Source of the DNA: Clostridiales bacterium CCNA10
GTDB lineage: Bacteria; Verrucomicrobiota; Kiritimatiellia; RFP12; UBA1067
Length of the DNA stretch: 46,779 nucleotides
Reading direction: 5' to 3'
Assembly (NCBI GenBank): GCA_963618935.1
Contig: CAVEVC010000107.1
Span: 1-46,779, forward strand
The notes under the pieces were generated by a model. That model ran no database searches and had not been told where the DNA came from. It saw nothing but the letters and a program-made list of their open reading frames with translations. This document shows, piece by piece, positions 1-46,779 of the stretch. Within the stretch, counting starts at the first letter, position 1, and each line of letters begins with the position of its first letter. Position numbers and translations under genes: made by a program.

Positions 1-182
1 CTACCATGACGGCACATTATACCGAAAAGACGGCGACGGCGGGGCGCCCAGGCGGCGACCGGGCCTTCCAGGGAGCCCGGTCGTATTAGCTTGGGCCGCC
101 GATCCGCCTCAAAGTCGGTTTTCCACTAACTTTGGAGTAGAGCCAAAATTAGCGATTCGCCATTGCGGTGCAATGCACTTTG

Positions 183-191
183 TGATACAAT
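183..191 (+). promoter_or_regulatory. Extended -10 promoter element TGaTACAAT upstream of the DUF4160 gene
   Basis: tgTGaTACAAT lies 48 nt upstream of the ATG at 239. It matches the TGnTAnnnT motif seen before many genes in this window. Confidence 0.4.
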
Positions 192-238
192 GCGCGGCAT
201 CCACGACCCAATTGGGGAAAAGGAAAGGACGAAAGGCA

Positions 239-505
239 ATGGCGACGCTCGCGATGTTCAAGGGCATATTCATCAAGATGAAGCCCGAAAAGAATGTGAA
301 GCACCACCGTGCGCACATCCATGCAACGTATCAGGGGAAAGAGGCCACGTTCGACATCCTGACCCGCAAGAAGCTCAACGGCTCGTTCCCGCCGGACCAG
401 ACGTACCATGTGCAGTCGTTCATCGCATCGCACGAGGCGGAACTCCTCGCGAACTGGGAATCGATCAACAGTGAAAACGGAAGATACTATCCGATCAACG
501 TTTGA
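239..505 (+). CDS. DUF4160 family protein (TA-like small protein)
   Basis: MATLAMFKGIFIKM...HHRAHIHATYQGKEATFDI...HEAELLANWE follows the DUF4160 pattern (F-GI-I-M, PH-HA-Y-g-EA, eLL-nWe). The ATG at 239 is preceded by a GGAAAGGA RBS. The track start at 173 only adds 22 unconserved residues. Confidence 0.8.
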   Translation: MATLAMFKGIFIKMKPEKNVKHHRAHIHATYQGKEATFDILTRKKLNGSFPPDQTYHVQSFIASHEAELLANWESINSENGRYYPINV

Positions 506-515
506 GGGTGCGGCA

Positions 516-1109
516 ATGAAGGCATACAGGCTCATAGCGATAGAGGTCGCGGACGGGCGGCAGGTGCGCGGCAGGCGTCGCGCCCTGGAGACCGCGCTTG
601 GCGTATTCTCCACGGTCGCAAAGGCCGAGGGGATGGTGCGCATCCATGCCGACAGAGTGAAGGGGGCCGTGCAGATGCTGGGCTATGCGCTATATGAGAA
701 CGACATGGACGACATTGCTCCGCACGGCCCGTGGAAGGATACGCCGGAGTTCCTTTCAGCCAGGACGTATCTCGCAGACGGCTCGCCCAACGCCTTTTGC
801 GACTGCGACAGCGCATGCGAAAGGCAATGGCACGGACGCGATCCCTCGACAATACGCCACAGGCGCGGCGATTTCGTGAGCGTGTGGCACGGCGACACGA
901 TCAGCACGGAGCTCGTAGGCGAAACCCCGATCACCACGGATCGGAAGATCACCGGCGACTGGTCGGACGACTGCTACCTCACATATGTGGCCGACGGCGG
1001 GCATGAACACCCATTCTCCCCCTATGTATTTCCGCTCGTCGGCAGACTGACGGCAGACGTGAGGGCGAGACTTGAGGCGGCGCGTGACAACGACGTGGCG
1101 GGCGATTGA
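516..1109 (+). CDS. Hypothetical protein, 197 aa, non-canonical partner of DUF4160
   Basis: The ATG at 516 lies 10 nt after the DUF4160 stop (MKAYRLIAIEVADGRQ...). I recognise no family. It is about twice the length of the usual DUF2442 partner. It is Cys/His/Asp-rich in the middle (CDCDSACERQWHG). Confidence 0.6.
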   Translation: MKAYRLIAIEVADGRQVRGRRRALETALGVFSTVAKAEGMVRIHADRVKGAVQMLGYALYENDMDDIAPHGPWKDTPEFLSARTYLADGSPNAFCDCDSACERQWHGRDPSTIRHRRGDFVSVWHGDTISTELVGETPITTDRKITGDWSDDCYLTYVADGGHEHPFSPYVFPLVGRLTADVRARLEAARDNDVAGD

Positions 1110-1136
1110 CCTTACGGAAAGGACAAATTACGCGAG

Positions 1137-1361
1137 ATGGCCGGGCAACATGATACTCACAAGCATCAGATTGCTGTGAAGTTTCCTCACCGCATTTGGC
1201 GGCAGATTGAAAAGGCTGCCGAACCAAAGGACATGACACCAGGGGAGTACATTCGCTTAGTTGTCGTGAACGAAGTAGATTCAATTCCCCTTACTGCAAG
1301 GGATGCGCGAATCATTGCAGACCGAATCGCCAGCGCAGAACGGAAAGGGAGAATGGTATGA
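1137..1361 (+). CDS. Ribbon-helix-helix (CopG/Arc-like) DNA-binding protein
   Basis: HQIAVKFPHRIWRQIEKAAEPKDMTPGEYIRLVVVNEV has the beta-strand/helix/helix layout of RHH antitoxins and repressors. Its stop overlaps the next ORF as ATGA. Confidence 0.7.
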   Translation: MAGQHDTHKHQIAVKFPHRIWRQIEKAAEPKDMTPGEYIRLVVVNEVDSIPLTARDARIIADRIASAERKGRMV

Positions 1362-1708
1362 GCGGTACTGCAATCGCATTCGATGGGCATGGGGCGGGAA
1401 GAAAATCGCGGAATCAATCTGACAGGAACGGACTCATGAAAGTGAAGTTGACGGACTGGAACATCCAGGACTACCTCAAGACGCCGGAGGACAGGGCGCT
1501 CTACCTTGAAGCCGCCATCGAGGAGGCCGACAGAAACGGCGACATGGACCTTCTCGCCGCGGCATTCGGCGACGTCGCGCAATCCGCAGGCGGCGGGAAG
1601 GTCGCCGAGTTCATGGCCGGCATATCGACCGGCATCAAGGCGATGCTGTCTAACATGCCTCAGACGGCGAGGCGCAAGCCAGCAAGGCGCGAGGCGGCCA
1701 CGGCGTGA
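1358..1708 (+). CDS. HigA-like addiction-module antidote protein (TIGR02684-like); alternative start 1436
   Basis: MKVKLTDWNIQDYLKTPEDRALYLEAAIEEADRNGDMDLLAAAFGDVAQ...VAEFMAGIS resembles the 'putative addiction module antidote' family (DYL-tpE---aYLeaAlEe-Dp-l---ALGdiAra). The ATGA overlap at 1358 argues for coupling to the RHH gene. The family-like part starts at M27 (1436). Confidence 0.6.
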   Translation: MSGTAIAFDGHGAGRKSRNQSDRNGLMKVKLTDWNIQDYLKTPEDRALYLEAAIEEADRNGDMDLLAAAFGDVAQSAGGGKVAEFMAGISTGIKAMLSNMPQTARRKPARREAATA

Positions 1709-1746
1709 CGTCGGCCACGGCGTGACGGCGGCCACGGCGTGACGGC
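1696..1746 (+). repeat. 17-bp tandem repeat x3 (GGCCACGGCGTGACGKC) spanning the stop codon of the HigA-like ORF
   Basis: Copies lie at 1696-1712, 1713-1729 and 1730-1746. The ORF's TGA (1706-1708) is inside copy 1. The unit length is not a multiple of 3. Confidence 0.9.
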
Positions 1747-1768
1747 GGCGGAGTGATTCGGCGGGAGA

Positions 1769-1984
1769 ATGGACAACAAGATGGCTAATATGCAAAGTCC
1801 AGAGAAGATACGGCTCGGCTTGTTGATTGACAGGCGAGTGGCCGCAAGGTTAGACAAGGCCGCAAGGTCTGCACATCTTTCACGAAATGCTTATGCAAAC
1901 GCCCTTCTCGACGACGCGCTTGCCGCCGTTCGCTTGACAGATGAAGAAAAGGTCCTGTCCGCACTTGCCGCGCTTCGCGGATGA
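1769..1984 (+). CDS. Ribbon-helix-helix (CopG-like) DNA-binding protein
   Basis: EKIRLGLLIDRRVAARLDKAARSAHLSRNAYANALLDDAL has an RHH-type strand-helix-helix layout. It is the last gene before the AT-rich island edge. Confidence 0.65.
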   Translation: MDNKMANMQSPEKIRLGLLIDRRVAARLDKAARSAHLSRNAYANALLDDALAAVRLTDEEKVLSALAALRG

Positions 1985-2112
1985 AATCAATAGAAAATCC
2001 GTAGAAAAACGCATGGCGAAAAGACGGCACAAACGCTAAAAACTCAATGCTGGAATACGTCAAAACAGCGAAAAATATGGCAGTTATAACTTAGAATTTA
2101 AGCTATCTGGAT

Positions 2113-2137
2113 GGGTTCAAATCCCTCCGCTCCGACC
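2113..2137 (+). other. tRNA 3'-end fragment (T-loop plus acceptor 3' strand), att-like scar
   Basis: GGGTTCAAATCCCTCCGCTCCGACC reads as T-stem GGG, T-loop TTCAAAT, T-stem CCCTC, acceptor CGCTCCG, discriminator A and CC. The upstream sequence supplies no matching 5' acceptor strand, D-arm or anticodon arm, so this is a fragment and not a gene. Confidence 0.65.
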
Positions 2138-2223
2138 TGTGGTTGACACCGATTTCCCGCCCATGCGAAGACCGCCTCGGCCACGCTTTCGGACGCGATC
2201 AGAAGCACGAGGTGGTAGCGCAC

Positions 2224-3258
2224 CTAACGTGCAGCGAAACCCATCTCGCGGATCCGCCCGAGCGCAATCCCCGCCTGGCGCGCCGTGAACGCGCCCTTCG
2301 ACGGTCCCCACGCGGCGAAGCCGCGCATTATGCCGTCAACATCCCATGCGCCCTCGCGCGTCACAAGCCAGTGGACGGACGCAAGTAGTTCCATGCCCTC
2401 CGGCGACTCGAAGCCCTCGCAGAGGTCGAGCACGCGCCGGATGCGGGCCGCCGTGCCGGGGCATTCCCCGAGAAACGATTCCGCCTCCTCCGACGCGCCG
2501 GGCACGAGCGAAAGCGGCTTGTCCGGGTTGTCCCCGCCGTCCAGGTAGCCGTATAGGAAATGCCCCTCGATGCGCCGGAGCACGTGCGTGAGGTTTTCCG
2601 CATAGGGCCCGTGCGGGGCCTTGACGAAATCAAGGCGCAGACGCTCACCGGCCTCCTGGAGGAAGTACATCAGCTTGTGGACTTCGAGAAGCGTCAGATA
2701 CGGGGCCATCATCGCACCGAGGTAGCGACGCGCAAGCTCGACGAGCGACGCACGGCCCGGCGTCATCGCGGGCGCGGAGGTCGTGACGGCGGAGAACTCG
2801 ACCGCGCCGTCCGGCTCGTGGACAACGAAGCGGCATCCATCCAACGCCGCAAGGCTCCGCTCGACGAGCGGCCTCACGTCGCGCCAGGAAAGACCGCCGA
2901 GGCCGCATCCGATCGGCGGCATGGAAAGCGAGCGGATGCCGAGACGCGCGACGACGCGGGCCAGGTCGTCAAGGCCCGCCGAGATGTCCTCGATCCGGCT
3001 TTTTCCACGCCAATGGCGCTTTGTCGGGAAGTTGACGATCCAGCGCGGCGCAACGAGGCATCCCGTATCATGGACGAACATCCGTCCGACACGCACCTCG
3101 CCGGTCTTGCACGCGGCCGCATACGCCTTGAAGTTGTCCGGGAATCGGTTCTTGAACTGGAGTGCGACGCCGCGCCCCATGACGCCGACGCAGTTCACCG
3201 TGTTGACGAGCGCCTCGCACCCGTCGTCGAAAAGACTGCCCTTTCGGAATTCGACCAT
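2224..3258 (-). CDS. darG: DarG antitoxin (macrodomain ADP-ribosylglycohydrolase with C-terminal DarT-binding domain)
   Basis: The N-terminal macrodomain shows LVNTVNCVGVMGRGVALQFK and PPIGCGLGGL. At 344 aa it fits the DarG size class. It sits 16 nt downstream of a DUF4433 gene. Confidence 0.85.
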   Translation of the reverse strand: MVEFRKGSLFDDGCEALVNTVNCVGVMGRGVALQFKNRFPDNFKAYAAACKTGEVRVGRMFVHDTGCLVAPRWIVNFPTKRHWRGKSRIEDISAGLDDLARVVARLGIRSLSMPPIGCGLGGLSWRDVRPLVERSLAALDGCRFVVHEPDGAVEFSAVTTSAPAMTPGRASLVELARRYLGAMMAPYLTLLEVHKLMYFLQEAGERLRLDFVKAPHGPYAENLTHVLRRIEGHFLYGYLDGGDNPDKPLSLVPGASEEAESFLGECPGTAARIRRVLDLCEGFESPEGMELLASVHWLVTREGAWDVDGIMRGFAAWGPSKGAFTARQAGIALGRIREMGFAAR

Positions 3259-3274
3259 CTCAGGACCTCCTCAT

Positions 3275-3901
3275 TCAGTAGTACCACTCCGGGACGGCTT
3301 CGACGCATACGCCCGCGGCACTCGCCCGCGACAACGCCTCCATCACTTCGCCGCGCACGCCGACGTCAAGGACGCCGATCCTCGACACGAGCGGAAACGG
3401 GACGCGGGCCTCCACAAGGAATTCTGCCTGCTTGCGCTCTACGCAGTTCCGCCAGTCCGTCGCGTTGATCGCCGCCCAGTCCAGCGCGGCAAGCCCTGCC
3501 ATGTCGCTTCCGAATTCAGCCGTCGCACTGCTCGCATTGCGGTCCGTGAACGCCGTACGGAGCCCCTGCGCATCCGCCCACCGCCTTACGGCCTCCGCCG
3601 CGAACTCAAGATGAAGGATCGGACGCTCCCCGCCATGATAGGACACATCCGGATGATTGCCACAATGGAGGATGTAGAGCATGACGGAGCGCGGACAGAA
3701 GTAGAACGGCACGCAGCCGCCGACGAAAAGACCCTCGTGACATGGCACGGGCTTGGAGAGACGGCGGGCCTTCACGTGACTCATCCCAATCGTCGTCCCC
3801 GTGCGTCCAAGGCGGCGGGCTTCGCCGTCCGCGTAGATGAATCCGTCGGCAACCATCGACGCAAGCCGATCAAGATGTACGATATGATAGATTGGCGTCA
3901 T
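3275..3901 (-). CDS. darT: DarT toxin (DUF4433 ssDNA ADP-ribosyltransferase)
   Basis: MTPIYHIVHLDRLASM, VPFYFCPRSVMLY and KQAEFLV are the DUF4433/DarT hallmarks. I use the ATG at 3901, because the track start at 3919 is a TTG. Confidence 0.85.
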   Translation of the reverse strand: MTPIYHIVHLDRLASMVADGFIYADGEARRLGRTGTTIGMSHVKARRLSKPVPCHEGLFVGGCVPFYFCPRSVMLYILHCGNHPDVSYHGGERPILHLEFAAEAVRRWADAQGLRTAFTDRNASSATAEFGSDMAGLAALDWAAINATDWRNCVERKQAEFLVEARVPFPLVSRIGVLDVGVRGEVMEALSRASAAGVCVEAVPEWYY

Positions 3902-3934
3902 CGTGTCCAAGCATCTCAAAAGGACGCAGTGTGT

Positions 3935-3943
3935 ATCTTACCA
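3935..3943 (-). promoter_or_regulatory. Extended -10 element TGgTAAGAT upstream of darT
   Basis: The reverse complement of 3935-3943 is TGGTAAGAT, 33 nt upstream of the darT ATG. Confidence 0.4.
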
Positions 3944-4136
3944 CACCCCCCTCCACCGCGCAAGGGGCTTTCCAGTTTCCCGCCATTCTACCCAAGAACG
4001 ACATGCTACCATGCGGGTGGAAATGGCATGCGAATCGCGGAAACGCACGCTTCGGACACGCCTTGAAACCGAGCGTCCACGACCGTGCGGAACGCCCCGT
4101 AAACGGGGGCTTGCGGCGTTTAGGGCCTGAGGCCCG

Positions 4137-4626
4137 CTAGCGTAGGATGAGCGTCATGCCCCGGCTGTCGGAGAGGACGTCCAGGACGCCCGTGCCCGCG
4201 AAACGCGCGTCGTCCGTGTGCGCCGCGCCGCTCTCCAAACTGCCCCAGGTGCCGGTGGACTGGCGCACGCCGTCGAAGTAGAGGTCGCGGCATCTCTGCA
4301 CCACGCCCGCCGCCAGCTCCAGCACGCCGTCGCCCTCGATGTAGACGTCCGTCCGGCGCGGCGAGCGTGAGGCGCCCGCTCGTGACCTGCACGGTGCCCG
4401 ACGAGCAGCTGGCCGCCGTGAGGACGTGCGGGAACGTGTCCGCATACGCCGCATCGGAGTCGAGCGAGAGCCCGGCCCGGCCCGTGAACGCCACCTTGTT
4501 CGTGATGCCGATGTAGCGGACGCCCTCGCGCTGCTCGTTGTTCCATTTCGGCATCTCGTGGTTCTGCGCGATGTGGAGGAACGCGGGCGCGACAAGCGCG
4601 GCCCTCCCGAAGGCGGGTGGACGCAT
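4137..4626 (-). pseudogene. 5'-truncated, frameshifted remnant of a beta-strand-repeat surface/adhesin-like gene
   Basis: Two track ORFs join by a 1-nt frameshift near 4340. Frame 1 reads ...GTVQVTSGRLTLAAPDG. Frame 2 reads DVYIEGDGVLELAAG...GTWGSLESGAAHTDDARFAGTGVLDV...RGMTLILR. There is no signal peptide. The 5' end abuts the promoter of the divergent GH gene. Confidence 0.5.
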
Positions 4627-4637
4627 TCGGGGAAGTA

Positions 4638-4646
4638 TGCTAGAAT
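4638..4646 (+). promoter_or_regulatory. Extended -10 element TGcTAGAAT; probable leaderless start for the GH gene
   Basis: TGCTAGAAT ends 6 nt before the ATG at 4653, with no room for an SD. This geometry is typical of leaderless mRNAs. Confidence 0.45.
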
Positions 4647-4652
4647 GGGGGC

Positions 4653-7600
4653 ATGAAACATCTCCCTAGACTTGGGGCCGGGCTGGCCCTTCTGGCGCTT
4701 CCGGCGTTTTCCGCCGGGGCGGCCGCGACGAACAACCCCTACGGCGCGTGCGCGCACGTGACGCGCGGCGAGCCGGCGGCGCGCACCTGCGCGCTGATGC
4801 GCCAGGCCGGGCTCGGCTGGGTGCGCAGCGACTTCGACTGGCGGACCGTCGAGCGAAAGCCGGGCGAATGGGACTTCTCCCGGTTCGACGCCGTCGTCGC
4901 CGGCTGCGAGGCGAACGGCGTCCAGCTGCTGCCGATCCTCGGCTACTCCGTCCCCTGGGCGCATCCCGCGCACGACCACCTCGACGCCTGGGGCGAGTAC
5001 GTCCGGCGCGTCGTCACGCGCTACGGCCGCCGCCTCCCCGTCCTGGAGGTGTGGAACGAGCAGAACATCCAGGGGTTCTGGAAGGACCCGAACCCGACGA
5101 ACTACCTCGCCGTGCTACGCCGCACCTACGAGGTCGTCAAGGCGCACGACCCGTCGCTGCGCGTCGCGTTCGGCGGCACGGCCGGCGTCCCCTTCGGCTT
5201 CATCGAGGAGGTCTACCGCCTGGGCGGCGCCAAGTTCTTCGACATCATGAACGTCCACCCCTACACGCATCCGCGCGCGCCCGAGGGCGCGATGGACGCG
5301 AGCCTCGGAAAGCTGCGCGACCTGATGGCGCGCTACGGCGATGCGGAGAAGCCGCTCTGGATCACGGAGGTCGGCTGGCCGACGCACAAGTTCTCCATTC
5401 GCGGCGGCGACCTGCTGGCGGCGGGGCTCCGCGCCGCAGACCCCTCCAAGGCGGCGTGGCGGACGCTCTACGTGCCCGCGCACGCCGACGAGGCGTTCAG
5501 CCTCCAGGCCCTGCTCGACATCCTCCCGCCCGGCTCCACGGCGGAGAGCTGCCCGGCGGCGGCCCTCGCCGCCCGCCTCGCGCGGGGCGACGTCGACGCG
5601 GTTGTCTACCCCTTCTCAGAAGACTACGCGGCGGACAGCGTGGAGGCCGTGGCGGCGTTCGTCAAGGCCGGCGGCGTGCTCGTGGACTTCGGCGGCATGC
5701 CCCTGTGGAGCGCCTACAAAACGGATGCGCTCGGGCGGATGAAGCACGCCGCCAACCACCCCGCGTGGCAGGACCGCCAGCGCCTGCGCATCCACGAAGC
5801 CGCCTGGTGGACGGACAAGCGCTGCCCGGAGGCGATTCCCGTCGCGCCCACGCCCGCCGCCGCCGGCGTGAAGCCGCCCCCGCGCGGCTTCAAGGGCCAG
5901 CGCTTCCTCACCGCCCGCTTCCTCAAGCCGGGCGACACGTTCATCCCGCTCCTCACGGCGCAGACCAACGGGGTGGACCTCGCCGCCGCCGCCGTCTACA
6001 AGTTCAACAGCGACTACAAGGGCGCCGTCGTCGTCAGCGCGCTGATGGGGCGGAACGCGGGGACGAGCGACGAGGAACGCCAGGCGAGGATGGTGGCGCG
6101 GGCGCTCGGCATCGCCTTCGCGGCGGGCGTGGAGAACTTCTTCTGGTACGAGTTCACGCAGCCGGACGTCGACCCCACCGACCCGGAATCCTACTTCGGC
6201 ATCGTCCACGACAACTTCGCGCCCAAGCCCGCCTACGGCGCCTACTGGACGTTCGTCGACCAGCGCCCCGCCGGCTCCGTCCAGCGCCCCGGGCCCTGGC
6301 GCAGCGCCGACGGCCTCCTCTACTTCCCGCAGTGGACGCGCCCGGACGGGCGGGCGGCGGGGCTCGTCTGGACCGTCGGCAAGCCCGGCGAGCGGCGGCT
6401 CGTGTTCACGTCGGACCGCATGGAGTTCCGCGACGTCAAGGGCGCGCGGGTGCGCCCCAGGCGCGACGGCAACGCCTTCTTCCTGCCGCTTTCGGAATCT
6501 CCGCTCTACTTCGTGGGCGGCGCGCTGCAGGCGGACGCCTTCGCGGAGGCGGCGCTGCCCGTTGAGCCCGGCGAGGCCGCCGCCGCCTACCTGGAGCGTC
6601 TGCGCGAACGCGGCGCGGCGGCGCGGGCGGCCGATCCCCGAGCGACGGTGACGGGCGGCGGCGCCCACGCAGGGGACGACTTCGTGCAGGCGTTCCTCGC
6701 GCTCGGCGAGGCCGAGGAGGTCGACGCCTGGCAGGTCGCCGACCCGACGCCCGAGCGGGTCGCGCGCCTTCGGGCGGCGTTCGACGGCGCGGGCGGCAAG
6801 GCCGTGCGGCTCGTCGACCTCCAGGGGAAGCCGCTGGAGAAGCCCCTTCCCGCCCGCGAGTCGCGGTGGACGGGCACGCCGCCGGAGGCCCTGCTGGCCG
6901 CCGGGTCGGGGCGCGTCGCGCTCTTCGCGCCGGACGGGAAGATCCGCTGGTCGCGCACGGGCTGCGGGAACGTCCACCAGGTCCAGGAACACGGCGGATA
7001 CGTCTACTATTCGAACGGCGACCTCTACCGCTGCCGGCTGCCCGCGACGCGGGCCGAGCTCGTGTACCGTCCGCGCGCGCGGGCGGGCGGCGGCGTGCTC
7101 GGGTTCGAGGTGCAGCCCAACGGCGACATCGTGCTCGCGCTCAATGCGTCCGGCGAAATCGTTGAGCTCGACGGGAAGACGGGACGGGAGAAGGTGCGCT
7201 TCGCCATTGACGGCGCGCGGGCGGACGGGACGAAGCCGGGCGCGCACGCGCGCCTCAGGATGGTCCACAAGACGCCGGCGGGAACCTACCTCGTCTGCTG
7301 CGCCGGCGCGGCCGCCGTGCGCGAATACGGGGCCGACGGGCGCCTCGTGTGGGAGCAGGCCGCCCCCGCGTTCGCGTTCGACGCCCGCCGCCGGGCGAAC
7401 GGAAACACGCTCGTCGCGCACCTCACGGGCGTGACGGAATACACGCCCGACCACCGCGCCGTGTGGTCGTTCGCGTGCGCGGACGCGCCCGAACTCAACC
7501 TCGCCTCGCTCTGCGGCATCCAGGAACGGGCGGACGGCAGCCTCGTCGTCGGGACCTGGTCGAACGGCGCGCCGGACGCCACGCGGGCGACGGCGTTCGA

Positions 7601-7688
7601 GGTCACGCGCGACAAGCGCATCGTCTGGGCGCACTTCCCCGCGCTGGACCGCACCATGCTGACCGTCCAGCGCCTGCCGCCGAAGTGA
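4653..7688 (+). CDS. Secreted clan GH-A (beta/alpha)8 glycoside hydrolase (GH5/GH39-like) with C-terminal repeat/beta-propeller-like region
   Basis: It has a signal peptide (MKHLPRLGAGLALLALPAFSAG). VLEVWNEQN gives the acid/base N-E and LWITEVGWP the nucleophile E. The C-terminal part shows repeated strand-like segments (GGYVYYSNGDLYRC, GDIVLALNASGEIVELD). Confidence 0.75.
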   Translation: MKHLPRLGAGLALLALPAFSAGAAATNNPYGACAHVTRGEPAARTCALMRQAGLGWVRSDFDWRTVERKPGEWDFSRFDAVVAGCEANGVQLLPILGYSVPWAHPAHDHLDAWGEYVRRVVTRYGRRLPVLEVWNEQNIQGFWKDPNPTNYLAVLRRTYEVVKAHDPSLRVAFGGTAGVPFGFIEEVYRLGGAKFFDIMNVHPYTHPRAPEGAMDASLGKLRDLMARYGDAEKPLWITEVGWPTHKFSIRGGDLLAAGLRAADPSKAAWRTLYVPAHADEAFSLQALLDILPPGSTAESCPAAALAARLARGDVDAVVYPFSEDYAADSVEAVAAFVKAGGVLVDFGGMPLWSAYKTDALGRMKHAANHPAWQDRQRLRIHEAAWWTDKRCPEAIPVAPTPAAAGVKPPPRGFKGQRFLTARFLKPGDTFIPLLTAQTNGVDLAAAAVYKFNSDYKGAVVVSALMGRNAGTSDEERQARMVARALGIAFAAGVENFFWYEFTQPDVDPTDPESYFGIVHDNFAPKPAYGAYWTFVDQRPAGSVQRPGPWRSADGLLYFPQWTRPDGRAAGLVWTVGKPGERRLVFTSDRMEFRDVKGARVRPRRDGNAFFLPLSESPLYFVGGALQADAFAEAALPVEPGEAAAAYLERLRERGAAARAADPRATVTGGGAHAGDDFVQAFLALGEAEEVDAWQVADPTPERVARLRAAFDGAGGKAVRLVDLQGKPLEKPLPARESRWTGTPPEALLAAGSGRVALFAPDGKIRWSRTGCGNVHQVQEHGGYVYYSNGDLYRCRLPATRAELVYRPRARAGGGVLGFEVQPNGDIVLALNASGEIVELDGKTGREKVRFAIDGARADGTKPGAHARLRMVHKTPAGTYLVCCAGAAAVREYGADGRLVWEQAAPAFAFDARRRANGNTLVAHLTGVTEYTPDHRAVWSFACADAPELNLASLCGIQERADGSLVVGTWSNGAPDATRATAFEVTRDKRIVWAHFPALDRTMLTVQRLPPK

Positions 7689-7689
7689 T

Positions 7690-8298
7690 GTGTACCCTTC
7701 TGGCCGCATGCAGACGGAGGGACAGGACGATTTCCTGGCGCTGGCGTTCCAGGAGCACCGCGAGCGCCTGCTGCGGCTCGCGGAACGGCACCTGAACCCC
7801 GTCCTGCGGCGGCGCGTCTCGCCCGAGGACGTGCTGCAGGAGGCCGCCGCAGGGGCCTACCGCTGGGGCGGCGACTTCATCAACAACAAGGACCTCCCGG
7901 TCTACTTCCGTCTGCGCGCCATCCTCCTGCAGGCGATCACCCACCTGGAGCGGCACCATCTGCAGTCCGCCAAGCGCGACGCCTACCGCGAGGCCGAGCC
8001 GCCGCCTGCGGACGACGGCGAGGAGGCCGTGCCGCCCTGGGACTGCATCCCCGACACGGCGACCTCGCCCCTCTCGGCCGCCGCGCGCGCCGACCGCCAC
8101 GCGATCCTCCGCCAGGCCCTGCGCGACCTCTCCGCGTCCGACCGCCAGATCGTCCTGCTGCGCAACTTCGACGACCTCTCCAACGCCGAGTGCGCGGCCG
8201 TGCTCGGCCTCGACGTGAAGGCCGCGAGCATCCGCTACGTCCGCGCGCTCCAGCGCCTCAAGGCGAAGCTCGTCGAATACACGGAATTCCAGGGATGA
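7690..8298 (+). CDS. ECF-type RNA polymerase sigma factor (kinase-associated, ECF43-like)
   Basis: Region 2-like segment: VSPEDVLQEAAAGAYR. Region 4 HTH: LSASDRQIVLLRNFDDLSNAECAAVLGLDVKAASIRYVRALQRLK. The GTG start lies 1 nt after the GH stop (alternative ATG at 7708). Its stop overlaps the kinase ATG. Confidence 0.8.
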   Translation: MYPSGRMQTEGQDDFLALAFQEHRERLLRLAERHLNPVLRRRVSPEDVLQEAAAGAYRWGGDFINNKDLPVYFRLRAILLQAITHLERHHLQSAKRDAYREAEPPPADDGEEAVPPWDCIPDTATSPLSAAARADRHAILRQALRDLSASDRQIVLLRNFDDLSNAECAAVLGLDVKAASIRYVRALQRLKAKLVEYTEFQG

Positions 8299-10763
8299 GC
8301 GCGGGCGGGAAGACCTTCGAGGCGCTCGTCGACCTCTACCTCGACCGGTGTCACCTCGGCGACGCGCCGGACATCGCCGCCTTCGCGGCCGCGCACCCCG
8401 AGCACGCCGCCGAGCTGCTGGAGACGCTGCCCCTCCTCGACGACCTGGAGACGATCGGCGACGCGGCGCGCGGGCGCTCCGCCGCCGCCGTCGCGGAACT
8501 GCCCGAGCTGCCCGGCTCCGACTTCCGCCTGCTGCGGAAGATCGGCGGCGGCGGCATGGGCGTCGTCTTCGAGGCCCGCCAGATCTCCCTCGACCGCCGC
8601 GTCGCCGTGAAGCTGCTCGCTCCCTCCCTCGTCTCGAACGCGGCGCGGCGCGGGCAGTTCGAGCATGAGGCGCGCCTCGTCGCTACGCTGCGGCATCCCG
8701 GCATCGTGAAGGTCATCGCGGCGGGGCAGTGCGCCGGCACCTGCTACTACGCGATGGAGCTTGTCGACGGCGAACGGCTCGACCGGCACGCCTTCTCAGA
8801 CCTCCGCGCCCTTGCCGACGTGGGCCTGCAGGCAGCCCGCGCCCTCGCCTACGCGCACGCCCAGCAGGTGATGCACCGCGACATCAAGCCGTCCAACCTG
8901 CTCCTCGACCGCCACGGCGCGGTCCACATCGCCGACTTCGGCCTCGCCTGCGCGCTGGAGGACGGCCGCGACGCGATCGACCGCCCAGGCGCCCAGAACG
9001 GCACGCTCCGCTACATGCCCGCCGAGCGGCTCATCCACGGCATCAGCTCCTTCCTCGGCGACCAGTACGCCCTCGGCGCGACGCTCTACGAGCTCATCGC
9101 CCGCCATCCCATCCTCACGGAACGCTCCTCCGCGCGCCTCTTCCGGCGCATCTGCACGGCGCCCGTGCCGCCCCTCTCCTGCGCGGAGCCCGACCTCGCG
9201 GCCATCGTCAACAAGTGCGTCGCCTACGACCCGCGCGACCGCTACCCCTCCATGGACGACCTCGCCGAGGACCTGCGCCGCTTCCTCGCCCACGAGCCGG
9301 TCCACGCCGCCCCCGCGCCCGCCCGGCGGCGCCTCGCCCTCTGGGTGCGCCGCAAGCCGCTCGTCGCCGCCCTCTCGGCCCTCGCCTCGGCCAGCGCGCT
9401 CTGCGCGGTCGGCGCGCTCGCCGTCGGCTACCTCCGCACGGAGGACGCGCTGCGGCGCGCCGAGCGCAACGCCGCCCTCGCCGGCGCCGCGCTCTCGGGC
9501 GTCTTCCGCAGCGTCGAGAGCCAGCCCCCCACGCGGCGCGACACGCAGCTCCTCTCCGAACTGCTCCCCTACTACGGCGAGCTCGCCCGCCGCCAGGACA
9601 TGCCGCCGGACAAGATCGCCGAGGCCAACCGCATCCTCGGCATCTGCGCCTTCCGCACGGGCAACTACGTCCTCGCCGAGCGGGCCTTCCGCCACCTCTC
9701 CGCCGCGCGCGCGACGGCGGCCGACCGCAACGGCCTCGCCGCCGCCCTGCGCCGCCAGGGCCGCGCCGACGAGGCGAACGCGATCTACCGCGACGTCGCC
9801 GACGCCTTCGCCGCCTCCGCCAACGCCGCCGACCGATTCGAGGCCGTGCGCGCCCTCAAGGCCCTCGCCCAGGACGACTACGGCAGCCCGGACCGCGTGC
9901 GCGCCTTCCAGATCCTCGCCGGCCTCCTCAAGGAATCCCCCCGCGACCCCGACTACCGCTACCAGTACGCCCTCATCCTCGGCGCGGACCCGCGCGTCTT
10001 CGCCGCCCTCCGCCTCCCCGGCCTCAAGCCCAACCCCACCACGATCCTCAGCCAGCTCGCCGACGAATACCCTGACCGCCCCGAATACGGCCTCGCGCTC
10101 GTCGACCTCGTGGAACGCCGCCTGCGCGCCTGCCGCAGCCCCCGCGCCGAGGACCTCTACGACTTCGCGCACACGATGGAGCGCGCGGACCGCCTGCTCG
10201 GGCGCTTCCCCAACATGCCGGACGTCGTCTCCGCCGTCATCCGCATGCGCGACGCCTACGTGAACTTCCTCCGCCGCATCGGCCGCGCCGCGGCCGCCGG
10301 CCAGATCCAGGCCCGCACCGCCGGCATGCTGGAAATGCTCGCCCACAGCCCCGAGACCCCCGCCTCCCAGCGCTTCCTCTTCACGGCGACAAACGGCGTC
10401 ACCTTCGCCTACCGGCAGATCGCCGTCAACCAGAGCCAGCCCGGCCCCACGACCCTCGTCACGATCCTCCACGGGCGGCAGGCGCGCGGATCGGACAACT
10501 TCCAGCAGCTCGCCACCCCCGCCCTCTTCCCGCTCCTCGACTACGTGCAGACGCACGGCGAGAAGACCGTCGTCCTCCTGCCGCAGTGCCCCGCGAAGGC
10601 CGACTGGAAGCAGCTGCGCAGGCCGCTGGACGAGCTCATGCGCCAGAAGGCGCGCGAGTTCCGAGTCCCGCCCAACCACATCGCCGAAATCGGCGCCGCC
10701 GCCCTCTCGGAGGAGGAGTGCGCCGGCCTCTTCGAGCGCGTGAACGCGCAGTTGACGCCCTAG
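8295..10763 (+). CDS. Ser/Thr protein kinase with TM segment, helical-repeat region and degenerate alpha/beta-hydrolase-like C-terminus
   Basis: Kinase motifs are present: GGGGMGVVFEA, VAVKLL, HRDIKPSNLLL, DFGLA. The TM segment is LVAALSALASASALCAVGALAVG. The C-terminus (TLVTILHGRQARGSDNFQQL...VVLLPQCP) looks like the first half of a COG4099-type esterase without a GxSxG elbow. Start is taken at the ATGA overlap (8295), not the track start at 8190. Confidence 0.85.
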   Translation: MSAGGKTFEALVDLYLDRCHLGDAPDIAAFAAAHPEHAAELLETLPLLDDLETIGDAARGRSAAAVAELPELPGSDFRLLRKIGGGGMGVVFEARQISLDRRVAVKLLAPSLVSNAARRGQFEHEARLVATLRHPGIVKVIAAGQCAGTCYYAMELVDGERLDRHAFSDLRALADVGLQAARALAYAHAQQVMHRDIKPSNLLLDRHGAVHIADFGLACALEDGRDAIDRPGAQNGTLRYMPAERLIHGISSFLGDQYALGATLYELIARHPILTERSSARLFRRICTAPVPPLSCAEPDLAAIVNKCVAYDPRDRYPSMDDLAEDLRRFLAHEPVHAAPAPARRRLALWVRRKPLVAALSALASASALCAVGALAVGYLRTEDALRRAERNAALAGAALSGVFRSVESQPPTRRDTQLLSELLPYYGELARRQDMPPDKIAEANRILGICAFRTGNYVLAERAFRHLSAARATAADRNGLAAALRRQGRADEANAIYRDVADAFAASANAADRFEAVRALKALAQDDYGSPDRVRAFQILAGLLKESPRDPDYRYQYALILGADPRVFAALRLPGLKPNPTTILSQLADEYPDRPEYGLALVDLVERRLRACRSPRAEDLYDFAHTMERADRLLGRFPNMPDVVSAVIRMRDAYVNFLRRIGRAAAAGQIQARTAGMLEMLAHSPETPASQRFLFTATNGVTFAYRQIAVNQSQPGPTTLVTILHGRQARGSDNFQQLATPALFPLLDYVQTHGEKTVVLLPQCPAKADWKQLRRPLDELMRQKAREFRVPPNHIAEIGAAALSEEECAGLFERVNAQLTP

Positions 10764-10769
10764 CCAGCC

Positions 10770-11279
10770 TTATTCCGCGCGGCGGGGGGCCTTGTCCGTG
10801 AGGTCGAGCAGGTCCTTCAGGGATCCGACGTCGGCGAGCGGGTCTTCCGCGCGGCGGCGCGCCCGCGCCGCCTGGTCTTCGGCGCGCGCGGCGGCGGCGC
10901 GCGCCTCCTTCAGCTCGTCCTCGAACTTCGCGGCGGCGGCCTCGGCGCGGCGGCGCGCCTCGTCCCGCGCGGCCTGGGCGCGCACCGCGTCGTCCCGGAG
11001 GCGGCGCGCCTCGGCCTGGACGCGGGCGAGCGCGTTCGTCGCCTCGGCAAGGGCGCGCGCGTGCGCGTCCTGCGCCGCCGCAGCGGCGGCGGCGGCACGG
11101 GCGGCCTTCGCCGCGCACTGCCCATGCTCCGCCGCAAGGCGCGCGTGCGCGTCCTCGGCGGCGGCCGCCGCCGCGCGCAGGGCTCGGTTCTCCTGCCCGA
11201 ACGTCCAGGCGAACCACCCGCCGGCCGCGCAGGCGGCCAGCAGGACCAGGACCAGCACCACGCCGAGGAAGGTCTTCAC
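10770..11279 (-). CDS. Membrane-anchored alanine-rich coiled-coil protein
   Basis: The GTG at 11279 overlaps the upstream stop (GTGA). It has an N-terminal TM helix (KTFLGVVLVLVLLAACAAGGWFAW). An Ala/Arg/Glu-rich helical region follows. The upstream 337 codons of the track ORF overlap the FAD oxidoreductase out of frame and were discarded. Confidence 0.55.
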   Translation of the reverse strand: MKTFLGVVLVLVLLAACAAGGWFAWTFGQENRALRAAAAAAEDAHARLAAEHGQCAAKAARAAAAAAAAQDAHARALAEATNALARVQAEARRLRDDAVRAQAARDEARRRAEAAAAKFEDELKEARAAAARAEDQAARARRRAEDPLADVGSLKDLLDLTDKAPRRAE

Positions 11280-12718
11280 GCAAGCACGACCTTCGCCTCG
11301 ACGAGCGCGGCCTGGAGCGCCTTGACGTCCAGCGCGCGCGGCGTGCAGCCCTTCAGGGCGGCCATCGCCGCCGCCGTGCCGGCGGCCTGCCCGGTGACGA
11401 AGCACGGGCAGATGAGGCGGAACGTGTCGATCGTGTCCGGCGCGCCGAGCATGCGCCCCGCGCAGAGGACGTTCTCGACGCCCTTCGGGAGCAGGGCGCG
11501 GTAGGGCACCTGGAAGGCCGCGTGCGTGCCGTCCTGCCCGAACATGCCGACCGAGTCGGCGGGGCGGAAGTCGCCGCGCAGCAGCGCGCGGTCGACGATC
11601 AGCTCGGCGTCGATCAGGCGCGAGGCGCGCGGGCCGATCTGCGAGCAGGTGTTCGCGATGAAGACCTGCTCCCAGCCGGGCTCCTGGCGCATCGCCGCGA
11701 CGTGTTCCCACCACTTCCTGCGGAAGTCGATCTCCGCCGCCGTGAGGTCGCGCACGTCCAGGCCGTTGCCCTTCGGGCCCGTCCCGAAGTTCCCCCACCA
11801 GGTGGAGGGGTTCGCCTCGTTCGAGCGCACGGGCCACTTGCTGAGGACGGACGCCTTGACCTTGCCGTCGGCGCCGCGCGGCGGGGCCTTCGCGGTGACG
11901 CGGTCCATGTTCGCGAGGCGCACCACGTGGCCGATGCCGTGCGTGATCTGGCGGTAGTCGCCGCCGGCCGCGAAGAGGACGTCGCCGTCGCCGGTGCAGT
12001 CGACGACCTGCTTCGCGAGGATCGCCTGCTTGCCCTGCTTCGACTCGAAGACGACGCCGAGGACCGTGTTCCCCTGCTGGACGACGTCGACGCCCCAGCA
12101 GTGGAAGAACATGTCGATCTTCTCCTCGGCGACCATCGTGTCCATCAGGTACTTCGCGCCCTCGGGGTCGACCGTCGGCTGCCAGTGGGTCCGCTCCAGC
12201 TTCGCGGGGCGCGGCCGGCACACGTAGCCGCCGAGCGCGATCGCGCGGTCCGCGAACTCCTCCGCGAGGCCGCGCGTGACGAGGCGCCACGTGCCGCCCT
12301 CGCGCCTCTGGGAGGTGCAGAGCATGATGAGGACCATGCCGTTCGTGAAGAGGCCGCCCAGCGAGCCGTAGCGCTCGACGAGCGCGACCTTCGCGCCCGC
12401 GCGGGCGGCGGCGATGGCGGCGGCGAAGCCGGCGGGGCCGCCGCCGACCACGACGACGTCCGTCCTGTGGAAGACCGGCACCTCGCGCGCGGGGCAGACG
12501 ACCTTGCCGTCCTTGAGCGCGCAGCTCGGACCGTCCTCGATCGTGTGGCCGAGGGGGAAGATGTCCTTGCCGAACCAGACGTTGTCCGGGTCGCCCACGG
12601 AGCCGGGCGGCAGGCGGTTCTTCGTCTTCACGAACTCGTCCGCCACGAGCGGCGCGCCCGCCAGGGCCGCGCCGCCGATGCCGAGGCGCTTCAGGAACTC
12701 TCTCTTGCTGATGTTCAT
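11276..12718 (-). CDS. TAT-exported FAD-dependent oxidoreductase (FAD_oxidored family)
   Basis: It has a twin-arginine-type signal (SKREFLKRLGIGGAALAG). The dinucleotide-binding motif is DVVVVGGGPAGFAAAIAAARAGAKVALVE. Confidence 0.8.
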   Translation of the reverse strand: MNISKREFLKRLGIGGAALAGAPLVADEFVKTKNRLPPGSVGDPDNVWFGKDIFPLGHTIEDGPSCALKDGKVVCPAREVPVFHRTDVVVVGGGPAGFAAAIAAARAGAKVALVERYGSLGGLFTNGMVLIMLCTSQRREGGTWRLVTRGLAEEFADRAIALGGYVCRPRPAKLERTHWQPTVDPEGAKYLMDTMVAEEKIDMFFHCWGVDVVQQGNTVLGVVFESKQGKQAILAKQVVDCTGDGDVLFAAGGDYRQITHGIGHVVRLANMDRVTAKAPPRGADGKVKASVLSKWPVRSNEANPSTWWGNFGTGPKGNGLDVRDLTAAEIDFRRKWWEHVAAMRQEPGWEQVFIANTCSQIGPRASRLIDAELIVDRALLRGDFRPADSVGMFGQDGTHAAFQVPYRALLPKGVENVLCAGRMLGAPDTIDTFRLICPCFVTGQAAGTAAAMAALKGCTPRALDVKALQAALVEAKVVLA

Positions 12719-12731
12719 CTGGTCCGTCTCC

Positions 12732-14498
12732 TCATGTTTCGGGGGGAATCGAAGGGGCGCAGGTCGCGGGCGTTCCGGCGCCGGCCGCCGGCTCCGCGCG
12801 CGCGGCCTTGTTCTTCGAGGCGCGCGACTCGTGGGCGACCTCGCCGGAGTCAGCGGGCTTCGCCTTCGCCTTCTCCACCATCGCCGCGACCTGCTTCGCG
12901 TCGATGCGCGTGGCGAGGTATTCGTACTTGGCGATCGGGGCGTTCTCGACCGTCCGCGCAGCGTCGTCCCAGGCGTAGGGGGCCTCGCCGAAGAGCGCGG
13001 CGGCCTTCTCCGCGTAGACGGGGAGGATGGGCTTCAGGTAGATCGCGAGGATGCGGAAGACGTTGAGGACAGCCGTGAGGGTGGTGCGGGTCGCCTCGGC
13101 GCCGCCGGGGGCCTTGACGGTCTTCCAGGGCTCGCGGCGGTCGAAGTATTCGTTTGCGGCGTCGGCGATCTTCGTCACCTCCACGGGGACCTGCGAGAAG
13201 CGGCGGTCCTCGTAGTGGCGGGCGATCGCGTCCGCGCGGCCGCGGGCGGCGGCGACGAGCGCGGCGCCTTCCGCGTCGAGCGTTCCGAGGCGGCCTTCGA
13301 GGTTCTTGTTGAGCATCTGCGCGCCGCGCGAGGCGAGGTTCGTGATCTTGCCCACGAGGTCGCCGTTCACGCGCTGCACGAAGTCCTGCAGGTTGAGGTC
13401 CATGTCGTCCGTCGTGCCGCCGAGCTTGCAGGCGTAGTAGTAGCGCAGGGCCTGGGCGGGCAGGTGGTCGAGGTAGGTGCGGGCGTTCACGAAGGTGCCC
13501 TTCGACTTCGACATCTTCTCGCCGTTGACGGTGAGGAAGCCGTGGACGAAGATCTTGTCCGGCTGCGCGAAGCCGGCGGCGTGGAGCATCCCCGGCCAGA
13601 AGAGGCAGTGGAAGCGGATGATGTCCTTGCCGATGAAGTGGTAGCGCTCGGCGCGGGGGTTCTGCCAGTAGTCGTCGAAGGACTTCCCGTTCTTCGCGCA
13701 CCAGTTCTGGAGGGCGGCGAGGTAGCCGATCGGGGCGTCCACCCACACGTAGAAGTACTTGCCGGGGTGGCCGGGGATCTCGAAGCCGAAGTAGGGCGCC
13801 GCGCGGGAGATGCACCAGCCGCGCAGGGGCTCGCTGAACCATTCGAGGAGCTTGTTCGAGACGTCGCTCGTCGTGTGCTCCGGGATCCACGTGCGCAGGT
13901 AGTCGTGCTGGGGCTCCAGCTCGAAGTAGAGGTGCTCGGAATCCTTCACGACGGGCGACGCGCCGCAGGTCGTGCAGACGGGGCTGCCCAGCTCCTCGGC
14001 GGCGTAGGTGGCGCCGCACCGGTCGCAGCTGTCGCCGTACTGCCCCTCCGCGCCGCACTTGGGGCACGTGCCCTTCACAAAGCGGTCGGGCAGGAACATC
14101 CGGCAGCGCGCGCAGTAGAGCTGCGGCGTCGTGCGCTTCGTGATGCCGCCGGACTTCTCCATCGCGGCGAAGAACTGCTCGGAGAGGGCCTTGTTCTCGG
14201 GCGCGTTCGTCGAATAGTAGTTGTCAAAGGCGATCTCGAAGTCCGTAAAGTCCTTCAGGTGCGCGGCGTGGCTGCGGGCGATCAGCTCCTCGGGCGTGAC
14301 GCCCTCCTTCGCCGCGCGGATCATGATCGGGGTGCCGTGGGTGTCGTCGGCGCAGACGTAGACGCAGTCGTTGCCGCGCATCTTCTGGAACCGGACCCAG
14401 AAGTCGGTCTGGATGTATTCCACCAGATGCCCCAGGTGGATGTCCCCGTTGGCATACGGCAGGGCGGATGTGACGACGATGCGGCGCTTCTCTGACAT
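12732..14498 (-). CDS. metG: Methionyl-tRNA synthetase
   Basis: HIGH-type motif PYANGDIHLGH, Zn-knuckle CPKCGAEGQYGDSCDRCG and the KMSKS motif are all present. Confidence 0.95.
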   Translation of the reverse strand: MSEKRRIVVTSALPYANGDIHLGHLVEYIQTDFWVRFQKMRGNDCVYVCADDTHGTPIMIRAAKEGVTPEELIARSHAAHLKDFTDFEIAFDNYYSTNAPENKALSEQFFAAMEKSGGITKRTTPQLYCARCRMFLPDRFVKGTCPKCGAEGQYGDSCDRCGATYAAEELGSPVCTTCGASPVVKDSEHLYFELEPQHDYLRTWIPEHTTSDVSNKLLEWFSEPLRGWCISRAAPYFGFEIPGHPGKYFYVWVDAPIGYLAALQNWCAKNGKSFDDYWQNPRAERYHFIGKDIIRFHCLFWPGMLHAAGFAQPDKIFVHGFLTVNGEKMSKSKGTFVNARTYLDHLPAQALRYYYACKLGGTTDDMDLNLQDFVQRVNGDLVGKITNLASRGAQMLNKNLEGRLGTLDAEGAALVAAARGRADAIARHYEDRRFSQVPVEVTKIADAANEYFDRREPWKTVKAPGGAEATRTTLTAVLNVFRILAIYLKPILPVYAEKAAALFGEAPYAWDDAARTVENAPIAKYEYLATRIDAKQVAAMVEKAKAKPADSGEVAHESRASKNKAARAEPAAGAGTPATCAPSIPPET

Positions 14499-14531
14499 GT
14501 ACTCGAATCTCCTTCGGAAAAAACGTGGAGT

Positions 14532-14540
14532 ATTCTACCA
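14532..14540 (-). promoter_or_regulatory. Extended -10 element TGgTAGAAT upstream of metG
   Basis: The reverse complement reads TGGTAGAAT. It is followed by a short leader with a GAAGGAGA SD before the ATG at 14498. Confidence 0.45.
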
Positions 14541-14571
14541 TATTTTCGCCCCGCGGCGGGGACCGGCCCTC

Positions 14572-16575
14572 CTACTGGACCTTGCGGAAGACGACGACGA
14601 AGCCGCCCTCGGGGGCGACCGCGAGCGCGAGGGTCTCGCCGCGCGCGACGCGCCGCGTCGACTCGGCGAGGTCGGTCGCGTCGTCCGCCGCGCGAGGGCC
14701 GTCCGCGTAGACCGCCGCCTCCCACGCCGTGCCTGCGGGCAGGAAGTCGAGCGGCAGCGCAACCTCCTTCGCCGCGACGCCGAGGTAGGCCGCGTAGAAG
14801 CGCCCGTCGAACGTCTCGCGCACGACGCCGTAGTCCTCGCCGACCGCGCCCGTGAAGGGGCGCGTCGCGCGCCAGACCGTCGGGAGCGCGCGCAGGGCCC
14901 CGATCCCCTTTGCGCCCCGGTAGCGCTCCGGCCAGTCGCAGAGCGTCGTGAGCGGCGAGTCGTAGGCGACGCAGAGCGCGAGCGCGTGGGCGCGCGTGCC
15001 GATCTCCTCCGCCCAGATCGGGCGGCGGTCCGTCTCGTCGCCGTAGCGGTGCCCCTTCCGGCACTGCGGCGTGAACGCCGCCGTGTGGACGTTGGCGAAG
15101 CCGCCGGGCGTGAAGTCCCCGGGCCCGAGGAGGAAGCGCGTGAACGGCAGCGTCGCGCAGTGCGTCGGCGTGATCCTGTCCGTGAACTTCGTCATCTCGT
15201 TGCCGCGGATGCCCTCGCGCGTGATCTGGTTCGGCCACGTGCGGTTCATGCCGGTCGGCTTGAACGCGCCGTGGTAGTTGACGAGGAGGCGGTGCCGCGC
15301 GGCCGCGCGCACCGTGCTCTCGTACCACCGCACCATCCACTGGTCCTGGCGGTCGAGGAAGTCGATCTTCACGCCCTTCACGCCCCAGCGCGCGAGCTTC
15401 GCGAACGTCTCCTCCACGCCGTTGTCCTGCAGGGCCTCCCAGTGGAGCCACAGCCAGATGCCCACGCCCTTCTCCCGTCCGCGGGCGATGACGCGGTGGA
15501 GGTCGAAGCCCTTGCGGACCTCGATCGGCACGTCCGGGCCGTGGTTCGGGCGGCGCGCCCAGCCGTACCAGCCGCCGTCGATCGTGTGGTAGGGCCAGCC
15601 CATCTCGGCGGCGAAGTCCACGAGCTTGAGCGTGAGGTCGGTCGAGAGGGAGTTGTTCGACTCGACCCACCAGTCCCAGCTCGACGCGCCCGGCCTGACC
15701 CAGCTGAAGTCGAGGGACGGGTCCGGCGGCGGGTTGAGGTTCAGGACGAGGTCGGCGCAGCGGTCGACGAGGCCCGTGTCGGAGTCCGCGCAGGCCATCA
15801 CGCGCCACGGGCTCGCCGCCGGCGTCTGGCGGATGACGGCGACGTCCGGCGCGCAGGCGTTGGAGCGCGGCAGCGGGGTGAGCGCCGCCTCCAGCGTCGC
15901 CGCGCCCGGCGTCTGGCCCTTCTTCGGGACGCGGTAGTAGAGGCCGGCCCAGTTCGTGAGGTCCGCCTCGCAGAGGGCGACGCGCTGCGCGCCCACGTTG
16001 ACGACGGCGGGCATGCCGACAAGTTCCTTCGCCTGGAGGCTGGCGAGCGGACGCCGCCGAAAGTCCTCTTCCTGCGACGACACCCAGCCGCCGTAGCTCG
16101 TGAACCAGCCGTCCACGCCTTCCGGGAAGCGCCATTCGGTCAGCTCGCCGCGCAGCTGGAACCCGTCGAAGGCGGGCTGCTCGGAAACGACGTAGCGGAA
16201 CGCGACGCCCTCGTCGTAGGCGCGGAAGACGAGCGCGAGGCGGCGTCCGGCGGCGTCTTCAAAGTCGAGCGTCAGCTCGTTCGCGCGGTCGCGCACCGTC
16301 TCCTTCCGGTAGAGGCGCGTCGTCCAGGTCTCGTCGAGCGTCCGGCGCGTCGCCTTCTTCAGCCGGAAGCCGCTCCAGGGCTTCGGGTCGATGAAGTCAA
16401 GGCCCAGTCGCGAGGGCAGGACGAGAGCGACGCCCTTGCGCGTCGCCGACCAGGAAAGGCCGTTCTCGACCTCGACGGACACGCGGAGCGTCCCGTCGGG
16501 CGAAACGAGCGTCTCGGCCGCGCAGAGCGCGCCGGCGCAGGCCGCCAGGGCGGCGACAAGCAGCGTCTTCCTCAT
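14572..16575 (-). CDS. Glycoside hydrolase family 97 (alpha-glucosidase/alpha-galactosidase type), secreted
   Basis: It has a signal peptide (MRKTLLVAALAACAGALCA). The GH97 core GVKGVKIDFLDRQDQWMVRWYE...LLVNYHGAFKPTGMNRTWPNQITREGIRGNE resembles SusB-type enzymes. Confidence 0.85.
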   Translation of the reverse strand: MRKTLLVAALAACAGALCAAETLVSPDGTLRVSVEVENGLSWSATRKGVALVLPSRLGLDFIDPKPWSGFRLKKATRRTLDETWTTRLYRKETVRDRANELTLDFEDAAGRRLALVFRAYDEGVAFRYVVSEQPAFDGFQLRGELTEWRFPEGVDGWFTSYGGWVSSQEEDFRRRPLASLQAKELVGMPAVVNVGAQRVALCEADLTNWAGLYYRVPKKGQTPGAATLEAALTPLPRSNACAPDVAVIRQTPAASPWRVMACADSDTGLVDRCADLVLNLNPPPDPSLDFSWVRPGASSWDWWVESNNSLSTDLTLKLVDFAAEMGWPYHTIDGGWYGWARRPNHGPDVPIEVRKGFDLHRVIARGREKGVGIWLWLHWEALQDNGVEETFAKLARWGVKGVKIDFLDRQDQWMVRWYESTVRAAARHRLLVNYHGAFKPTGMNRTWPNQITREGIRGNEMTKFTDRITPTHCATLPFTRFLLGPGDFTPGGFANVHTAAFTPQCRKGHRYGDETDRRPIWAEEIGTRAHALALCVAYDSPLTTLCDWPERYRGAKGIGALRALPTVWRATRPFTGAVGEDYGVVRETFDGRFYAAYLGVAAKEVALPLDFLPAGTAWEAAVYADGPRAADDATDLAESTRRVARGETLALAVAPEGGFVVVFRKVQ

Positions 16576-16587
16576 CGCCCGCCTTCC

Positions 16588-17772
16588 TTATTTCACGAGC
16601 TCGTCGGCGAGGGCGGCGAGCTGCGCCTCGCTCGCCGCGTTGAGCGCGGAGGTGATCGTCACCGTGTTCGCGCAGAACGAGATGCCCTTCGAGTTCCCGA
16701 AGAGGCCGCGCATGGTCTTCGCGGCCGTCGGCGCCCAGCTGCCGTTCTCGACGAGGCCGACGAGGCGGTTCTGGTAGTTGCGCTCGGTGAGGTGCGCGAT
16801 GAACGTGCGCATGAACGGAAAGATGTCCGCGTTGTAGGTCGTCGTCGCAAGGACGAGCCTGCCGTAGCGGAAGGCGTCCTCCACGGCCTCCGCCATGTCG
16901 TCGCGCGCGAGGTCGGAGAGGGCGACCTTCGGACAGCCCTTCGCGAGCAGGAGGTCGCGCAGCTTCAGCACGGCCGCCTTCGTGTGGCCGTAGACGCTCG
17001 TGTAGGCGAGGCACACGCCGTCGCTTTCGACGCGGTAGCTGCTCCACGTGTCGTACTGCTTCACCGCGTGGCCGATCTCCTCAGCCGTCAGGAGGAGCGG
17101 GCCGTGGAGCGGCAGGATCTTCTCGATCGCGAGGCCGGACGCCTTTTTGAGAAGCGCCTGGACCTGCGGACCGTACTTGCCGACGATGCCGATGTAGTAC
17201 CGGCGCGCCTCGCAGTCCCATCCTTCGGGGTCCTCCACGTCGTTCGCGCCGAACTTGCCGAAGCCGTCCGCCGAGAAGAGCGCCTTCTCCCCTGCGTCGT
17301 AGGTCACGATCACCTCGGGCCAGTGGACCATCGGCGCCGCGACGAACGCGAGCACGTGCCCGCCGCCGAGGTCGAGCGCGTCGCCCTCCTTCACGACGAG
17401 GCGGCGGCCGGCGAAGTCGGAGCCGAAGAAGTTCTTCATCATGCGGAACGCCGGCGCGGAGGAGACGACCGTCGTCGACGGGTTCGCCGCGAGGAAGCGC
17501 GCGATGCACGCCGAGTGGTCCGGCTCCATGTGCTGCACGACGAGGTAGTCGGGCGCGCGCCCGCCGAGCGCCGCCGCCACGTTCGCCGCCCACGGCCCGA
17601 AGAAGCGGGCGTCCACCGTGTCCATCACCGCCGTCTTCGCCGCGCCCAGGACGACGTAGCTGTTGTACGCCATGCCGCGCGGCACGGCGTACTGCCCCTC
17701 GAAAAGGTCGACCTCGTGGTCGTCGACGCCGACGTACTTGATGTCCTTCGTGATGTCCTGTGCAATCTTCAT
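16588..17772 (-). CDS. Flavodiiron protein (FprA-type, metallo-beta-lactamase plus flavodoxin domains)
   Basis: MKIAQDITKDIKYVGVDDHEVDLFEGQY, the di-iron motif HMEPDHS and a C-terminal flavodoxin-like region are present. The ATG at 17772 has an AAGGAAGAAGG RBS. The track's 87-codon N-terminal extension is R/G-rich junk. Confidence 0.85.
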   Translation of the reverse strand: MKIAQDITKDIKYVGVDDHEVDLFEGQYAVPRGMAYNSYVVLGAAKTAVMDTVDARFFGPWAANVAAALGGRAPDYLVVQHMEPDHSACIARFLAANPSTTVVSSAPAFRMMKNFFGSDFAGRRLVVKEGDALDLGGGHVLAFVAAPMVHWPEVIVTYDAGEKALFSADGFGKFGANDVEDPEGWDCEARRYYIGIVGKYGPQVQALLKKASGLAIEKILPLHGPLLLTAEEIGHAVKQYDTWSSYRVESDGVCLAYTSVYGHTKAAVLKLRDLLLAKGCPKVALSDLARDDMAEAVEDAFRYGRLVLATTTYNADIFPFMRTFIAHLTERNYQNRLVGLVENGSWAPTAAKTMRGLFGNSKGISFCANTVTITSALNAASEAQLAALADELVK

Positions 17773-17803
17773 GCTGCCTTCTTCCTTGAGTGTTCTTGGA
17801 AAG

Positions 17804-17812
17804 AGTATACCA
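17804..17812 (-). promoter_or_regulatory. Extended -10 element TGgTATACT upstream of the flavodiiron gene
   Basis: The reverse complement of 17804-17812 is TGGTATACT, about 30 nt upstream of the ATG. Confidence 0.45.
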
Positions 17813-17852
17813 CACGCCGTCCGCACGCCGCAACGCGCCGTCCCCCCCGGAC

Positions 17853-18458
17853 CTAAAGCTCGTCGGCCCCCAGGAGCCAGGAAACGGCCGCGTTCGCCTC
17901 CATCGCCGCCGCGATGCCGACGCGCGGCGAGACGGGCGCCCTGCCCGCGTCCCCGACGCTCGTCTCGCCGTCGCCGACGGCCACCACGCGCGCGCCCATC
18001 CGCCTGAGGCGGATCGCGTTGGAACGCCCCCATCCGGCGAGGCCGCTTGCCGTGACGAGCCGCGTCCCAAGGGGCATCAGCGCGCCGAGGAGCATTGCCT
18101 TCGCGTCAACGGCGTCGAGCGCCTCCACGACGACGCCGCAGCCCGCGAAGAGCGTCCGCGCCGCCGCCGCGTCAAGCCTCACGTCGACCGCCTCGATCTC
18201 CGCCTCCGGATCGATGCGCAGGAGATTCGCCTTCAGCGCGTCCACCTTCTTCATGCCCAGCTGGTCGCGGAAGAAGAACTGCCGGTTGAGGTTCGATTCG
18301 CCCACCACGTCGAAGTCCGCCACGACGAGCCGCCGCACGCCCGCGCGCACGAGGTGCATCGCGCAGTTCGAGCCAAGCCCCCCCGCGCCGGCGATGCCGA
18401 CGCGCGCACGTTCGAGGATGGCCCGCTCGGCGGGCGTCAGATAGGGGTTTGCGGACAC
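17853..18458 (-). CDS. thiF: ThiF-family adenylyltransferase (short form)
   Basis: It carries GIAGAGGLGSNCAMHLVRAGV (Rossmann GxGxxG) and ESNLNRQ. It starts with GTG 4 nt after the thiS stop. Confidence 0.75.
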   Translation of the reverse strand: MSANPYLTPAERAILERARVGIAGAGGLGSNCAMHLVRAGVRRLVVADFDVVGESNLNRQFFFRDQLGMKKVDALKANLLRIDPEAEIEAVDVRLDAAAARTLFAGCGVVVEALDAVDAKAMLLGALMPLGTRLVTASGLAGWGRSNAIRLRRMGARVVAVGDGETSVGDAGRAPVSPRVGIAAAMEANAAVSWLLGADEL

Positions 18459-18462
18459 GCCG

Positions 18463-18663
18463 TCAGCCTCCGGCCGTCAGCTTGAAGACGTCCAGCGCCG
18501 CCCCCTCGCGCAGGGGCAGCTGCGCGAGGTCCGCGCCCGGCGCATGGACCTCGCCGTCGTATTCGACGATCGCGCGCGCCGCGTCGATGCGGCGCTCCGC
18601 CAGGAAACCGGCCACCGTCGTCTGACCGGTCTCGACCTCATGCCCCTGATAGACCACGTTCAT
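18463..18663 (-). CDS. thiS: Sulfur-carrier protein ThiS
   Basis: It is 66 aa and ends ...DVFKLTAGG (C-terminal Gly-Gly). It lies immediately upstream of thiF. It is buried in a longer spurious track ORF (18463-19998). Confidence 0.75.
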   Translation of the reverse strand: MNVVYQGHEVETGQTTVAGFLAERRIDAARAIVEYDGEVHAPGADLAQLPLREGAALDVFKLTAGG

Positions 18664-18692
18664 CGCATGCCCCTTCCGCTGCCGCGCCGGCA

Positions 18693-19604
18693 TCATCCCC
18701 CAATCGCCGACAGGACGACCAGGAGGCCGTAGGCGAGCGCGGGGAGGAAGATGAAGGAGTCGAACATGTCGAGGAACCCGCCCATGCCCGCCGGCATGAA
18801 CGCGGAGGAGTCCTTCACGCCGCACTCGCGCTTGAAGCGGCTCTCGACCAGGTCGCCCGCCGTCGCGACGAGCGCGAGGGCAATCCCCGCGGGCACGGCG
18901 CGCGCCGCGTCCAGCCAGCCCCAGAGCGCGCAATGCTCCGCCCAGCCGAAGCGGCGCGCGAGGCAGCAGAAGACGGCGGTCGTCGCCGAGGCGAAGACCA
19001 TCGAGCCGGCAAGCCCCTCCCAGGACTTGTTCGGGGAGATCGCCGGGCACATCTTGTGCCGCCCCATCGCCACGCCGAACGCGAAGCCGCCCGTGTCCGA
19101 GAACTTCGCGACCGCGATCAGGAAGAAGAGCGTGTAGAGCCCCACGCGCGTCGCGGGCATAGCGAAGAGCGTGCGCGCCTCCGGCTCCAGCTGCACGATG
19201 CGCAGGAAGAACGACAGCAGGAACGGCACGTAGAAGAACCCGAGGAGCGTCGAGGCGATCGTCCCGACCGGGTTGCGGTAGCGCGCGCGGAAGAGGACGA
19301 TGCAGGCGAGCAGGAAGACGAGCGGCGCAAGCGCGAGCCCGCCCGCGAAGAGGCACGCCGAAAGGCCCAGCAGACCCGGATAGGCAGCACTCCCAATGAG
19401 CCACGCCGTGCCCATCAGAAGCCCGAACCAGGCAACCGGCTCGTACTTCCGCGCCATCTGGTAGAATTCGAGCTGCACGACCGTCGAGACGGCGAGCAGC
19501 GCGACCGGCAGGGCCTTCAGCGGACAGTAGAGGAAGAACGCGACGACGCCCAGGCCAACCGCAATCCCGCAAAGGGTTCTTTTCAATATGGGGTTCATCA
19601 TCAC
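18693..19604 (-). CDS. cdsA: Phosphatidate cytidylyltransferase
   Basis: It is a polytopic membrane protein with the CdsA signatures SPNKSWEG and GDLVESRFKRECGVKDS. Confidence 0.9.
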   Translation of the reverse strand: MMMNPILKRTLCGIAVGLGVVAFFLYCPLKALPVALLAVSTVVQLEFYQMARKYEPVAWFGLLMGTAWLIGSAAYPGLLGLSACLFAGGLALAPLVFLLACIVLFRARYRNPVGTIASTLLGFFYVPFLLSFFLRIVQLEPEARTLFAMPATRVGLYTLFFLIAVAKFSDTGGFAFGVAMGRHKMCPAISPNKSWEGLAGSMVFASATTAVFCCLARRFGWAEHCALWGWLDAARAVPAGIALALVATAGDLVESRFKRECGVKDSSAFMPAGMGGFLDMFDSFIFLPALAYGLLVVLSAIGG

Positions 19605-19622
19605 TGTCCTGTCCGTTCAATT

Positions 19623-21140
19623 TCACGCGGTGGGCGCCGACCGCCCCGCCCTGTTCAGCAAATCCGCAAGCCCGCGGCAGGGCACACGCGCCAGCTCGCG
19701 GGGTTCGACCTTCTGCAGCCCGCCGCCATACGACCGCCCCGCATTGCGGATAGACTGCGCCGAAATGCCCAGAAGCACGTTCCAGACCTCTTCGTTCCGC
19801 CCGGCGTCCCCCTGCACGAACTGCGCCAGCGCCCCCTTGGGATAGAGCATGAGGAACGAGTTCGTGGCGATGGCCCGGGAGTCGTTCAGGATAAACCTCA
19901 CCGGCACCCCGCCCGCGCTCCCGCGCCCCATGTAGGAACAGAGAATGGGAGCCGGTTCGCGCTGTTCCTGCGCGTACCAGACATTCCGTGATGCACACAG
20001 GTTCCGCTTCGCCGTATCCTCAATCCCCGATGCGAGGTAGGATTGGACGGATGCCGGAAGCTCGGCAATCTCATACCCCGTGCAGTCAAGCAGGAAACGC
20101 CGTTCCGCGTTCACCGGCACTCCCAACGTATCCGCCTTGACATGATCAACCTTGAGATGTCGCGGACTCGGCAGGATCGGTTTCAGATAGCGCCTGGGAA
20201 TTCCCCTCTCACGTACCGTCGACTCGTTCAAGACGAAGAACCCGTTGTCCCCCGTCGCAATACCCCGCCGGATGTCGAAACAATCTCCCAGACGGAGGCC
20301 ATCCCCGTCTTCGCCCCCTCTTCGCGGTGGCCATTTCGACGCTTTCCGCAGCACCTCGCGTCCATACGTCTCGGACCGGATTGGATGTTCAAGATCGGTA
20401 CCGTAGGTGAAGACCGCCTTGGCCCTTTCCGGCATGACGTTACGGAACCAGACGACGCACGAGGAAACAAGTGCATCGGAGAAACGTACGTCCGCCGCGT
20501 CAAACGCGTGGACGCGCAGCAAGGTGACGCGCCGCGCCAGAAAGTCGCGCAACGCCTTTCCGTAGTTGACCGACATCCACTCCGACGGAATGAGCCAAGC
20601 TCCCACGGCTTCCGGCTTCATCCAATTCCAGGACAATAACAGAAAATGGCAGTAAAGCCCCGCCAATCCGGAAATGGAGACATCCGCACGCCGCGCGACC
20701 GCATTTTGCAACCGCTTCTTGTCCGCGCACGGAATCGCATGGTGGCGCACATAGGGCGGATTGGCAAAGACGACGTCCGCCAGACTCTCCGGTACAAGCG
20801 CCGTGAAGTCCCCCTCGACGATTCGACAACGCCGTCCCCCCCACAGGCGTACCGCCGCACGATGGAACGCCGCATCGCGCTCACAGGCAAAGACCTCCTT
20901 CAAGGAACGCCCCAACTCGGCATAGGCTGCGGAAACAAACGCGCCGGTTCCAACCGAAGGCTCCAACATCGTCAGTCCACCCTCACCGTGCAGATAGGGC
21001 CGCGTTTCCCGCACAATGGCAGAGGCCAGTTCAAAAGGCGTCGCAAACTGTCCCATTCGCCGACGATCTTCGATCGTCTTCGCCGCGTCGATCGTTTTTT
21101 GCGCCTCCTGCCGCGCCGTTTCGACCTGGTTCAACGTCAT
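19623..21140 (-). CDS. Type II N6-adenine DNA methyltransferase (Eco57I-like, gamma class)
   Basis: Motif I (LEPSVGTGAF) precedes motif IV (FANPPYV). There is a 4-nt overlap with the upstream nuclease gene. GC is about 53-58% in hand-counted lines. Confidence 0.85.
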   Translation of the reverse strand: MTLNQVETARQEAQKTIDAAKTIEDRRRMGQFATPFELASAIVRETRPYLHGEGGLTMLEPSVGTGAFVSAAYAELGRSLKEVFACERDAAFHRAAVRLWGGRRCRIVEGDFTALVPESLADVVFANPPYVRHHAIPCADKKRLQNAVARRADVSISGLAGLYCHFLLLSWNWMKPEAVGAWLIPSEWMSVNYGKALRDFLARRVTLLRVHAFDAADVRFSDALVSSCVVWFRNVMPERAKAVFTYGTDLEHPIRSETYGREVLRKASKWPPRRGGEDGDGLRLGDCFDIRRGIATGDNGFFVLNESTVRERGIPRRYLKPILPSPRHLKVDHVKADTLGVPVNAERRFLLDCTGYEIAELPASVQSYLASGIEDTAKRNLCASRNVWYAQEQREPAPILCSYMGRGSAGGVPVRFILNDSRAIATNSFLMLYPKGALAQFVQGDAGRNEEVWNVLLGISAQSIRNAGRSYGGGLQKVEPRELARVPCRGLADLLNRAGRSAPTA

Positions 21141-22084
21141 AGCCCCAGCGCCTCCATGTCGACCATGCGGTGTTCCCAGATCCAGTCAATCCCCTCGGCC
21201 GCCTCATAGCCCAGGTATCCGCTGTCGAAGTAGCCACAGAGGAACAGCACGAAACGGACATCCGGCCCAAACGTCCTTTTCAATTGCTGGATCTTCTGCG
21301 CCTCTTCCTTCCGACGCTTGTTGACGTTGGCAAAATCTCCGGCGGACTTCGCCTCGATAAAGAGGGGAACGGAGTCAGGCTGGGCATTTCGCGGCAGAAT
21401 CGCCACGTCGACGGGGATGTTCACGGTCTCCGTCCGTGCATCGGACAGGAAGACCCTGACATTGAGGTGGTAGGCGAACTCCCCCGGACGAAGCTCGGCG
21501 GAAGAGGCCGGACGAACCCTCCGATAACCGCGCGCCTCCAGGAAATCCGCAATTGCCTTGAGCTGCCGCTCTTCCTGCGCCTTGCGGATGATGGGATCGG
21601 AGTAGGCACCGCACAGACGATCCGCGACAATCAGCGATGCCCGCGCGCGCTGGACGGCAGAAGCCCTTTTACCCGTCGCGAGCCACGGCAGAAGGTCGTG
21701 GTCCAAAAGCTTGGCAATGACCCCCATGATTTTTTCCGAGGCCTCCCGCGCATCGCGCACGGCACGCTTCCGCCCCTCGTCCTCCATGCCCCTGACCACG
21801 GCGGAACCGACCCGCGCCAATCCCGCCAGGCGGTCACGCGCCAACGGTGGGCATGTCATCTGGCGCAGGACAGGCAGCATCGTCGGCGCAAGCGTGAGCA
21901 TCGCCGCATTGAGGCTGCACCCATCCTCCGTCACCAGAAAGACCTCGTCCACGTTCTTCCGCGCCCGTTCACGCGCCGCGCGAAACGCAGGCGGCGCAAA
22001 CGCCAGAAACCACCGGTTGTAGAAATCCACCGATTGCTCGATGTCGTTCTTCCAATCATCGACGCGCTGGCGATTGATGTCCAT
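21137..22084 (-). CDS. Type II restriction endonuclease (XamI-family-like, PD-(D/E)xK)
   Basis: It starts MDINRQRVDDWKNDIEQ. The PD-ExK-like catalytic region is IPVDVAIL...LFIEAKSAGDFANVNKRRKEE. It is translationally coupled to the methylase. The family name is from memory of XamI-type sequences and is not verified. Confidence 0.65.
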   Translation of the reverse strand: MDINRQRVDDWKNDIEQSVDFYNRWFLAFAPPAFRAARERARKNVDEVFLVTEDGCSLNAAMLTLAPTMLPVLRQMTCPPLARDRLAGLARVGSAVVRGMEDEGRKRAVRDAREASEKIMGVIAKLLDHDLLPWLATGKRASAVQRARASLIVADRLCGAYSDPIIRKAQEERQLKAIADFLEARGYRRVRPASSAELRPGEFAYHLNVRVFLSDARTETVNIPVDVAILPRNAQPDSVPLFIEAKSAGDFANVNKRRKEEAQKIQQLKRTFGPDVRFVLFLCGYFDSGYLGYEAAEGIDWIWEHRMVDMEALGL

Positions 22085-22110
22085 GAAACGACCGGCGGCG
22101 GTAGTAAAGC

Positions 22111-23457
22111 TTAGAGCGCGAGGCGCAGGGTCGATTCGCGGGCGGGGCCGATGGAGAGGATGCCGAGCTTCGCGCCCGAGAGCTCCACGAGGCGGTCCAC
22201 GTAGGCTTTCGCCTTGGGCGGCAGGTCCTCGATGCGCGTGACGTGGGAGGTCTCGCACATCCAGCCGTCCATCTCCTCGTAGATCGGCTTCACGCGGGCG
22301 AGCTCGTCCGCCGAGGTCGGCATGTCCTCGATGCGGCGGCCGTCCAGCTCGTAGGCGACGCAGATCTTGATCTTCGGGAAGACGTCCATCACGTCGAGCT
22401 TCGTCATCGCCCAGTAGTCGATGCCGTTGATCTGCTGCGCGTAGCGCGCGACGACGGCGTCGTACCAGCCCGTGCGGCGGGGACGCTTCGTGACCGCGCC
22501 GAACTCGTGTCCGCGCTCGGCGAGCGTCCGCCCGTCCGCGTCCTGCTTGTCCTCGGCGTTGTAGAGCTCCGTCGGGAACGGCCCCGCGCCGACGCGCGTC
22601 GTGTAGGCCTTGACCACGCCCACCACGCAGTCGATGTCGCGCGGGGAGAGGCCGCTGCCGATGCACGCGCCGCCCGAGGTCGGGTTGGACGAGGTGACGA
22701 AGGGATAGGTGCCGAAGTCGATGTCGAGCATCGTTCCCTGGGCGCCTTCGAGGAGGATGGACTTGCCGGCGGCCTTCGCCTGGTGGAGCATCGGCACGGT
22801 GTCGCGGATGTAGGGCGAGAGCTTCTCCTGCGCGGCCCTGTAGATGGCGACGATTTCGTCCGCGTCCATCTGGTAGCCGCGGACCGTGCAGCCGGGCACG
22901 TCGATCTGGTCGCCCGCGTCCACGCGCTCGGCCTTCAGCATCCGCAGGCGGCGGTTCGTCTCCTCCACCTGCTCGCGCACGGCGTCGAGGAAGTTCGCCG
23001 CGAGCATGTCGCCGCACCGGAGGCCCGTGCGGGAGACCTTGGCGGCGTAGGCGGGGCCGATCCCGCGCCCCGTCGTGCCGATCTTCTTCCCCGCCGCGCG
23101 GGCGGCCTCCTCCGCCTTGTCGAGCGCGCGGTGGTAGAGCATCACCATCTGGGTGCGGGTGGAGATGAAGAGGCGTCCCTTCGGCTCGACGCCCGTCGCG
23201 CGCATGGCCTCGATCTCCTCGATGAGGTCGAGCGGGTTCATCACGACGCCGTTGCCGATGACGCAGACCTTGCCGTCGTGGAGGATGCCGCTCGGGATGA
23301 GGCGCAGGACGCGCGTGCGGCCCTCGGCGATGACGGTGTGGCCGGCGTTGGAGCCGCCCTGGTAGCGCACCACGTAGTCCGCCTTGTCCGTCAGGACGTC
23401 GATGATCTTCCCCTTGCCCTCGTCGCCCCATTGGGCCCCGACCAAAACCGTATTCAT
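22111..23457 (-). CDS. purA: Adenylosuccinate synthetase
   Basis: MNTVLVGAQWGDEGKGKIIDVL, GGSNAGHTV and GTTGRGIGPAY are present. Start at 23457; the track's upstream extension is non-protein-like. Confidence 0.95.
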   Translation of the reverse strand: MNTVLVGAQWGDEGKGKIIDVLTDKADYVVRYQGGSNAGHTVIAEGRTRVLRLIPSGILHDGKVCVIGNGVVMNPLDLIEEIEAMRATGVEPKGRLFISTRTQMVMLYHRALDKAEEAARAAGKKIGTTGRGIGPAYAAKVSRTGLRCGDMLAANFLDAVREQVEETNRRLRMLKAERVDAGDQIDVPGCTVRGYQMDADEIVAIYRAAQEKLSPYIRDTVPMLHQAKAAGKSILLEGAQGTMLDIDFGTYPFVTSSNPTSGGACIGSGLSPRDIDCVVGVVKAYTTRVGAGPFPTELYNAEDKQDADGRTLAERGHEFGAVTKRPRRTGWYDAVVARYAQQINGIDYWAMTKLDVMDVFPKIKICVAYELDGRRIEDMPTSADELARVKPIYEEMDGWMCETSHVTRIEDLPPKAKAYVDRLVELSGAKLGILSIGPARESTLRLAL

Positions 23458-23493
23458 TGCGTGTTCTCTTCCTCGTTGCGAAATAACCGGGAC

Positions 23494-23502
23494 ATTATAC
23501 CA
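23494..23502 (-). promoter_or_regulatory. Extended -10 element TGgTATAAT upstream of purA
   Basis: The reverse complement reads TGGTATAAT, about 36 nt upstream of the purA ATG. Confidence 0.5.
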
Positions 23503-23558
23503 AAAGGCGGGCGGCCTGGCGCGCGGCGGCGACGATTTCCGTCGGCCGCGCCCGCCCC

Positions 23559-23585
23559 GGCCGCAACAAGTTGCGGCCCTCCCGC
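23559..23585 (+). repeat. 27-nt palindrome-containing repeat GGCCGCAACAAGTTGCGGCCCTCCCGC (copy 1)
   Basis: It is identical over 27 nt to 25473-25499 on the same strand. It contains a 9-bp-stem hairpin, GGCCGCAAC/GTTGCGGCC. Confidence 0.95.
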
Positions 23586-23660
23586 TGCGGGGCCCCCAGA
23601 GTGTCCCGTACCGCCATGGCCTTTCCATCTCCATGAAGCCCCCTGTGCCATCTGTTGGCC

Positions 23661-24686
23661 CTACGGGAGGAGGTCGTAGTTGACCCTGTCCGGGCCGAGG
23701 TTCGTCTTCCGGTCCCATTCGAGGTTCCTGTCGAGCGGCGTCGGATTGAGGTAGTAGAGGAACTTGACGCCGCAGACGATGAAGTTGTAGCCCGTGTACA
23801 TGAGGATGTCGCCGTAGATCTTCCCGTAGTAGGCCTCGACGATCCGCCCCCTGTCGTCGCGGCGCGTCCGAATGCGGAAGCAGAAGCAGCGGTTCTCGTC
23901 GTAGTTGCCCACGTACTCCAGCTTCCTGTTCCGTCCCGTCCAGCAGAGGTAGTCCGGGCGGTATCCGTCCTCCGGCGCCGTGCGGATCCTCAGGCGGAGG
24001 TTGGGCGGTGGATTGGACTCCACGAGGCCGTTCCCCTCCCCGGGGAACCGGACCGCCATGGAGTCCCTGAAGGACGTTCCCCTGACATCGGCGCCGTTCA
24101 CGCCCTCACCCAGCTCTTCGTGGGGGAGGCGGGCGAACTCGATGTCCGCGACCTTCCCCTTCCCGAACGGCGGCAGCCAGTCCCCGGCCATGAGGTCGAG
24201 CGCGAACCGGCCGCCGTTGACGTCGGCGATCTCGCGCTTGACGTCAAGCTTGCAGGCCTTCACGAACAGGGGGATGGGGTGTTCCACGCGCTGGAGGCGG
24301 ATCGTCGCGACCAGGTTGTCCGGCTGCCAGATCCCGAGAAGGTTCTTCTCCGAGAACCTTCGTCCCCACCCTTGTGGACAGGGATAGAATCCTGACGGTG
24401 GCCTCTCTACCCAACACCCTACGTTTCCGCAGTTGGTTCTTCCGCGTAGCCGGCAACGACCGTTGACGTCCGTGACCGCCCTGTCGAAATTAGGTCCATC
24501 TGAACCCTTCACGGCAAACCAGCCGTTGTTGACGTCGAACACCCCCATGACACTAACGTTCTTCAACGCCTTGCCTGTCTTGTCGTCTACGACGAAGACC
24601 CCGAACCTTGCAATGTCCGCGTCTGACTGGCACATTGACAGTAAGGTAAAAAAACAGACGAACGCTTTGATTCCCTTCATAAGCAT
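23661..24686 (-). CDS. Secreted hypothetical protein with N-terminal carboxypeptidase-regulatory-like beta-sandwich
   Basis: It has a signal peptide (MLMKGIKAFVCFFTLLSMC). FVVDDKTGKALKNVSVMGV...TDVNGRCRL is CarboxypepD_reg-like. The rest is unrecognised. The 5' part lies in a GC trough (about 45-55%). Confidence 0.65.
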   Translation of the reverse strand: MLMKGIKAFVCFFTLLSMCQSDADIARFGVFVVDDKTGKALKNVSVMGVFDVNNGWFAVKGSDGPNFDRAVTDVNGRCRLRGRTNCGNVGCWVERPPSGFYPCPQGWGRRFSEKNLLGIWQPDNLVATIRLQRVEHPIPLFVKACKLDVKREIADVNGGRFALDLMAGDWLPPFGKGKVADIEFARLPHEELGEGVNGADVRGTSFRDSMAVRFPGEGNGLVESNPPPNLRLRIRTAPEDGYRPDYLCWTGRNRKLEYVGNYDENRCFCFRIRTRRDDRGRIVEAYYGKIYGDILMYTGYNFIVCGVKFLYYLNPTPLDRNLEWDRKTNLGPDRVNYDLLP

Positions 24687-24692
24687 CCTCCT

Positions 24693-25332
24693 TTAATTCG
24701 GATTCTTCCCGACAATCCTGTCGAAGAGCTTGTACACGAAGAAATAGGCCACGTTCTTGAAGTCGGAGTGTTCCCACCTGAAACGAACCACCCCATTTTC
24801 GCTCGACTTTCGTTTTGCCGGCCACTTGTCCGTGTTCGCAATGCAGTCGGCATCCAGTCGTATGTTACCGCTCGCGCCAAACGCATTGATGTAGTTCGCG
24901 CCTGCAGCGCCACTCTCGGCGGGGATCGCGTCGGCGAGGAACCGCGCCCGTAGCCAGTCCCGGTGGGTGAGGTCACCGTGTGCGGGCCCGCCTCCCCCGC
25001 CCACGAGGGCGGGGAGGATGACGGCACGAGCCCGGCGAGGCGTCCTCAGAGGCGAAGAGGTGGATGCGCGCGGGGTCGGGGAACGGGTACGCCTCGGCGG
25101 CGAGCGCCGCGAGCGAACCCCGCGCCGGCCACGGGAACACCCCCGCGTCGAGCCAGACGGCGTTCGTCGCCGGGGGCGCGCCCGCCTGCGACGCGCGCAG
25201 CACGTCCCGAACGTCCTCAAGGTCCGCGAGATCCGCAAGGGGGACGCTTCCGCCGCACAGGACGGCTGCGGACAGAACACAGGAAGCCGCGCGGACGGCG
25301 CGGGACGGCACAACATCTTTCAACTTCATCAT
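24693..25332 (-). pseudogene. Secreted hypothetical protein gene interrupted by a 1-nt frameshift near 25030 (or an assembly error)
   Basis: Frame 1 reads MMKLKDVVPSRAVRAASCVLSAAVLCG...HLFASEDASPG (signal peptide). Frame 2 continues ARAVILPALVGGGGGPAHGDLTHRDWL...FVYKLFDRIVGKNPN. The alternative N-terminus of frame 2 is R/P-rich and not protein-like. Confidence 0.45.
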
Positions 25333-25425
25333 ACGTACAATCTCCCCTTGATGGCTTCATCCTATCATAAGCGAAGAACATGCGCAAGGGGGGAAAGAGG
25401 GATTGTTTGAAAAACGGGAGGGGGC

Positions 25426-25499
25426 GGGAGGGACGCAATTCATTGCGTCCGTGTCCCCCGCGCGCCGATCCAGGCCGCAACAAGTTGCGGCCCTCCCGC
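25426..25499. repeat. GGGAG-[hairpin]-spacer-[hairpin]-CTCCC element (includes 27-nt repeat copy 2 at 25473-25499)
   Basis: P1 GGGAG (25426-30) can pair with CTCCC (25493-97). Inside lie two hairpins, GGACGCAAT/ATTGCGTCC (25431-50) and GGCCGCAAC/GTTGCGGCC (25473-92). It sits in the priA-downstream intergenic gap. On the minus strand the first hairpin is followed 15 nt later by a T5 run (weak terminator geometry). Confidence 0.8.
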
Positions 25500-25619
25500 A
25501 TGCCAACCGCCCCACAGCGCCACGCGCCGAGGGCGGCGCGGGTACATTGCGCGCCGGGCCGCGTTGCCGAGCCCTCTTCCCCGTTAGGCGAGTTTCTGCC
25601 GTCAAGCGAAGTTCTACCA

Positions 25620-27851
25620 TCAGGCGAAGGTCTGCGCGTCGACGTCGAAGGAGATGCGAAGGTCCTTCGGCGCGGGCCGGGCGGACTCGATCCACGCGAC
25701 GGCGGCCACGATGTCCTTCGCCGCCGGCGCGCGCACGACCACCTGGTAGCGGAACCACCCCTCGGCCTTCAGGAGCGGCGCCTCCTCGGCCTCCGAGACG
25801 CGGAAGAGCGCCCCCGTCCGCGCGGCGTTGGACCCTTGCGCGGCGTTGGACCCCTGCGCGGCGTTGAACCGCTTCGCCCAGGAGGCGAGGGACTGCGCGT
25901 AGAGGCCCGCCCAGCTCCGCGCGCGCGCCTCGTCCTTCGACCGGAAGAGGAGCGTCGCCATGCGGCAGAACGGCGGGAAGTAGGCCGCGCGGCGCGCGGC
26001 GAGCTCCTGCGAGGCGAAGGCGGCGAAGCCCCGCTCGGAGGCCGCCGCCGCGATCGCGGGCGCCTCGGGGGAGAAGGTCTGGATGTAGACCTCGCCGGGC
26101 TTCTCGGCGCGCCCGGCGCGTCCGCTCACCTGGGCGAGCAGCTGGTAGGTGCGCTCGCTCGCGCGCGGGTCGGGGCGGTGGAGCGAGGTGTCGGCGTTCA
26201 GGACGCCGACGAGCGTGACGTTCGGGAAGTCGAGGCCCTTGGCGATCATCTGCGTGCCGATGAGAATGTCCGCCTTGCCCGCGCGGAAGGCGGAGAGGAT
26301 GTCGTCGTGCGAGAACTTGCGCGCCGTCGAGTCGGCGTCCATGCGCAGGATGCGCGCGTGGCGGAAGCACGCCTTGAGGGCCGCCTCGGCGCGCTGCGTG
26401 CCGATGCCGGTGTAGCTGAAGTCCGTCCCATGGCAGTTCGGGCAGGCGGGCGGCACGTGCATCCAGCCGCCGCAGACGTGGCAGCGCAGGCAGTTGTCCG
26501 CCCGGTGGTAGGTGTAGGGCACGGAGCAGTCCGGGCACTCCGCCACCCAGGCGCAGGCGGGGCATTCGAGGACGCGCGAGTAGCCGCGCCGGTTGAGGAA
26601 GAGGATCGTCTGCTCGCCGCGCTCGAGCCGCGCGTGGAGGGCGTCGAGGAGGAGGGAGGAGAAGATCGGCGCGTGGCCGACGCGCGCGGCCTCCTCGTCC
26701 ATGTTCACGAGATGGACGGCCGGGAGCGCGCGGCCCGCGACGCGGTTCGGCACGCGCGCGAGCGCGTACTTGCCGGTCGCGGCGTTCTGCCAGGACTCGA
26801 GCGACGGCGTGGCGCTGCCGAGGACGGCGACGGCCCCCTCGATCTTCGCGCGCATCACCGCGACGTCGCGCGCATGGTAGCGCGGCGTCTCGTCCTGCTT
26901 GTAGGAGGGGTCGTGCTCCTCGTCCACGACGATGAGACCGAGGCCGCGCACGGGCGCGAAGACCGCGCTGCGCGGCCCCACCACGACGCGCGCCTCGCCC
27001 GTGCGGATGCGGTGCCACTCGTCGTAGCGCTCGCCGTCGGAGAGCGCGGAGTGGAGGACGGCGACGCGCGCGCCGAAGCGCCCCGCGAACCGGCGCACCG
27101 TCTGGGGCGTGAGCGCGATTTCGGGAACGAGGACGATGGCGCCCTTCCCCGCCTCCAGGACACGCGCGATGGCCTGCAGGTAGATCTCCGTCTTCCCGCT
27201 CCCCGTCACGCCGTGGAGGAGGACGGGCCTTGTCGCCGCGTTGATCGTCTCCAGCGCGGCCCGCTGCTCGGGGTTGAGCGCGAGCGGCGCGGTCGGCATC
27301 ACGCGCCGCCCGGCGAGCGGGTCGCGCCGCGCCGCGCGCGGCGCGATCGCGAGCGCCCCCTTCCAGGCGAGCGTCTTCAGCGTGGCGGGCGTCGTCGCGA
27401 ACTCGCGCACGAGCTGCCGCATCCACCCGCCGCCCACGCGGCGGATCTCCGCGACGAGCGCGCGCTGGCGCGCCGTCAGGTCCGCGGGCCCGCCCTCCGC
27501 CGGCTCGACGTACAGCAGCTCCTTCGGGCGGGCGGACGGCTTCAGGACGGCGGCCGGCAGCGCCGCCCGGAGCGCCGTCTCGATGGGCGCGTGCGTGTAG
27601 GCGGCGATCCAGCGCACGAGCTTCAGGAGCGCCGGGGAAAAGAAGGGCGAGCCGTCCTCGATCGCGAGGACGGGGCGCGTCCTGAACGCGGGCGCCTCCT
27701 CCGTGAGCGCGAGCGCGAACCCGCGCGCGACGCGCCCCGAAAACGGAACGCGGAGAAGCTGCCCGACGAGCAGCTTCTCCGTGAGTTCGGCCGGCACCGC
27801 GTAGGTGAAGAGCCGGTCAAGCGCCAGGTCGATGGCGACCGAGACGAACAA
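25620..27851 (-). CDS. priA: Primosomal protein N' (replication restart helicase PriA)
   Basis: It shows Walker A (LLHGVTGSGKTE), DEEH, and the Cys-rich Zn region CPACAWVAECPDCSVPYTYH...CHVCG...CPNCHG. Confidence 0.95.
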   Translation of the reverse strand: MFVSVAIDLALDRLFTYAVPAELTEKLLVGQLLRVPFSGRVARGFALALTEEAPAFRTRPVLAIEDGSPFFSPALLKLVRWIAAYTHAPIETALRAALPAAVLKPSARPKELLYVEPAEGGPADLTARQRALVAEIRRVGGGWMRQLVREFATTPATLKTLAWKGALAIAPRAARRDPLAGRRVMPTAPLALNPEQRAALETINAATRPVLLHGVTGSGKTEIYLQAIARVLEAGKGAIVLVPEIALTPQTVRRFAGRFGARVAVLHSALSDGERYDEWHRIRTGEARVVVGPRSAVFAPVRGLGLIVVDEEHDPSYKQDETPRYHARDVAVMRAKIEGAVAVLGSATPSLESWQNAATGKYALARVPNRVAGRALPAVHLVNMDEEAARVGHAPIFSSLLLDALHARLERGEQTILFLNRRGYSRVLECPACAWVAECPDCSVPYTYHRADNCLRCHVCGGWMHVPPACPNCHGTDFSYTGIGTQRAEAALKACFRHARILRMDADSTARKFSHDDILSAFRAGKADILIGTQMIAKGLDFPNVTLVGVLNADTSLHRPDPRASERTYQLLAQVSGRAGRAEKPGEVYIQTFSPEAPAIAAAASERGFAAFASQELAARRAAYFPPFCRMATLLFRSKDEARARSWAGLYAQSLASWAKRFNAAQGSNAAQGSNAARTGALFRVSEAEEAPLLKAEGWFRYQVVVRAPAAKDIVAAVAWIESARPAPKDLRISFDVDAQTFA
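25821..25874 (-). repeat. In-frame 18-bp tandem repeat (about 3 copies) inside priA, encoding AAQGSN repeats
   Basis: The copies read CGCGGCGTTGGACCCTTG / CGCGGCGTTGGACCCCTG / CGCGGCGTTGAACCGCTT. The protein reads FNAAQGSNAAQGSNAARTG. Confidence 0.9.
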
Positions 27852-27854
27852 GGA

Positions 27855-28589
27855 TCAGAGGTCCAGGACCTGGAGCTGGTTCTTGAGCTGGGTGTTGTCG
27901 AAGCCCTGGCGGTTGAAGATCACGTCGAGGCGGGAATACTTCGCCTTGATCGTCTGCGACGCGCCGCCCTTGCGCACAAGCACCCACGCCTTGTTGCCGA
28001 AGGGCTGGTCGTAGGTGCCGTTGCCGACCGTGACCTTCGTCGCGGAGGAGCCGTCGTAGCTGGCGAGGTAGCCGTTCATCGAGGAGTAGTCGACGTTGCG
28101 CGACATCAGGACGGGGATCACGTCGGCGATTTCGCTCTGCACGTTGCCGGTGATCACCCAGGCGATGTTCCGCTTGTCCAGCGTCGAGCCCGTCATGCCC
28201 GGCACGCCCGCGCCGGAGAGGACGCCGATGTCGACGTTGACGTAGGGCTGCCACTCGGTCTTGCCGTAGTTGTCCATGTCGAAGAGCTCCTTGAAGAACT
28301 CCGTCGTGGAGGTCCAGCCCTGGTCGGCGATGTCCGGGTCCGTCGCGCCCGAGCTCTCGACGCTCGTCTGCGGCCACACCTCGGCCATGCCCGCCGCCTC
28401 GCGCTCGGTGTTCGCCTGCGTGATGCCCACGAAGAGGTTGCGCCCGCGCATGGCCATGGCGGACGTGTTCGCGCTGAGCATGGCGGCGGAAATGGCCGGG
28501 AACAGCGCGCCCATCAGGATGCCGAGAATGCCGATTACGACAAGCAGCTCGACGAGCGTGAACCCTTCAGTCTTCTTCTTCATGTTCAT
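27855..28589 (-). CDS. Prepilin-type N-terminal cleavage/methylation domain protein (type II secretion/pseudopilin-like)
   Basis: MNMKKKTEGFTLVELLVVIGILGILMGALFPA is a class III signal (G/FTLVE). GAAGGAG RBS lies 8 nt upstream of the ATG at 28589. Confidence 0.85.
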   Translation of the reverse strand: MNMKKKTEGFTLVELLVVIGILGILMGALFPAISAAMLSANTSAMAMRGRNLFVGITQANTEREAAGMAEVWPQTSVESSGATDPDIADQGWTSTTEFFKELFDMDNYGKTEWQPYVNVDIGVLSGAGVPGMTGSTLDKRNIAWVITGNVQSEIADVIPVLMSRNVDYSSMNGYLASYDGSSATKVTVGNGTYDQPFGNKAWVLVRKGGASQTIKAKYSRLDVIFNRQGFDNTQLKNQLQVLDL

Positions 28590-28626
28590 GTTGTGGACTC
28601 CTTCATTAATCCTTTCAGGTGCGGGT

Positions 28627-28635
28627 ATTATCCCA
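28627..28635 (-). promoter_or_regulatory. Extended -10 element TGgGATAAT upstream of the pseudopilin-like gene
   Basis: The reverse complement of 28627-28635 is TGGGATAAT, about 37 nt upstream of the ATG. Confidence 0.4.
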
Positions 28636-28693
28636 CAAATGCGCCCCATGCGCAAGGGGGGAAATGCCCAAATGGATGGGCGGGGCGCGCGCG

Positions 28694-29863
28694 TCAGAGC
28701 GCCCCCGTCGCGAGGGCGCCGAACGTGGTGATCGGCGTCGTGTCGCGGTAGTTGTCGATGATCTGGCGCACGTCCTTGATGACCGCGTTCACCTCGTCGT
28801 ACATCTCGCGCTCCGCCACCAGCCGGCCGAGCGTGCCCTCGCCCTTCTCCAGGCGCTCGGAGACGGCGCGCAGGTTCGCGACGAGCTTCGCGGCGTCGTC
28901 CGCAAGCGCGGCGTCGTTGAACGCGCGCCCGAGCAGGCCCTCGCCGCCCTTCAGCTTCGCGGTGGCGGCGCGCACGTCCGCGACGGCGTTCGTGAGGTCG
29001 CCCCAGAGCGCGTCGTCCTTCGCGGTCAGCCGCCCGAGCGTGCCCTCGCCGCGCTCGATGCGCGCGGAGATCGCGGCCGCGTTCGCGAGCGTCTGCTTCA
29101 GGTCGGCGTAGACGGCGTCGTCCTTCGAGAGGAGGCGGCCCAGCGTGCCCTCGCCCCGGTCCAGCCGCTCGGCGACGGCGGCGGCGTGGTCGAACGTCTT
29201 CCGGGCGCCGTCGAAGGTCTTCTCGGCGTCGCCGACGGCGCGCTTCGCGCCCGCGACGGCCTCGCGCAGGTCCCGGTAGACGGCGTCGTCGCGCGAGAGG
29301 AGCCTGCCCGCCGTGCCCTCGCCGCGCGCGACGCGCGCGACGATCTTGTTGACGTTCTCCGCCGTCGCCTCGAAGTTGGAGACGATGCTCTTGAAGGAGC
29401 CGTCGTTCAGGACTTCGTTGAGGCTGCCGGCGATCCGCCCGAGGTCGCGCATCCAGTCGATGGGCGGGTCGCCCCGGAAGACGGTCGTCGCAAGGGGCAT
29501 CGCCGCGCCGTCGCCCTCTTCGAGGAGGAGGTAGTTGCCGCCGAGGAGCGAGAGCGCCGAGACGGAGGCGCGGCAGGTCGCGCGCAGCACGACGTCGCGG
29601 TCCACGAGCGCCGTGACCATGACGTTCGTGGGCGCGAGCTCGATCTTCTCGACGATGCCCACCTTCATGCCGCGGTAGACGACGTTGTCGCGCTCCTTGA
29701 GCCCGCCCACGTCCGTGAACGCGATGCGCGCCAGCGCCTTCTCGCGCCCGAAGAGGACGTCCACGCCGGAGATGACGACGGTGAAGTAGACGAGGAGCGC
29801 GAGGACGGCGACCATGAAGACGCCCACGACGACTTCCGAGAACACGTCAGAGTTCTTTTTCAT
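28694..29863 (-). CDS. mlaD: MlaD/MCE-family lipid-transport substrate-binding protein
   Basis: It has an N-terminal TM anchor and an MCE domain (VGGLKERDNVVYRGMKVGIVEKIEL). Repeated RGEGTLGRLL helical motifs follow. It lies downstream of mlaE and mlaF. Confidence 0.85.
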   Translation of the reverse strand: MKKNSDVFSEVVVGVFMVAVLALLVYFTVVISGVDVLFGREKALARIAFTDVGGLKERDNVVYRGMKVGIVEKIELAPTNVMVTALVDRDVVLRATCRASVSALSLLGGNYLLLEEGDGAAMPLATTVFRGDPPIDWMRDLGRIAGSLNEVLNDGSFKSIVSNFEATAENVNKIVARVARGEGTAGRLLSRDDAVYRDLREAVAGAKRAVGDAEKTFDGARKTFDHAAAVAERLDRGEGTLGRLLSKDDAVYADLKQTLANAAAISARIERGEGTLGRLTAKDDALWGDLTNAVADVRAATAKLKGGEGLLGRAFNDAALADDAAKLVANLRAVSERLEKGEGTLGRLVAEREMYDEVNAVIKDVRQIIDNYRDTTPITTFGALATGAL

Positions 29864-30623
29864 ATTCTGCCTTCATCTGCTGGAAACTGCCCGCCGTGAT
29901 GAACTGCGCGGCGAGGAAGTCGCGCACGTCCGGCCGGGCGGAGCGCACGAACGCCTCCGGCGCCGCCAGCTCCACCACGTGCCCGTCCTTGAGCATGAGG
30001 ATGCGGTCGGCGAAGAGGAGCGCGCCCTGGAGGTCGTGCGTGACGACGACGGACGTGATGCCCTTCTCCCGGTTGAGCCGGCGGATGAGCCGGTTGATCG
30101 TCACGGAGGTGACGGGGTCGAGGCCCGAGGTCGGCTCGTCGTAGAGCACGATGTCCGACCGGCGCACGATCGCGCGGGCTAGCCCGGCGCGCTTCTGCAT
30201 CCCCCCCGAGATCTCGGCGGGATAGCGGTCCGCCGCCTCGGAAAGCTCCACGGCGGCCAGCGCCCCGGCGACGCGCGCGTCGATCTCGGCGGGCGCGAGG
30301 CGCGTGCGCTCCCGCAGCGGCAGCGCCACGTTCTCGGCGACCGTGAGCCAGCCGAGGAGCGCGCCGCCCTGGAAGAGGTAGCCGAAGCGCGCGCGCACCG
30401 CCTCCAGCGCGTCGCCCGTCGCGGCGGAGATCTCCACGTCGTCCAGCCACACGCGGCCCGACGTCGGCGTGAGGAGCCGCACGAGGTGCTTGAGGAGGAC
30501 CGACTTGCCCGTGCCCGACGGGCCCACCACCGCGAGGACCTCCCCCTTCGCGACCTCGAAGCTGACGCCCGCGAGCACCTCCCGCCCGTCGAACCGCTTC
30601 ACGACGTTCTCGAACCGGATCAT
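29847..30623 (-). CDS. mlaF: ABC transporter ATP-binding protein MlaF
   Basis: Walker A (GPSGTGKS), signature (ISGGMQKR) and Walker B (IVLYDEPTSGLD) are present. The start has an ATGA overlap with mlaE. Confidence 0.9.
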   Translation of the reverse strand: MIRFENVVKRFDGREVLAGVSFEVAKGEVLAVVGPSGTGKSVLLKHLVRLLTPTSGRVWLDDVEISAATGDALEAVRARFGYLFQGGALLGWLTVAENVALPLRERTRLAPAEIDARVAGALAAVELSEAADRYPAEISGGMQKRAGLARAIVRRSDIVLYDEPTSGLDPVTSVTINRLIRRLNREKGITSVVVTHDLQGALLFADRILMLKDGHVVELAAPEAFVRSARPDVRDFLAAQFITAGSFQQMKAEYEKEL

Positions 30624-31450
30624 AGCGTGAACTCGATGTAGAACGCGCGGGTCACCATGTACCCGAGCATGAGGATGAGGAGGAACGAGATGATCACGCT
30701 GCGCTGCGTCGCGCGCCCGACGCCCACGGCCCCCAGCCGCGTCGAGAAGCCCTCGTGGCAGCCGACGGCGCCGATGACGACGCCGAAGATCCCCGCCTTC
30801 AGAAGGCCCACGAAGAGGTCCTTCGCCGCCGCGATCGACATCGCGCTCTTCATGTACTGCTGGAACGCCACGTTCAGCTGGGTCTGCGCGACGAGCCCGC
30901 CGCCCACCACCCCCAGCACGCAGGCGTAGAACGCGAGGATCGGCGCCATCACGAGGAGCGCGCCCATGCGCGGCGCGGCGAGGTAGCGCACCGGCGAGAC
31001 GGACATGATCTCCAGCGCCGCCACCTCGTCGTTCACCGTCATCGTGCCCAGCTCGGCCGCCATCGCCGACCCCACGCACGCCGAGAGGCAGATGCCCGTC
31101 ACGAACGGGCCCATCTCGCGGAGGAGCGTGAGCATGACCGCCGCGCCGAGGTAGAGCTCCTGGTTGAACCGCCTGAGCGCAAGCCCCACCTGGAGGCCGA
31201 GGATCATGCCCGTGAAGAGCCCCACCACCGTGATGACGGGCAGCGTGCGGATGCCGGCCGCGTAGAGCTGGCGCAGGAACGCGGCCCGCGCGTCGCGGCG
31301 CGCAAGGACGCCGGGCAGGCAGGCAAGCGACTCCGCCGCGAGGCGGACGCAGCGGCCGACGGAGGAGAAGAACTCCACGGCGCGGCGGCGCAGCGCCTCC
31401 AGCTTTCCGGCCGGGGCGTCCGCGTAGATGGGCTCGCGCGTCAGGGTCAT
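30620..31450 (-). CDS. mlaE: ABC transporter permease MlaE
   Basis: It is a polytopic membrane protein with MlaE-like REMGPFVTGI...GSAMAAELGTMTVNDEVAALEIM. Confidence 0.9.
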   Translation of the reverse strand: MTLTREPIYADAPAGKLEALRRRAVEFFSSVGRCVRLAAESLACLPGVLARRDARAAFLRQLYAAGIRTLPVITVVGLFTGMILGLQVGLALRRFNQELYLGAAVMLTLLREMGPFVTGICLSACVGSAMAAELGTMTVNDEVAALEIMSVSPVRYLAAPRMGALLVMAPILAFYACVLGVVGGGLVAQTQLNVAFQQYMKSAMSIAAAKDLFVGLLKAGIFGVVIGAVGCHEGFSTRLGAVGVGRATQRSVIISFLLILMLGYMVTRAFYIEFTL

Positions 31451-31464
31451 CGCGGTCTCCGGGG

Positions 31465-32280
31465 TCAGATGCGGGGGGCGAGGAACTTCGCGCTCGCGTC
31501 GATGTCCGCGAACGTGTCGCGGCGCGTCTCGCACTCGACGACCGCCCAGCGCGTCCCCATCGCGCGGCAGGCGGCGAGGATGCCCGCCCAGTCGTTCCGG
31601 TCCCCTTCGCCGCCGCAGGCGCGCCCGCCGCCGGGCTTCGCGTGGATGGAGGGGACGCGCCCCCGGATCCGCTTCAGCACGGCCACGGGGTCTTCGCCCG
31701 CCAGCGTCGCGTGGCCCACGTCCAGCTCGAAGGAGAGCTCGGGGCGGGCGAAGAACATCTCCATCGGCGAGACGCCGTCGTACTTCGCCGTGAACTCGAC
31801 CTGGTGGTTGTGGAAGCCCATCCTGATGCCGTGCGGGGCGAGCCTCCGGGCCGCCTCGGCCATGTCGTCCGCGAACTTCAGCCAGGCCGCCTTCGGCTTC
31901 TTCGCGTCGCCGAACCACGGCACGAAGACGAAGTCGACGCCGAACTCCTTGCAGAACGCGACCGTCGAATCGAATTTGTCCGGCGCGACGTGGGAGAGGT
32001 TGACGGGCATGTCGACGAGCGCCATGCCGTGTCCGTCCAGGAGCCTGTGGAGCTTCGCGCGGTCCCACTGCCAGAACGCCATCGACTGCACGCCCTCGTA
32101 GCCGAGGGCGCGCATCTTCGCGAGCGCGCCGTCGGGGTCCTTCTTCCAGATCTCGTTCACGCTCCACATCTGGCAGGCGAGGCGCAGCGAACGCCCCCCG
32201 CCGCAGGTCGCGCACCCGGCGGCAAAGACGCCCGCCGCAGCGGCCAGCGTCGCCATGAAGTCCTTTCTCGTCGTCTGCAT
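31465..32280 (-). CDS. TAT-exported sugar phosphate isomerase/epimerase (xylose isomerase-like TIM barrel)
   Basis: It has a TAT-like signal (MQTTRKDFMATLAAAAGVFAAG). The body is AP-endonuclease-2/xylose-isomerase-like (GYEGVQ, HNHQVEF, ELDVGH). The start at 32280 is consistent with the -10 box at 32319-32327. Confidence 0.75.
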   Translation of the reverse strand: MQTTRKDFMATLAAAAGVFAAGCATCGGGRSLRLACQMWSVNEIWKKDPDGALAKMRALGYEGVQSMAFWQWDRAKLHRLLDGHGMALVDMPVNLSHVAPDKFDSTVAFCKEFGVDFVFVPWFGDAKKPKAAWLKFADDMAEAARRLAPHGIRMGFHNHQVEFTAKYDGVSPMEMFFARPELSFELDVGHATLAGEDPVAVLKRIRGRVPSIHAKPGGGRACGGEGDRNDWAGILAACRAMGTRWAVVECETRRDTFADIDASAKFLAPRI

Positions 32281-32318
32281 TCTTGCATGCTCCTGGTCGT
32301 CGTCAAACGAATGCGCGT

Positions 32319-32327
32319 ATTTTACCA
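32319..32327 (-). promoter_or_regulatory. Extended -10 element TGgTAAAAT upstream of the TIM-barrel isomerase/mla operon
   Basis: The reverse complement reads TGGTAAAAT, about 38 nt upstream of the ATG at 32280. Confidence 0.45.
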
Positions 32328-32358
32328 TAAAATGACGACGCGCGCCGCCGCTTCGGCG

Positions 32359-34026
32359 CTAGCGGAAGATCAGGAGCGTGCCGCGCGGGAGGAGGCTGTA
32401 CTCGTAGCAGCCCACGTCCACGCGGCCCACGCCGTCCCGGAGGAAGACGCGCGGGTTGCCCGCGAGGTCGCGCGCCGCGTCGTCCCAGGCGAACGCCGCG
32501 CCCGCATTCCGCGCCGGCGAGGCGGCGGAAAGGGCATAGGGATGCCGCGCGTCGTAGTCGGGATGCGTCGGCGCGAGGAAGAGGTTCTCCGTCTCGGAGA
32601 TGCTGCCCGTGTCGGCGATCGTGTAGGTGCTGTTCCAGCCGGGATGGGTCCGCCAGACGCAGTTCGTGAAGGACCAGGTGGCATATCCGGCGATGTCGAA
32701 GGACTTTCCGGCGTTGGGGTCGTGGTAGTTGTCCTTGAAGATGCAGTTCACGGCCGCCACCTGGCCGGCGAAGAGCTGCCCCTTCGTGCCCCAGTTGTTC
32801 GAGACGACCGTGCAGTTCACGAGGCTGGGCGCCCCGGAGAAGAGATAGCTCGCGGCAAGGCCCGTGAAGAGGCAGTTCGTCCACGCCCCGCCCTGCATCA
32901 GCGAGCCCTTCAGGAAAACGCCGCCGCCCTCGATGCGGCAGCGCACGGCGGACTTGACGGCGGCCGGATTGCAGCGCAGGAACGAGCCGTCCTCGACGTG
33001 GCATCCCGTCGCCGCCACCCGCCAGGCGTCGTTCGTCTCGCAGCCGCAGTCGATGAACGCGACGCGCGTGAGCCGATGCCCCGCGGCCGACGCCACGCCC
33101 CCGGCCGCCTCGACGGGACGGGCCAGGCAGTTCGAGACCACGCAGTCGACGAGCGTCGCGTTGTACGCCGCGCCGCCTTCCTTCAGGGCCAGGCAGCCCG
33201 TGAACGTGCTGTTCGACACGACGGCGGCCTTGTCCTTGTCCGCCGCGAAGCCGCCGCCCCTGACGGCCACGTTGCCGACGCACAGGCAGTCCTGCACCGA
33301 ATAGCCGTCGCCGTAGTTGCAGCCGCCATTCGACTCCTCCGCCACGTTGCCGACGAACACGCACCGCCGCAGGCCCGTGCCGTTCCGAAGCGCGCCGCCG
33401 TTGGCGACGGCGCGGTTGTACTCGAAGAGGCAGTCCTGCGCCGAGGCCATCAGGGCCGCGCCGCCCTCGAGCGCGACGTTGTTCGTGAAGTAGCAGTCGT
33501 AGAGGTTGAGCGTATGCCCGCCGCCGCCCTGCCCCTCGCCCATGTTGCCGCGGAAGACGCAGTTGGAGACGGTCGCGTACTTGCCCTTGTACCATCCGTG
33601 CTGGATGCCCGCCCCGGCCCCGTCGGACGCCTTCGCGTTCGTGTTCGTGCCGTTCTGGATCGTGAGGTGGCGGAAGGAGACGCCCGTCAGCGAGGGGTCC
33701 ACGTTGAAGACGGACCGCGCGTACTTCGCGTCCAGCACCACCTTCGCGTTGCGGTCCGCCGTCTCGCGCCAGCTCGTCGCGTCCGCCCCCACGAGCGCCA
33801 TGTTCTTCTGGACCGAGAGGCATCCCTTCGCGTCCATCGCGCAGCCTGAGACGTCGTAGTACCCCGGCGCGATCCGCACCGTCGTATCCGCGTCGCCGCC
33901 GTTGACGGCCGCGATCGCCACGACCAGCTCCTCGACCGTCGCGACCTCGTGCGCGCCCGGCAGGCACGCCGCCATGCCGGCCGCGCACATCCACGCGGCG
34001 GCCTTCGCCCTGTCCAGATTCCTCAT
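32359..34026 (-). CDS. Secreted right-handed parallel beta-helix repeat protein (pectate-lyase fold, surface/adhesin or polysaccharide-active)
   Basis: The signal-like N-terminus is MRNLDRAKAAAWMCAAGMAACLPGA. Many N/G/C-rich about-23-aa turns are present (NCVFRGN, DCYFTNN, DCLFEYN, RCVFVGN, DCLCVGN...). It ends GCYEYSLLPRGTLLIFR. An AAGGAG RBS precedes the ATG at 34026. Confidence 0.75.
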   Translation of the reverse strand: MRNLDRAKAAAWMCAAGMAACLPGAHEVATVEELVVAIAAVNGGDADTTVRIAPGYYDVSGCAMDAKGCLSVQKNMALVGADATSWRETADRNAKVVLDAKYARSVFNVDPSLTGVSFRHLTIQNGTNTNAKASDGAGAGIQHGWYKGKYATVSNCVFRGNMGEGQGGGGHTLNLYDCYFTNNVALEGGAALMASAQDCLFEYNRAVANGGALRNGTGLRRCVFVGNVAEESNGGCNYGDGYSVQDCLCVGNVAVRGGGFAADKDKAAVVSNSTFTGCLALKEGGAAYNATLVDCVVSNCLARPVEAAGGVASAAGHRLTRVAFIDCGCETNDAWRVAATGCHVEDGSFLRCNPAAVKSAVRCRIEGGGVFLKGSLMQGGAWTNCLFTGLAASYLFSGAPSLVNCTVVSNNWGTKGQLFAGQVAAVNCIFKDNYHDPNAGKSFDIAGYATWSFTNCVWRTHPGWNSTYTIADTGSISETENLFLAPTHPDYDARHPYALSAASPARNAGAAFAWDDAARDLAGNPRVFLRDGVGRVDVGCYEYSLLPRGTLLIFR

Positions 34027-34090
34027 GGCCAACTCCTTTTCTGTGTTCGCTTCCGAAAACGGGAAAACGTTTCCCCGTGAAAACGCCGCC

Positions 34091-34121
34091 ATTATATTTT
34101 TTTTTTCCTGCCAGAGGTCAA
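34091..34121 (-). promoter_or_regulatory. Sigma70-like promoter (-35 TTGACC, -10 TATAAT) with an A10 tract in a 19-bp spacer, upstream of the beta-helix gene
   Basis: The minus strand reads TTGACC-TCTGGCAGG-AAAAAAAAAA-TATAAT. The -10 is at 34091-34096, the -35 at 34116-34121 and the homopolymer at 34097-34106. Confidence 0.5.
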
Positions 34122-34174
34122 TCTGGAATCCAAGTTTTGCTTGTGTTTTTTTTGCTGTGGACGGCGGGCCTCAG

Positions 34175-34218
34175 AAAAACGGACGCGCGGCGGCACGGAA
34201 GAATCCGTGCCGCCGCGC
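34175..34218 (-). terminator. Rho-independent terminator after dhaK
   Basis: The minus strand has a perfect 15-bp stem GCGCGGCGGCACGGA / TCCGTGCCGCCGCGC with a 4-nt loop, followed by GTCCGTTTTTC. Confidence 0.8.
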
Positions 34219-34242
34219 GGGCCGTCCGGGCGGGCCTTCGCC

Positions 34243-35244
34243 CTAGCGGGTCGTCCAGTAGGGCGCGTTCGCCGGGGCCGCGAGATACTGCGCGCAGGCG
34301 TCGCAGCACTTGCAGAGGATCATCTGGAAGCCCGCCATCTCCTGCACCGTGAGGAGCTCGTCGCACTTTCCGGGGAGGACGACGACGCCCATCGCCTCCA
34401 GCATCTGCTTCGCCTTGCGGTAGCAGATGAGCATTTCCATCGTCGTCGTGGCGCCCGAGCCGTTGATGAGGAGGAGCGCCTTGTCGCCGGCGGCGAGCTT
34501 CGTCGCCTTGACGAGCGGGGGCAGCATCTTCTCGACGGTCTCGTCGGCCGTACACATCTTCGAGATGCCGCCGCCGCCTTCGCCGTGCTGGCCCATGCCG
34601 ATCTCCATCTCGTCGTCCGCGAGCGAGCCGATCTCGCCGCCGTTCTGCGGGTGCGTGGCGGTCTTGAGCGCCACGGAGAGGGTCGCGATGCCCTCGTTGA
34701 AGGCGTTGGCGAGCGCGACGATCTCGTCGAGGCTCCGGCCCGCCTCGGCCGCCGCGCCGACGACCTTGATGAACGGGATGACGCCGCCGAGGCCGCGCTT
34801 GTCCTCGACCGGGGTGTCGGGGCCCTGGGCGATGTCGTCGTGGATGACGACCTCCACCACCTTGAGGCCGGCCTTCTGCGCCTTGCGCATGGCCTTCGAC
34901 CCGCTCATGCGGTCGCCGTTGTGGTTGAGCGTGATGAGGAGCGTGCCCGCGTCGCGCTTGACGTAGTCGAGGGCCTCGAACACCTTCTCGCCGCCCGGCG
35001 CGGCGAAGATGTCGCCGGCGACGCACGCATCGAGCATGCCCTCGCCCACGAAGCCGTGCATGGCCGGCTCGTGGCCGGAGCCGCCGAACGCGACGAGCGC
35101 GACCTTGCCGGCGTCCTTCGGCGTCCTGCGCACGACGATCTTCTCGTTGACGAGCGCGAGCGTGTCGGAATAGCACCCGACGAGGCCTTCCAAAAGTTCC
35201 TTGGTGAGGTTCGCGGGATCGTTGATGAACTTCTTCATGGGCAT
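34243..35244 (-). CDS. dhaK: Dihydroxyacetone kinase DhaK-type subunit (Dak1 domain)
   Basis: MPMKKFINDPANLTKELLEGLV, VALVAFGGSGHEPAMHGFVGEGMLDA and the overall Dak1 layout match. No dhaL or dhaM is adjacent. Confidence 0.85.
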   Translation of the reverse strand: MPMKKFINDPANLTKELLEGLVGCYSDTLALVNEKIVVRRTPKDAGKVALVAFGGSGHEPAMHGFVGEGMLDACVAGDIFAAPGGEKVFEALDYVKRDAGTLLITLNHNGDRMSGSKAMRKAQKAGLKVVEVVIHDDIAQGPDTPVEDKRGLGGVIPFIKVVGAAAEAGRSLDEIVALANAFNEGIATLSVALKTATHPQNGGEIGSLADDEMEIGMGQHGEGGGGISKMCTADETVEKMLPPLVKATKLAAGDKALLLINGSGATTTMEMLICYRKAKQMLEAMGVVVLPGKCDELLTVQEMAGFQMILCKCCDACAQYLAAPANAPYWTTR

Positions 35245-35270
35245 GGAGGATTCTCCTTTGGCATTAAGCC

Positions 35271-35428
35271 GCCGCTTCGCGGCTTTAAGTAGTTAAGCAG
35301 TTAAGTTGTTAAGTAGTTAAGTAGTTAAGTTGTTAAGTGGTTAAGTGGTTAAGTGGTTAAGTAGTTAAGTTGTTAAGTTGTTAAGTTGCTAAGTTGTTAA
35401 GTAGTTAAGTTGTTAAGTTGTTAAGTTA
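35271..35428 (+). repeat. GC hairpin (GCCGCTTCGCGGC) followed by 18 contiguous 8-bp units TTAAGTNG
   Basis: The units run back-to-back from 35285 to 35428. The variable base is A/T/G. Variants are TTAAGCAG, CTAAGTTG and terminal TTAAGTTA. The array is strongly AT-rich in a GC-rich genome. Confidence 0.95.
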
Positions 35429-35433
35429 TTATA
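35428..35433 (-). promoter_or_regulatory. Possible -10 box TATAAT at the inner edge of the repeat array (would place the array in the dhaK 5' leader)
   Basis: The minus strand reads TTCTATAAT. There is no TG extension and no convincing -35. Confidence 0.25.
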
Positions 35434-35462
35434 GAAGCAGCAACAAAATGGATTGATCGTTC

Positions 35463-35520
35463 GGGAGGGCGCGTGTCCTCACGCGCCGCAAATACGGCGG
35501 CTGGGGACAGCCGCCCTCCC
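35463..35520. repeat. GGGAG-[hairpin]-spacer-[hairpin]-CTCCC element (second family member)
   Basis: GGGAG (35463-67) can pair with CTCCC (35516-20). The hairpins are GGCGCGTG/CACGCGCC (35468-87) and GGCGGCTG/CAGCCGCC (35496-515). It shares GTGTCC..CGCGCCG..GGC[hairpin]GCCCTCCC with the 25426-25499 element. Confidence 0.8.
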
Positions 35521-35568
35521 AGCGGAATCGAGACAATTAATTGCCGAAGCAAGAAGCAATCTGCTCAT

Positions 35569-35700
35569 CACTTAACCACTCAAGCCGCGAAGCGGCGACT
35601 TAACCACTTAACTACTTAAAGACTTAACTACTTAAAGCCGCGAAGCGGCGACTTAACCACTTAACTACTTAAAGCCCGTAGGGCGACTGAACCACTTAGC
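35569..35700 (+). repeat. Inverted arm: 12 CNACTTAA units (reverse complement of TTAAGTNG) interleaved with three GC hairpins
   Basis: Nine units are exact ACTTAA and three are degenerate. The hairpins are GCCGCGAAGCGGC (35584-96, 35637-49) and GCCCGTAGGGC (35674-84). A 40-nt module is repeated exactly at 35582-35621 and 35635-35674. The arm abuts the VOC gene stop codon. Confidence 0.95.
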
Positions 35701-36032
35701 TATTTTTGAAAGAACTCGACCTGCGGGCCGTCCGGGTAGCCCACGTAGGCGATGGCGCACGTGCCGCCGAGGGCGTACTTCGGCAGCAGCACGGCGGCGC
35801 CCTCCTTCACGGCCTCGTCGACGGCGGCCTGCACGTCGGCGACCTCGTAGGCCACGTGCGCCTCGGCGACCATGCGCCACGCGCACGGCGTGTTCGGCTC
35901 CCAGTAGAGGTATTCGATGGCGTAGTCCGCGTTGCTGCAGATCCACACCTTGAGGCCGGGCATGTAGGTCATGCCCGCCATCTTGGCGGGAACGGGAATG
36001 CCCGTGTGCATGTAGGTCTTCTCGATGGTCAT
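35700..36032 (-). CDS. VOC/glyoxalase-like small protein
   Basis: It is 110 aa. HVAYEVADVQAAVDEAVKEGAAVLLP...YVGYPDGPQVEFFQ resembles a single VOC (glyoxalase/bleomycin-resistance) module. Confidence 0.6.
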   Translation of the reverse strand: MTIEKTYMHTGIPVPAKMAGMTYMPGLKVWICSNADYAIEYLYWEPNTPCAWRMVAEAHVAYEVADVQAAVDEAVKEGAAVLLPKYALGGTCAIAYVGYPDGPQVEFFQK

Positions 36033-36057
36033 CTCGCGTCTCCTTTCAGGTCATTCG

Positions 36058-36912
36058 TCAGAAGCCGACGTTCGGAACCGTGTAGCGGTTGCAGGCGCTG
36101 TCGTGGAAGTTCGCGAACTCCGTGACGATCGCGCCCTCGTCGCCGCCCATCATGAAGTGCCAGCTGCCCGTCTTCGGGAGCTTGTGCGCGATGCCGTCCG
36201 CCGTCCACTTCTCGACGTGGAGCGACTTGAGGAGCGTCGGCCGGCCGGCCTTGTGGTCGTAGAGGAGCGAGGAGAGGTTGGCTTTCGCCTCGGGGAACTG
36301 GTCGAGGTTGGGCGCGCCGACCTCGGAGAAGGAATAGACCCAGCCGTGGCGCACGAGCCAGGACTCCATCTTGGCGGGGATGTCCTTCTTGAAGACCTCG
36401 CCCGTCCAGCGGTCCTGCGAGACGTTCGCGGCGACCGGCCGGCCCGGCACGTGGCTGTGCTCGGCGATGGACTGGAGGGGGAGGAGGAAGATGTCGTGGC
36501 CGAAGTATTCCTCCTTGATCTCGTCCACCCAGATCACGCCGCCCATGCCGAACTTGGCGAAGTCGCCCTTCGCGAAGTCCGTCGCCCAGAAGCCGAGATA
36601 CTGCGTCTTGTCCGTCTGCTTCGTCTGCTCCAGCATGAACTTCTCGTCCGTGAAGGACCGGAAGACCGGGTAGCCGAACTTGCGCATGAGGTCGAAGTAG
36701 GCCTGCTTGCCCTTCGCCACGTCGAACTTGCCGCTGCTGATTCCGTTGGCGTCGAACGCGCCGCCGACGTAGAAGTCCTTGTTGTTCACCTTCGCACATC
36801 CTTTCCTGCATCCGCCGGCCGCCCCAGTCGTGGAGCAGCCGGCCACCATACCGGCCGTCATGGCCGCTGCGGCCGCACCCGCGCCCGCAGCAAGAAACTC
36901 GCGTCTGTTCAT
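36058..36912 (-). CDS. TAT-exported cupin, D-lyxose/D-mannose isomerase-like
   Basis: It has a TAT-type signal (MNRREFLAAGAGAAAAAMTAG). Segments GFWATDFAKGDFAKFG, IFLLPLQSIAEHSH and WHFMMGGDEGAIVTEFANFHDSACNRY parallel the conserved blocks of D-lyxose isomerase cupins. The match is from memory. Confidence 0.55.
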   Translation of the reverse strand: MNRREFLAAGAGAAAAAMTAGMVAGCSTTGAAGGCRKGCAKVNNKDFYVGGAFDANGISSGKFDVAKGKQAYFDLMRKFGYPVFRSFTDEKFMLEQTKQTDKTQYLGFWATDFAKGDFAKFGMGGVIWVDEIKEEYFGHDIFLLPLQSIAEHSHVPGRPVAANVSQDRWTGEVFKKDIPAKMESWLVRHGWVYSFSEVGAPNLDQFPEAKANLSSLLYDHKAGRPTLLKSLHVEKWTADGIAHKLPKTGSWHFMMGGDEGAIVTEFANFHDSACNRYTVPNVGF

Positions 36913-36956
36913 CGTCTGTTCCTTTCTGTTTTCTTTCCGTTGAACGTCAAGATCCC

Positions 36957-38747
36957 TCATGCGCGCCTCGCGCGCCCGACGAGCCGGATGAGGACGGCGG
37001 TCGAGGCGGCGGAGACGGCGAGCAGCCCCGCCGCGAGCCCCCAGCTTCCGGCGCCGCCGGCCGCGTAGACCAGGTAGCCGCACCCGAAGAGGCACGCCCA
37101 CACGGCGAGGCAGCCGAACACCATGCAGAGGACGCCCATCGGCAGCTCGCGCAGGTCGGCCCGCACAAGCCGGTCGAACGCCTCCAGCGTCTCCTTCGGC
37201 TCCTTCGGCGTGGCGAACGTGACGGCGAGCCAGCCGGCCGTCGTGGCAAGGACGCCCAGAACGAGCCGCCACGCGCCGAGGTTGAGCCACTCCGCGCGCC
37301 AGCCGCCCGCGAGCCACGCCTCCAGCCCGCACGCGGGCGCGCCCCACTGGAAGAAGCAGGCGACGAGGAAGGAGATGACCATCGCGGAGATCTCGCTCCA
37401 GGCGTTCAGGCGGTGCCAGAACCAGCGGAGGATGTAGATGAGGCCCGTGCCGGCGCCGATCTGGAGGATGAGGTCGAAGCCGCCCTTCGCGTTCTGGAGG
37501 ACGAGCGCCATGACCGCGCAGCCGACGAGGAGGACGAGCATGAAGACGCGGCCCATGAAGACCTGCCGCCTCGGGCTCGCCTGCGGGTTCACGAAGCGCA
37601 CGTAGAAGTCCTGAACGAGGTAGGACGAGCCCCAGTTGAGGTGCGTCGCGATCGTCGACATGTAGGCCGCCACGAGCGAGGCCGCCACGAGCCCCAGCCA
37701 GCCGGGCGGCAGGCGGGAGACCATCGCAGGGTAGGCCATGTCGTCCTTGACGAACTGCGCGGCGGCGTCCGGGAAGGCGGCCTGGAGCGAGGCGAGGTCG
37801 GGGAAGACGACGAGCGAGGCGAGGGCGACGACGAGCCACGGCCAGCTGCGCAGCGCGTAGTGGAGGAAGTTGAAGAGCATCACCGCGCCGACGGCGTTCC
37901 GCTCGTCCTTCGCGGAGAGCATGCGCTGGGCGATGTAGCCGCCGCCGCCGGGCTCCGCGCCGGGGTACCAGGTCGCCCACCACTGCACGGCGAGCGGCAG
38001 GACGAGGACGGTCATCAGCGTCGACTTCCAGCCCGCGCCGGAGACGGCGGGGAAGAGGGACATCCTGTCCGCGACGGCGGGGTTCGCGAAGAGCGACGCG
38101 AGCGTGCCCGTTCCGTCGGGCCCGCACATCTTCACGGCGAAGTAGGCCGCCACGAAGGCGCCGGCCATCGCGACCGCGTACTGGTAGAAGTCCGCCCAGA
38201 TCGACCCCGTGAGGCCGCCGAGCGTCGCGTAGACGCCCACCGAGACGAGCGCCGCGGCGAGCGTCGTCGCCGGCGAGAGGCCGAAGATCGTCGCGCCGAT
38301 CTTGATCGCCGCGAGCGAGACGGTGCCCATGATGACGACGTTGAAGACGAGCCCGAGGTAGACGGCGCGGAAGCCGCGCAGCGCCTTCGCCGGCGCGCCC
38401 GCGTAGCGGATCTCGTAGAAGCCGAGGTCCGTCGGGAGGGCGCTGCGGCGCCACAGCTTCGCGTAGACGAAGACCGTGAGCATGCCCGTGAGGAGGAAGG
38501 CCCACCACGCCCAGTTCCCCGCCACGCCCTGCGTGCGGACGATGTCCGTCACGAGGTTCGGCGTGTCGCACGAGAACGTGCAGGCGACCATCGAGACGCC
38601 CAGGAGCCACCACGGCATCGAGCGGCCCGAGAGGAAGAAGTCCTCCGCCGACTTCGACGCGCGCTTGGCGGCCCACGCGCCGATGACGATCACGCTCACG
38701 AGGAAGCCGGCGATGATGCCGACGTCGAGTCCGGTCAGCCCGCCCAT
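36957..38747 (-). CDS. Sodium:solute symporter (SSS) family transporter
   Basis: It is a 13-14 TM protein. The N-terminus shows FFLSGRSMPWWLLGVSMVA, typical of SSS transporters. Confidence 0.85.
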   Translation of the reverse strand: MGGLTGLDVGIIAGFLVSVIVIGAWAAKRASKSAEDFFLSGRSMPWWLLGVSMVACTFSCDTPNLVTDIVRTQGVAGNWAWWAFLLTGMLTVFVYAKLWRRSALPTDLGFYEIRYAGAPAKALRGFRAVYLGLVFNVVIMGTVSLAAIKIGATIFGLSPATTLAAALVSVGVYATLGGLTGSIWADFYQYAVAMAGAFVAAYFAVKMCGPDGTGTLASLFANPAVADRMSLFPAVSGAGWKSTLMTVLVLPLAVQWWATWYPGAEPGGGGYIAQRMLSAKDERNAVGAVMLFNFLHYALRSWPWLVVALASLVVFPDLASLQAAFPDAAAQFVKDDMAYPAMVSRLPPGWLGLVAASLVAAYMSTIATHLNWGSSYLVQDFYVRFVNPQASPRRQVFMGRVFMLVLLVGCAVMALVLQNAKGGFDLILQIGAGTGLIYILRWFWHRLNAWSEISAMVISFLVACFFQWGAPACGLEAWLAGGWRAEWLNLGAWRLVLGVLATTAGWLAVTFATPKEPKETLEAFDRLVRADLRELPMGVLCMVFGCLAVWACLFGCGYLVYAAGGAGSWGLAAGLLAVSAASTAVLIRLVGRARRA

Positions 38748-38748
38748 G

Positions 38749-41388
38749 TCACTCTTCCTCCGCCTTGACGTCCGGGAACCACTTCTGCGCCCACTTCGCG
38801 CAGTCCTCGAAGCCCGCGACGGCCTCCTTCACGAAGACGGGCGCGAACTCGGCGGCGCCCTCCACCTCCGTGTAGAGGAGCTGGAGCGTGAGCGCCGCGC
38901 CAAGCATCTGCTTGGACCACGGGAGCGGGCCCGTGCGGAGCGTGTCGCGCCCCTTGCGCACGAGGCGGTTCAGGAGCTGGTTCATGTAGCCCACGTTGTC
39001 CTTCTTGCCGTAGAAGCGGCTCCAGTCGATCTTCTGCGGGCGCTCGGCGACCTTCTTGCCCTTCACGGTCCGCACGCGCTGGAGCGTGATCGCCTTCGCG
39101 TCGACCGCCGCCACCTCCGTGCCGTCCTTGAACTTGAAGCCCTTCGCCTTCGCGATGAAGAGCTTCTGCAGCTCCTGCATGTACTGGACCTTCGTCATCT
39201 GGGAGCGCACCTCGTCCCGCCCCTCGGGCGTCGTCGTCTCGTCGAGGAGGGCCTGCAGCTGCCGCAGGGCGGGCTCCCAGTCGAGCGTCTTCAGGCGCGT
39301 GCCGACGAGCTCGTCGAACTTCTCCCCGGCGGCCTTCGCCTCCGCCTCCGCCTTCGCCTTGTGCGCCTCGGCGGCCTTCGCGGCGGCGGCCTCCTTCGCC
39401 GCCTTCTCGGCCTGCGCCTTCGCCTCGCGCGCGGCCTTGTCCACGACGCGCTTGATCTGCTGCTGGGCGGAGCGGACGAGCGAGACGGAGCGCGTGCGGA
39501 TGACGGCGGCCTTGCGCTGCGTCTGCTCCACGCACTTCATGCCCTTCAGCTGCTCGAAGCCCTCCACGAGGACCTGCGAGAGCTTGGCGAGCGCGCGCAC
39601 GGTCTCCTCGTCCTCGCCCGTCAGCTTCTCCGCGGCCTTGCCCTTCTCCAGCAGAAGCGCCACGTTCCCCTGCACGCGGATGTCCGCCGCGCGGCACGCA
39701 TAGACGTCCGCCCACAGCTCGACAAACTGCTTCACGGCGGCGGGCACCGCCGCCTCGGGCGCCTTCTCCTCCTTCTCCTTCTCGCCTCCGTCTTCGGCGG
39801 GCGCCTCCTTCGGCTGTGCCGCCTGGGCGACGGCGTTCGTCGTGGCGCCGGCCTTCGCGGCGGCGACGGCGTTCGTCGTGGCGGCCTTCACGGCGGGGAC
39901 CGCGTTCGTCGTGCCGGGCGCAGCGGCGGGGGCGGCGTTCGTCGCGGCGGGCGCCGCGTTCGTGCCCGCCTCGGCCTTCGCCTTCGCCTCGGCGGCGGCG
40001 GCGTTCGCCTCGGCGGCGGCCTGGGCGGCGGCGGCGATGAAGAGCTGGTTCGTGTAGGCGACCGCGTCCGCCACGTCCTTCGTGGGCGGCGCCTCGATGA
40101 AGGCCCGCGCGGCGTCCCGCAGGTCCGGCGGCACGCTCCCCTTGACCTGGCGCACGGCGTCGGCCATCTCCTTGTCGCACTTGGCGACGAGCGCGTGGAA
40201 GTCCACGCCGAACTTCGCGATGGACTTGAGCGTCGTCTCGACGGCGCCCCTCGCCTTGTCGCGCGTCTCGACGAGCTGCTGGTAGGCCTCGCGCTTCTCG
40301 CGCGCCTGCTCGGACTTGACGTACCAGAAGAGCCCGCCCACCACGAGCAGGACCAGGAGGACGATGCCGCCCGCGACCATGCCCACGATCGCGCCGACGC
40401 CCAGGTGCCTCTCCTCGGCGGGCGCCGCCTCCCCCTCGGCCGCCTCGCCCTCGGCCGCCGGCGCCGCCGTCTCCTCGGCGGAGAGCTTCATCTTGATCTT
40501 CGCGCCCTTGATCTTCACCTTCGGCGCGGCCACCTTCGAGGTCTTGCCGGCCCCCATCTTCGAGAGGACGCGCTTGAAGTCGCCGAGCAGGGACTGGTAG
40601 GTCGGGTAGCGCATCGAGGGCTCGAGCTCGAGCATGCGCAGGATGATGGGGTCGAGCTCCGGCGGCAGGCCGGCGCGCACCTCGCTCGGCCGGCGCGGCG
40701 GCCCGTCGAAGCGCGCCTTCACCACCGCCGCCGCGTCCTCGCCCTCGAACGGCGCCACGCCCGTGAGCGCGTGGTAGAGCGTGCCGCCCAGGGAGTAGAT
40801 GTCGGCGCGGTAGTCGATCTTCTGCCGGCGCACCTTCTCGGGGGAGATGTAGTAGGGCGTGCCCCAGATCTCGCTGGCGTCGCCCTGCATGGCGGCGAGG
40901 CCGAAGTCCACGAGCTTCGCGTTGCCGTCCGCGTCGAAGAGCACGTTCTCGGGCTTCACGTCGCCGTGGACGAGCCCCTGCTCGGCGGCGAGCGCGAGCG
41001 CGTCCGCCACCTGCCGGCCCGCCTTCATCACGCGCACGGGGTCCATCGTGCCGGGGTTCGCCTCCATCTCCTTGTCGAGGGAGCCGCCGCAGACGAGCTC
41101 CATCGCGATGTAGGGCATGCCGTCCTCCTGGCCGAAGGAGTAGATCTGCGCGATGTTCGGGTGGTTGAGGCGCGCCGCGGCCTGGGCCTCGCGCTGGAAG
41201 CGCGCGACGAACGCGGGGTCCTCGCCGAGGGACTTCAGCATCACCTTGATGGCGACCTTGCGGTCCAGCATCTTGTCGCGCGCCAGGTAGACGCCGCCCA
41301 TGCCGCCGTGGCCCAGCTCCCGCTCCAGGACGAAGTGCCCGAAGTCGGACGGCGTGGGAATCATCTGTTCGTCGTTTTCTTCGCTCAT
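38749..41388 (-). CDS. Membrane Ser/Thr protein kinase (non-RD, HGD variant) with long Ala/Lys/Glu-rich extracytoplasmic region
   Basis: Kinase motifs are GHGGMGGVYLA, VAIKVM, HGDVKPENVLF, DFGLA and GTPYYISPE. The TM segment is GAIVGMVAGGIVLLVLLVVGGLFWYV. Low-complexity TNA(A/V)PA repeats lie around nt 39830-39960. Confidence 0.85.
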   Translation of the reverse strand: MSEENDEQMIPTPSDFGHFVLERELGHGGMGGVYLARDKMLDRKVAIKVMLKSLGEDPAFVARFQREAQAAARLNHPNIAQIYSFGQEDGMPYIAMELVCGGSLDKEMEANPGTMDPVRVMKAGRQVADALALAAEQGLVHGDVKPENVLFDADGNAKLVDFGLAAMQGDASEIWGTPYYISPEKVRRQKIDYRADIYSLGGTLYHALTGVAPFEGEDAAAVVKARFDGPPRRPSEVRAGLPPELDPIILRMLELEPSMRYPTYQSLLGDFKRVLSKMGAGKTSKVAAPKVKIKGAKIKMKLSAEETAAPAAEGEAAEGEAAPAEERHLGVGAIVGMVAGGIVLLVLLVVGGLFWYVKSEQAREKREAYQQLVETRDKARGAVETTLKSIAKFGVDFHALVAKCDKEMADAVRQVKGSVPPDLRDAARAFIEAPPTKDVADAVAYTNQLFIAAAAQAAAEANAAAAEAKAKAEAGTNAAPAATNAAPAAAPGTTNAVPAVKAATTNAVAAAKAGATTNAVAQAAQPKEAPAEDGGEKEKEEKAPEAAVPAAVKQFVELWADVYACRAADIRVQGNVALLLEKGKAAEKLTGEDEETVRALAKLSQVLVEGFEQLKGMKCVEQTQRKAAVIRTRSVSLVRSAQQQIKRVVDKAAREAKAQAEKAAKEAAAAKAAEAHKAKAEAEAKAAGEKFDELVGTRLKTLDWEPALRQLQALLDETTTPEGRDEVRSQMTKVQYMQELQKLFIAKAKGFKFKDGTEVAAVDAKAITLQRVRTVKGKKVAERPQKIDWSRFYGKKDNVGYMNQLLNRLVRKGRDTLRTGPLPWSKQMLGAALTLQLLYTEVEGAAEFAPVFVKEAVAGFEDCAKWAQKWFPDVKAEEE

Positions 41389-41418
41389 GAACTCGCTCCG
41401 CTCTTCGCAATGGCGTCC

Positions 41419-41427
41419 ATTATAGCA
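41419..41427 (-). promoter_or_regulatory. Extended -10 element TGcTATAAT upstream of the kinase/transporter operon
   Basis: The reverse complement reads TGCTATAAT, about 30 nt upstream of the ATG at 41388. Confidence 0.5.
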
Positions 41428-41461
41428 CGAATCCGCCTTCCGCGTCCACCCGGGCGCGCCG

Positions 41462-42715
41462 TCATTCGATCGGGCCCCACCGGTGGGTGAACGGCCAGAA
41501 GACCCCGCCGGCGATGCCGCGCAGGTTGCGCGCGGGGACGGGCCCCCAGTACCGGCTGTCGTAGCTCGACGGCGAGTTGTCGCCGCAGGCGTAGTATTCG
41601 TCCGCCCCCAGCTTCACCACGTCCTCCTCCGCCGCGAGCGTGCGCCCGGGCATCACGTAGTCGCCGCGCCCCGAGACCTGGTAGCCCGCGTAGGGGTATT
41701 CCTTCTCGTGCCACTTCTCGCGGTTCTGGATCTGCGCGATGCGGCGCGGCGCCGTCGGCGCGGCGCCGTCCACGTGGAGGCGTCCGCCCTTGATCTGCAG
41801 CGTCTCGCCCGGCGTGCCGGTCATGCGCTTGATGTAGTGCGTGCCCTGCTGGAGCTTGTCGATGCCCGTGGTGGAGAAGATCATCACGTCGCCGCGACGG
41901 GGGTGGCGGAAGTTCCAGAGCCAGCGGTTGACGAAGAGGAAGTCGCCCGTCACGACGTAGCCGCTCCAGAGGAGCTGCCCCGCGCGCACCGCCGCGCCCG
42001 GCCGGAGGCCGTTCGGCAGCTGGAACGCCGTCTGGCGGTAGGGGCCGTCCCCCGTCTCCGACGGGTGCAGCACGTCCGTCGGCACGAGCATCGGCGCGCT
42101 CACCGTCCCCGTCGCGCCGTTGACGACGCGCATGTCGTAGTGGCCCGTGTTCGTGGGGCGGAACTGCAGCGAGCCCGCGAACGGCGCCTTGAACGCGGCG
42201 TACATCTTGCCCGTGACGAGCCACTTGCCCCACTTGAGCGGCGTCGTGTCCCACGCCGTCGCCTGAGCCGGGCTGCACGGCTCGGAGTGGTTGCCGTAGA
42301 GCGTGGGCTGCATGGAGCCCGTGGGGATGTTGAACGGCTCGTAGAAGTAGGCGCGGAACGCCATCGCCACGGAGATCGAGACGACGAGGATGTCCAGCCA
42401 CTCGCGCCCGGCCGCCCAGCTCTTCGGCGGGTCGAGGAGGGCGAGCTGCGCCTTGCACCCCTCCACGTCCCGCGCCGCCCAGGCGTCGCGCAGGGCCCGC
42501 ATCCGCGCCCCGTCCGCGCCCCCCTCGCGGTAGGCCGGCAGGTCCTCGTAGGAGAGGACGAACGTGCGCGCCGCCGCCAGCACGGCCTTCGCCTCCTTCC
42601 GCCGCCGCGCCTTCGCCGTGAACGGCGCCACGCCCCAGCAGAGCGACCACAGGCACCAGGCGAGGAAGCCCGCGCCGCCCACCGTCGCGACGGAACAAAG
42701 GAAGTCGAACGACAT
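41462..42715 (-). CDS. lepB: Signal peptidase I
   Basis: IPTGSMQPTL carries the catalytic Ser. YIKRMTG carries the Lys box. GDNSPSSYDSRYWGPV is also present. Confidence 0.9.
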   Translation of the reverse strand: MSFDFLCSVATVGGAGFLAWCLWSLCWGVAPFTAKARRRKEAKAVLAAARTFVLSYEDLPAYREGGADGARMRALRDAWAARDVEGCKAQLALLDPPKSWAAGREWLDILVVSISVAMAFRAYFYEPFNIPTGSMQPTLYGNHSEPCSPAQATAWDTTPLKWGKWLVTGKMYAAFKAPFAGSLQFRPTNTGHYDMRVVNGATGTVSAPMLVPTDVLHPSETGDGPYRQTAFQLPNGLRPGAAVRAGQLLWSGYVVTGDFLFVNRWLWNFRHPRRGDVMIFSTTGIDKLQQGTHYIKRMTGTPGETLQIKGGRLHVDGAAPTAPRRIAQIQNREKWHEKEYPYAGYQVSGRGDYVMPGRTLAAEEDVVKLGADEYYACGDNSPSSYDSRYWGPVPARNLRGIAGGVFWPFTHRWGPIE

Positions 42716-42716
42716 C

Positions 42717-44534
42717 TCAGCCCTCCTTCACGGTTCCCTTGAGGACGGCGATGAACGCGCTCTGCGGCACGTTCACGTGGCCGAACTCCTTCATGCGCGC
42801 CTTGCCGCGCTTCTGCTTCTCCAGCACCTTCATCTTGCGCGTCACGTCGCCGCCGTAGAGCTTCGCGAGCACGTCCTTGCGGAACGGCCGGATGTCCTCG
42901 CGCGCGATGATCTCGCGCCCGATCGCCGCCTGCACGGGGATCTTGAACATGTGCGGCGGAATCGTCTCGGCGAGCGCCTTGCACATCTGGATGCCGCGCG
43001 CGCGCGCCTTGTCGCGGTGGACCATCGTCGCGAAGGCGTCCACCTGCTCGGAGTTGAGCAGGATGTCCATGCGCACGATGTCGCTCTCCTGGTAGCCCGC
43101 CGGCTCGTAGTCCATCGAGGCGTAGCCGTGCGACACCGACTTGAGCGTGTCGTGGAAGTCGATGAGGATCTCGTTGAGCGGCAGCATGCAGTGGAGCATC
43201 ACGCGGTGGCCGTCCACCGTCTCGGTCCCCTCCAGCACGCCGCGCCGGTCGAGGACGATGCGCATCACGTCGCCGATCGCGTCGCTCGGCGTGATGATGC
43301 GCGCCTTGATGACCGGCTCGGAGATGGCGTCGTAGGCGCTCGGCTCGGGCATCTGCAGCGGGTTGTCGAGGTCCTTCACCGTGCCGTCCTTCATCTTCAC
43401 CTTGTAGACGACGCCCGGCGTCGTCGAGATGATGTCGAGGCTGAACTCGCGCCGCAGGCGCTCCTGCACGATCTCCATGTGGAGGAGGCCGAGGAAGCCG
43501 CAGCGGAAGCCGAACCCGAGCGCGATCGAGCTTTCGTGGTGGAAGGAGAACGCGGCGTCGTTGAGGTGCAGCTTCTCGAGGCCCTGGCGCACCTTCTCGA
43601 ACTCGTCCGTGGACATCGGGTAGATGCCGCAGAACACCGTCGGGCGCAGCTCCTTGAAGCCCGGCAGCGGCTCGCCCGACCCCAGGCGCGCCGTCGTCAC
43701 GGTGTCGCCGATCTTGATCTCGCTCGGGTCCTTCACCGTCCCCACGAGGTAGCCCACCTGCCCGGCCTCCAGCCTGTCGGCGGGCTTCTTCGTGGGCGAG
43801 AAGATGCCCACCTCGTGGAGCGTCGTCGTGACGCCCGAGCCCATGAACTTCACCGTGTCGCCGCCCTTCACCGCGCCGTCCACGATGCGCACGTAGGTGA
43901 TCACGCCCCGGAACTCGTCGAAGACGGAGTCGAAGACGAGGGCCCGGAGGGGCGCGTCGACGCCGCGCGTCTTCGGCGGCGGGATGCGCTTCACGATGGC
44001 CTCCAGCACGTCGGGGCACCCCACGCCCGTCTTCGCGGAGACGAGCAGCGGCTCGTCCATCGGGATCGCGAGGATGTCCTCCACCTGCTGCGAGACGCCC
44101 GCCACGTCCGCGCCGGGCAGGTCGACCTTGTTGAGGACGGGCACGATCTCCAGGTGCGCGTCCTGCGCGAAGTAGGTGTTCGCGACGGTCTGCGCCTCCA
44201 CGCCCTGCGCGGCGTCCACGACGAGCAGCGCCCCCTCGCACGCGCCCATCGAGCGGCTCACCTCGTAGGCGAAGTCGACGTGCCCGGGCGTGTCGATGAG
44301 GTTGAAGAGGTAGCGCCTCCCGTCCTGCGCGTGGTACACCATCGAGACGGGGTGGCTCTTGATCGTGATCCCCCGCTCGCGCTCCAGGTCCATCGCGTCG
44401 AGCGTCTGCTCCTTCAGCTCGCGCAGCGGCACCGCCTTCGTGAGCTCGAGGATGCGGTCGCTGAGCGTCGTCTTTCCGTGGTCCACATGCGCGATGATGC
44501 AGAAGTTGCGGATGCTGTCGAGTGTCTTCTCCAT
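42717..44534 (-). CDS. lepA: Translation elongation factor 4
   Basis: IRNFCIIAHVDHGKTTLSDR, DTPGHVDF and NKVDL are present, with LepA-specific C-terminal conservation. Confidence 0.95.
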   Translation of the reverse strand: MEKTLDSIRNFCIIAHVDHGKTTLSDRILELTKAVPLRELKEQTLDAMDLERERGITIKSHPVSMVYHAQDGRRYLFNLIDTPGHVDFAYEVSRSMGACEGALLVVDAAQGVEAQTVANTYFAQDAHLEIVPVLNKVDLPGADVAGVSQQVEDILAIPMDEPLLVSAKTGVGCPDVLEAIVKRIPPPKTRGVDAPLRALVFDSVFDEFRGVITYVRIVDGAVKGGDTVKFMGSGVTTTLHEVGIFSPTKKPADRLEAGQVGYLVGTVKDPSEIKIGDTVTTARLGSGEPLPGFKELRPTVFCGIYPMSTDEFEKVRQGLEKLHLNDAAFSFHHESSIALGFGFRCGFLGLLHMEIVQERLRREFSLDIISTTPGVVYKVKMKDGTVKDLDNPLQMPEPSAYDAISEPVIKARIITPSDAIGDVMRIVLDRRGVLEGTETVDGHRVMLHCMLPLNEILIDFHDTLKSVSHGYASMDYEPAGYQESDIVRMDILLNSEQVDAFATMVHRDKARARGIQMCKALAETIPPHMFKIPVQAAIGREIIAREDIRPFRKDVLAKLYGGDVTRKMKVLEKQKRGKARMKEFGHVNVPQSAFIAVLKGTVKEG

Positions 44535-44546
44535 AGGCAGGGACGA

Positions 44547-44555
44547 AGTATACCA
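44547..44555 (-). promoter_or_regulatory. Extended -10 element TGgTATACT upstream of lepA (12-nt gap to ATG, no SD)
   Basis: The reverse complement reads TGGTATACT. It follows directly on the T-run of the upstream terminator. Confidence 0.4.
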
Positions 44556-44587
44556 AAAAAACGCCGCCAGACGACGCGTCCGGCGGC
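44555..44587 (-). terminator. Rho-independent terminator after the small basic protein gene
   Basis: The minus strand has an 11-bp stem (one mismatch), GCCGCCGGACG / CGTCTGGCGGC, followed by TTTTTTT. Confidence 0.75.
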
Positions 44588-44632
44588 ATATTCAGGCCGG
44601 CGCGCGCCCGCGCGCCGGAGCGGCCATCGGCC

Positions 44633-44788
44633 TTACGCCTCGGGCTTGGTCTTGCGAAGGCCCAGGCCGCGGTCGCCTTCCTTCCACTGCCCGCGGGCCT
44701 GGAGGAGGTTGACGCGCTCGAAACGCTTGAGGACGTTGCGCTTGGACGTGATCTTCCCGGATCCCTTGAGACTGCGATGCTGGCTCAT
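44633..44788 (-). CDS. Small basic protein (TIGR04137-like, PVC-type)
   Basis: The 51-aa sequence is MSQHRSLKGSGKITSKRNVLKRFERVNLLQARGQWKEGDRGLGLRKTKPEA. It has its own promoter and terminator. The family assignment is from memory. Confidence 0.65.
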   Translation of the reverse strand: MSQHRSLKGSGKITSKRNVLKRFERVNLLQARGQWKEGDRGLGLRKTKPEA

Positions 44789-44820
44789 TTCTTCTTCTCC
44801 TGTTTGAAAATTGAGGCAAC

Positions 44821-44829
44821 AGTATAGCA
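44821..44829 (-). promoter_or_regulatory. Extended -10 element TGcTATACT upstream of the small basic protein gene
   Basis: The reverse complement reads TGCTATACT. It is followed by a leader with a CAGGAGAAG SD. Confidence 0.5.
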
Positions 44830-44864
44830 CATCCCCCCGGAAAAGGGAATGGGCTTCGCCGGTT

Positions 44865-46544
44865 TTATTTTTTGAGCGACGCGCCCGTCGAGGCATTGCC
44901 CACGAACGTGGCGTAGCGTTCCAGCCAGCCGCCCTTGATGCGGGGCGTCCAGGGCCTGAGCGCCCTGCGGCGCTCCGCGATCTCGGCCTTCGCGAGCTTC
45001 GCGGAGATCGCGCGCTTCGGGATGTCGATCGTGATCTCGTCGCCGTCCTTCAGGAGGCCGATGAGACCGCCCTCGGCCGCCTCGGGCGAGACGTGCCCCA
45101 CGCACGCGCCGTGCGTCGCGCCGCTGAAGCGCCCGTCGGTGATGAGCGCCACGCTCTCGCCGAGACCCGCGCCGATGATGTAGCTCGTGGGCGCCAGCAT
45201 CTCCTGCATCCCCGGCCCGCCCTTCGGACCCTCGTAGCGGATCACCACGACGTGCCCCGGCTTCACCTTGCCGCCGAGGATGCCCGCGCAGGCCTCCTCC
45301 TGGCTGTCGAAGCAGATCGCCCGGCCCGTGAACGCCATCATCGAGGACGCCACGCCCCCCTTCTTCACGACGGCGCCGCGCTCGGCGAGGTTGCCCCACA
45401 GGACGGCGAGGCCGCCGTCCGCCGAGTAGGCGTTCGCCAGCGTGCGGATCACGTCGTCGTCCGCGATCTTCGCCGCCGCCACCTGCGCGCCGAGCGTCTT
45501 CCCCGAGACGGTCTTCGCCTTGAGGTCGAGGAGCTTCTTCGGCAGGCGCTTCAGGATCGCCATGACGCCGCCCGCGCGGTCGAGGTCGCTCACGTGATAC
45601 TGTCCCGACGGCGCAAGCCTGCAGATGTAGGGCGTGCGGGCCGAGATCTCGTTCATCCGCTCGAGCGAGTAGTCGACGCCCGCCTCGCGCGCGATCGCGA
45701 GCGTGTGGAGGACCGTGTTCGTGGAGCCGCCCATCGCCATGTCGAGCGTGAGCGCGTTGTCGAGGCTCGCCTGCGTGACGAGGTCGCGCGGACACGGCCC
45801 GCCCGCCTTCGCGAGCGCCACCGCGCGGAACGCGGCCTGGCGGTAGAGTTCCTTCCGGCGCGGATCGACCGCGAGGACCGTCCCGTTCCCCGGGAGCGCC
45901 ATGCCCAGCGCCTCGTAGAGGCAGTTCATCGAGTTCGCCGTGAACATCCCGCTGCACGAGCCGCAGCCCGGACAGCTCGTCTCCTCAACGGCCTCCAGCT
46001 CCTTCTGCGTGATCCGGCCCACGTTCTCGGCGCCCACGGCCTCGAAGACGGAGTTGAGGTCGGTGTCCGCCCCCGTCCTCGGATGCCGGCCGGGCGCCAT
46101 CGGCCCGCCCGAGGCGAAGACGGTGGGGATGTTCACGCGCAGCGCGCCGATGAGCATGCCGGGCACGATCTTGTCGCAGTTCGGCACGCAGATGAGCGCG
46201 TCGAAGCAGTGCGCGCGCGCGACGGTCTCCACGCTGTCCGCGATCAGCTCGCGGCTCGGCAGGGAGTATTTCATGCCCGCGTGCGCCATCGCGATGCCGT
46301 CGCAGACGGCGATCGTGTTGAACTCCATCGGCACGCCGCCCGCCTCGACCACGCACTGCCTGATCCATGCGCCCACCTTGTCCAGGTGGCAGTGCCCCGG
46401 CACGAAGCTCTCGTAGCTGTTGCAGATGCCGATGAACGGCTTCTTCATGTCCGCGCGCGTCAGCCCCGTCGCGAACAGCAACGACCGATGCGGCGCGCGC
46501 GCGTTGCCGGCCTTCACCTGGTCCGAAACCATCTTCCGCTTCAT
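44865..46544 (-). CDS. ilvD: Dihydroxy-acid dehydratase
   Basis: [46 protein letters not shown] and the C-terminal [10 protein letters not shown] are present. An alternative start at M5 (46532) is possible. Confidence 0.95.
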
Positions 46545-46614
46545 CCTTCCGACTCCTTCCGCTTCATCTTGACTCCTTCAGATTCATCTTCCGACTCCTT
46601 CAGATTCATCTTCC
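46536..46614 (-). repeat. Tandem 20-22-bp repeats (about 3.5 copies), each carrying an SD-like AAGGAGTC plus ATG, at the ilvD 5' end
   Basis: The minus strand reads GGAAGATGAATCTGAAGGAGTC x2, then AAGATGAAGCGGAAGGAGTC, then GGAAGGATGAAGCGGAAG. A 22-codon uORF (46609..46541, [22 protein letters not shown]) ends in a TGA that overlaps the ilvD ATG. Confidence 0.9.
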
Positions 46615-46654
46615 AGAATCCTTCTCGTTTTTCTTTCCCGAAATCCGTCCGCAC

Positions 46655-46663
46655 AGTATAGCA
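46655..46663 (-). promoter_or_regulatory. Extended -10 element TGcTATACT upstream of the ilvD leader
   Basis: The reverse complement reads TGCTATACT. It matches the nine bases upstream of the small basic protein gene exactly. Confidence 0.5.
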
Positions 46664-46681
46664 CAATCGGGGGTTGGCGTG

Positions 46682-46723
46682 AGGTTGAAGGTTTTAGGTG
46701 TTAGGTTTCAGGTTGCAGGCTTT
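46682..46723 (+). repeat. Six contiguous 7-bp units AGGYNNN (AGGTTGA AGGTTTT AGGTGTT AGGTTTC AGGTTGC AGGCTTT) just upstream of the ilvD promoter
   Basis: The units are read directly from the sequence. A further AGGTTTA lies at 46741-46747. GGCTTTATG is duplicated at 46718-46726 and 46730-46738. Confidence 0.8.
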
Positions 46724-46749
46724 ATGTCCGGCTTTATGATAGGTTTACA

Positions 46750-46776
46750 CTTTCTTCTTGAAGCCCAAGAAGAAAG
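46750..46776. other. Perfect 11-bp-stem hairpin CTTTCTTCTTG-AAGCC-CAAGAAGAAAG at the window edge
   Basis: It is a perfect inverted repeat with a 5-nt loop. No flanking U-run is visible before the window ends, so the terminator assignment is open. Confidence 0.6.
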
Positions 46777-46779
46777 CGG

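Follow-up and report, generated by a model that had tools for sequence, protein, structure and literature searches.

The stretch of DNA analyzed here (the window, 46.8 kb) holds, between priA and purA, an interval in which all genes lie on the minus strand and in which the 27-nt sequence GGCCGCAACAAGTTGCGGCCCTCCCGC occurs as two exact copies on the same strand (the two type 1 units in Table 1). The identity of this pair, pointed out in an earlier note on the sequence, was confirmed at both positions; none of 100 dinucleotide shuffles produced such a match, not even when 3 mismatches were tolerated, and the number expected by chance is 0. The approximately 20 nt of weaker similarity described next to the copies is marginal, and it corresponds to a 5′ extension of the unit that is variable and present in some members of the repeat family described below.

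Table 1. Features of the priA-purA interval, in the order of transcription; positions are those of the window
Feature	Position	Strand	Basis or remarks
priA (primosomal protein N′), conserved left flank	25620..27851	-	Pfam PriA domains; 93% aa identity to L113 and L114
Element X, second dispersed repeat	25506..25561	.	Hairpin CGCGCCG-CCCT-CGGCGCG; between priA stop and doublet
REP-like unit type 1, left arm of inverted doublet	25473..25499	-	Exact 27-mer, family membership, predicted fold
REP-like unit type 2, inverted, right arm of doublet	25425..25451	-	GGACGCAA-TGAA-TTGCGTCC-CTCCCGC on minus strand
Predicted promoter and 5′ UTR of first island gene	25333..25424	-	TTGCGC-17 nt-TAGGAT, then RBS GGGGAGA; conserved with L113
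"Gene B" remnant 1: signal peptide and about 97 codons of LamG-domain protein gene	25040..25332	-	Comparison with L113
"Gene B" remnant 2: internal ~55- to 70-nt piece of giant TSP3-repeat gene	24986..25039	-	Out of frame with both neighbors
"Gene B" remnant 3: last ~97 codons of giant TSP3-repeat gene	24693..24985	-	Low-GC stretch preceding every gene A copy
Gene A, intact, 341 aa, secreted	23661..24686	-	1,105 homologues, dN/dS, partial Foldseek match
Spacer between gene A and REP singlet, 75 nt	23586..23660	-	Alignment to relatives, weak similarity
REP-like unit type 1, singlet	23559..23585	-	Exact 27-mer; then ~13 nt of spacer-like sequence, then deletion scar
Last ~15 codons (45 nt) of amidohydrolase gene and purA promoter TGGTATAAT	23458..23540	-	Comparison with relatives
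purA (adenylosuccinate synthase), conserved right flank	22111..23457	-	97.8% aa identity to L059, 96% to L001

Read in the direction of transcription, the 27-mer unit is GCGGGAGGG-CCGCAA-CTTG-TTGCGG-CC. Its workable hairpin, present in the predicted fold, has an 8-bp stem (GGCCGCAA/TTGCGGCC) and a 4-nt loop; it is not the 9-bp stem proposed earlier, which would leave a 2-nt loop. The upstream copy lies 120 nt past the priA stop, and a third, related hairpin of inverted orientation (25426-25450), which reads GGGAGGGACGCAATTCATTGCGTCC on the plus strand and was overlooked in the earlier note, lies close to it. Therefore, the upstream 27-mer is half of an inverted, REPIN/BIME-like doublet that spans 25425-25499 with a 22-nt spacer between the arms. 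The counterpart of this doublet in the related locus L001 (8465-8540, 92% identity) is upstream of an amidohydrolase gene. The sequence that follows the downstream singlet begins with GGGGCGGGCGCGG, which is similar to TGGATCGGCGCGCGG and GTGGTTGGCGCGCGG. On the other side of the singlet, the last ~30 nt of the spacer behind gene A may correspond to a conserved 3′-UTR end found in relatives, where it stands between the small secreted-protein genes and REPs of this subfamily, a reading kept provisional because the similarity is weak. A terminator and promoter scan gave no match at the repeats. The only Rfam match over 23300-25800, obtained at a permissive E value, was CRISPR-DR9 inside one of the remnants (E = 0.51, 19.6 bits compared to a gathering score of 45); it was attributed to chance, and a CRISPR was also rejected because the copies are solitary or paired, without regular spacing.

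Further analysis showed that the 27-mer belongs to a dispersed REP-like family with the consensus (C/T)GGGAGGG-N-CGCAA-CTTG-TTGCG-N′-CC, or with any loop (NNNN) in a looser form. Among the matches listed, the pattern GGGAGGGNCGCAANNNNTTGCGNCC was found in more than 104 stretches of public genomes, nearly all of them from Kiritimatiellae, Lentisphaerae, or rumen MAGs. The number of family copies per MAG is at least ~10 to 26, with three MAGs carrying at least 24 to 26 copies each in at least 15 to 18 loci, and different copies have unrelated flanks. The exact 27-mer was present in 12 metagenome copies in at least six unrelated contexts, and contig depth over 25438-25651 was 73 to 1,484 compared to about 3 to 64 in neighboring bins, an excess of ~10- to 60-fold in four metagenomes. 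The hairpin is under selection, as is clear from the covariation of its stem: the N-N′ pair is Watson-Crick in 135 of 146 copies compared to 34% expected, and all four pair types occur. The orientation of the loop is constant relative to the head, and several palindrome cores have one head in common. Doublets of a type 1 unit and an inverted type 2 unit, with spacers of 2 to 22 nt, were found in the window and in seven other loci including L001; by the strict pattern they are a minority (16 of 146 copies, or 8 doublets). Head-palindrome-inverted-head forms occur in L019 and L052.

The copies are intergenic or within remnant ORFs at all six loci with called genes (the window, L001, L003, L004, L113, and L114). 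A crude GC3-based ORF test, which overcalls ORFs at 65 to 70% GC, placed 23% of the copies in coding cores compared to 54% of random 25-mers, a 2.3-fold depletion. The earlier note had allowed that its idea would fail if the 27-mer were a common intergenic REP found after most operons, and the dispersal of the element among unrelated flanks largely bears this out. What does not hold is the placement after most operons: the window contains only three copies of the 27-mer subfamily, in addition to one doublet of another subfamily at 35463-35522, and their clustering at the island described below is nonrandom.

In its architecture the family resembles the REP/REPIN elements of Pseudomonas fluorescens SBW25 and the REP/BIME elements of Escherichia coli, which also consist of a short conserved head and an imperfect palindrome, are dispersed among unrelated flanks in tens of copies or more per genome, and show compensatory changes that preserve the stem. 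The SBW25 GI REP is GTGGGAGGGGGCTTGC with the palindromic core GGGGGCTTGCCCCC, and singlets, inverted doublets, and head-palindrome-inverted-head forms have been described in that strain (PMC3337134). The GGGAGGG head and CTTG center of the family are like those of this GI element. The RAYT groups associated with REPs have been described from Enterobacteria and Pseudomonas (PMC5581495), whereas the host here is a gut bacterium of the Kiritimatiellae (PVC group), and in 0.93 Mb (the window and 119 loci) no RAYT was detected, either with E. coli RayT in tblastn (no match at E < 0.8) or with a motif regular expression. Therefore, the mobilization that defines REPIN-RAYT systems is only hypothetical for this family. 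A full-text literature search found no description of REP/REPIN-like elements in a PVC-group phylum, and a family of this kind with clear stem covariation is now documented there.

Between the repeats, the earlier note had counted two genes for secreted proteins, the second (24693-25332) frameshifted. Gene A is indeed intact and encodes a signal peptide, but the second "gene" is a pseudogene that consists of three fragments, with an out-of-frame microhomology deletion at each of the two joints. The first fragment is the 5′ end of a gene for a LamG-domain protein (523 aa in L113); window 25498-25033, which takes in the predicted promoter as well, aligns with L113 12214-12658 at 83.5% identity. 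The first junction reads ...GAGGACGCC/TCGCCGGGC..., the slash marking the joint, with the microhomology CGCC. The middle piece lies in window 25050-24981, which matches L113 14502-14571 (86%) and L001 1-59 (88%), and from the second junction onward window 24985-23659 matches L001 5573-6908 (88%). The microhomologies at these deletions are 2 to 4 nt long and unrelated to the repeats. The giant ORF of L001 contains 15 matches to Pfam TSP3_bac and no other domain, and similar remnants of the giant gene precede gene A in L004, L007, and L118.

The GC trough noted earlier across the interval is real, but it is local. GC content is 49 to 56% only at about 24350-24950, a stretch made up of the tail of "gene B" and the initial 300 nt of gene A, compared to 61 to 76% in the rest of the interval between the repeats. 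All gene A homologues have 61.5 to 62.5% GC overall and 53% in their first 300 nt. Because it is common to every homologue, the trough is a mark of the gene family and not of a recent foreign arrival, contrary to the suggestion of a foreign module.

Gene A is preceded by an RBS (AGGAGG) directly after the stop codon of the last remnant, and its dN/dS is 0.2 to 0.4. It is probably still expressed, either from the retained island promoter predicted upstream of "gene B" or from the low-GC stretch that precedes it. No Pfam or NCBIfam match was obtained for gene A or for either frame of "gene B," an exact-protein lookup with gene A found no record, and no significant match came from a profile search of PDB sequences. 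For gene A, the structure search proposed in the earlier note relied on an AlphaFold2 model of low quality, calculated with 46 homologues (mean pLDDT, 47.8), and therefore only the N-terminal beta-sandwich is trusted, for which Foldseek matched CnaB2 8bdw_A (TMt, 0.77) and the transthyretin-like domain 5aq0_B (TMt, 0.70); the N terminus is thus tentatively predicted to adopt a CnaB/transthyretin-like fold. Dioxygenase and pilin matches of gene A were treated as generic fold matches.

Comparison with relatives revealed three states of the site. In the empty state, represented by L114, the order is priA-amidohydrolase-purA, and L115 lacks the island, too. In the full state, represented by L113 together with L001, the site contains a REP-bordered island of ~10.8 kb with the LamG gene, the TSP3-repeat gene (~2,100 aa), gene A, and two small low-GC genes for secreted proteins. 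In the array at 7036-8540 of L001, each of the small genes is followed by one REP, all in one orientation. Over 12,198 nt, up to a point 2 nt past the priA stop, L113 and L114 share 99.0% identity, and L114 12219-16208 matches L001 8511-12497 at 98.2%, starting at the second hairpin of the doublet; L113 14513-17618 and L001 1-3754 are 98 to 99% identical. The borders of the island fall at REP elements. One partial REP is retained at the empty site, which is of the kind that the earlier note had suggested looking for. This scar is not the clean single doublet expected from a simple recombination between direct REPs. Two outgroups, L119 and L116, have neither the island nor the REP. Since strains with 99% identical flanks differ by a REP-bordered island, the idea of an accessory module that is gained or lost was right in spirit, for this larger island and not for a two-gene cassette. 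The direction of the change, gain versus loss, was judged by parsimony from few genomes. Island parts show 84 to 88% nucleotide identity to relatives (gene A dS, 0.25) compared to 94 to 97% for the flanks (purA dS, 0.10), which may be due to paralogue exchange or to separate acquisition of island parts.

The third state is that of the window, in which the amidohydrolase gene has been deleted together with the hairpin that was the partner of the downstream 27-mer. The sequence resumes near the end of the amidohydrolase gene, with window 23540-23400 being 95 to 98% identical to L001 9752-9892, L114 13463-13603, and L059, and continues into purA, whose orthologues carry Pfam Adenylsucc_synt. This means that the 27-mers do not delimit a unit, contrary to what the earlier note had suggested, the downstream copy simply adjoining a deletion.

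Taken together, we consider it probable (about 0.8) that the 27-mers belong to a REP-like repeat family found in gut and rumen Kiritimatiellae and lie around an eroded, strain-variable island, and that no self-contained excisable cassette exists at this site. The upstream copy forms, just after priA, one half (the left arm) of an inverted REP doublet; of the doublet that relatives carry upstream of the amidohydrolase gene, the left arm would survive as the downstream copy. In some strains the ~10.8-kb island is present between priA and that gene. In the window, two out-of-frame microhomology deletions have fused the start of the LamG gene, the ~55- to 70-nt stretch, and the tail of the giant gene into "gene B," the small low-GC genes are absent, and a further deletion of ~1.3 kb has taken the second hairpin and the amidohydrolase gene, leaving gene A as the sole intact gene of the island. 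The coincidence of the REPs with the island borders suggests that they may have promoted its gain or loss. How the REPs spread, and whether they act as terminators or mRNA stabilizers, we can only infer. The locus is thus an ordinary set of REP-type repeats in an accessory-gene hotspot.

The reading proposed in the earlier note, in which the 27-mers are attC-like or att sites and the 1.9-kb unit is moved by a dedicated recombinase, has very little to commend it and is highly improbable. Identical direct repeats that contain a palindrome would be expected of such a cassette, the locus is a hotspot with presence/absence polymorphism, and the small low-GC genes of L001, each with its own copy, superficially resemble a cassette array. 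However, the repeat is dispersed among unrelated flanks, mostly away from island genes, and the interval itself is deletion debris with no discrete unit. No integrase, transposase, or recombinase was found in the gene-like ORFs of the 46.8-kb window, and no integrase in the scanned island ORFs of relatives (the LamG gene of L113 and the giant ORF and two small genes of L001). No excision or circle junction across the repeats was found in Logan contigs of runs that contain the locus, which show the presence and not the absence of such joints. The attC sites of integrons have the cores R″ (RYYYAAC) and R′ (GTTRRRY) and are 57 to 141 nt long, whereas the CCGCAAC and GTTGCGG of the 27-mer, as read from the sequence, do not fit these cores, and the element is only 27 nt long. 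The L001 array, with its promoterless-looking small genes in one orientation, each followed by a palindromic element, is like integron cassettes, but no IntI was found, and the palindrome lacks the R″/R′ cores and is scattered genome-wide away from arrays. An integrative genomic island was likewise rejected, there being no integrase among the island genes and the border repeats being generic REPs rather than attachment-site duplications. An assembly artefact, in which the contig was misjoined through the 27-mer or element X to give a false order of priA, remnant, gene A, and purA, would be conceivable for a window that probably comes from a metagenome assembly and whose segment 25438-25651 is highly repeated in metagenomes. 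A misjoin at the REP would have led to the second hairpin and the start of the amidohydrolase gene, not to the last 45 nt of that gene, and contigs from independent public runs span each unusual junction (X19 for 23377-23573, with 0 differences, and for 25014-25168; X16 for 23569-23746; X15 for 24769-25069). Therefore, the arrangement is not an assembly artefact, an explanation to which we give next to no weight.

It is also unlikely, though worth weighing, that the hairpins are nonmobile functional elements at transcript ends, terminators or 3′ mRNA stabilizers, spread only by duplication of genes with their 3′ UTRs, so that the window copies would be what remains of 3′ UTRs duplicated along with secreted-protein paralogues. 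In five loci (L001, L003, L004, L124, and L128), a C-G variant does come after the stop codons of small paralogous genes, inside a 3′ UTR of ~90 nt that is conserved; the copies near annotated genes all point along transcription, and CCCCCTCCCGTTTTTC comes after the window doublet. Co-duplication of 3′ UTRs is no explanation for most members, however, whose flanks are unrelated right up to the unit; there is no U tract directly after the stems, the terminator scan was empty here, and the inverted doublets and the a-palindrome-a′ forms of L019 and L052 are typical of REP/REPIN dynamics (PMC3337134). REPs co-opted as terminators would fit this account too, so that it excludes the preferred reading only in part. 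It is quite improbable that the GGGAGGG-headed hairpins are recombination sites of an undescribed, RAYT-independent system of Kiritimatiellae, in which secreted-protein genes would be shuffled in REP-bounded modules and every gene would take its 3′ hairpin along, priA-purA being one landing pad. The coincidence of island borders and module boundaries with hairpins in L001, L004, and L128 is in line with such a system, as is the negative search for RAYT; in function it would resemble an integron that has no IntI.

The 3′ end of "gene B" together with gene A was also considered as an orphan toxin-immunity module. The truncated 3′ fragment of a giant secreted-protein gene directly upstream of gene A, at several loci, is like the orphan modules of CDI and Rhs systems. 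However, no Rhs, CDI, or toxin domain was found, TSP3_bac being the only match, and between lineages the C terminus and gene A retain about 84% aa identity and are thus conserved rather than hypervariable. Gene A, at 341 aa and with a signal peptide, is also unlike typical immunity proteins, and the module was rejected. A simpler reading is that the 3′ fragment of the giant gene carries the promoter and RBS of gene A.

For the REP-type reading preferred here, the priA-purA site offers a strain-level accessory island, with a TSP3-repeat giant, a LamG protein, and a secreted family of more than 1,100 members, whose borders and decay products lie at REPs. Short identical direct repeats around odd genes in high-GC gut Kiritimatiellae should be suspected of being REP-type before they are taken for att sites, and the repeats are a likely cause of contig breaks and misbinning in gut and rumen MAGs. 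The site also resembles MITE-like or BIME clusters and hotspots, in that several different small repeats (element X, the doublet, and the singlet) are crowded into a single intergenic region, and in that the borders of the island and one or more deletion endpoints are in or beside the repeats; unlike in a transposase-mobilized MITE, a signature of terminal inverted repeats and target-site duplication was not identified. Element X is missing in L113 and in an X19 contig that joins 25499 to 25618, and apparent joints leading back from 25556-25561 to 23552-23558 with extra letters were found to reflect element X beside a REP elsewhere rather than circles. Copies of element X that are 95 to 98% identical occur in nine other loci.

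The 27-nt direct repeat reported by the earlier note, GGCCGCAACAAGTTGCGGCCCTCCCGC, is present exactly as described at 23559 to 23585 and 25473 to 25499 on the plus strand, and no third site was found in the window within 3 mismatches (0 of 100 shuffles matched). Every gene of the priA-purA region lies on the minus strand, and in this direction the repeat reads GCGGGAGGG-CCGCAA-CTTG-TTGCGG-CC, a GGGAGGG head followed by an 8-bp stem with a tetraloop (hairpin 1). A third hairpin, related and inverted (hairpin 2), occupies 25426 to 25450; therefore, the upstream 27-mer is part of a composite, which on the minus strand from 25499 to 25425 runs GCGGGAGGG[hairpin 1]-22 nt-[hairpin 2]CCCTCCCGC and forms both hairpins in the predicted fold. 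A different repeat of about 55 nt, element X, is also dispersed; it contains the hairpin CGCGCCG-CCCT-CGGCGCG and lies at 25506 to 25561. Its copies are 95 to 98% identical in at least nine other loci of the Hadza MAG CAKULR01 and relatives, and it is missing at the corresponding position in a relative's locus, L113, and in one contig of metagenome run X19.

Features of the priA-purA interval and nucleotide matches among loci (window coordinates unless a locus is named; L-numbers are public genome or metagenome stretches)
Feature	Position	Strand	Match	Remark
priA	27851->25620	minus		
"Gene B" ORF pair	25332->24693	minus		
Gene A	24686->23661	minus		
purA	23457->22111	minus		
Match holding "gene B" piece one	25498->25033	minus	L113 12214-12658, 83.5%	doublet, promoter, first ~97 LamG gene codons
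"Gene B" piece two	25050->24981	minus	L113 14502-14571 and L001 1-59, 86-88%	internal giant-gene piece
Match holding "gene B" piece three	24985->23659	minus	L001 5573-6908, 88%	last ~97 giant-gene codons and gene A
Left flank, L113 vs L114			99.0% nt	12,198 nt, ends 2 nt past priA stop
Right flank	L114 12219-16208		L001 8511-12497, 98.2%	begins exactly at hairpin 2
Island overlap	L113 14513-17618		L001 1-3754, 98-99%	

A scan with the pattern GGGAGGGNCGCAANNNNTTGCGNCC in one genome per species (GTDB) matched at least 104 stretches. Among those listed, almost all were MAGs of Kiritimatiellae or Lentisphaerae from gut, rumen, or manure; the few single matches in other phyla looked like chance and had other loops. 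Three MAGs carried at least 24 to 26 copies each in at least 15 to 18 separate loci. The free stem positions were Watson-Crick paired in 135 of 146 copies (T-A 59, A-T 51, G-C 15, and C-G 10) compared to 34% expected under independence, the loop was CTTG (type 1) or TTCA/TTTA (type 2) in constant orientation to the head, and the flanks of the ∼27-nt unit were unrelated between copies on both sides. Eight inverted doublets (16 copies) had spacers of 2 to 22 nt and typically joined a type 1 unit to an inverted type 2 unit, as in the window; head-palindrome-inverted-head forms occurred in two stretches (L019 and L052), and other palindromes that share this head, e.g., GGGAGGGTCGCGCTCCTGCGCGACC, clustered with the copies. 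The exact 27-mer, which is the rarer C-G stem variant, was found 12 times among JGI metagenome contigs, and these sites represent at least six unrelated contexts. Contig depth in four public metagenome runs was 73 to 1484 over 25438 to 25651 compared to about 3 to 64 in the adjoining bins. In loci with gene calls, the copies were all intergenic or within remnant ORFs, and by a crude coding-potential test, noisy at such GC, 23% lay in coding cores compared to 54% of random positions. No Rfam family matched the repeat.

Some Kiritimatiellae-type repeats were on contigs (L011, L031 and related loci, L040, and L056) binned as Limosilactobacillus gorillae (CAVJWR01; 10 loci, 58% GC), Gemmiger sp., Clostridium sp. 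CAG:138, and Barnesiella intestinihominis; these bins look mislabeled or contaminated. An intergenic region of about 56% GC at 35245 to 35700 of the window holds several repeat kinds: the 8-nt unit TTAAGTNG in about 20 tandem copies (35285 to 35430), its inverted arrays (35598 to 35680), three copies of the hairpin AAGCCGCGAAGCGGCGACTT, and, at the center, a further inverted doublet with a GGGAGGG head, which belongs to a different subfamily (35463 to 35522). TTAAGT-type repeats also adjoin an exact 27-mer in metagenome contig L129.

The family has the properties described for REP elements and REPIN doublets by Bertels and Rainey (PMC3337134), and its unit is designed much like the Pseudomonas fluorescens GI REP, GTGGGAGGGGGCTTGC with core GGGGGCTTGCCCCC (PMC3337134). 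However, one defining feature, a RAYT transposase, did not turn up in the DNA searched: tblastn with Escherichia coli RayT (NC_000913) gave no match at E<0.8 in 0.93 Mb (the window plus 119 loci), and motif searches were empty as well. The REP-linked RAYT groups described in PMC5581495 come from enterobacteria and pseudomonads. Accessory islands at repeat-rich intergenic sites have ample precedent, as do REP, REPIN, and BIME elements; the novelty lies in the repeat family itself and its host phylum, and a full-text literature search returned no paper pairing Kiritimatiellae with "repetitive extragenic palindromic."

Relatives show the site in two states. In the empty state (L114 and L115, with 93% amino acid identity to the window in PriA), priA is followed by 79 nt, an amidohydrolase gene, purA, and cdsA. 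The earlier note had proposed looking for empty sites with a single repeat copy, and the empty site does hold one partial REP, a head-like GGGAGGG plus hairpin 2 and no more. In the full state, the left part (L113) has identical upstream genes and then, after priA, a degenerate REP doublet, a promoter, a 523-aa LamG-domain gene, and a giant gene. The right part (L001 and L003) has the 3′ part of the giant gene (15 Pfam TSP3_bac repeats), gene A, REPs, two paralogous small low-GC secreted-protein genes with an exact 27-mer behind each, a type 1 plus type 2 doublet, the amidohydrolase gene, purA, and cdsA. Given the matches among L113, L114, and L001, one species is polymorphic for a ∼10.8-kb island with both borders at REP elements. 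The island is derived, since more distant relatives have neither REP nor island: in L119 (priA 89%) the amidohydrolase gene is directly behind priA, and in L116 (priA 79%) a GDSL lipase gene lies between them. It occupies the same site in the window lineage, whose flanks are 94 to 96% identical to L114, and in the L113/L001 lineage; by parsimony, therefore, the empty state of L114 would be a secondary loss, for which horizontal replacement may be an alternative. The otherwise 98 to 99% identical strains also differ by 654 nt within the TSP3 repeats of the giant gene (L113 15274 to 15292 versus L001 762 to 1416), which amounts to variation in repeat number within a putative surface protein.

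Mapping of the window interval onto L113 and L001 by sequence match showed that the supposed frameshifted gene is no such thing. "Gene B" consists of three pieces in three different native frames, joined at ...GAGGACGCC|TCGCCGGGC... and ...GGCGGGCCC|GCACACGG... with 2 to 4 nt of microhomology at both junctions, and is therefore a pseudogene, created when two illegitimate deletions took out more than 7 kb. The small secreted-protein genes of the relatives were absent from the window in this mapping. On the purA side, the window is 95 to 98% identical to L001, L114, and L059 over purA, its promoter, and the last ∼15 amidohydrolase codons, and this identity ends at 23540; the 18 nt between this point and the REP singlet are similar to the beginning of the doublet spacer. 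The simplest reading of this alignment is a ∼1.3-kb deletion running from the doublet spacer into the end of the amidohydrolase gene, with hairpin 1 surviving as the "downstream direct repeat." Among public genomes, the nearest, CAKULR01 (L059; PurA 97.8% amino acid and 97.3% nucleotide identity), still carries both the amidohydrolase gene and the complete doublet.

A restriction-modification pair (Eco57I-family methylase, 19623 to 21140, GC3 0.73; XamI-family endonuclease, 21137 to 22114) lies between purA and cdsA at 59 to 63% GC, whereas cdsA is directly behind purA in L001, L114, and L115; this makes the pair a second strain-specific insertion flanking purA. PriA carries a tandem repeat, NAAQGSNAAQGSNAA, and has 743 aa compared to 731 aa in the closest relatives, a 36-nt in-frame polymorphism (25819 to 25856) whose bases are skipped in contigs of three runs.

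Taken together, the most probable explanation (about 0.8) is that the two 27-mers are repeats of REP type, the upstream one within a doublet and the downstream one left single by a deletion, and that they flank what remains of an accessory island bordered by REPs. That the REPs themselves would promote loss or gain of the island, through dispersed homology and their ability to form hairpins, is plausible, if unproven; in its support, both borders of the island, like one of the deletion endpoints in the window, coincide with REPs. The two deletions inside "gene B" did not use them. A putative transcript-end role of the hairpins would be compatible with this explanation.

The earlier note took the identical repeats to suggest a two-gene cassette gained, or excisable, by site-specific or repeat-mediated recombination; a site-specific cassette now seems very improbable. 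No integrase, transposase, or other recombinase was found among the gene-like ORFs of the whole window (the neighbors are MlaD, a prepilin-type protein, priA, purA, the XamI/Eco57I-type pair, cdsA, ThiF, GH97, MetRS, and others) or among the relatives' island genes scanned by Pfam (LamG gene, giant ORF, and small genes); the palindrome does not match integron attC cores, and no contig contained the joint expected from recombination between the two 27-mers. (MlaE and MlaF, the partners of MlaD, are present in the relatives' loci.) An assembly artifact seems equally improbable: the odd junctions are spanned by contigs of independent metagenome runs (X19, 23377 to 23573 with 0 differences; X16, 23569 to 23746; X15, 24769 to 25069; and X19, 25014 to 25168). 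The most novel alternative, a RAYT-independent, hairpin-based system for shuffling modules, is unlikely but would be interesting if true.

The GC trough seen by the earlier note is real (49 to 56% at about 24350 to 24950) but confined there, the other parts of the interval being 61 to 76%. Gene A has 61.5% GC in the window and 61.8 to 62.5% in L001, L004, L007, and L118, and its first 300 nt (53%) and the giant-gene 3′ end before it (58%) do not differ between the window and L001; hence, the trough belongs, as a conserved trait, to the gene A family and its upstream stretch. In every gene A copy examined, other loci included, the last 57 to 95 codons of the upstream gene are kept directly before an AGGAGG ribosome-binding site, from which we infer that this stretch carries gene A expression signals. 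The giant-gene 3′ end and gene A were also considered as a toxin/immunity orphan; this was rejected, as toxin and Rhs/CDI domains are lacking and both parts are conserved. At dN/dS 0.20 to 0.42, gene A evolves under purifying selection. Its dS from L001 is 0.25 compared to 0.10 for purA and 0.13 for priA, which suggests faster evolution or paralog exchange within a multicopy family, several paralogs being present in L003 and L007. Its structure model is weak (mean pLDDT 47.8) and credible only for the N-terminal beta-sandwich, a predicted fold that matches CnaB and transthyretin-like domains. Gene A has 1105 homologs and matched no Pfam or NCBIfam family; its own family, more than 1,100 secreted proteins lacking a Pfam model, forms tandem arrays (L007 1 to 7038, L003 288 to 4238, and L128) in which close (72 to 84%) and distant (∼26%) paralogs lie amid truncated upstream-gene fragments.

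Follow-up and report, generated by a model that had tools for sequence, protein, structure and literature searches.

An inverted octamer repeat inserted between the VOC and dhaK genes is one copy of a dispersed non-coding family that may act, if at all, in mRNA

What is the AT-rich repeat that separates a small VOC/glyoxalase-like gene from dhaK, how did it come to lie there, and does it do anything? In the window, i.e., the whole 46,779-nt stretch of DNA analyzed, the two genes are separated by a non-coding, dyad-symmetric insert of 440 bp with the architecture (TTAAGTNG)n, core, (CNACTTAA)m, in which the two arms face inward and small GC hairpins are added. The features of the locus are as follows.

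34243-35244, minus strand: dhaK (Dak1 domain, E = 2e-92), the downstream gene
35260-35699, no strand assigned: the complete insert, whose limits are the VOC stop codon and a point just 5' of the dhaK Shine-Dalgarno (SD) sequence
35264-35283, plus strand: outer terminal module of the left arm, a degenerate unit TTAAGCC with the GC hairpin GCCGCttcGCGGC (35271-35283)
35285-35431, plus strand: left (start-proximal) arm, 18.4 contiguous TTAAGTNG units
35428-35433, minus strand: exact TATAAT next to the start-proximal unit that comes first, candidate -10 box of dhaK
35432-35569, no strand assigned: core between the arms, constant within the species and not among family copies
35463-35520, no strand assigned: two inverted GGGAGGGCG-headed GC palindromes forming a REPIN-like pair, found once in the window and located within the core
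35534-35543, no strand assigned: CAATTAATTG palindrome, present in the strain alleles and missing in the related locus L190
35556-35575, minus strand: arm-core junction TTAAGTGATGAGCAGATTGC, common to the window and the orthologous element of L190
35570-35702, minus strand: right (stop-proximal) arm, 12 TTAAGTNG-type units (minus strand) and three hairpin modules
35700-36032, minus strand: small VOC/glyoxalase-like gene with a weak Glyoxalase_4 match, the upstream gene

The earlier note had described this locus element by element, and its description proved accurate throughout. The gap it put at about 455 bp measures 455 nt from the VOC stop (35700) to the dhaK start (35244), and the locus is indeed non-coding and dyad-symmetric. 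The left arm, counted there as 18 units, was resolved by TRF as 18.4 copies of TTAAGTTG at 35285-35431 with 90% matches. The right arm holds the 12 inverted units, three of which are variants of CNACTTAA, together with three GC hairpins (35584-35596, 35637-35649, and 35674-35684), and its 40-nt module at 35582-35621 is duplicated exactly at 35635-35674. The TATAAT, the double hairpin (35463-35520), and the CAATTAATTG palindrome (35534-35543) are all present in the core. The VOC stop codon sits in the first, degenerate, unit of the right arm. The arms are inverted relative to each other, with 90% complementarity over 59 nt (35264-35322 versus 35598-35656) and longer matches in other registers. 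At the variable position N, T or A predominates in the left arm and G, A, or C in the right arm; since these are not complementary between the arms, nothing indicates selection for perfect pairing. On the minus strand, the sense strand of dhaK, the left arm reads (CNACUUAA)18 and contains just 2 G per 144 nt.

The two-unit pattern has 24 matches in the window, all within 35285-35672, where shuffles expect 0, and the hexamers TTAAGT and ACTTAA are absent from the rest of the 46.8 kb. The GC content of the locus is 0.455 compared with about 0.70 around it, and the only ORFs listed over it are short (40-48 aa) and centered on the core. Neighboring genes encode Dak1, the glyoxalase-like protein (its Glyoxalase_4 match being under the Pfam cut-off), a solute symporter, a Ser/Thr kinase, and an ABC ATPase. 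No cas-like neighbors were found, and the 8-nt units are contiguous and without spacers, so the array is not a CRISPR. The arms repeat a unit in the 1-11-nt range head to tail beyond chance, as long simple sequence repeats do, and the whole is small, lacks coding capacity, and ends in inverted repeats, as MITEs and foldback elements do. The view that the locus fits no feature class went too far: the locus belongs with the long simple-sequence repeats, its unit being 8 nt, and its inverted pairing has been catalogued, with no mechanism attached, in Geobacter metallireducens (PMC2700814).

The history of the spacer was read from orthologous loci. VOC and dhaK form an operon pair in relatives, and at the element-free loci the VOC stop is joined to an AAAGGAGA-type SD and the ATG within 9-55 nt. 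The AAAGGAGA sequence itself (35252-35259, minus strand) is common to the window and two empty sites (L115 and L116); in the window the dhaK SD, AAGGAG, lies 8 nt 5' of the ATG. Orthologous loci with 93-94%, 77%, and 75% DhaK identity have no array, and L190, with 95% DhaK identity, has the element at the same site. Because the spacers of relatives measure 9-55 nt and lack the repeat, the copy in the window is a recent insertion. Comparison of the filled and empty junctions shows that the element entered the short spacer of the VOC-dhaK operon in recent ancestors of the organism, and the arm-core junction common to the window and L190 shows that both carry one ancestral insertion. The insertion polymorphism and the dispersed copies described below are also those of MITE or foldback elements. 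The VOC protein ends in ...EFFQK* in the window and in ...EFFQN* or ...EFFQD* at empty sites, the last codon and the stop being different. No target-site duplication was evident when the window and L190 were compared with the empty sites L115-L125, the nearest of which is about 10% diverged with the last codon and stop rewritten.

An assembly artefact was ruled out, since the same element is present in independent assemblies (L001, L274-L279, and L190). The strain alleles have flanks that are 99% identical and keep 133 nt of core without any difference, and 138 of the 139 core nucleotides are shared by the window and L274, yet the arms vary. The stop-proximal arm measures 97, 133, or 187 nt, corresponding to 2, 3, or 4 hairpins; on the start-proximal side, L274 and L275 have about 10 units and the window 19. 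At another orthologous site, three MAGs carry 18, 5, and about 9 units. Differences of this kind between closely related genomes show, as read from the assemblies, that the arms behave as a VNTR growing and shrinking quickly by 8-nt units and 53-nt modules.

All strain alleles keep the TATAAT of the core, which L190 lacks; no -35 box was seen with it, and a consensus scan of the locus reported no promoter. The same juxtaposition, TATAAT-TA-ACTTAACA, recurs at L014. The double hairpin, which has a GGAG head, is missing from the L190 allele and is probably a secondary insertion, a passenger in the core. In L056, L038, and L084, both core and flanks are packed with REPs of the GTAGGGCG type. Across the family, cores are unrelated between copies in both sequence and length. 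A 9-nt identity of GGTTAAGTC with a conserved 16S stretch was treated as coincidence.

The repeat is not confined to this spacer. An array scan yielded at least 113 stretches, and the loci of high-GC MAGs form at least 45 clusters. The family recurs at many unrelated intergenic sites of Kiritimatiellota/Lentisphaerota-type MAGs of high GC content, often with 4-5-bp GC hairpins amid the units. Three Kiritimatiellota-type MAGs (CAKUCX, CAKULR, and UMGS1035) have 8-10 loci each, and a Lentisphaeraceae MAG has 6, with the same arms and hairpin modules. Within the unit, only position 7 varies freely (G.51, A.31, T.15, and C.03), the other seven being conserved. Copies adjoin unrelated housekeeping genes, which speaks against a regulon, and some lie within operons, at the leuC|leuD (L112) and porA|porB (L028) junctions. 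Scattering over many unrelated sites had been named beforehand as the outcome that would make the locus an ordinary repeat; this was largely what was found, and the supposedly unique locus is reduced to one copy of a repeat family. Many copies are single-armed, so a stem between arms cannot be their common function. A universal machinery recognizing TTAAGTNG, suspected from its occurrence in about 20 phylum-level groups, was rejected: in viral contigs, 3-unit arrays of three permuted octamers of the same composition gave 15, 19, and 26 matches compared with 19 for TTAAGTNG. Part of the cross-phylum signal is thus generic microsatellite background. Literature searches on the exact repeat strings and on Kiritimatiellae repeats returned no papers.

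Neighboring arrays of opposite orientation were always inward-facing (19 '+-' and 0 '-+' pairs, with gaps of 21-837 nt). Strand usage is tied to gene ends in bacterial genomes of many phyla: arrays that follow a stop codon have their C-free strand as the sense strand, and those that precede a start codon have the G-free one; according to gene calls made with home-made heuristics, 54 of 68 arrays at high-GC loci and 51 of 60 in low-GC genomes of many phyla obey this rule, as do 9/10 arrays of other asymmetric units. Single-arm arrays in unrelated phyla also follow it. The same code gave about 50:50 on viral contigs, which excludes an ORF-calling artefact, and a replication-strand bias is excluded by the occurrence of both orientations on one strand inside a single spacer. 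G-free arrays reach within 2-13 nt of real start codons that have no SD (L014, L059, L051, L018, and L024), and the arrays of Vibrio (L008) and Psychromonas (L012) come after a stop codon and before a separate canonical terminator. The rule can, however, stem from purifying selection on the tolerated sites of a neutral repeat rather than from a positive function.

The hairpin modules were characterized separately. In an unselected census, 19 of 29 GC-rich inserts between units had a perfect stem of at least 4 bp, and several different stem sequences occur (GCCGC, GCCCC, GCCC, and GGCC). The modules are 11-13 nt long with stems of 4-5 bp and folding energies of -6 to -10.8 kcal/mol, the lowest value being that of the left-arm terminal module in the window, and are followed by UUUAAGU, i.e., by three U. 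In all 32 modules, the hairpin precedes TTTAAGT on the strand leading away from the adjacent gene; about half of the family arms have no hairpin. A terminal module, TTAAGTC-GCCGCTTCGCGGC-TTTAAGT, ends the elements in L190, L037, L084, L040, and L043. The terminator scan flagged no module, the sole terminator-like site at the locus being in the VOC coding sequence; the modules lack the U run that follows a stable GC stem-loop in an intrinsic terminator, and an efficient terminator is further excluded by the elements within leuCD and porAB. No Rfam model reached its gathering score in the window, matches at the locus being at chance level (E >= 0.77), and the tRNA scan found nothing.

Folding bore out the long hairpin proposed in the earlier note. 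As RNA, the whole locus is predicted to fold back on either strand at -201 and -205 kcal/mol (z = -15 and -12.6), and a further whole-element stem has z = -9.7. The base of the predicted stem puts the VOC stop codon beside the dhaK SD. The start-proximal arm alone, as sense RNA, has an MFE of 0 kcal/mol. Cruciform extrusion in DNA was judged unlikely on general grounds, as the arms are imperfect and 140-275 bp apart.

Taken together, the locus is interpreted, tentatively but in preference to the alternatives, as a copy of a foldback-type, MITE/REP-like repeat that is non-coding and dispersed and whose action, if there is any, takes place in the mRNA. Its transcription with the flanking genes and any action at the RNA level are inferred. 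The stop-proximal arm would then resemble a 3' UTR, C-free and carrying mini hairpins, and the start-proximal arm would be a nearly G-free, unstructured dhaK leader, the kind of sequence that could support ribosome loading not reliant on structure. With both arms on one transcript, a paired stem of about -200 kcal/mol could form, looping out the insert and leaving the VOC stop beside the dhaK SD, which would make such an insert tolerable inside an operon. The stem could also serve as an exonuclease barrier or an RNase III site, and a separate dhaK transcript, led by the repeat, may arise from the conserved TATAAT at the core/arm junction. Among the ideas put forward in the earlier note, an inter-cistronic or leader RNA with a long stem fits best, given the operon pair of relatives with its 9-55-nt spacer, the UTR positions of the arms, and the folded stem. 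A multimeric binding site in the dhaK leader, also suggested there, is a conceivable alternative and parallels published ideas for TAACTGA repeats (PMC4679880).

A reading that is possible, though doubtful, agrees on the nature of the element and differs on whether it does anything: a purely selfish or neutral MITE-like or foldback element, whose arms are long TIRs of tandem transposase-binding units mobilized in trans and whose patterns reflect tolerated insertions. Such an origin would account for presence/absence polymorphism at an otherwise conserved operon junction, for the recurring terminal module, for many copies beside unrelated genes with a conserved core in none, and for a non-coding length of less than 500 bp. 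It also fits L099, where both arms of one element share a private TAC loop in their hairpins. Against it, no target-site duplication is recognizable between filled and empty sites, no transposase was found in the window or among the 40 proteins flanking family copies (in 8-kb fragments of the carrier genomes), the orientation rule is obeyed by single-arm arrays of unrelated phyla as well, and compensatory changes in the hairpin stems suggest some constraint.

More speculatively, and with less probability than the selfish reading, strand-asymmetric short-unit arrays could be a general orientation-dependent UTR device of bacteria. The G-free strand would provide an SD-independent, structure-free ribosome landing pad or a Rho/S1 target in leaders, and the C-free strand an inert form after stops; in high-GC PVC bacteria both would be joined with hairpin modules into a mobile cassette, with slippage tuning the leader length heritably. 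Dropped into an operon junction, the cassette would loop out in polycistronic RNA or re-start the downstream gene.

It is improbable that the repeat works at the DNA level as an array bound by a sequence-specific protein (a nucleoid-associated or global regulator, e.g., of the RHH type) polymerizing on the 8-bp units from both sides of the spacer. Conservation of all unit positions except position 7 would suit such a protein, and cooperative binding to contiguous 7-8-bp units is known from omega heptads and MetJ metboxes. For analogous paired octamers, the authors of the Geobacter metallireducens study proposed unidentified global regulators or IHF/HU (PMC2700814). However, copies occupy 3'-UTR and 5'-UTR positions as well as the interior of enzyme-subunit operons of unrelated function, with no common regulon; copy number changes two-fold between near-identical strains, the site is missing altogether in close relatives, and no candidate binding protein was found encoded nearby. 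The strand rule at gene ends is also easier to explain for RNA than for duplex DNA.

Similarly low probability is given to a two-sided transcription insulator, in which the arms are weak intrinsic terminators (GC hairpin, UUUAAGU, and U/A-rich array) halting polymerases that arrive from the flanks, with dhaK re-expressed from a core promoter. The invariant polarity of the modules, the inward-facing arms, and the layout of this locus, with three tandem modules past the VOC stop and a TATAAT ahead of the dhaK-side arm, agree with it. Yet stems of 4-5 bp followed by three U, none of them flagged by the scan, contrast with the long stem and T5 of the real terminator that this genome has after dhaK. 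Hairpins are lacking in about half of the arms, elements separate leuC from leuD and porA from porB, pairs that need co-expression, and the arrays of Vibrio and Psychromonas are followed by a canonical terminator of their own.

Still less probable is a contingency locus in which slippage alters the number of leader units and so tunes dhaK expression, like (AGAT)n in the uspA2 leader of Moraxella catarrhalis, a precedent as summarized in PMC4679880. The slippage idea of the earlier note survives in part: alleles whose flanks are 99% identical do differ in start-proximal units (10 versus 19) and in hairpin modules (2, 3, or 4), but no reading frame and no -35/-10 spacing is altered by the number of units. 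In addition, the family adjoins housekeeping rather than surface or virulence genes, and any long microsatellite varies in this way, functional or not. An iteron, a centromere-like site, or a replication-associated array, also proposed in the earlier note, is hardly credible, as the resemblance to contiguous direct and inverted short repeats is only formal, no rep, par, or relaxase genes were found near the element in its chromosomal housekeeping neighborhood, tens of copies per genome lie in the spacers of housekeeping operons, and close relatives do without it.

That free-living bacteria commonly carry arrays of 5-11-nt units has been known since a 2007 survey; these arrays have no accepted function, and the present family offers an unusually clean handle on them: a defined architecture, filled and empty operon junctions in close relatives, and natural alleles of 10 and 19 units on identical backgrounds. 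The strand rule relative to gene ends, which extends across the phyla sampled, predicts that RNA of the two strands behaves differently. If the G-free arm is a translation or termination signal, it would be a sequence-simple and evolvable addition to bacterial UTR control and would explain how operons tolerate large inserts. If the element is inert, it would be a new bacterial example of a foldback-type selfish repeat. In practical terms, it also breaks up the contigs of short-read MAGs from the carrier lineages.

Several known systems were compared with the element. REP, BIME, and REPIN sequences of E. coli and Pseudomonas are small GC palindromes at intergenic or inter-cistronic positions, arranged in clusters of alternating orientation and lineage-specific; their stems vary by compensatory changes, and their classical effect is protection of the mRNA of the upstream cistron. 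The REP-like side of the element consists of the REPIN-like pair in the core and of related loci full of GTAGGGCG-type REPs. Unlike REPs, its bulk is an AT-rich octamer microsatellite and not palindromes, and no RAYT gene was seen in the genome fragments covered. The 11-13-nt hairpins, flanked by TTAAGTC and TTTAAGT, are not the 20-40-nt GC palindromes with a GT(A/G)G head at the stem that define REPs; a GTAG lies 6 nt off on their 3' side rather than adjacent.

With MITEs and with the eukaryotic Foldback/Galileo-type transposons, whose long TIRs are built of tandem repeats (PMC3688188), the element shares long inverted arms of short tandem units, a variable middle, the absence of coding capacity, multiple copies, and insertion polymorphism; it differs in that neither a target-site duplication nor a cognate transposase was found. 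No bacterial example of the Foldback/Galileo type turned up in the literature searches. The prokaryotic long simple sequence repeats with 5-11-nt units (Mrazek et al. 2007), according to their summary in PMC4679880, are likewise intergenic, present in non-pathogens, variable in copy number, and of unknown function, and the 8-nt unit fits among them. As summarized there, the class rests on tandem repetition alone, to which the element adds inverted pairing, hairpin modules, and the orientation rule.

The TAACTGA direct repeats of marine Beggiatoaceae, Cyanobacteria, and Bacteroidetes (MacGregor 2015, PMC4679880) are also short AT-rich tandem units with stops in all frames, heterogeneous downstream gene functions, and a patchy phylogenetic distribution. 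They are mostly intergenic and lie in one orientation directly 5' of start codons, replacing a recognizable SD (PMC4679880), and the start-proximal arms of L014, L059, L051, and L018 act like them. Their unit, however, is a heptamer that contains G, with no hairpin modules described (PMC4679880), and the window has an SD and a hairpin separating the array from the ATG.

The paired tandem octa- and heptanucleotide sites of Geobacter metallireducens, classes 1-3 (Aklujkar et al. 2009, PMC2700814), are likewise opposite-strand pairs at variable distance built of tandem 7-9-nt units (GTTGCTYN, TCTCCGTS, and MTYCTGA). Dozens of pairs per genome are intergenic, with the spacer between the operon genes proB and proA among their positions; they do not occur in the sister species, and their function is unknown (PMC2700814). 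The 19 inward-facing pairs found here, with their gaps of 21-837 nt, have the same organization. The Geobacter arrays comprise 3-5 units of a different sequence versus up to 18 in the element, no GC hairpin modules were described for them, and their authors read them as binding sites of a global regulator or of IHF/HU (PMC2700814). Judged by the unrelated unit sequences, the resemblance is one of shared architecture and not of homology. By analogy, these paired octamer sites and the TAACTGA leader repeats are the closest precedents for the element.

The octamer element fills the 455-nt gap between a VOC/glyoxalase-like gene (a weak match) and a Dak1 gene, dhaK (a solid match), both on the minus strand. 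The local G+C content was 0.455 versus ~0.70 in the surrounding sequence. The description of this locus in the earlier note was accurate throughout, and its two arms are as follows.

35285-35431: left arm, start-proximal (dhaK side); 18.4 copies of TTAAGTTG (TRF), closed by the fourth GC hairpin of the locus
35570-35702: right arm, stop-proximal (VOC side); 12 reverse-complement units and three small GC hairpins

The two-unit pattern was matched 24 times in the window, always inside 35285-35672, and shuffled sequences gave 0 matches; the repeat hexamer did not occur in the window outside the octamer locus. The reported 40-nt duplication was present and exact, and the inversion of the arms relative to each other was recovered as a 59-nt match (90%). 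RNA of either strand was predicted to fold into the long imperfect hairpin that had been proposed, at -201 and -205 kcal/mol (z = -15 and -12.6 for the two strands). The array is not an assembly artefact, since independent assemblies carry the same element.

With each species represented by a single genome, a search for three units in a row yielded at least 113 stretches; per-genome copy numbers are minima, and the carriers were of two kinds. Among the matches listed, high-GC carriers were a handful of MAGs, each with many loci of the window's architecture: a TTAAGTNG array, a short core varying from copy to copy, and a CNACTTAA array, frequently with TTAAGTC-GC hairpin-TTTAAGT modules between units. 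They comprised two Hadza-gut 'Kiritimatiellaeota' MAGs, human-gut bin UMGS1035, a Lentisphaeraceae MAG, a Phycisphaerae MAG, and a 70%-GC bin labelled Gammaproteobacteria; nucleotide matches of the window to the high-GC MAGs UMGS1035 and CAKUCX were 69-76%. These matches, and the identity of the carriers, make the PVC affiliation assumed in the earlier note plausible. Low-GC carriers belonged to many phyla, and their arrays were simpler, monotonous, and mostly single-armed. Position 7 of the unit was free (G.51, A.31, T.15, C.03) and the other seven were kept. Of the GC-rich inserts between units, 19/29 formed a perfect hairpin (4 bp or more), and several stem sequences were represented. One comparison locus (L047, 31-204) contained seven tandem 27-bp modules (unit plus GGCCtgcGGCC hairpin), a higher-order repeat of hairpin modules only. 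Short-read MAG contigs break at the arrays (L001, L276-L279). A dispersed, non-coding, inverted-array repeat family exists. The octamer itself is not demonstrably special, because three permuted octamers, run on the viral collection only, gave 15, 19, and 26 matches versus 19 for the real one; there is a general background of AT-rich 8-mer microsatellites.

The genes beside the elements have unrelated housekeeping functions (aminoacyl-tRNA synthetase, release factor, ptsI, fabH, lpxA, Mur ligase, type II secretion genes, and transporters), and no transposase was seen among them. Some elements lie within operons, between leuC and leuD or between two subunit genes of 2-oxoacid:ferredoxin oxidoreductase. 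REP/REPIN-like GC palindromes with GTAGGGCG or GGAGGGCG heads gather inside or beside the elements (window 35463-35520; L056 2260-3096; near arrays in L038 and L084), which suggests that a second repeat family lands in the same spacers. The unit-hairpin junction GGTTAAGTC (e.g., window 35640-35656, minus strand) is identical to the conserved bacterial 16S rRNA stretch GGTTAAGTCCCGCAACGA, so that the G-free arm is complementary to it over 8 nt; this identity is treated as coincidence.

For the VOC-dhaK junction, 80 metagenomic loci encoding DhaK relatives were compared. Loci with 93-94%, 77%, and 75% DhaK identity kept the gene order and had no array; the VOC stop and dhaK ATG of such relatives were separated by 9-55 nt, with an SD, AAAGGAGA, recognisably the same as the window's. 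The sole locus of the 80 with an octamer element at the same site was L190 (95% DhaK identity), which shares the arm-core junction TTAAGTGAYGAGCAGATYGC with the window; its element had 8 plus 5 units and neither a REPIN-like hairpin pair nor a TATAAT. The last VOC codon and stop were rewritten (...QK-TAG/TAA versus ...QN/QD-TGA). Judged from these comparisons, the window copy is a recent insertion into the operon spacer. Other features of the window were the following.

35242-35259, minus strand: dhaK SD GGAG predicted to pair with CUCC just before AUG in a small SD-sequestering hairpin; the spacer differs in array-free relatives
34095-34230, minus strand: canonical intrinsic terminator after dhaK, with T5 behind a long GC stem; beyond it lie A-runs and a promoter-like site of the following gene, TTGACC-N19-TATAAT
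46533-46624: 22-bp tandem repeat CTTCAGATTCATCTTCCGACTC, 4.2 copies, lying directly upstream of an ilvD/edd-type dehydratase gene (44865-46544, minus strand) and overlapping its start
46689-46714: heptamer-like run AGGTTTT x3.7, further upstream of the dehydratase gene
2224-3919: toxin-antitoxin pair of DarT (ssDNA thymidine ADP-ribosyltransferase, 3275-3919) and a Macro-domain DarG-like protein (2224-3258), in a lower-GC stretch
19623-23431: Eco57I-type methylase-domain protein adjoining a XamI restriction-endonuclease-domain protein in an island of 0.59-0.67 GC; the pair is probably a restriction-modification system gained by acquisition
28820-29235: GC-rich 102-105 bp tandem repeats within a coding region
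39826-40036: GC-rich 18-33 bp tandem repeats within a Ser/Thr kinase gene (38749-41388)

The terminator and promoter-like site downstream of dhaK show how real signals look in this genome, and the dehydratase-gene repeats form a second short-period repeat region in a gene leader. Around the dhaK locus of other lineages, unrelated heptamer arrays were found (CCAGAAA, CAAATGA, and CAATTGA x22; L132 3501-3536, L160 3503-3561, and L151 4406-4559), two of which begin a few bases past the dhaK stop codon.

The arms behave as a VNTR. Six further assemblies encode an identical VOC protein, and L274 matched the window at 330/333 nt of VOC, 996/1002 of dhaK, and 138/139 of the core. The stop-proximal hairpin modules numbered 2 in L274 and L275, 3 in the window and L277, and 4 in L276; start-proximal units numbered ~10 in L274 and L275 versus 19 in the window. 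At another site, three MAGs 90-93% identical had 18, 5, and ~9 units, with the hairpin GCCGCgaaGCGGC in two and GCCCCgcaGGGGC in the third.

Where neighbouring arrays of opposite orientation lay within 1 kb, TTAAGTNG preceded CNACTTAA on the top strand in 19 cases versus 0, five low-GC genomes included. Moreover, TTAAGTNG was read on the strand leading away from the nearest gene end, so that the sense strand is C-free after stops and G-free before starts. By our own heuristic GC3 and long-ORF gene calls, high-GC loci kept this rule at 41 3' ends (C-free sense) and 13 5' ends (G-free sense) and broke it at 8 and 6, respectively; in low-GC loci of many phyla, the corresponding numbers were 31 and 20 versus 6 and 3. 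Viral contigs run with identical code were about evenly oriented. Other G/C-asymmetric 7-10-nt arrays in bacterial loci (n=10) followed the rule 9 to 1. The two strands are used asymmetrically relative to gene ends. The C-free array of Vibrio and of Psychromonas follows the stop codon and precedes a canonical terminator, which places it in the 3' UTR. At L014, L059, L051, L018, and L024, G-free arrays end 2-13 nt from convincing start codons with no SD, and L014 has the very arrangement of the window, a TATAAT directly adjoining the first unit.

Because the arrays occupy UTR positions and lie inside operons, and the rule refers to individual strands and not to the duplex, any activity of the element would be expected at the RNA level. 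Within the dhaK-side arm, G occurs only twice in 144 nt, and the folding energy predicted for this stretch is zero; such a sequence is extraordinary for a 70%-GC genome. In a polycistronic transcript, this arm would pair with the stop-proximal arm in a predicted stem starting ~16 nt past the VOC stop (directly after it in L190) and ending ~20 nt before the dhaK ATG. Such a stem could loop the insert out and hold stop and start near each other, which would explain the survival of these inserts in operons. On the analogy of REP elements, the stem could also shield the preceding cistron or provide a site for RNase III. The conserved TATAAT at 35428-35433, which has no -35 box and is missing in L190, may yield an additional dhaK-only transcript.

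There are alternatives to this RNA-level reading. A purely selfish, MITE-like element would agree with the TIRs, polymorphism, and many copies; however, TSD and transposase were looked for and none were found. A protein-binding DNA array, by analogy with the proposal for Geobacter sites, a two-sided weak terminator, and a slippage tuning knob are further candidate readings. The iteron or centromere-like array suggested in the earlier note is very unlikely.

The inward-facing and strand rules and the natural allele series are of greater interest than the locus itself, as they make the function of such repeats testable. As a whole, the family belongs with long simple-sequence repeats of 5-11-nt units. 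The dhaK-side arm is similar to G-poor enhancers, of which the TMV omega leader is an example. Start-proximal arms parallel the TAACTGA repeats, published SD-independent leaders (PMC4679880). No description of bacterial long inverted arms of tandem units with hairpin modules was found in the literature, and the Foldback and Galileo elements belong to eukaryotes. The closest case in the literature is Geobacter metallireducens, where tandem octa-/heptanucleotide sites form sets of 24, 21, and 8 opposite-strand pairs, one of them located between proB and proA; the authors proposed global regulators or IHF/HU proteins as binders of these sites (PMC2700814).
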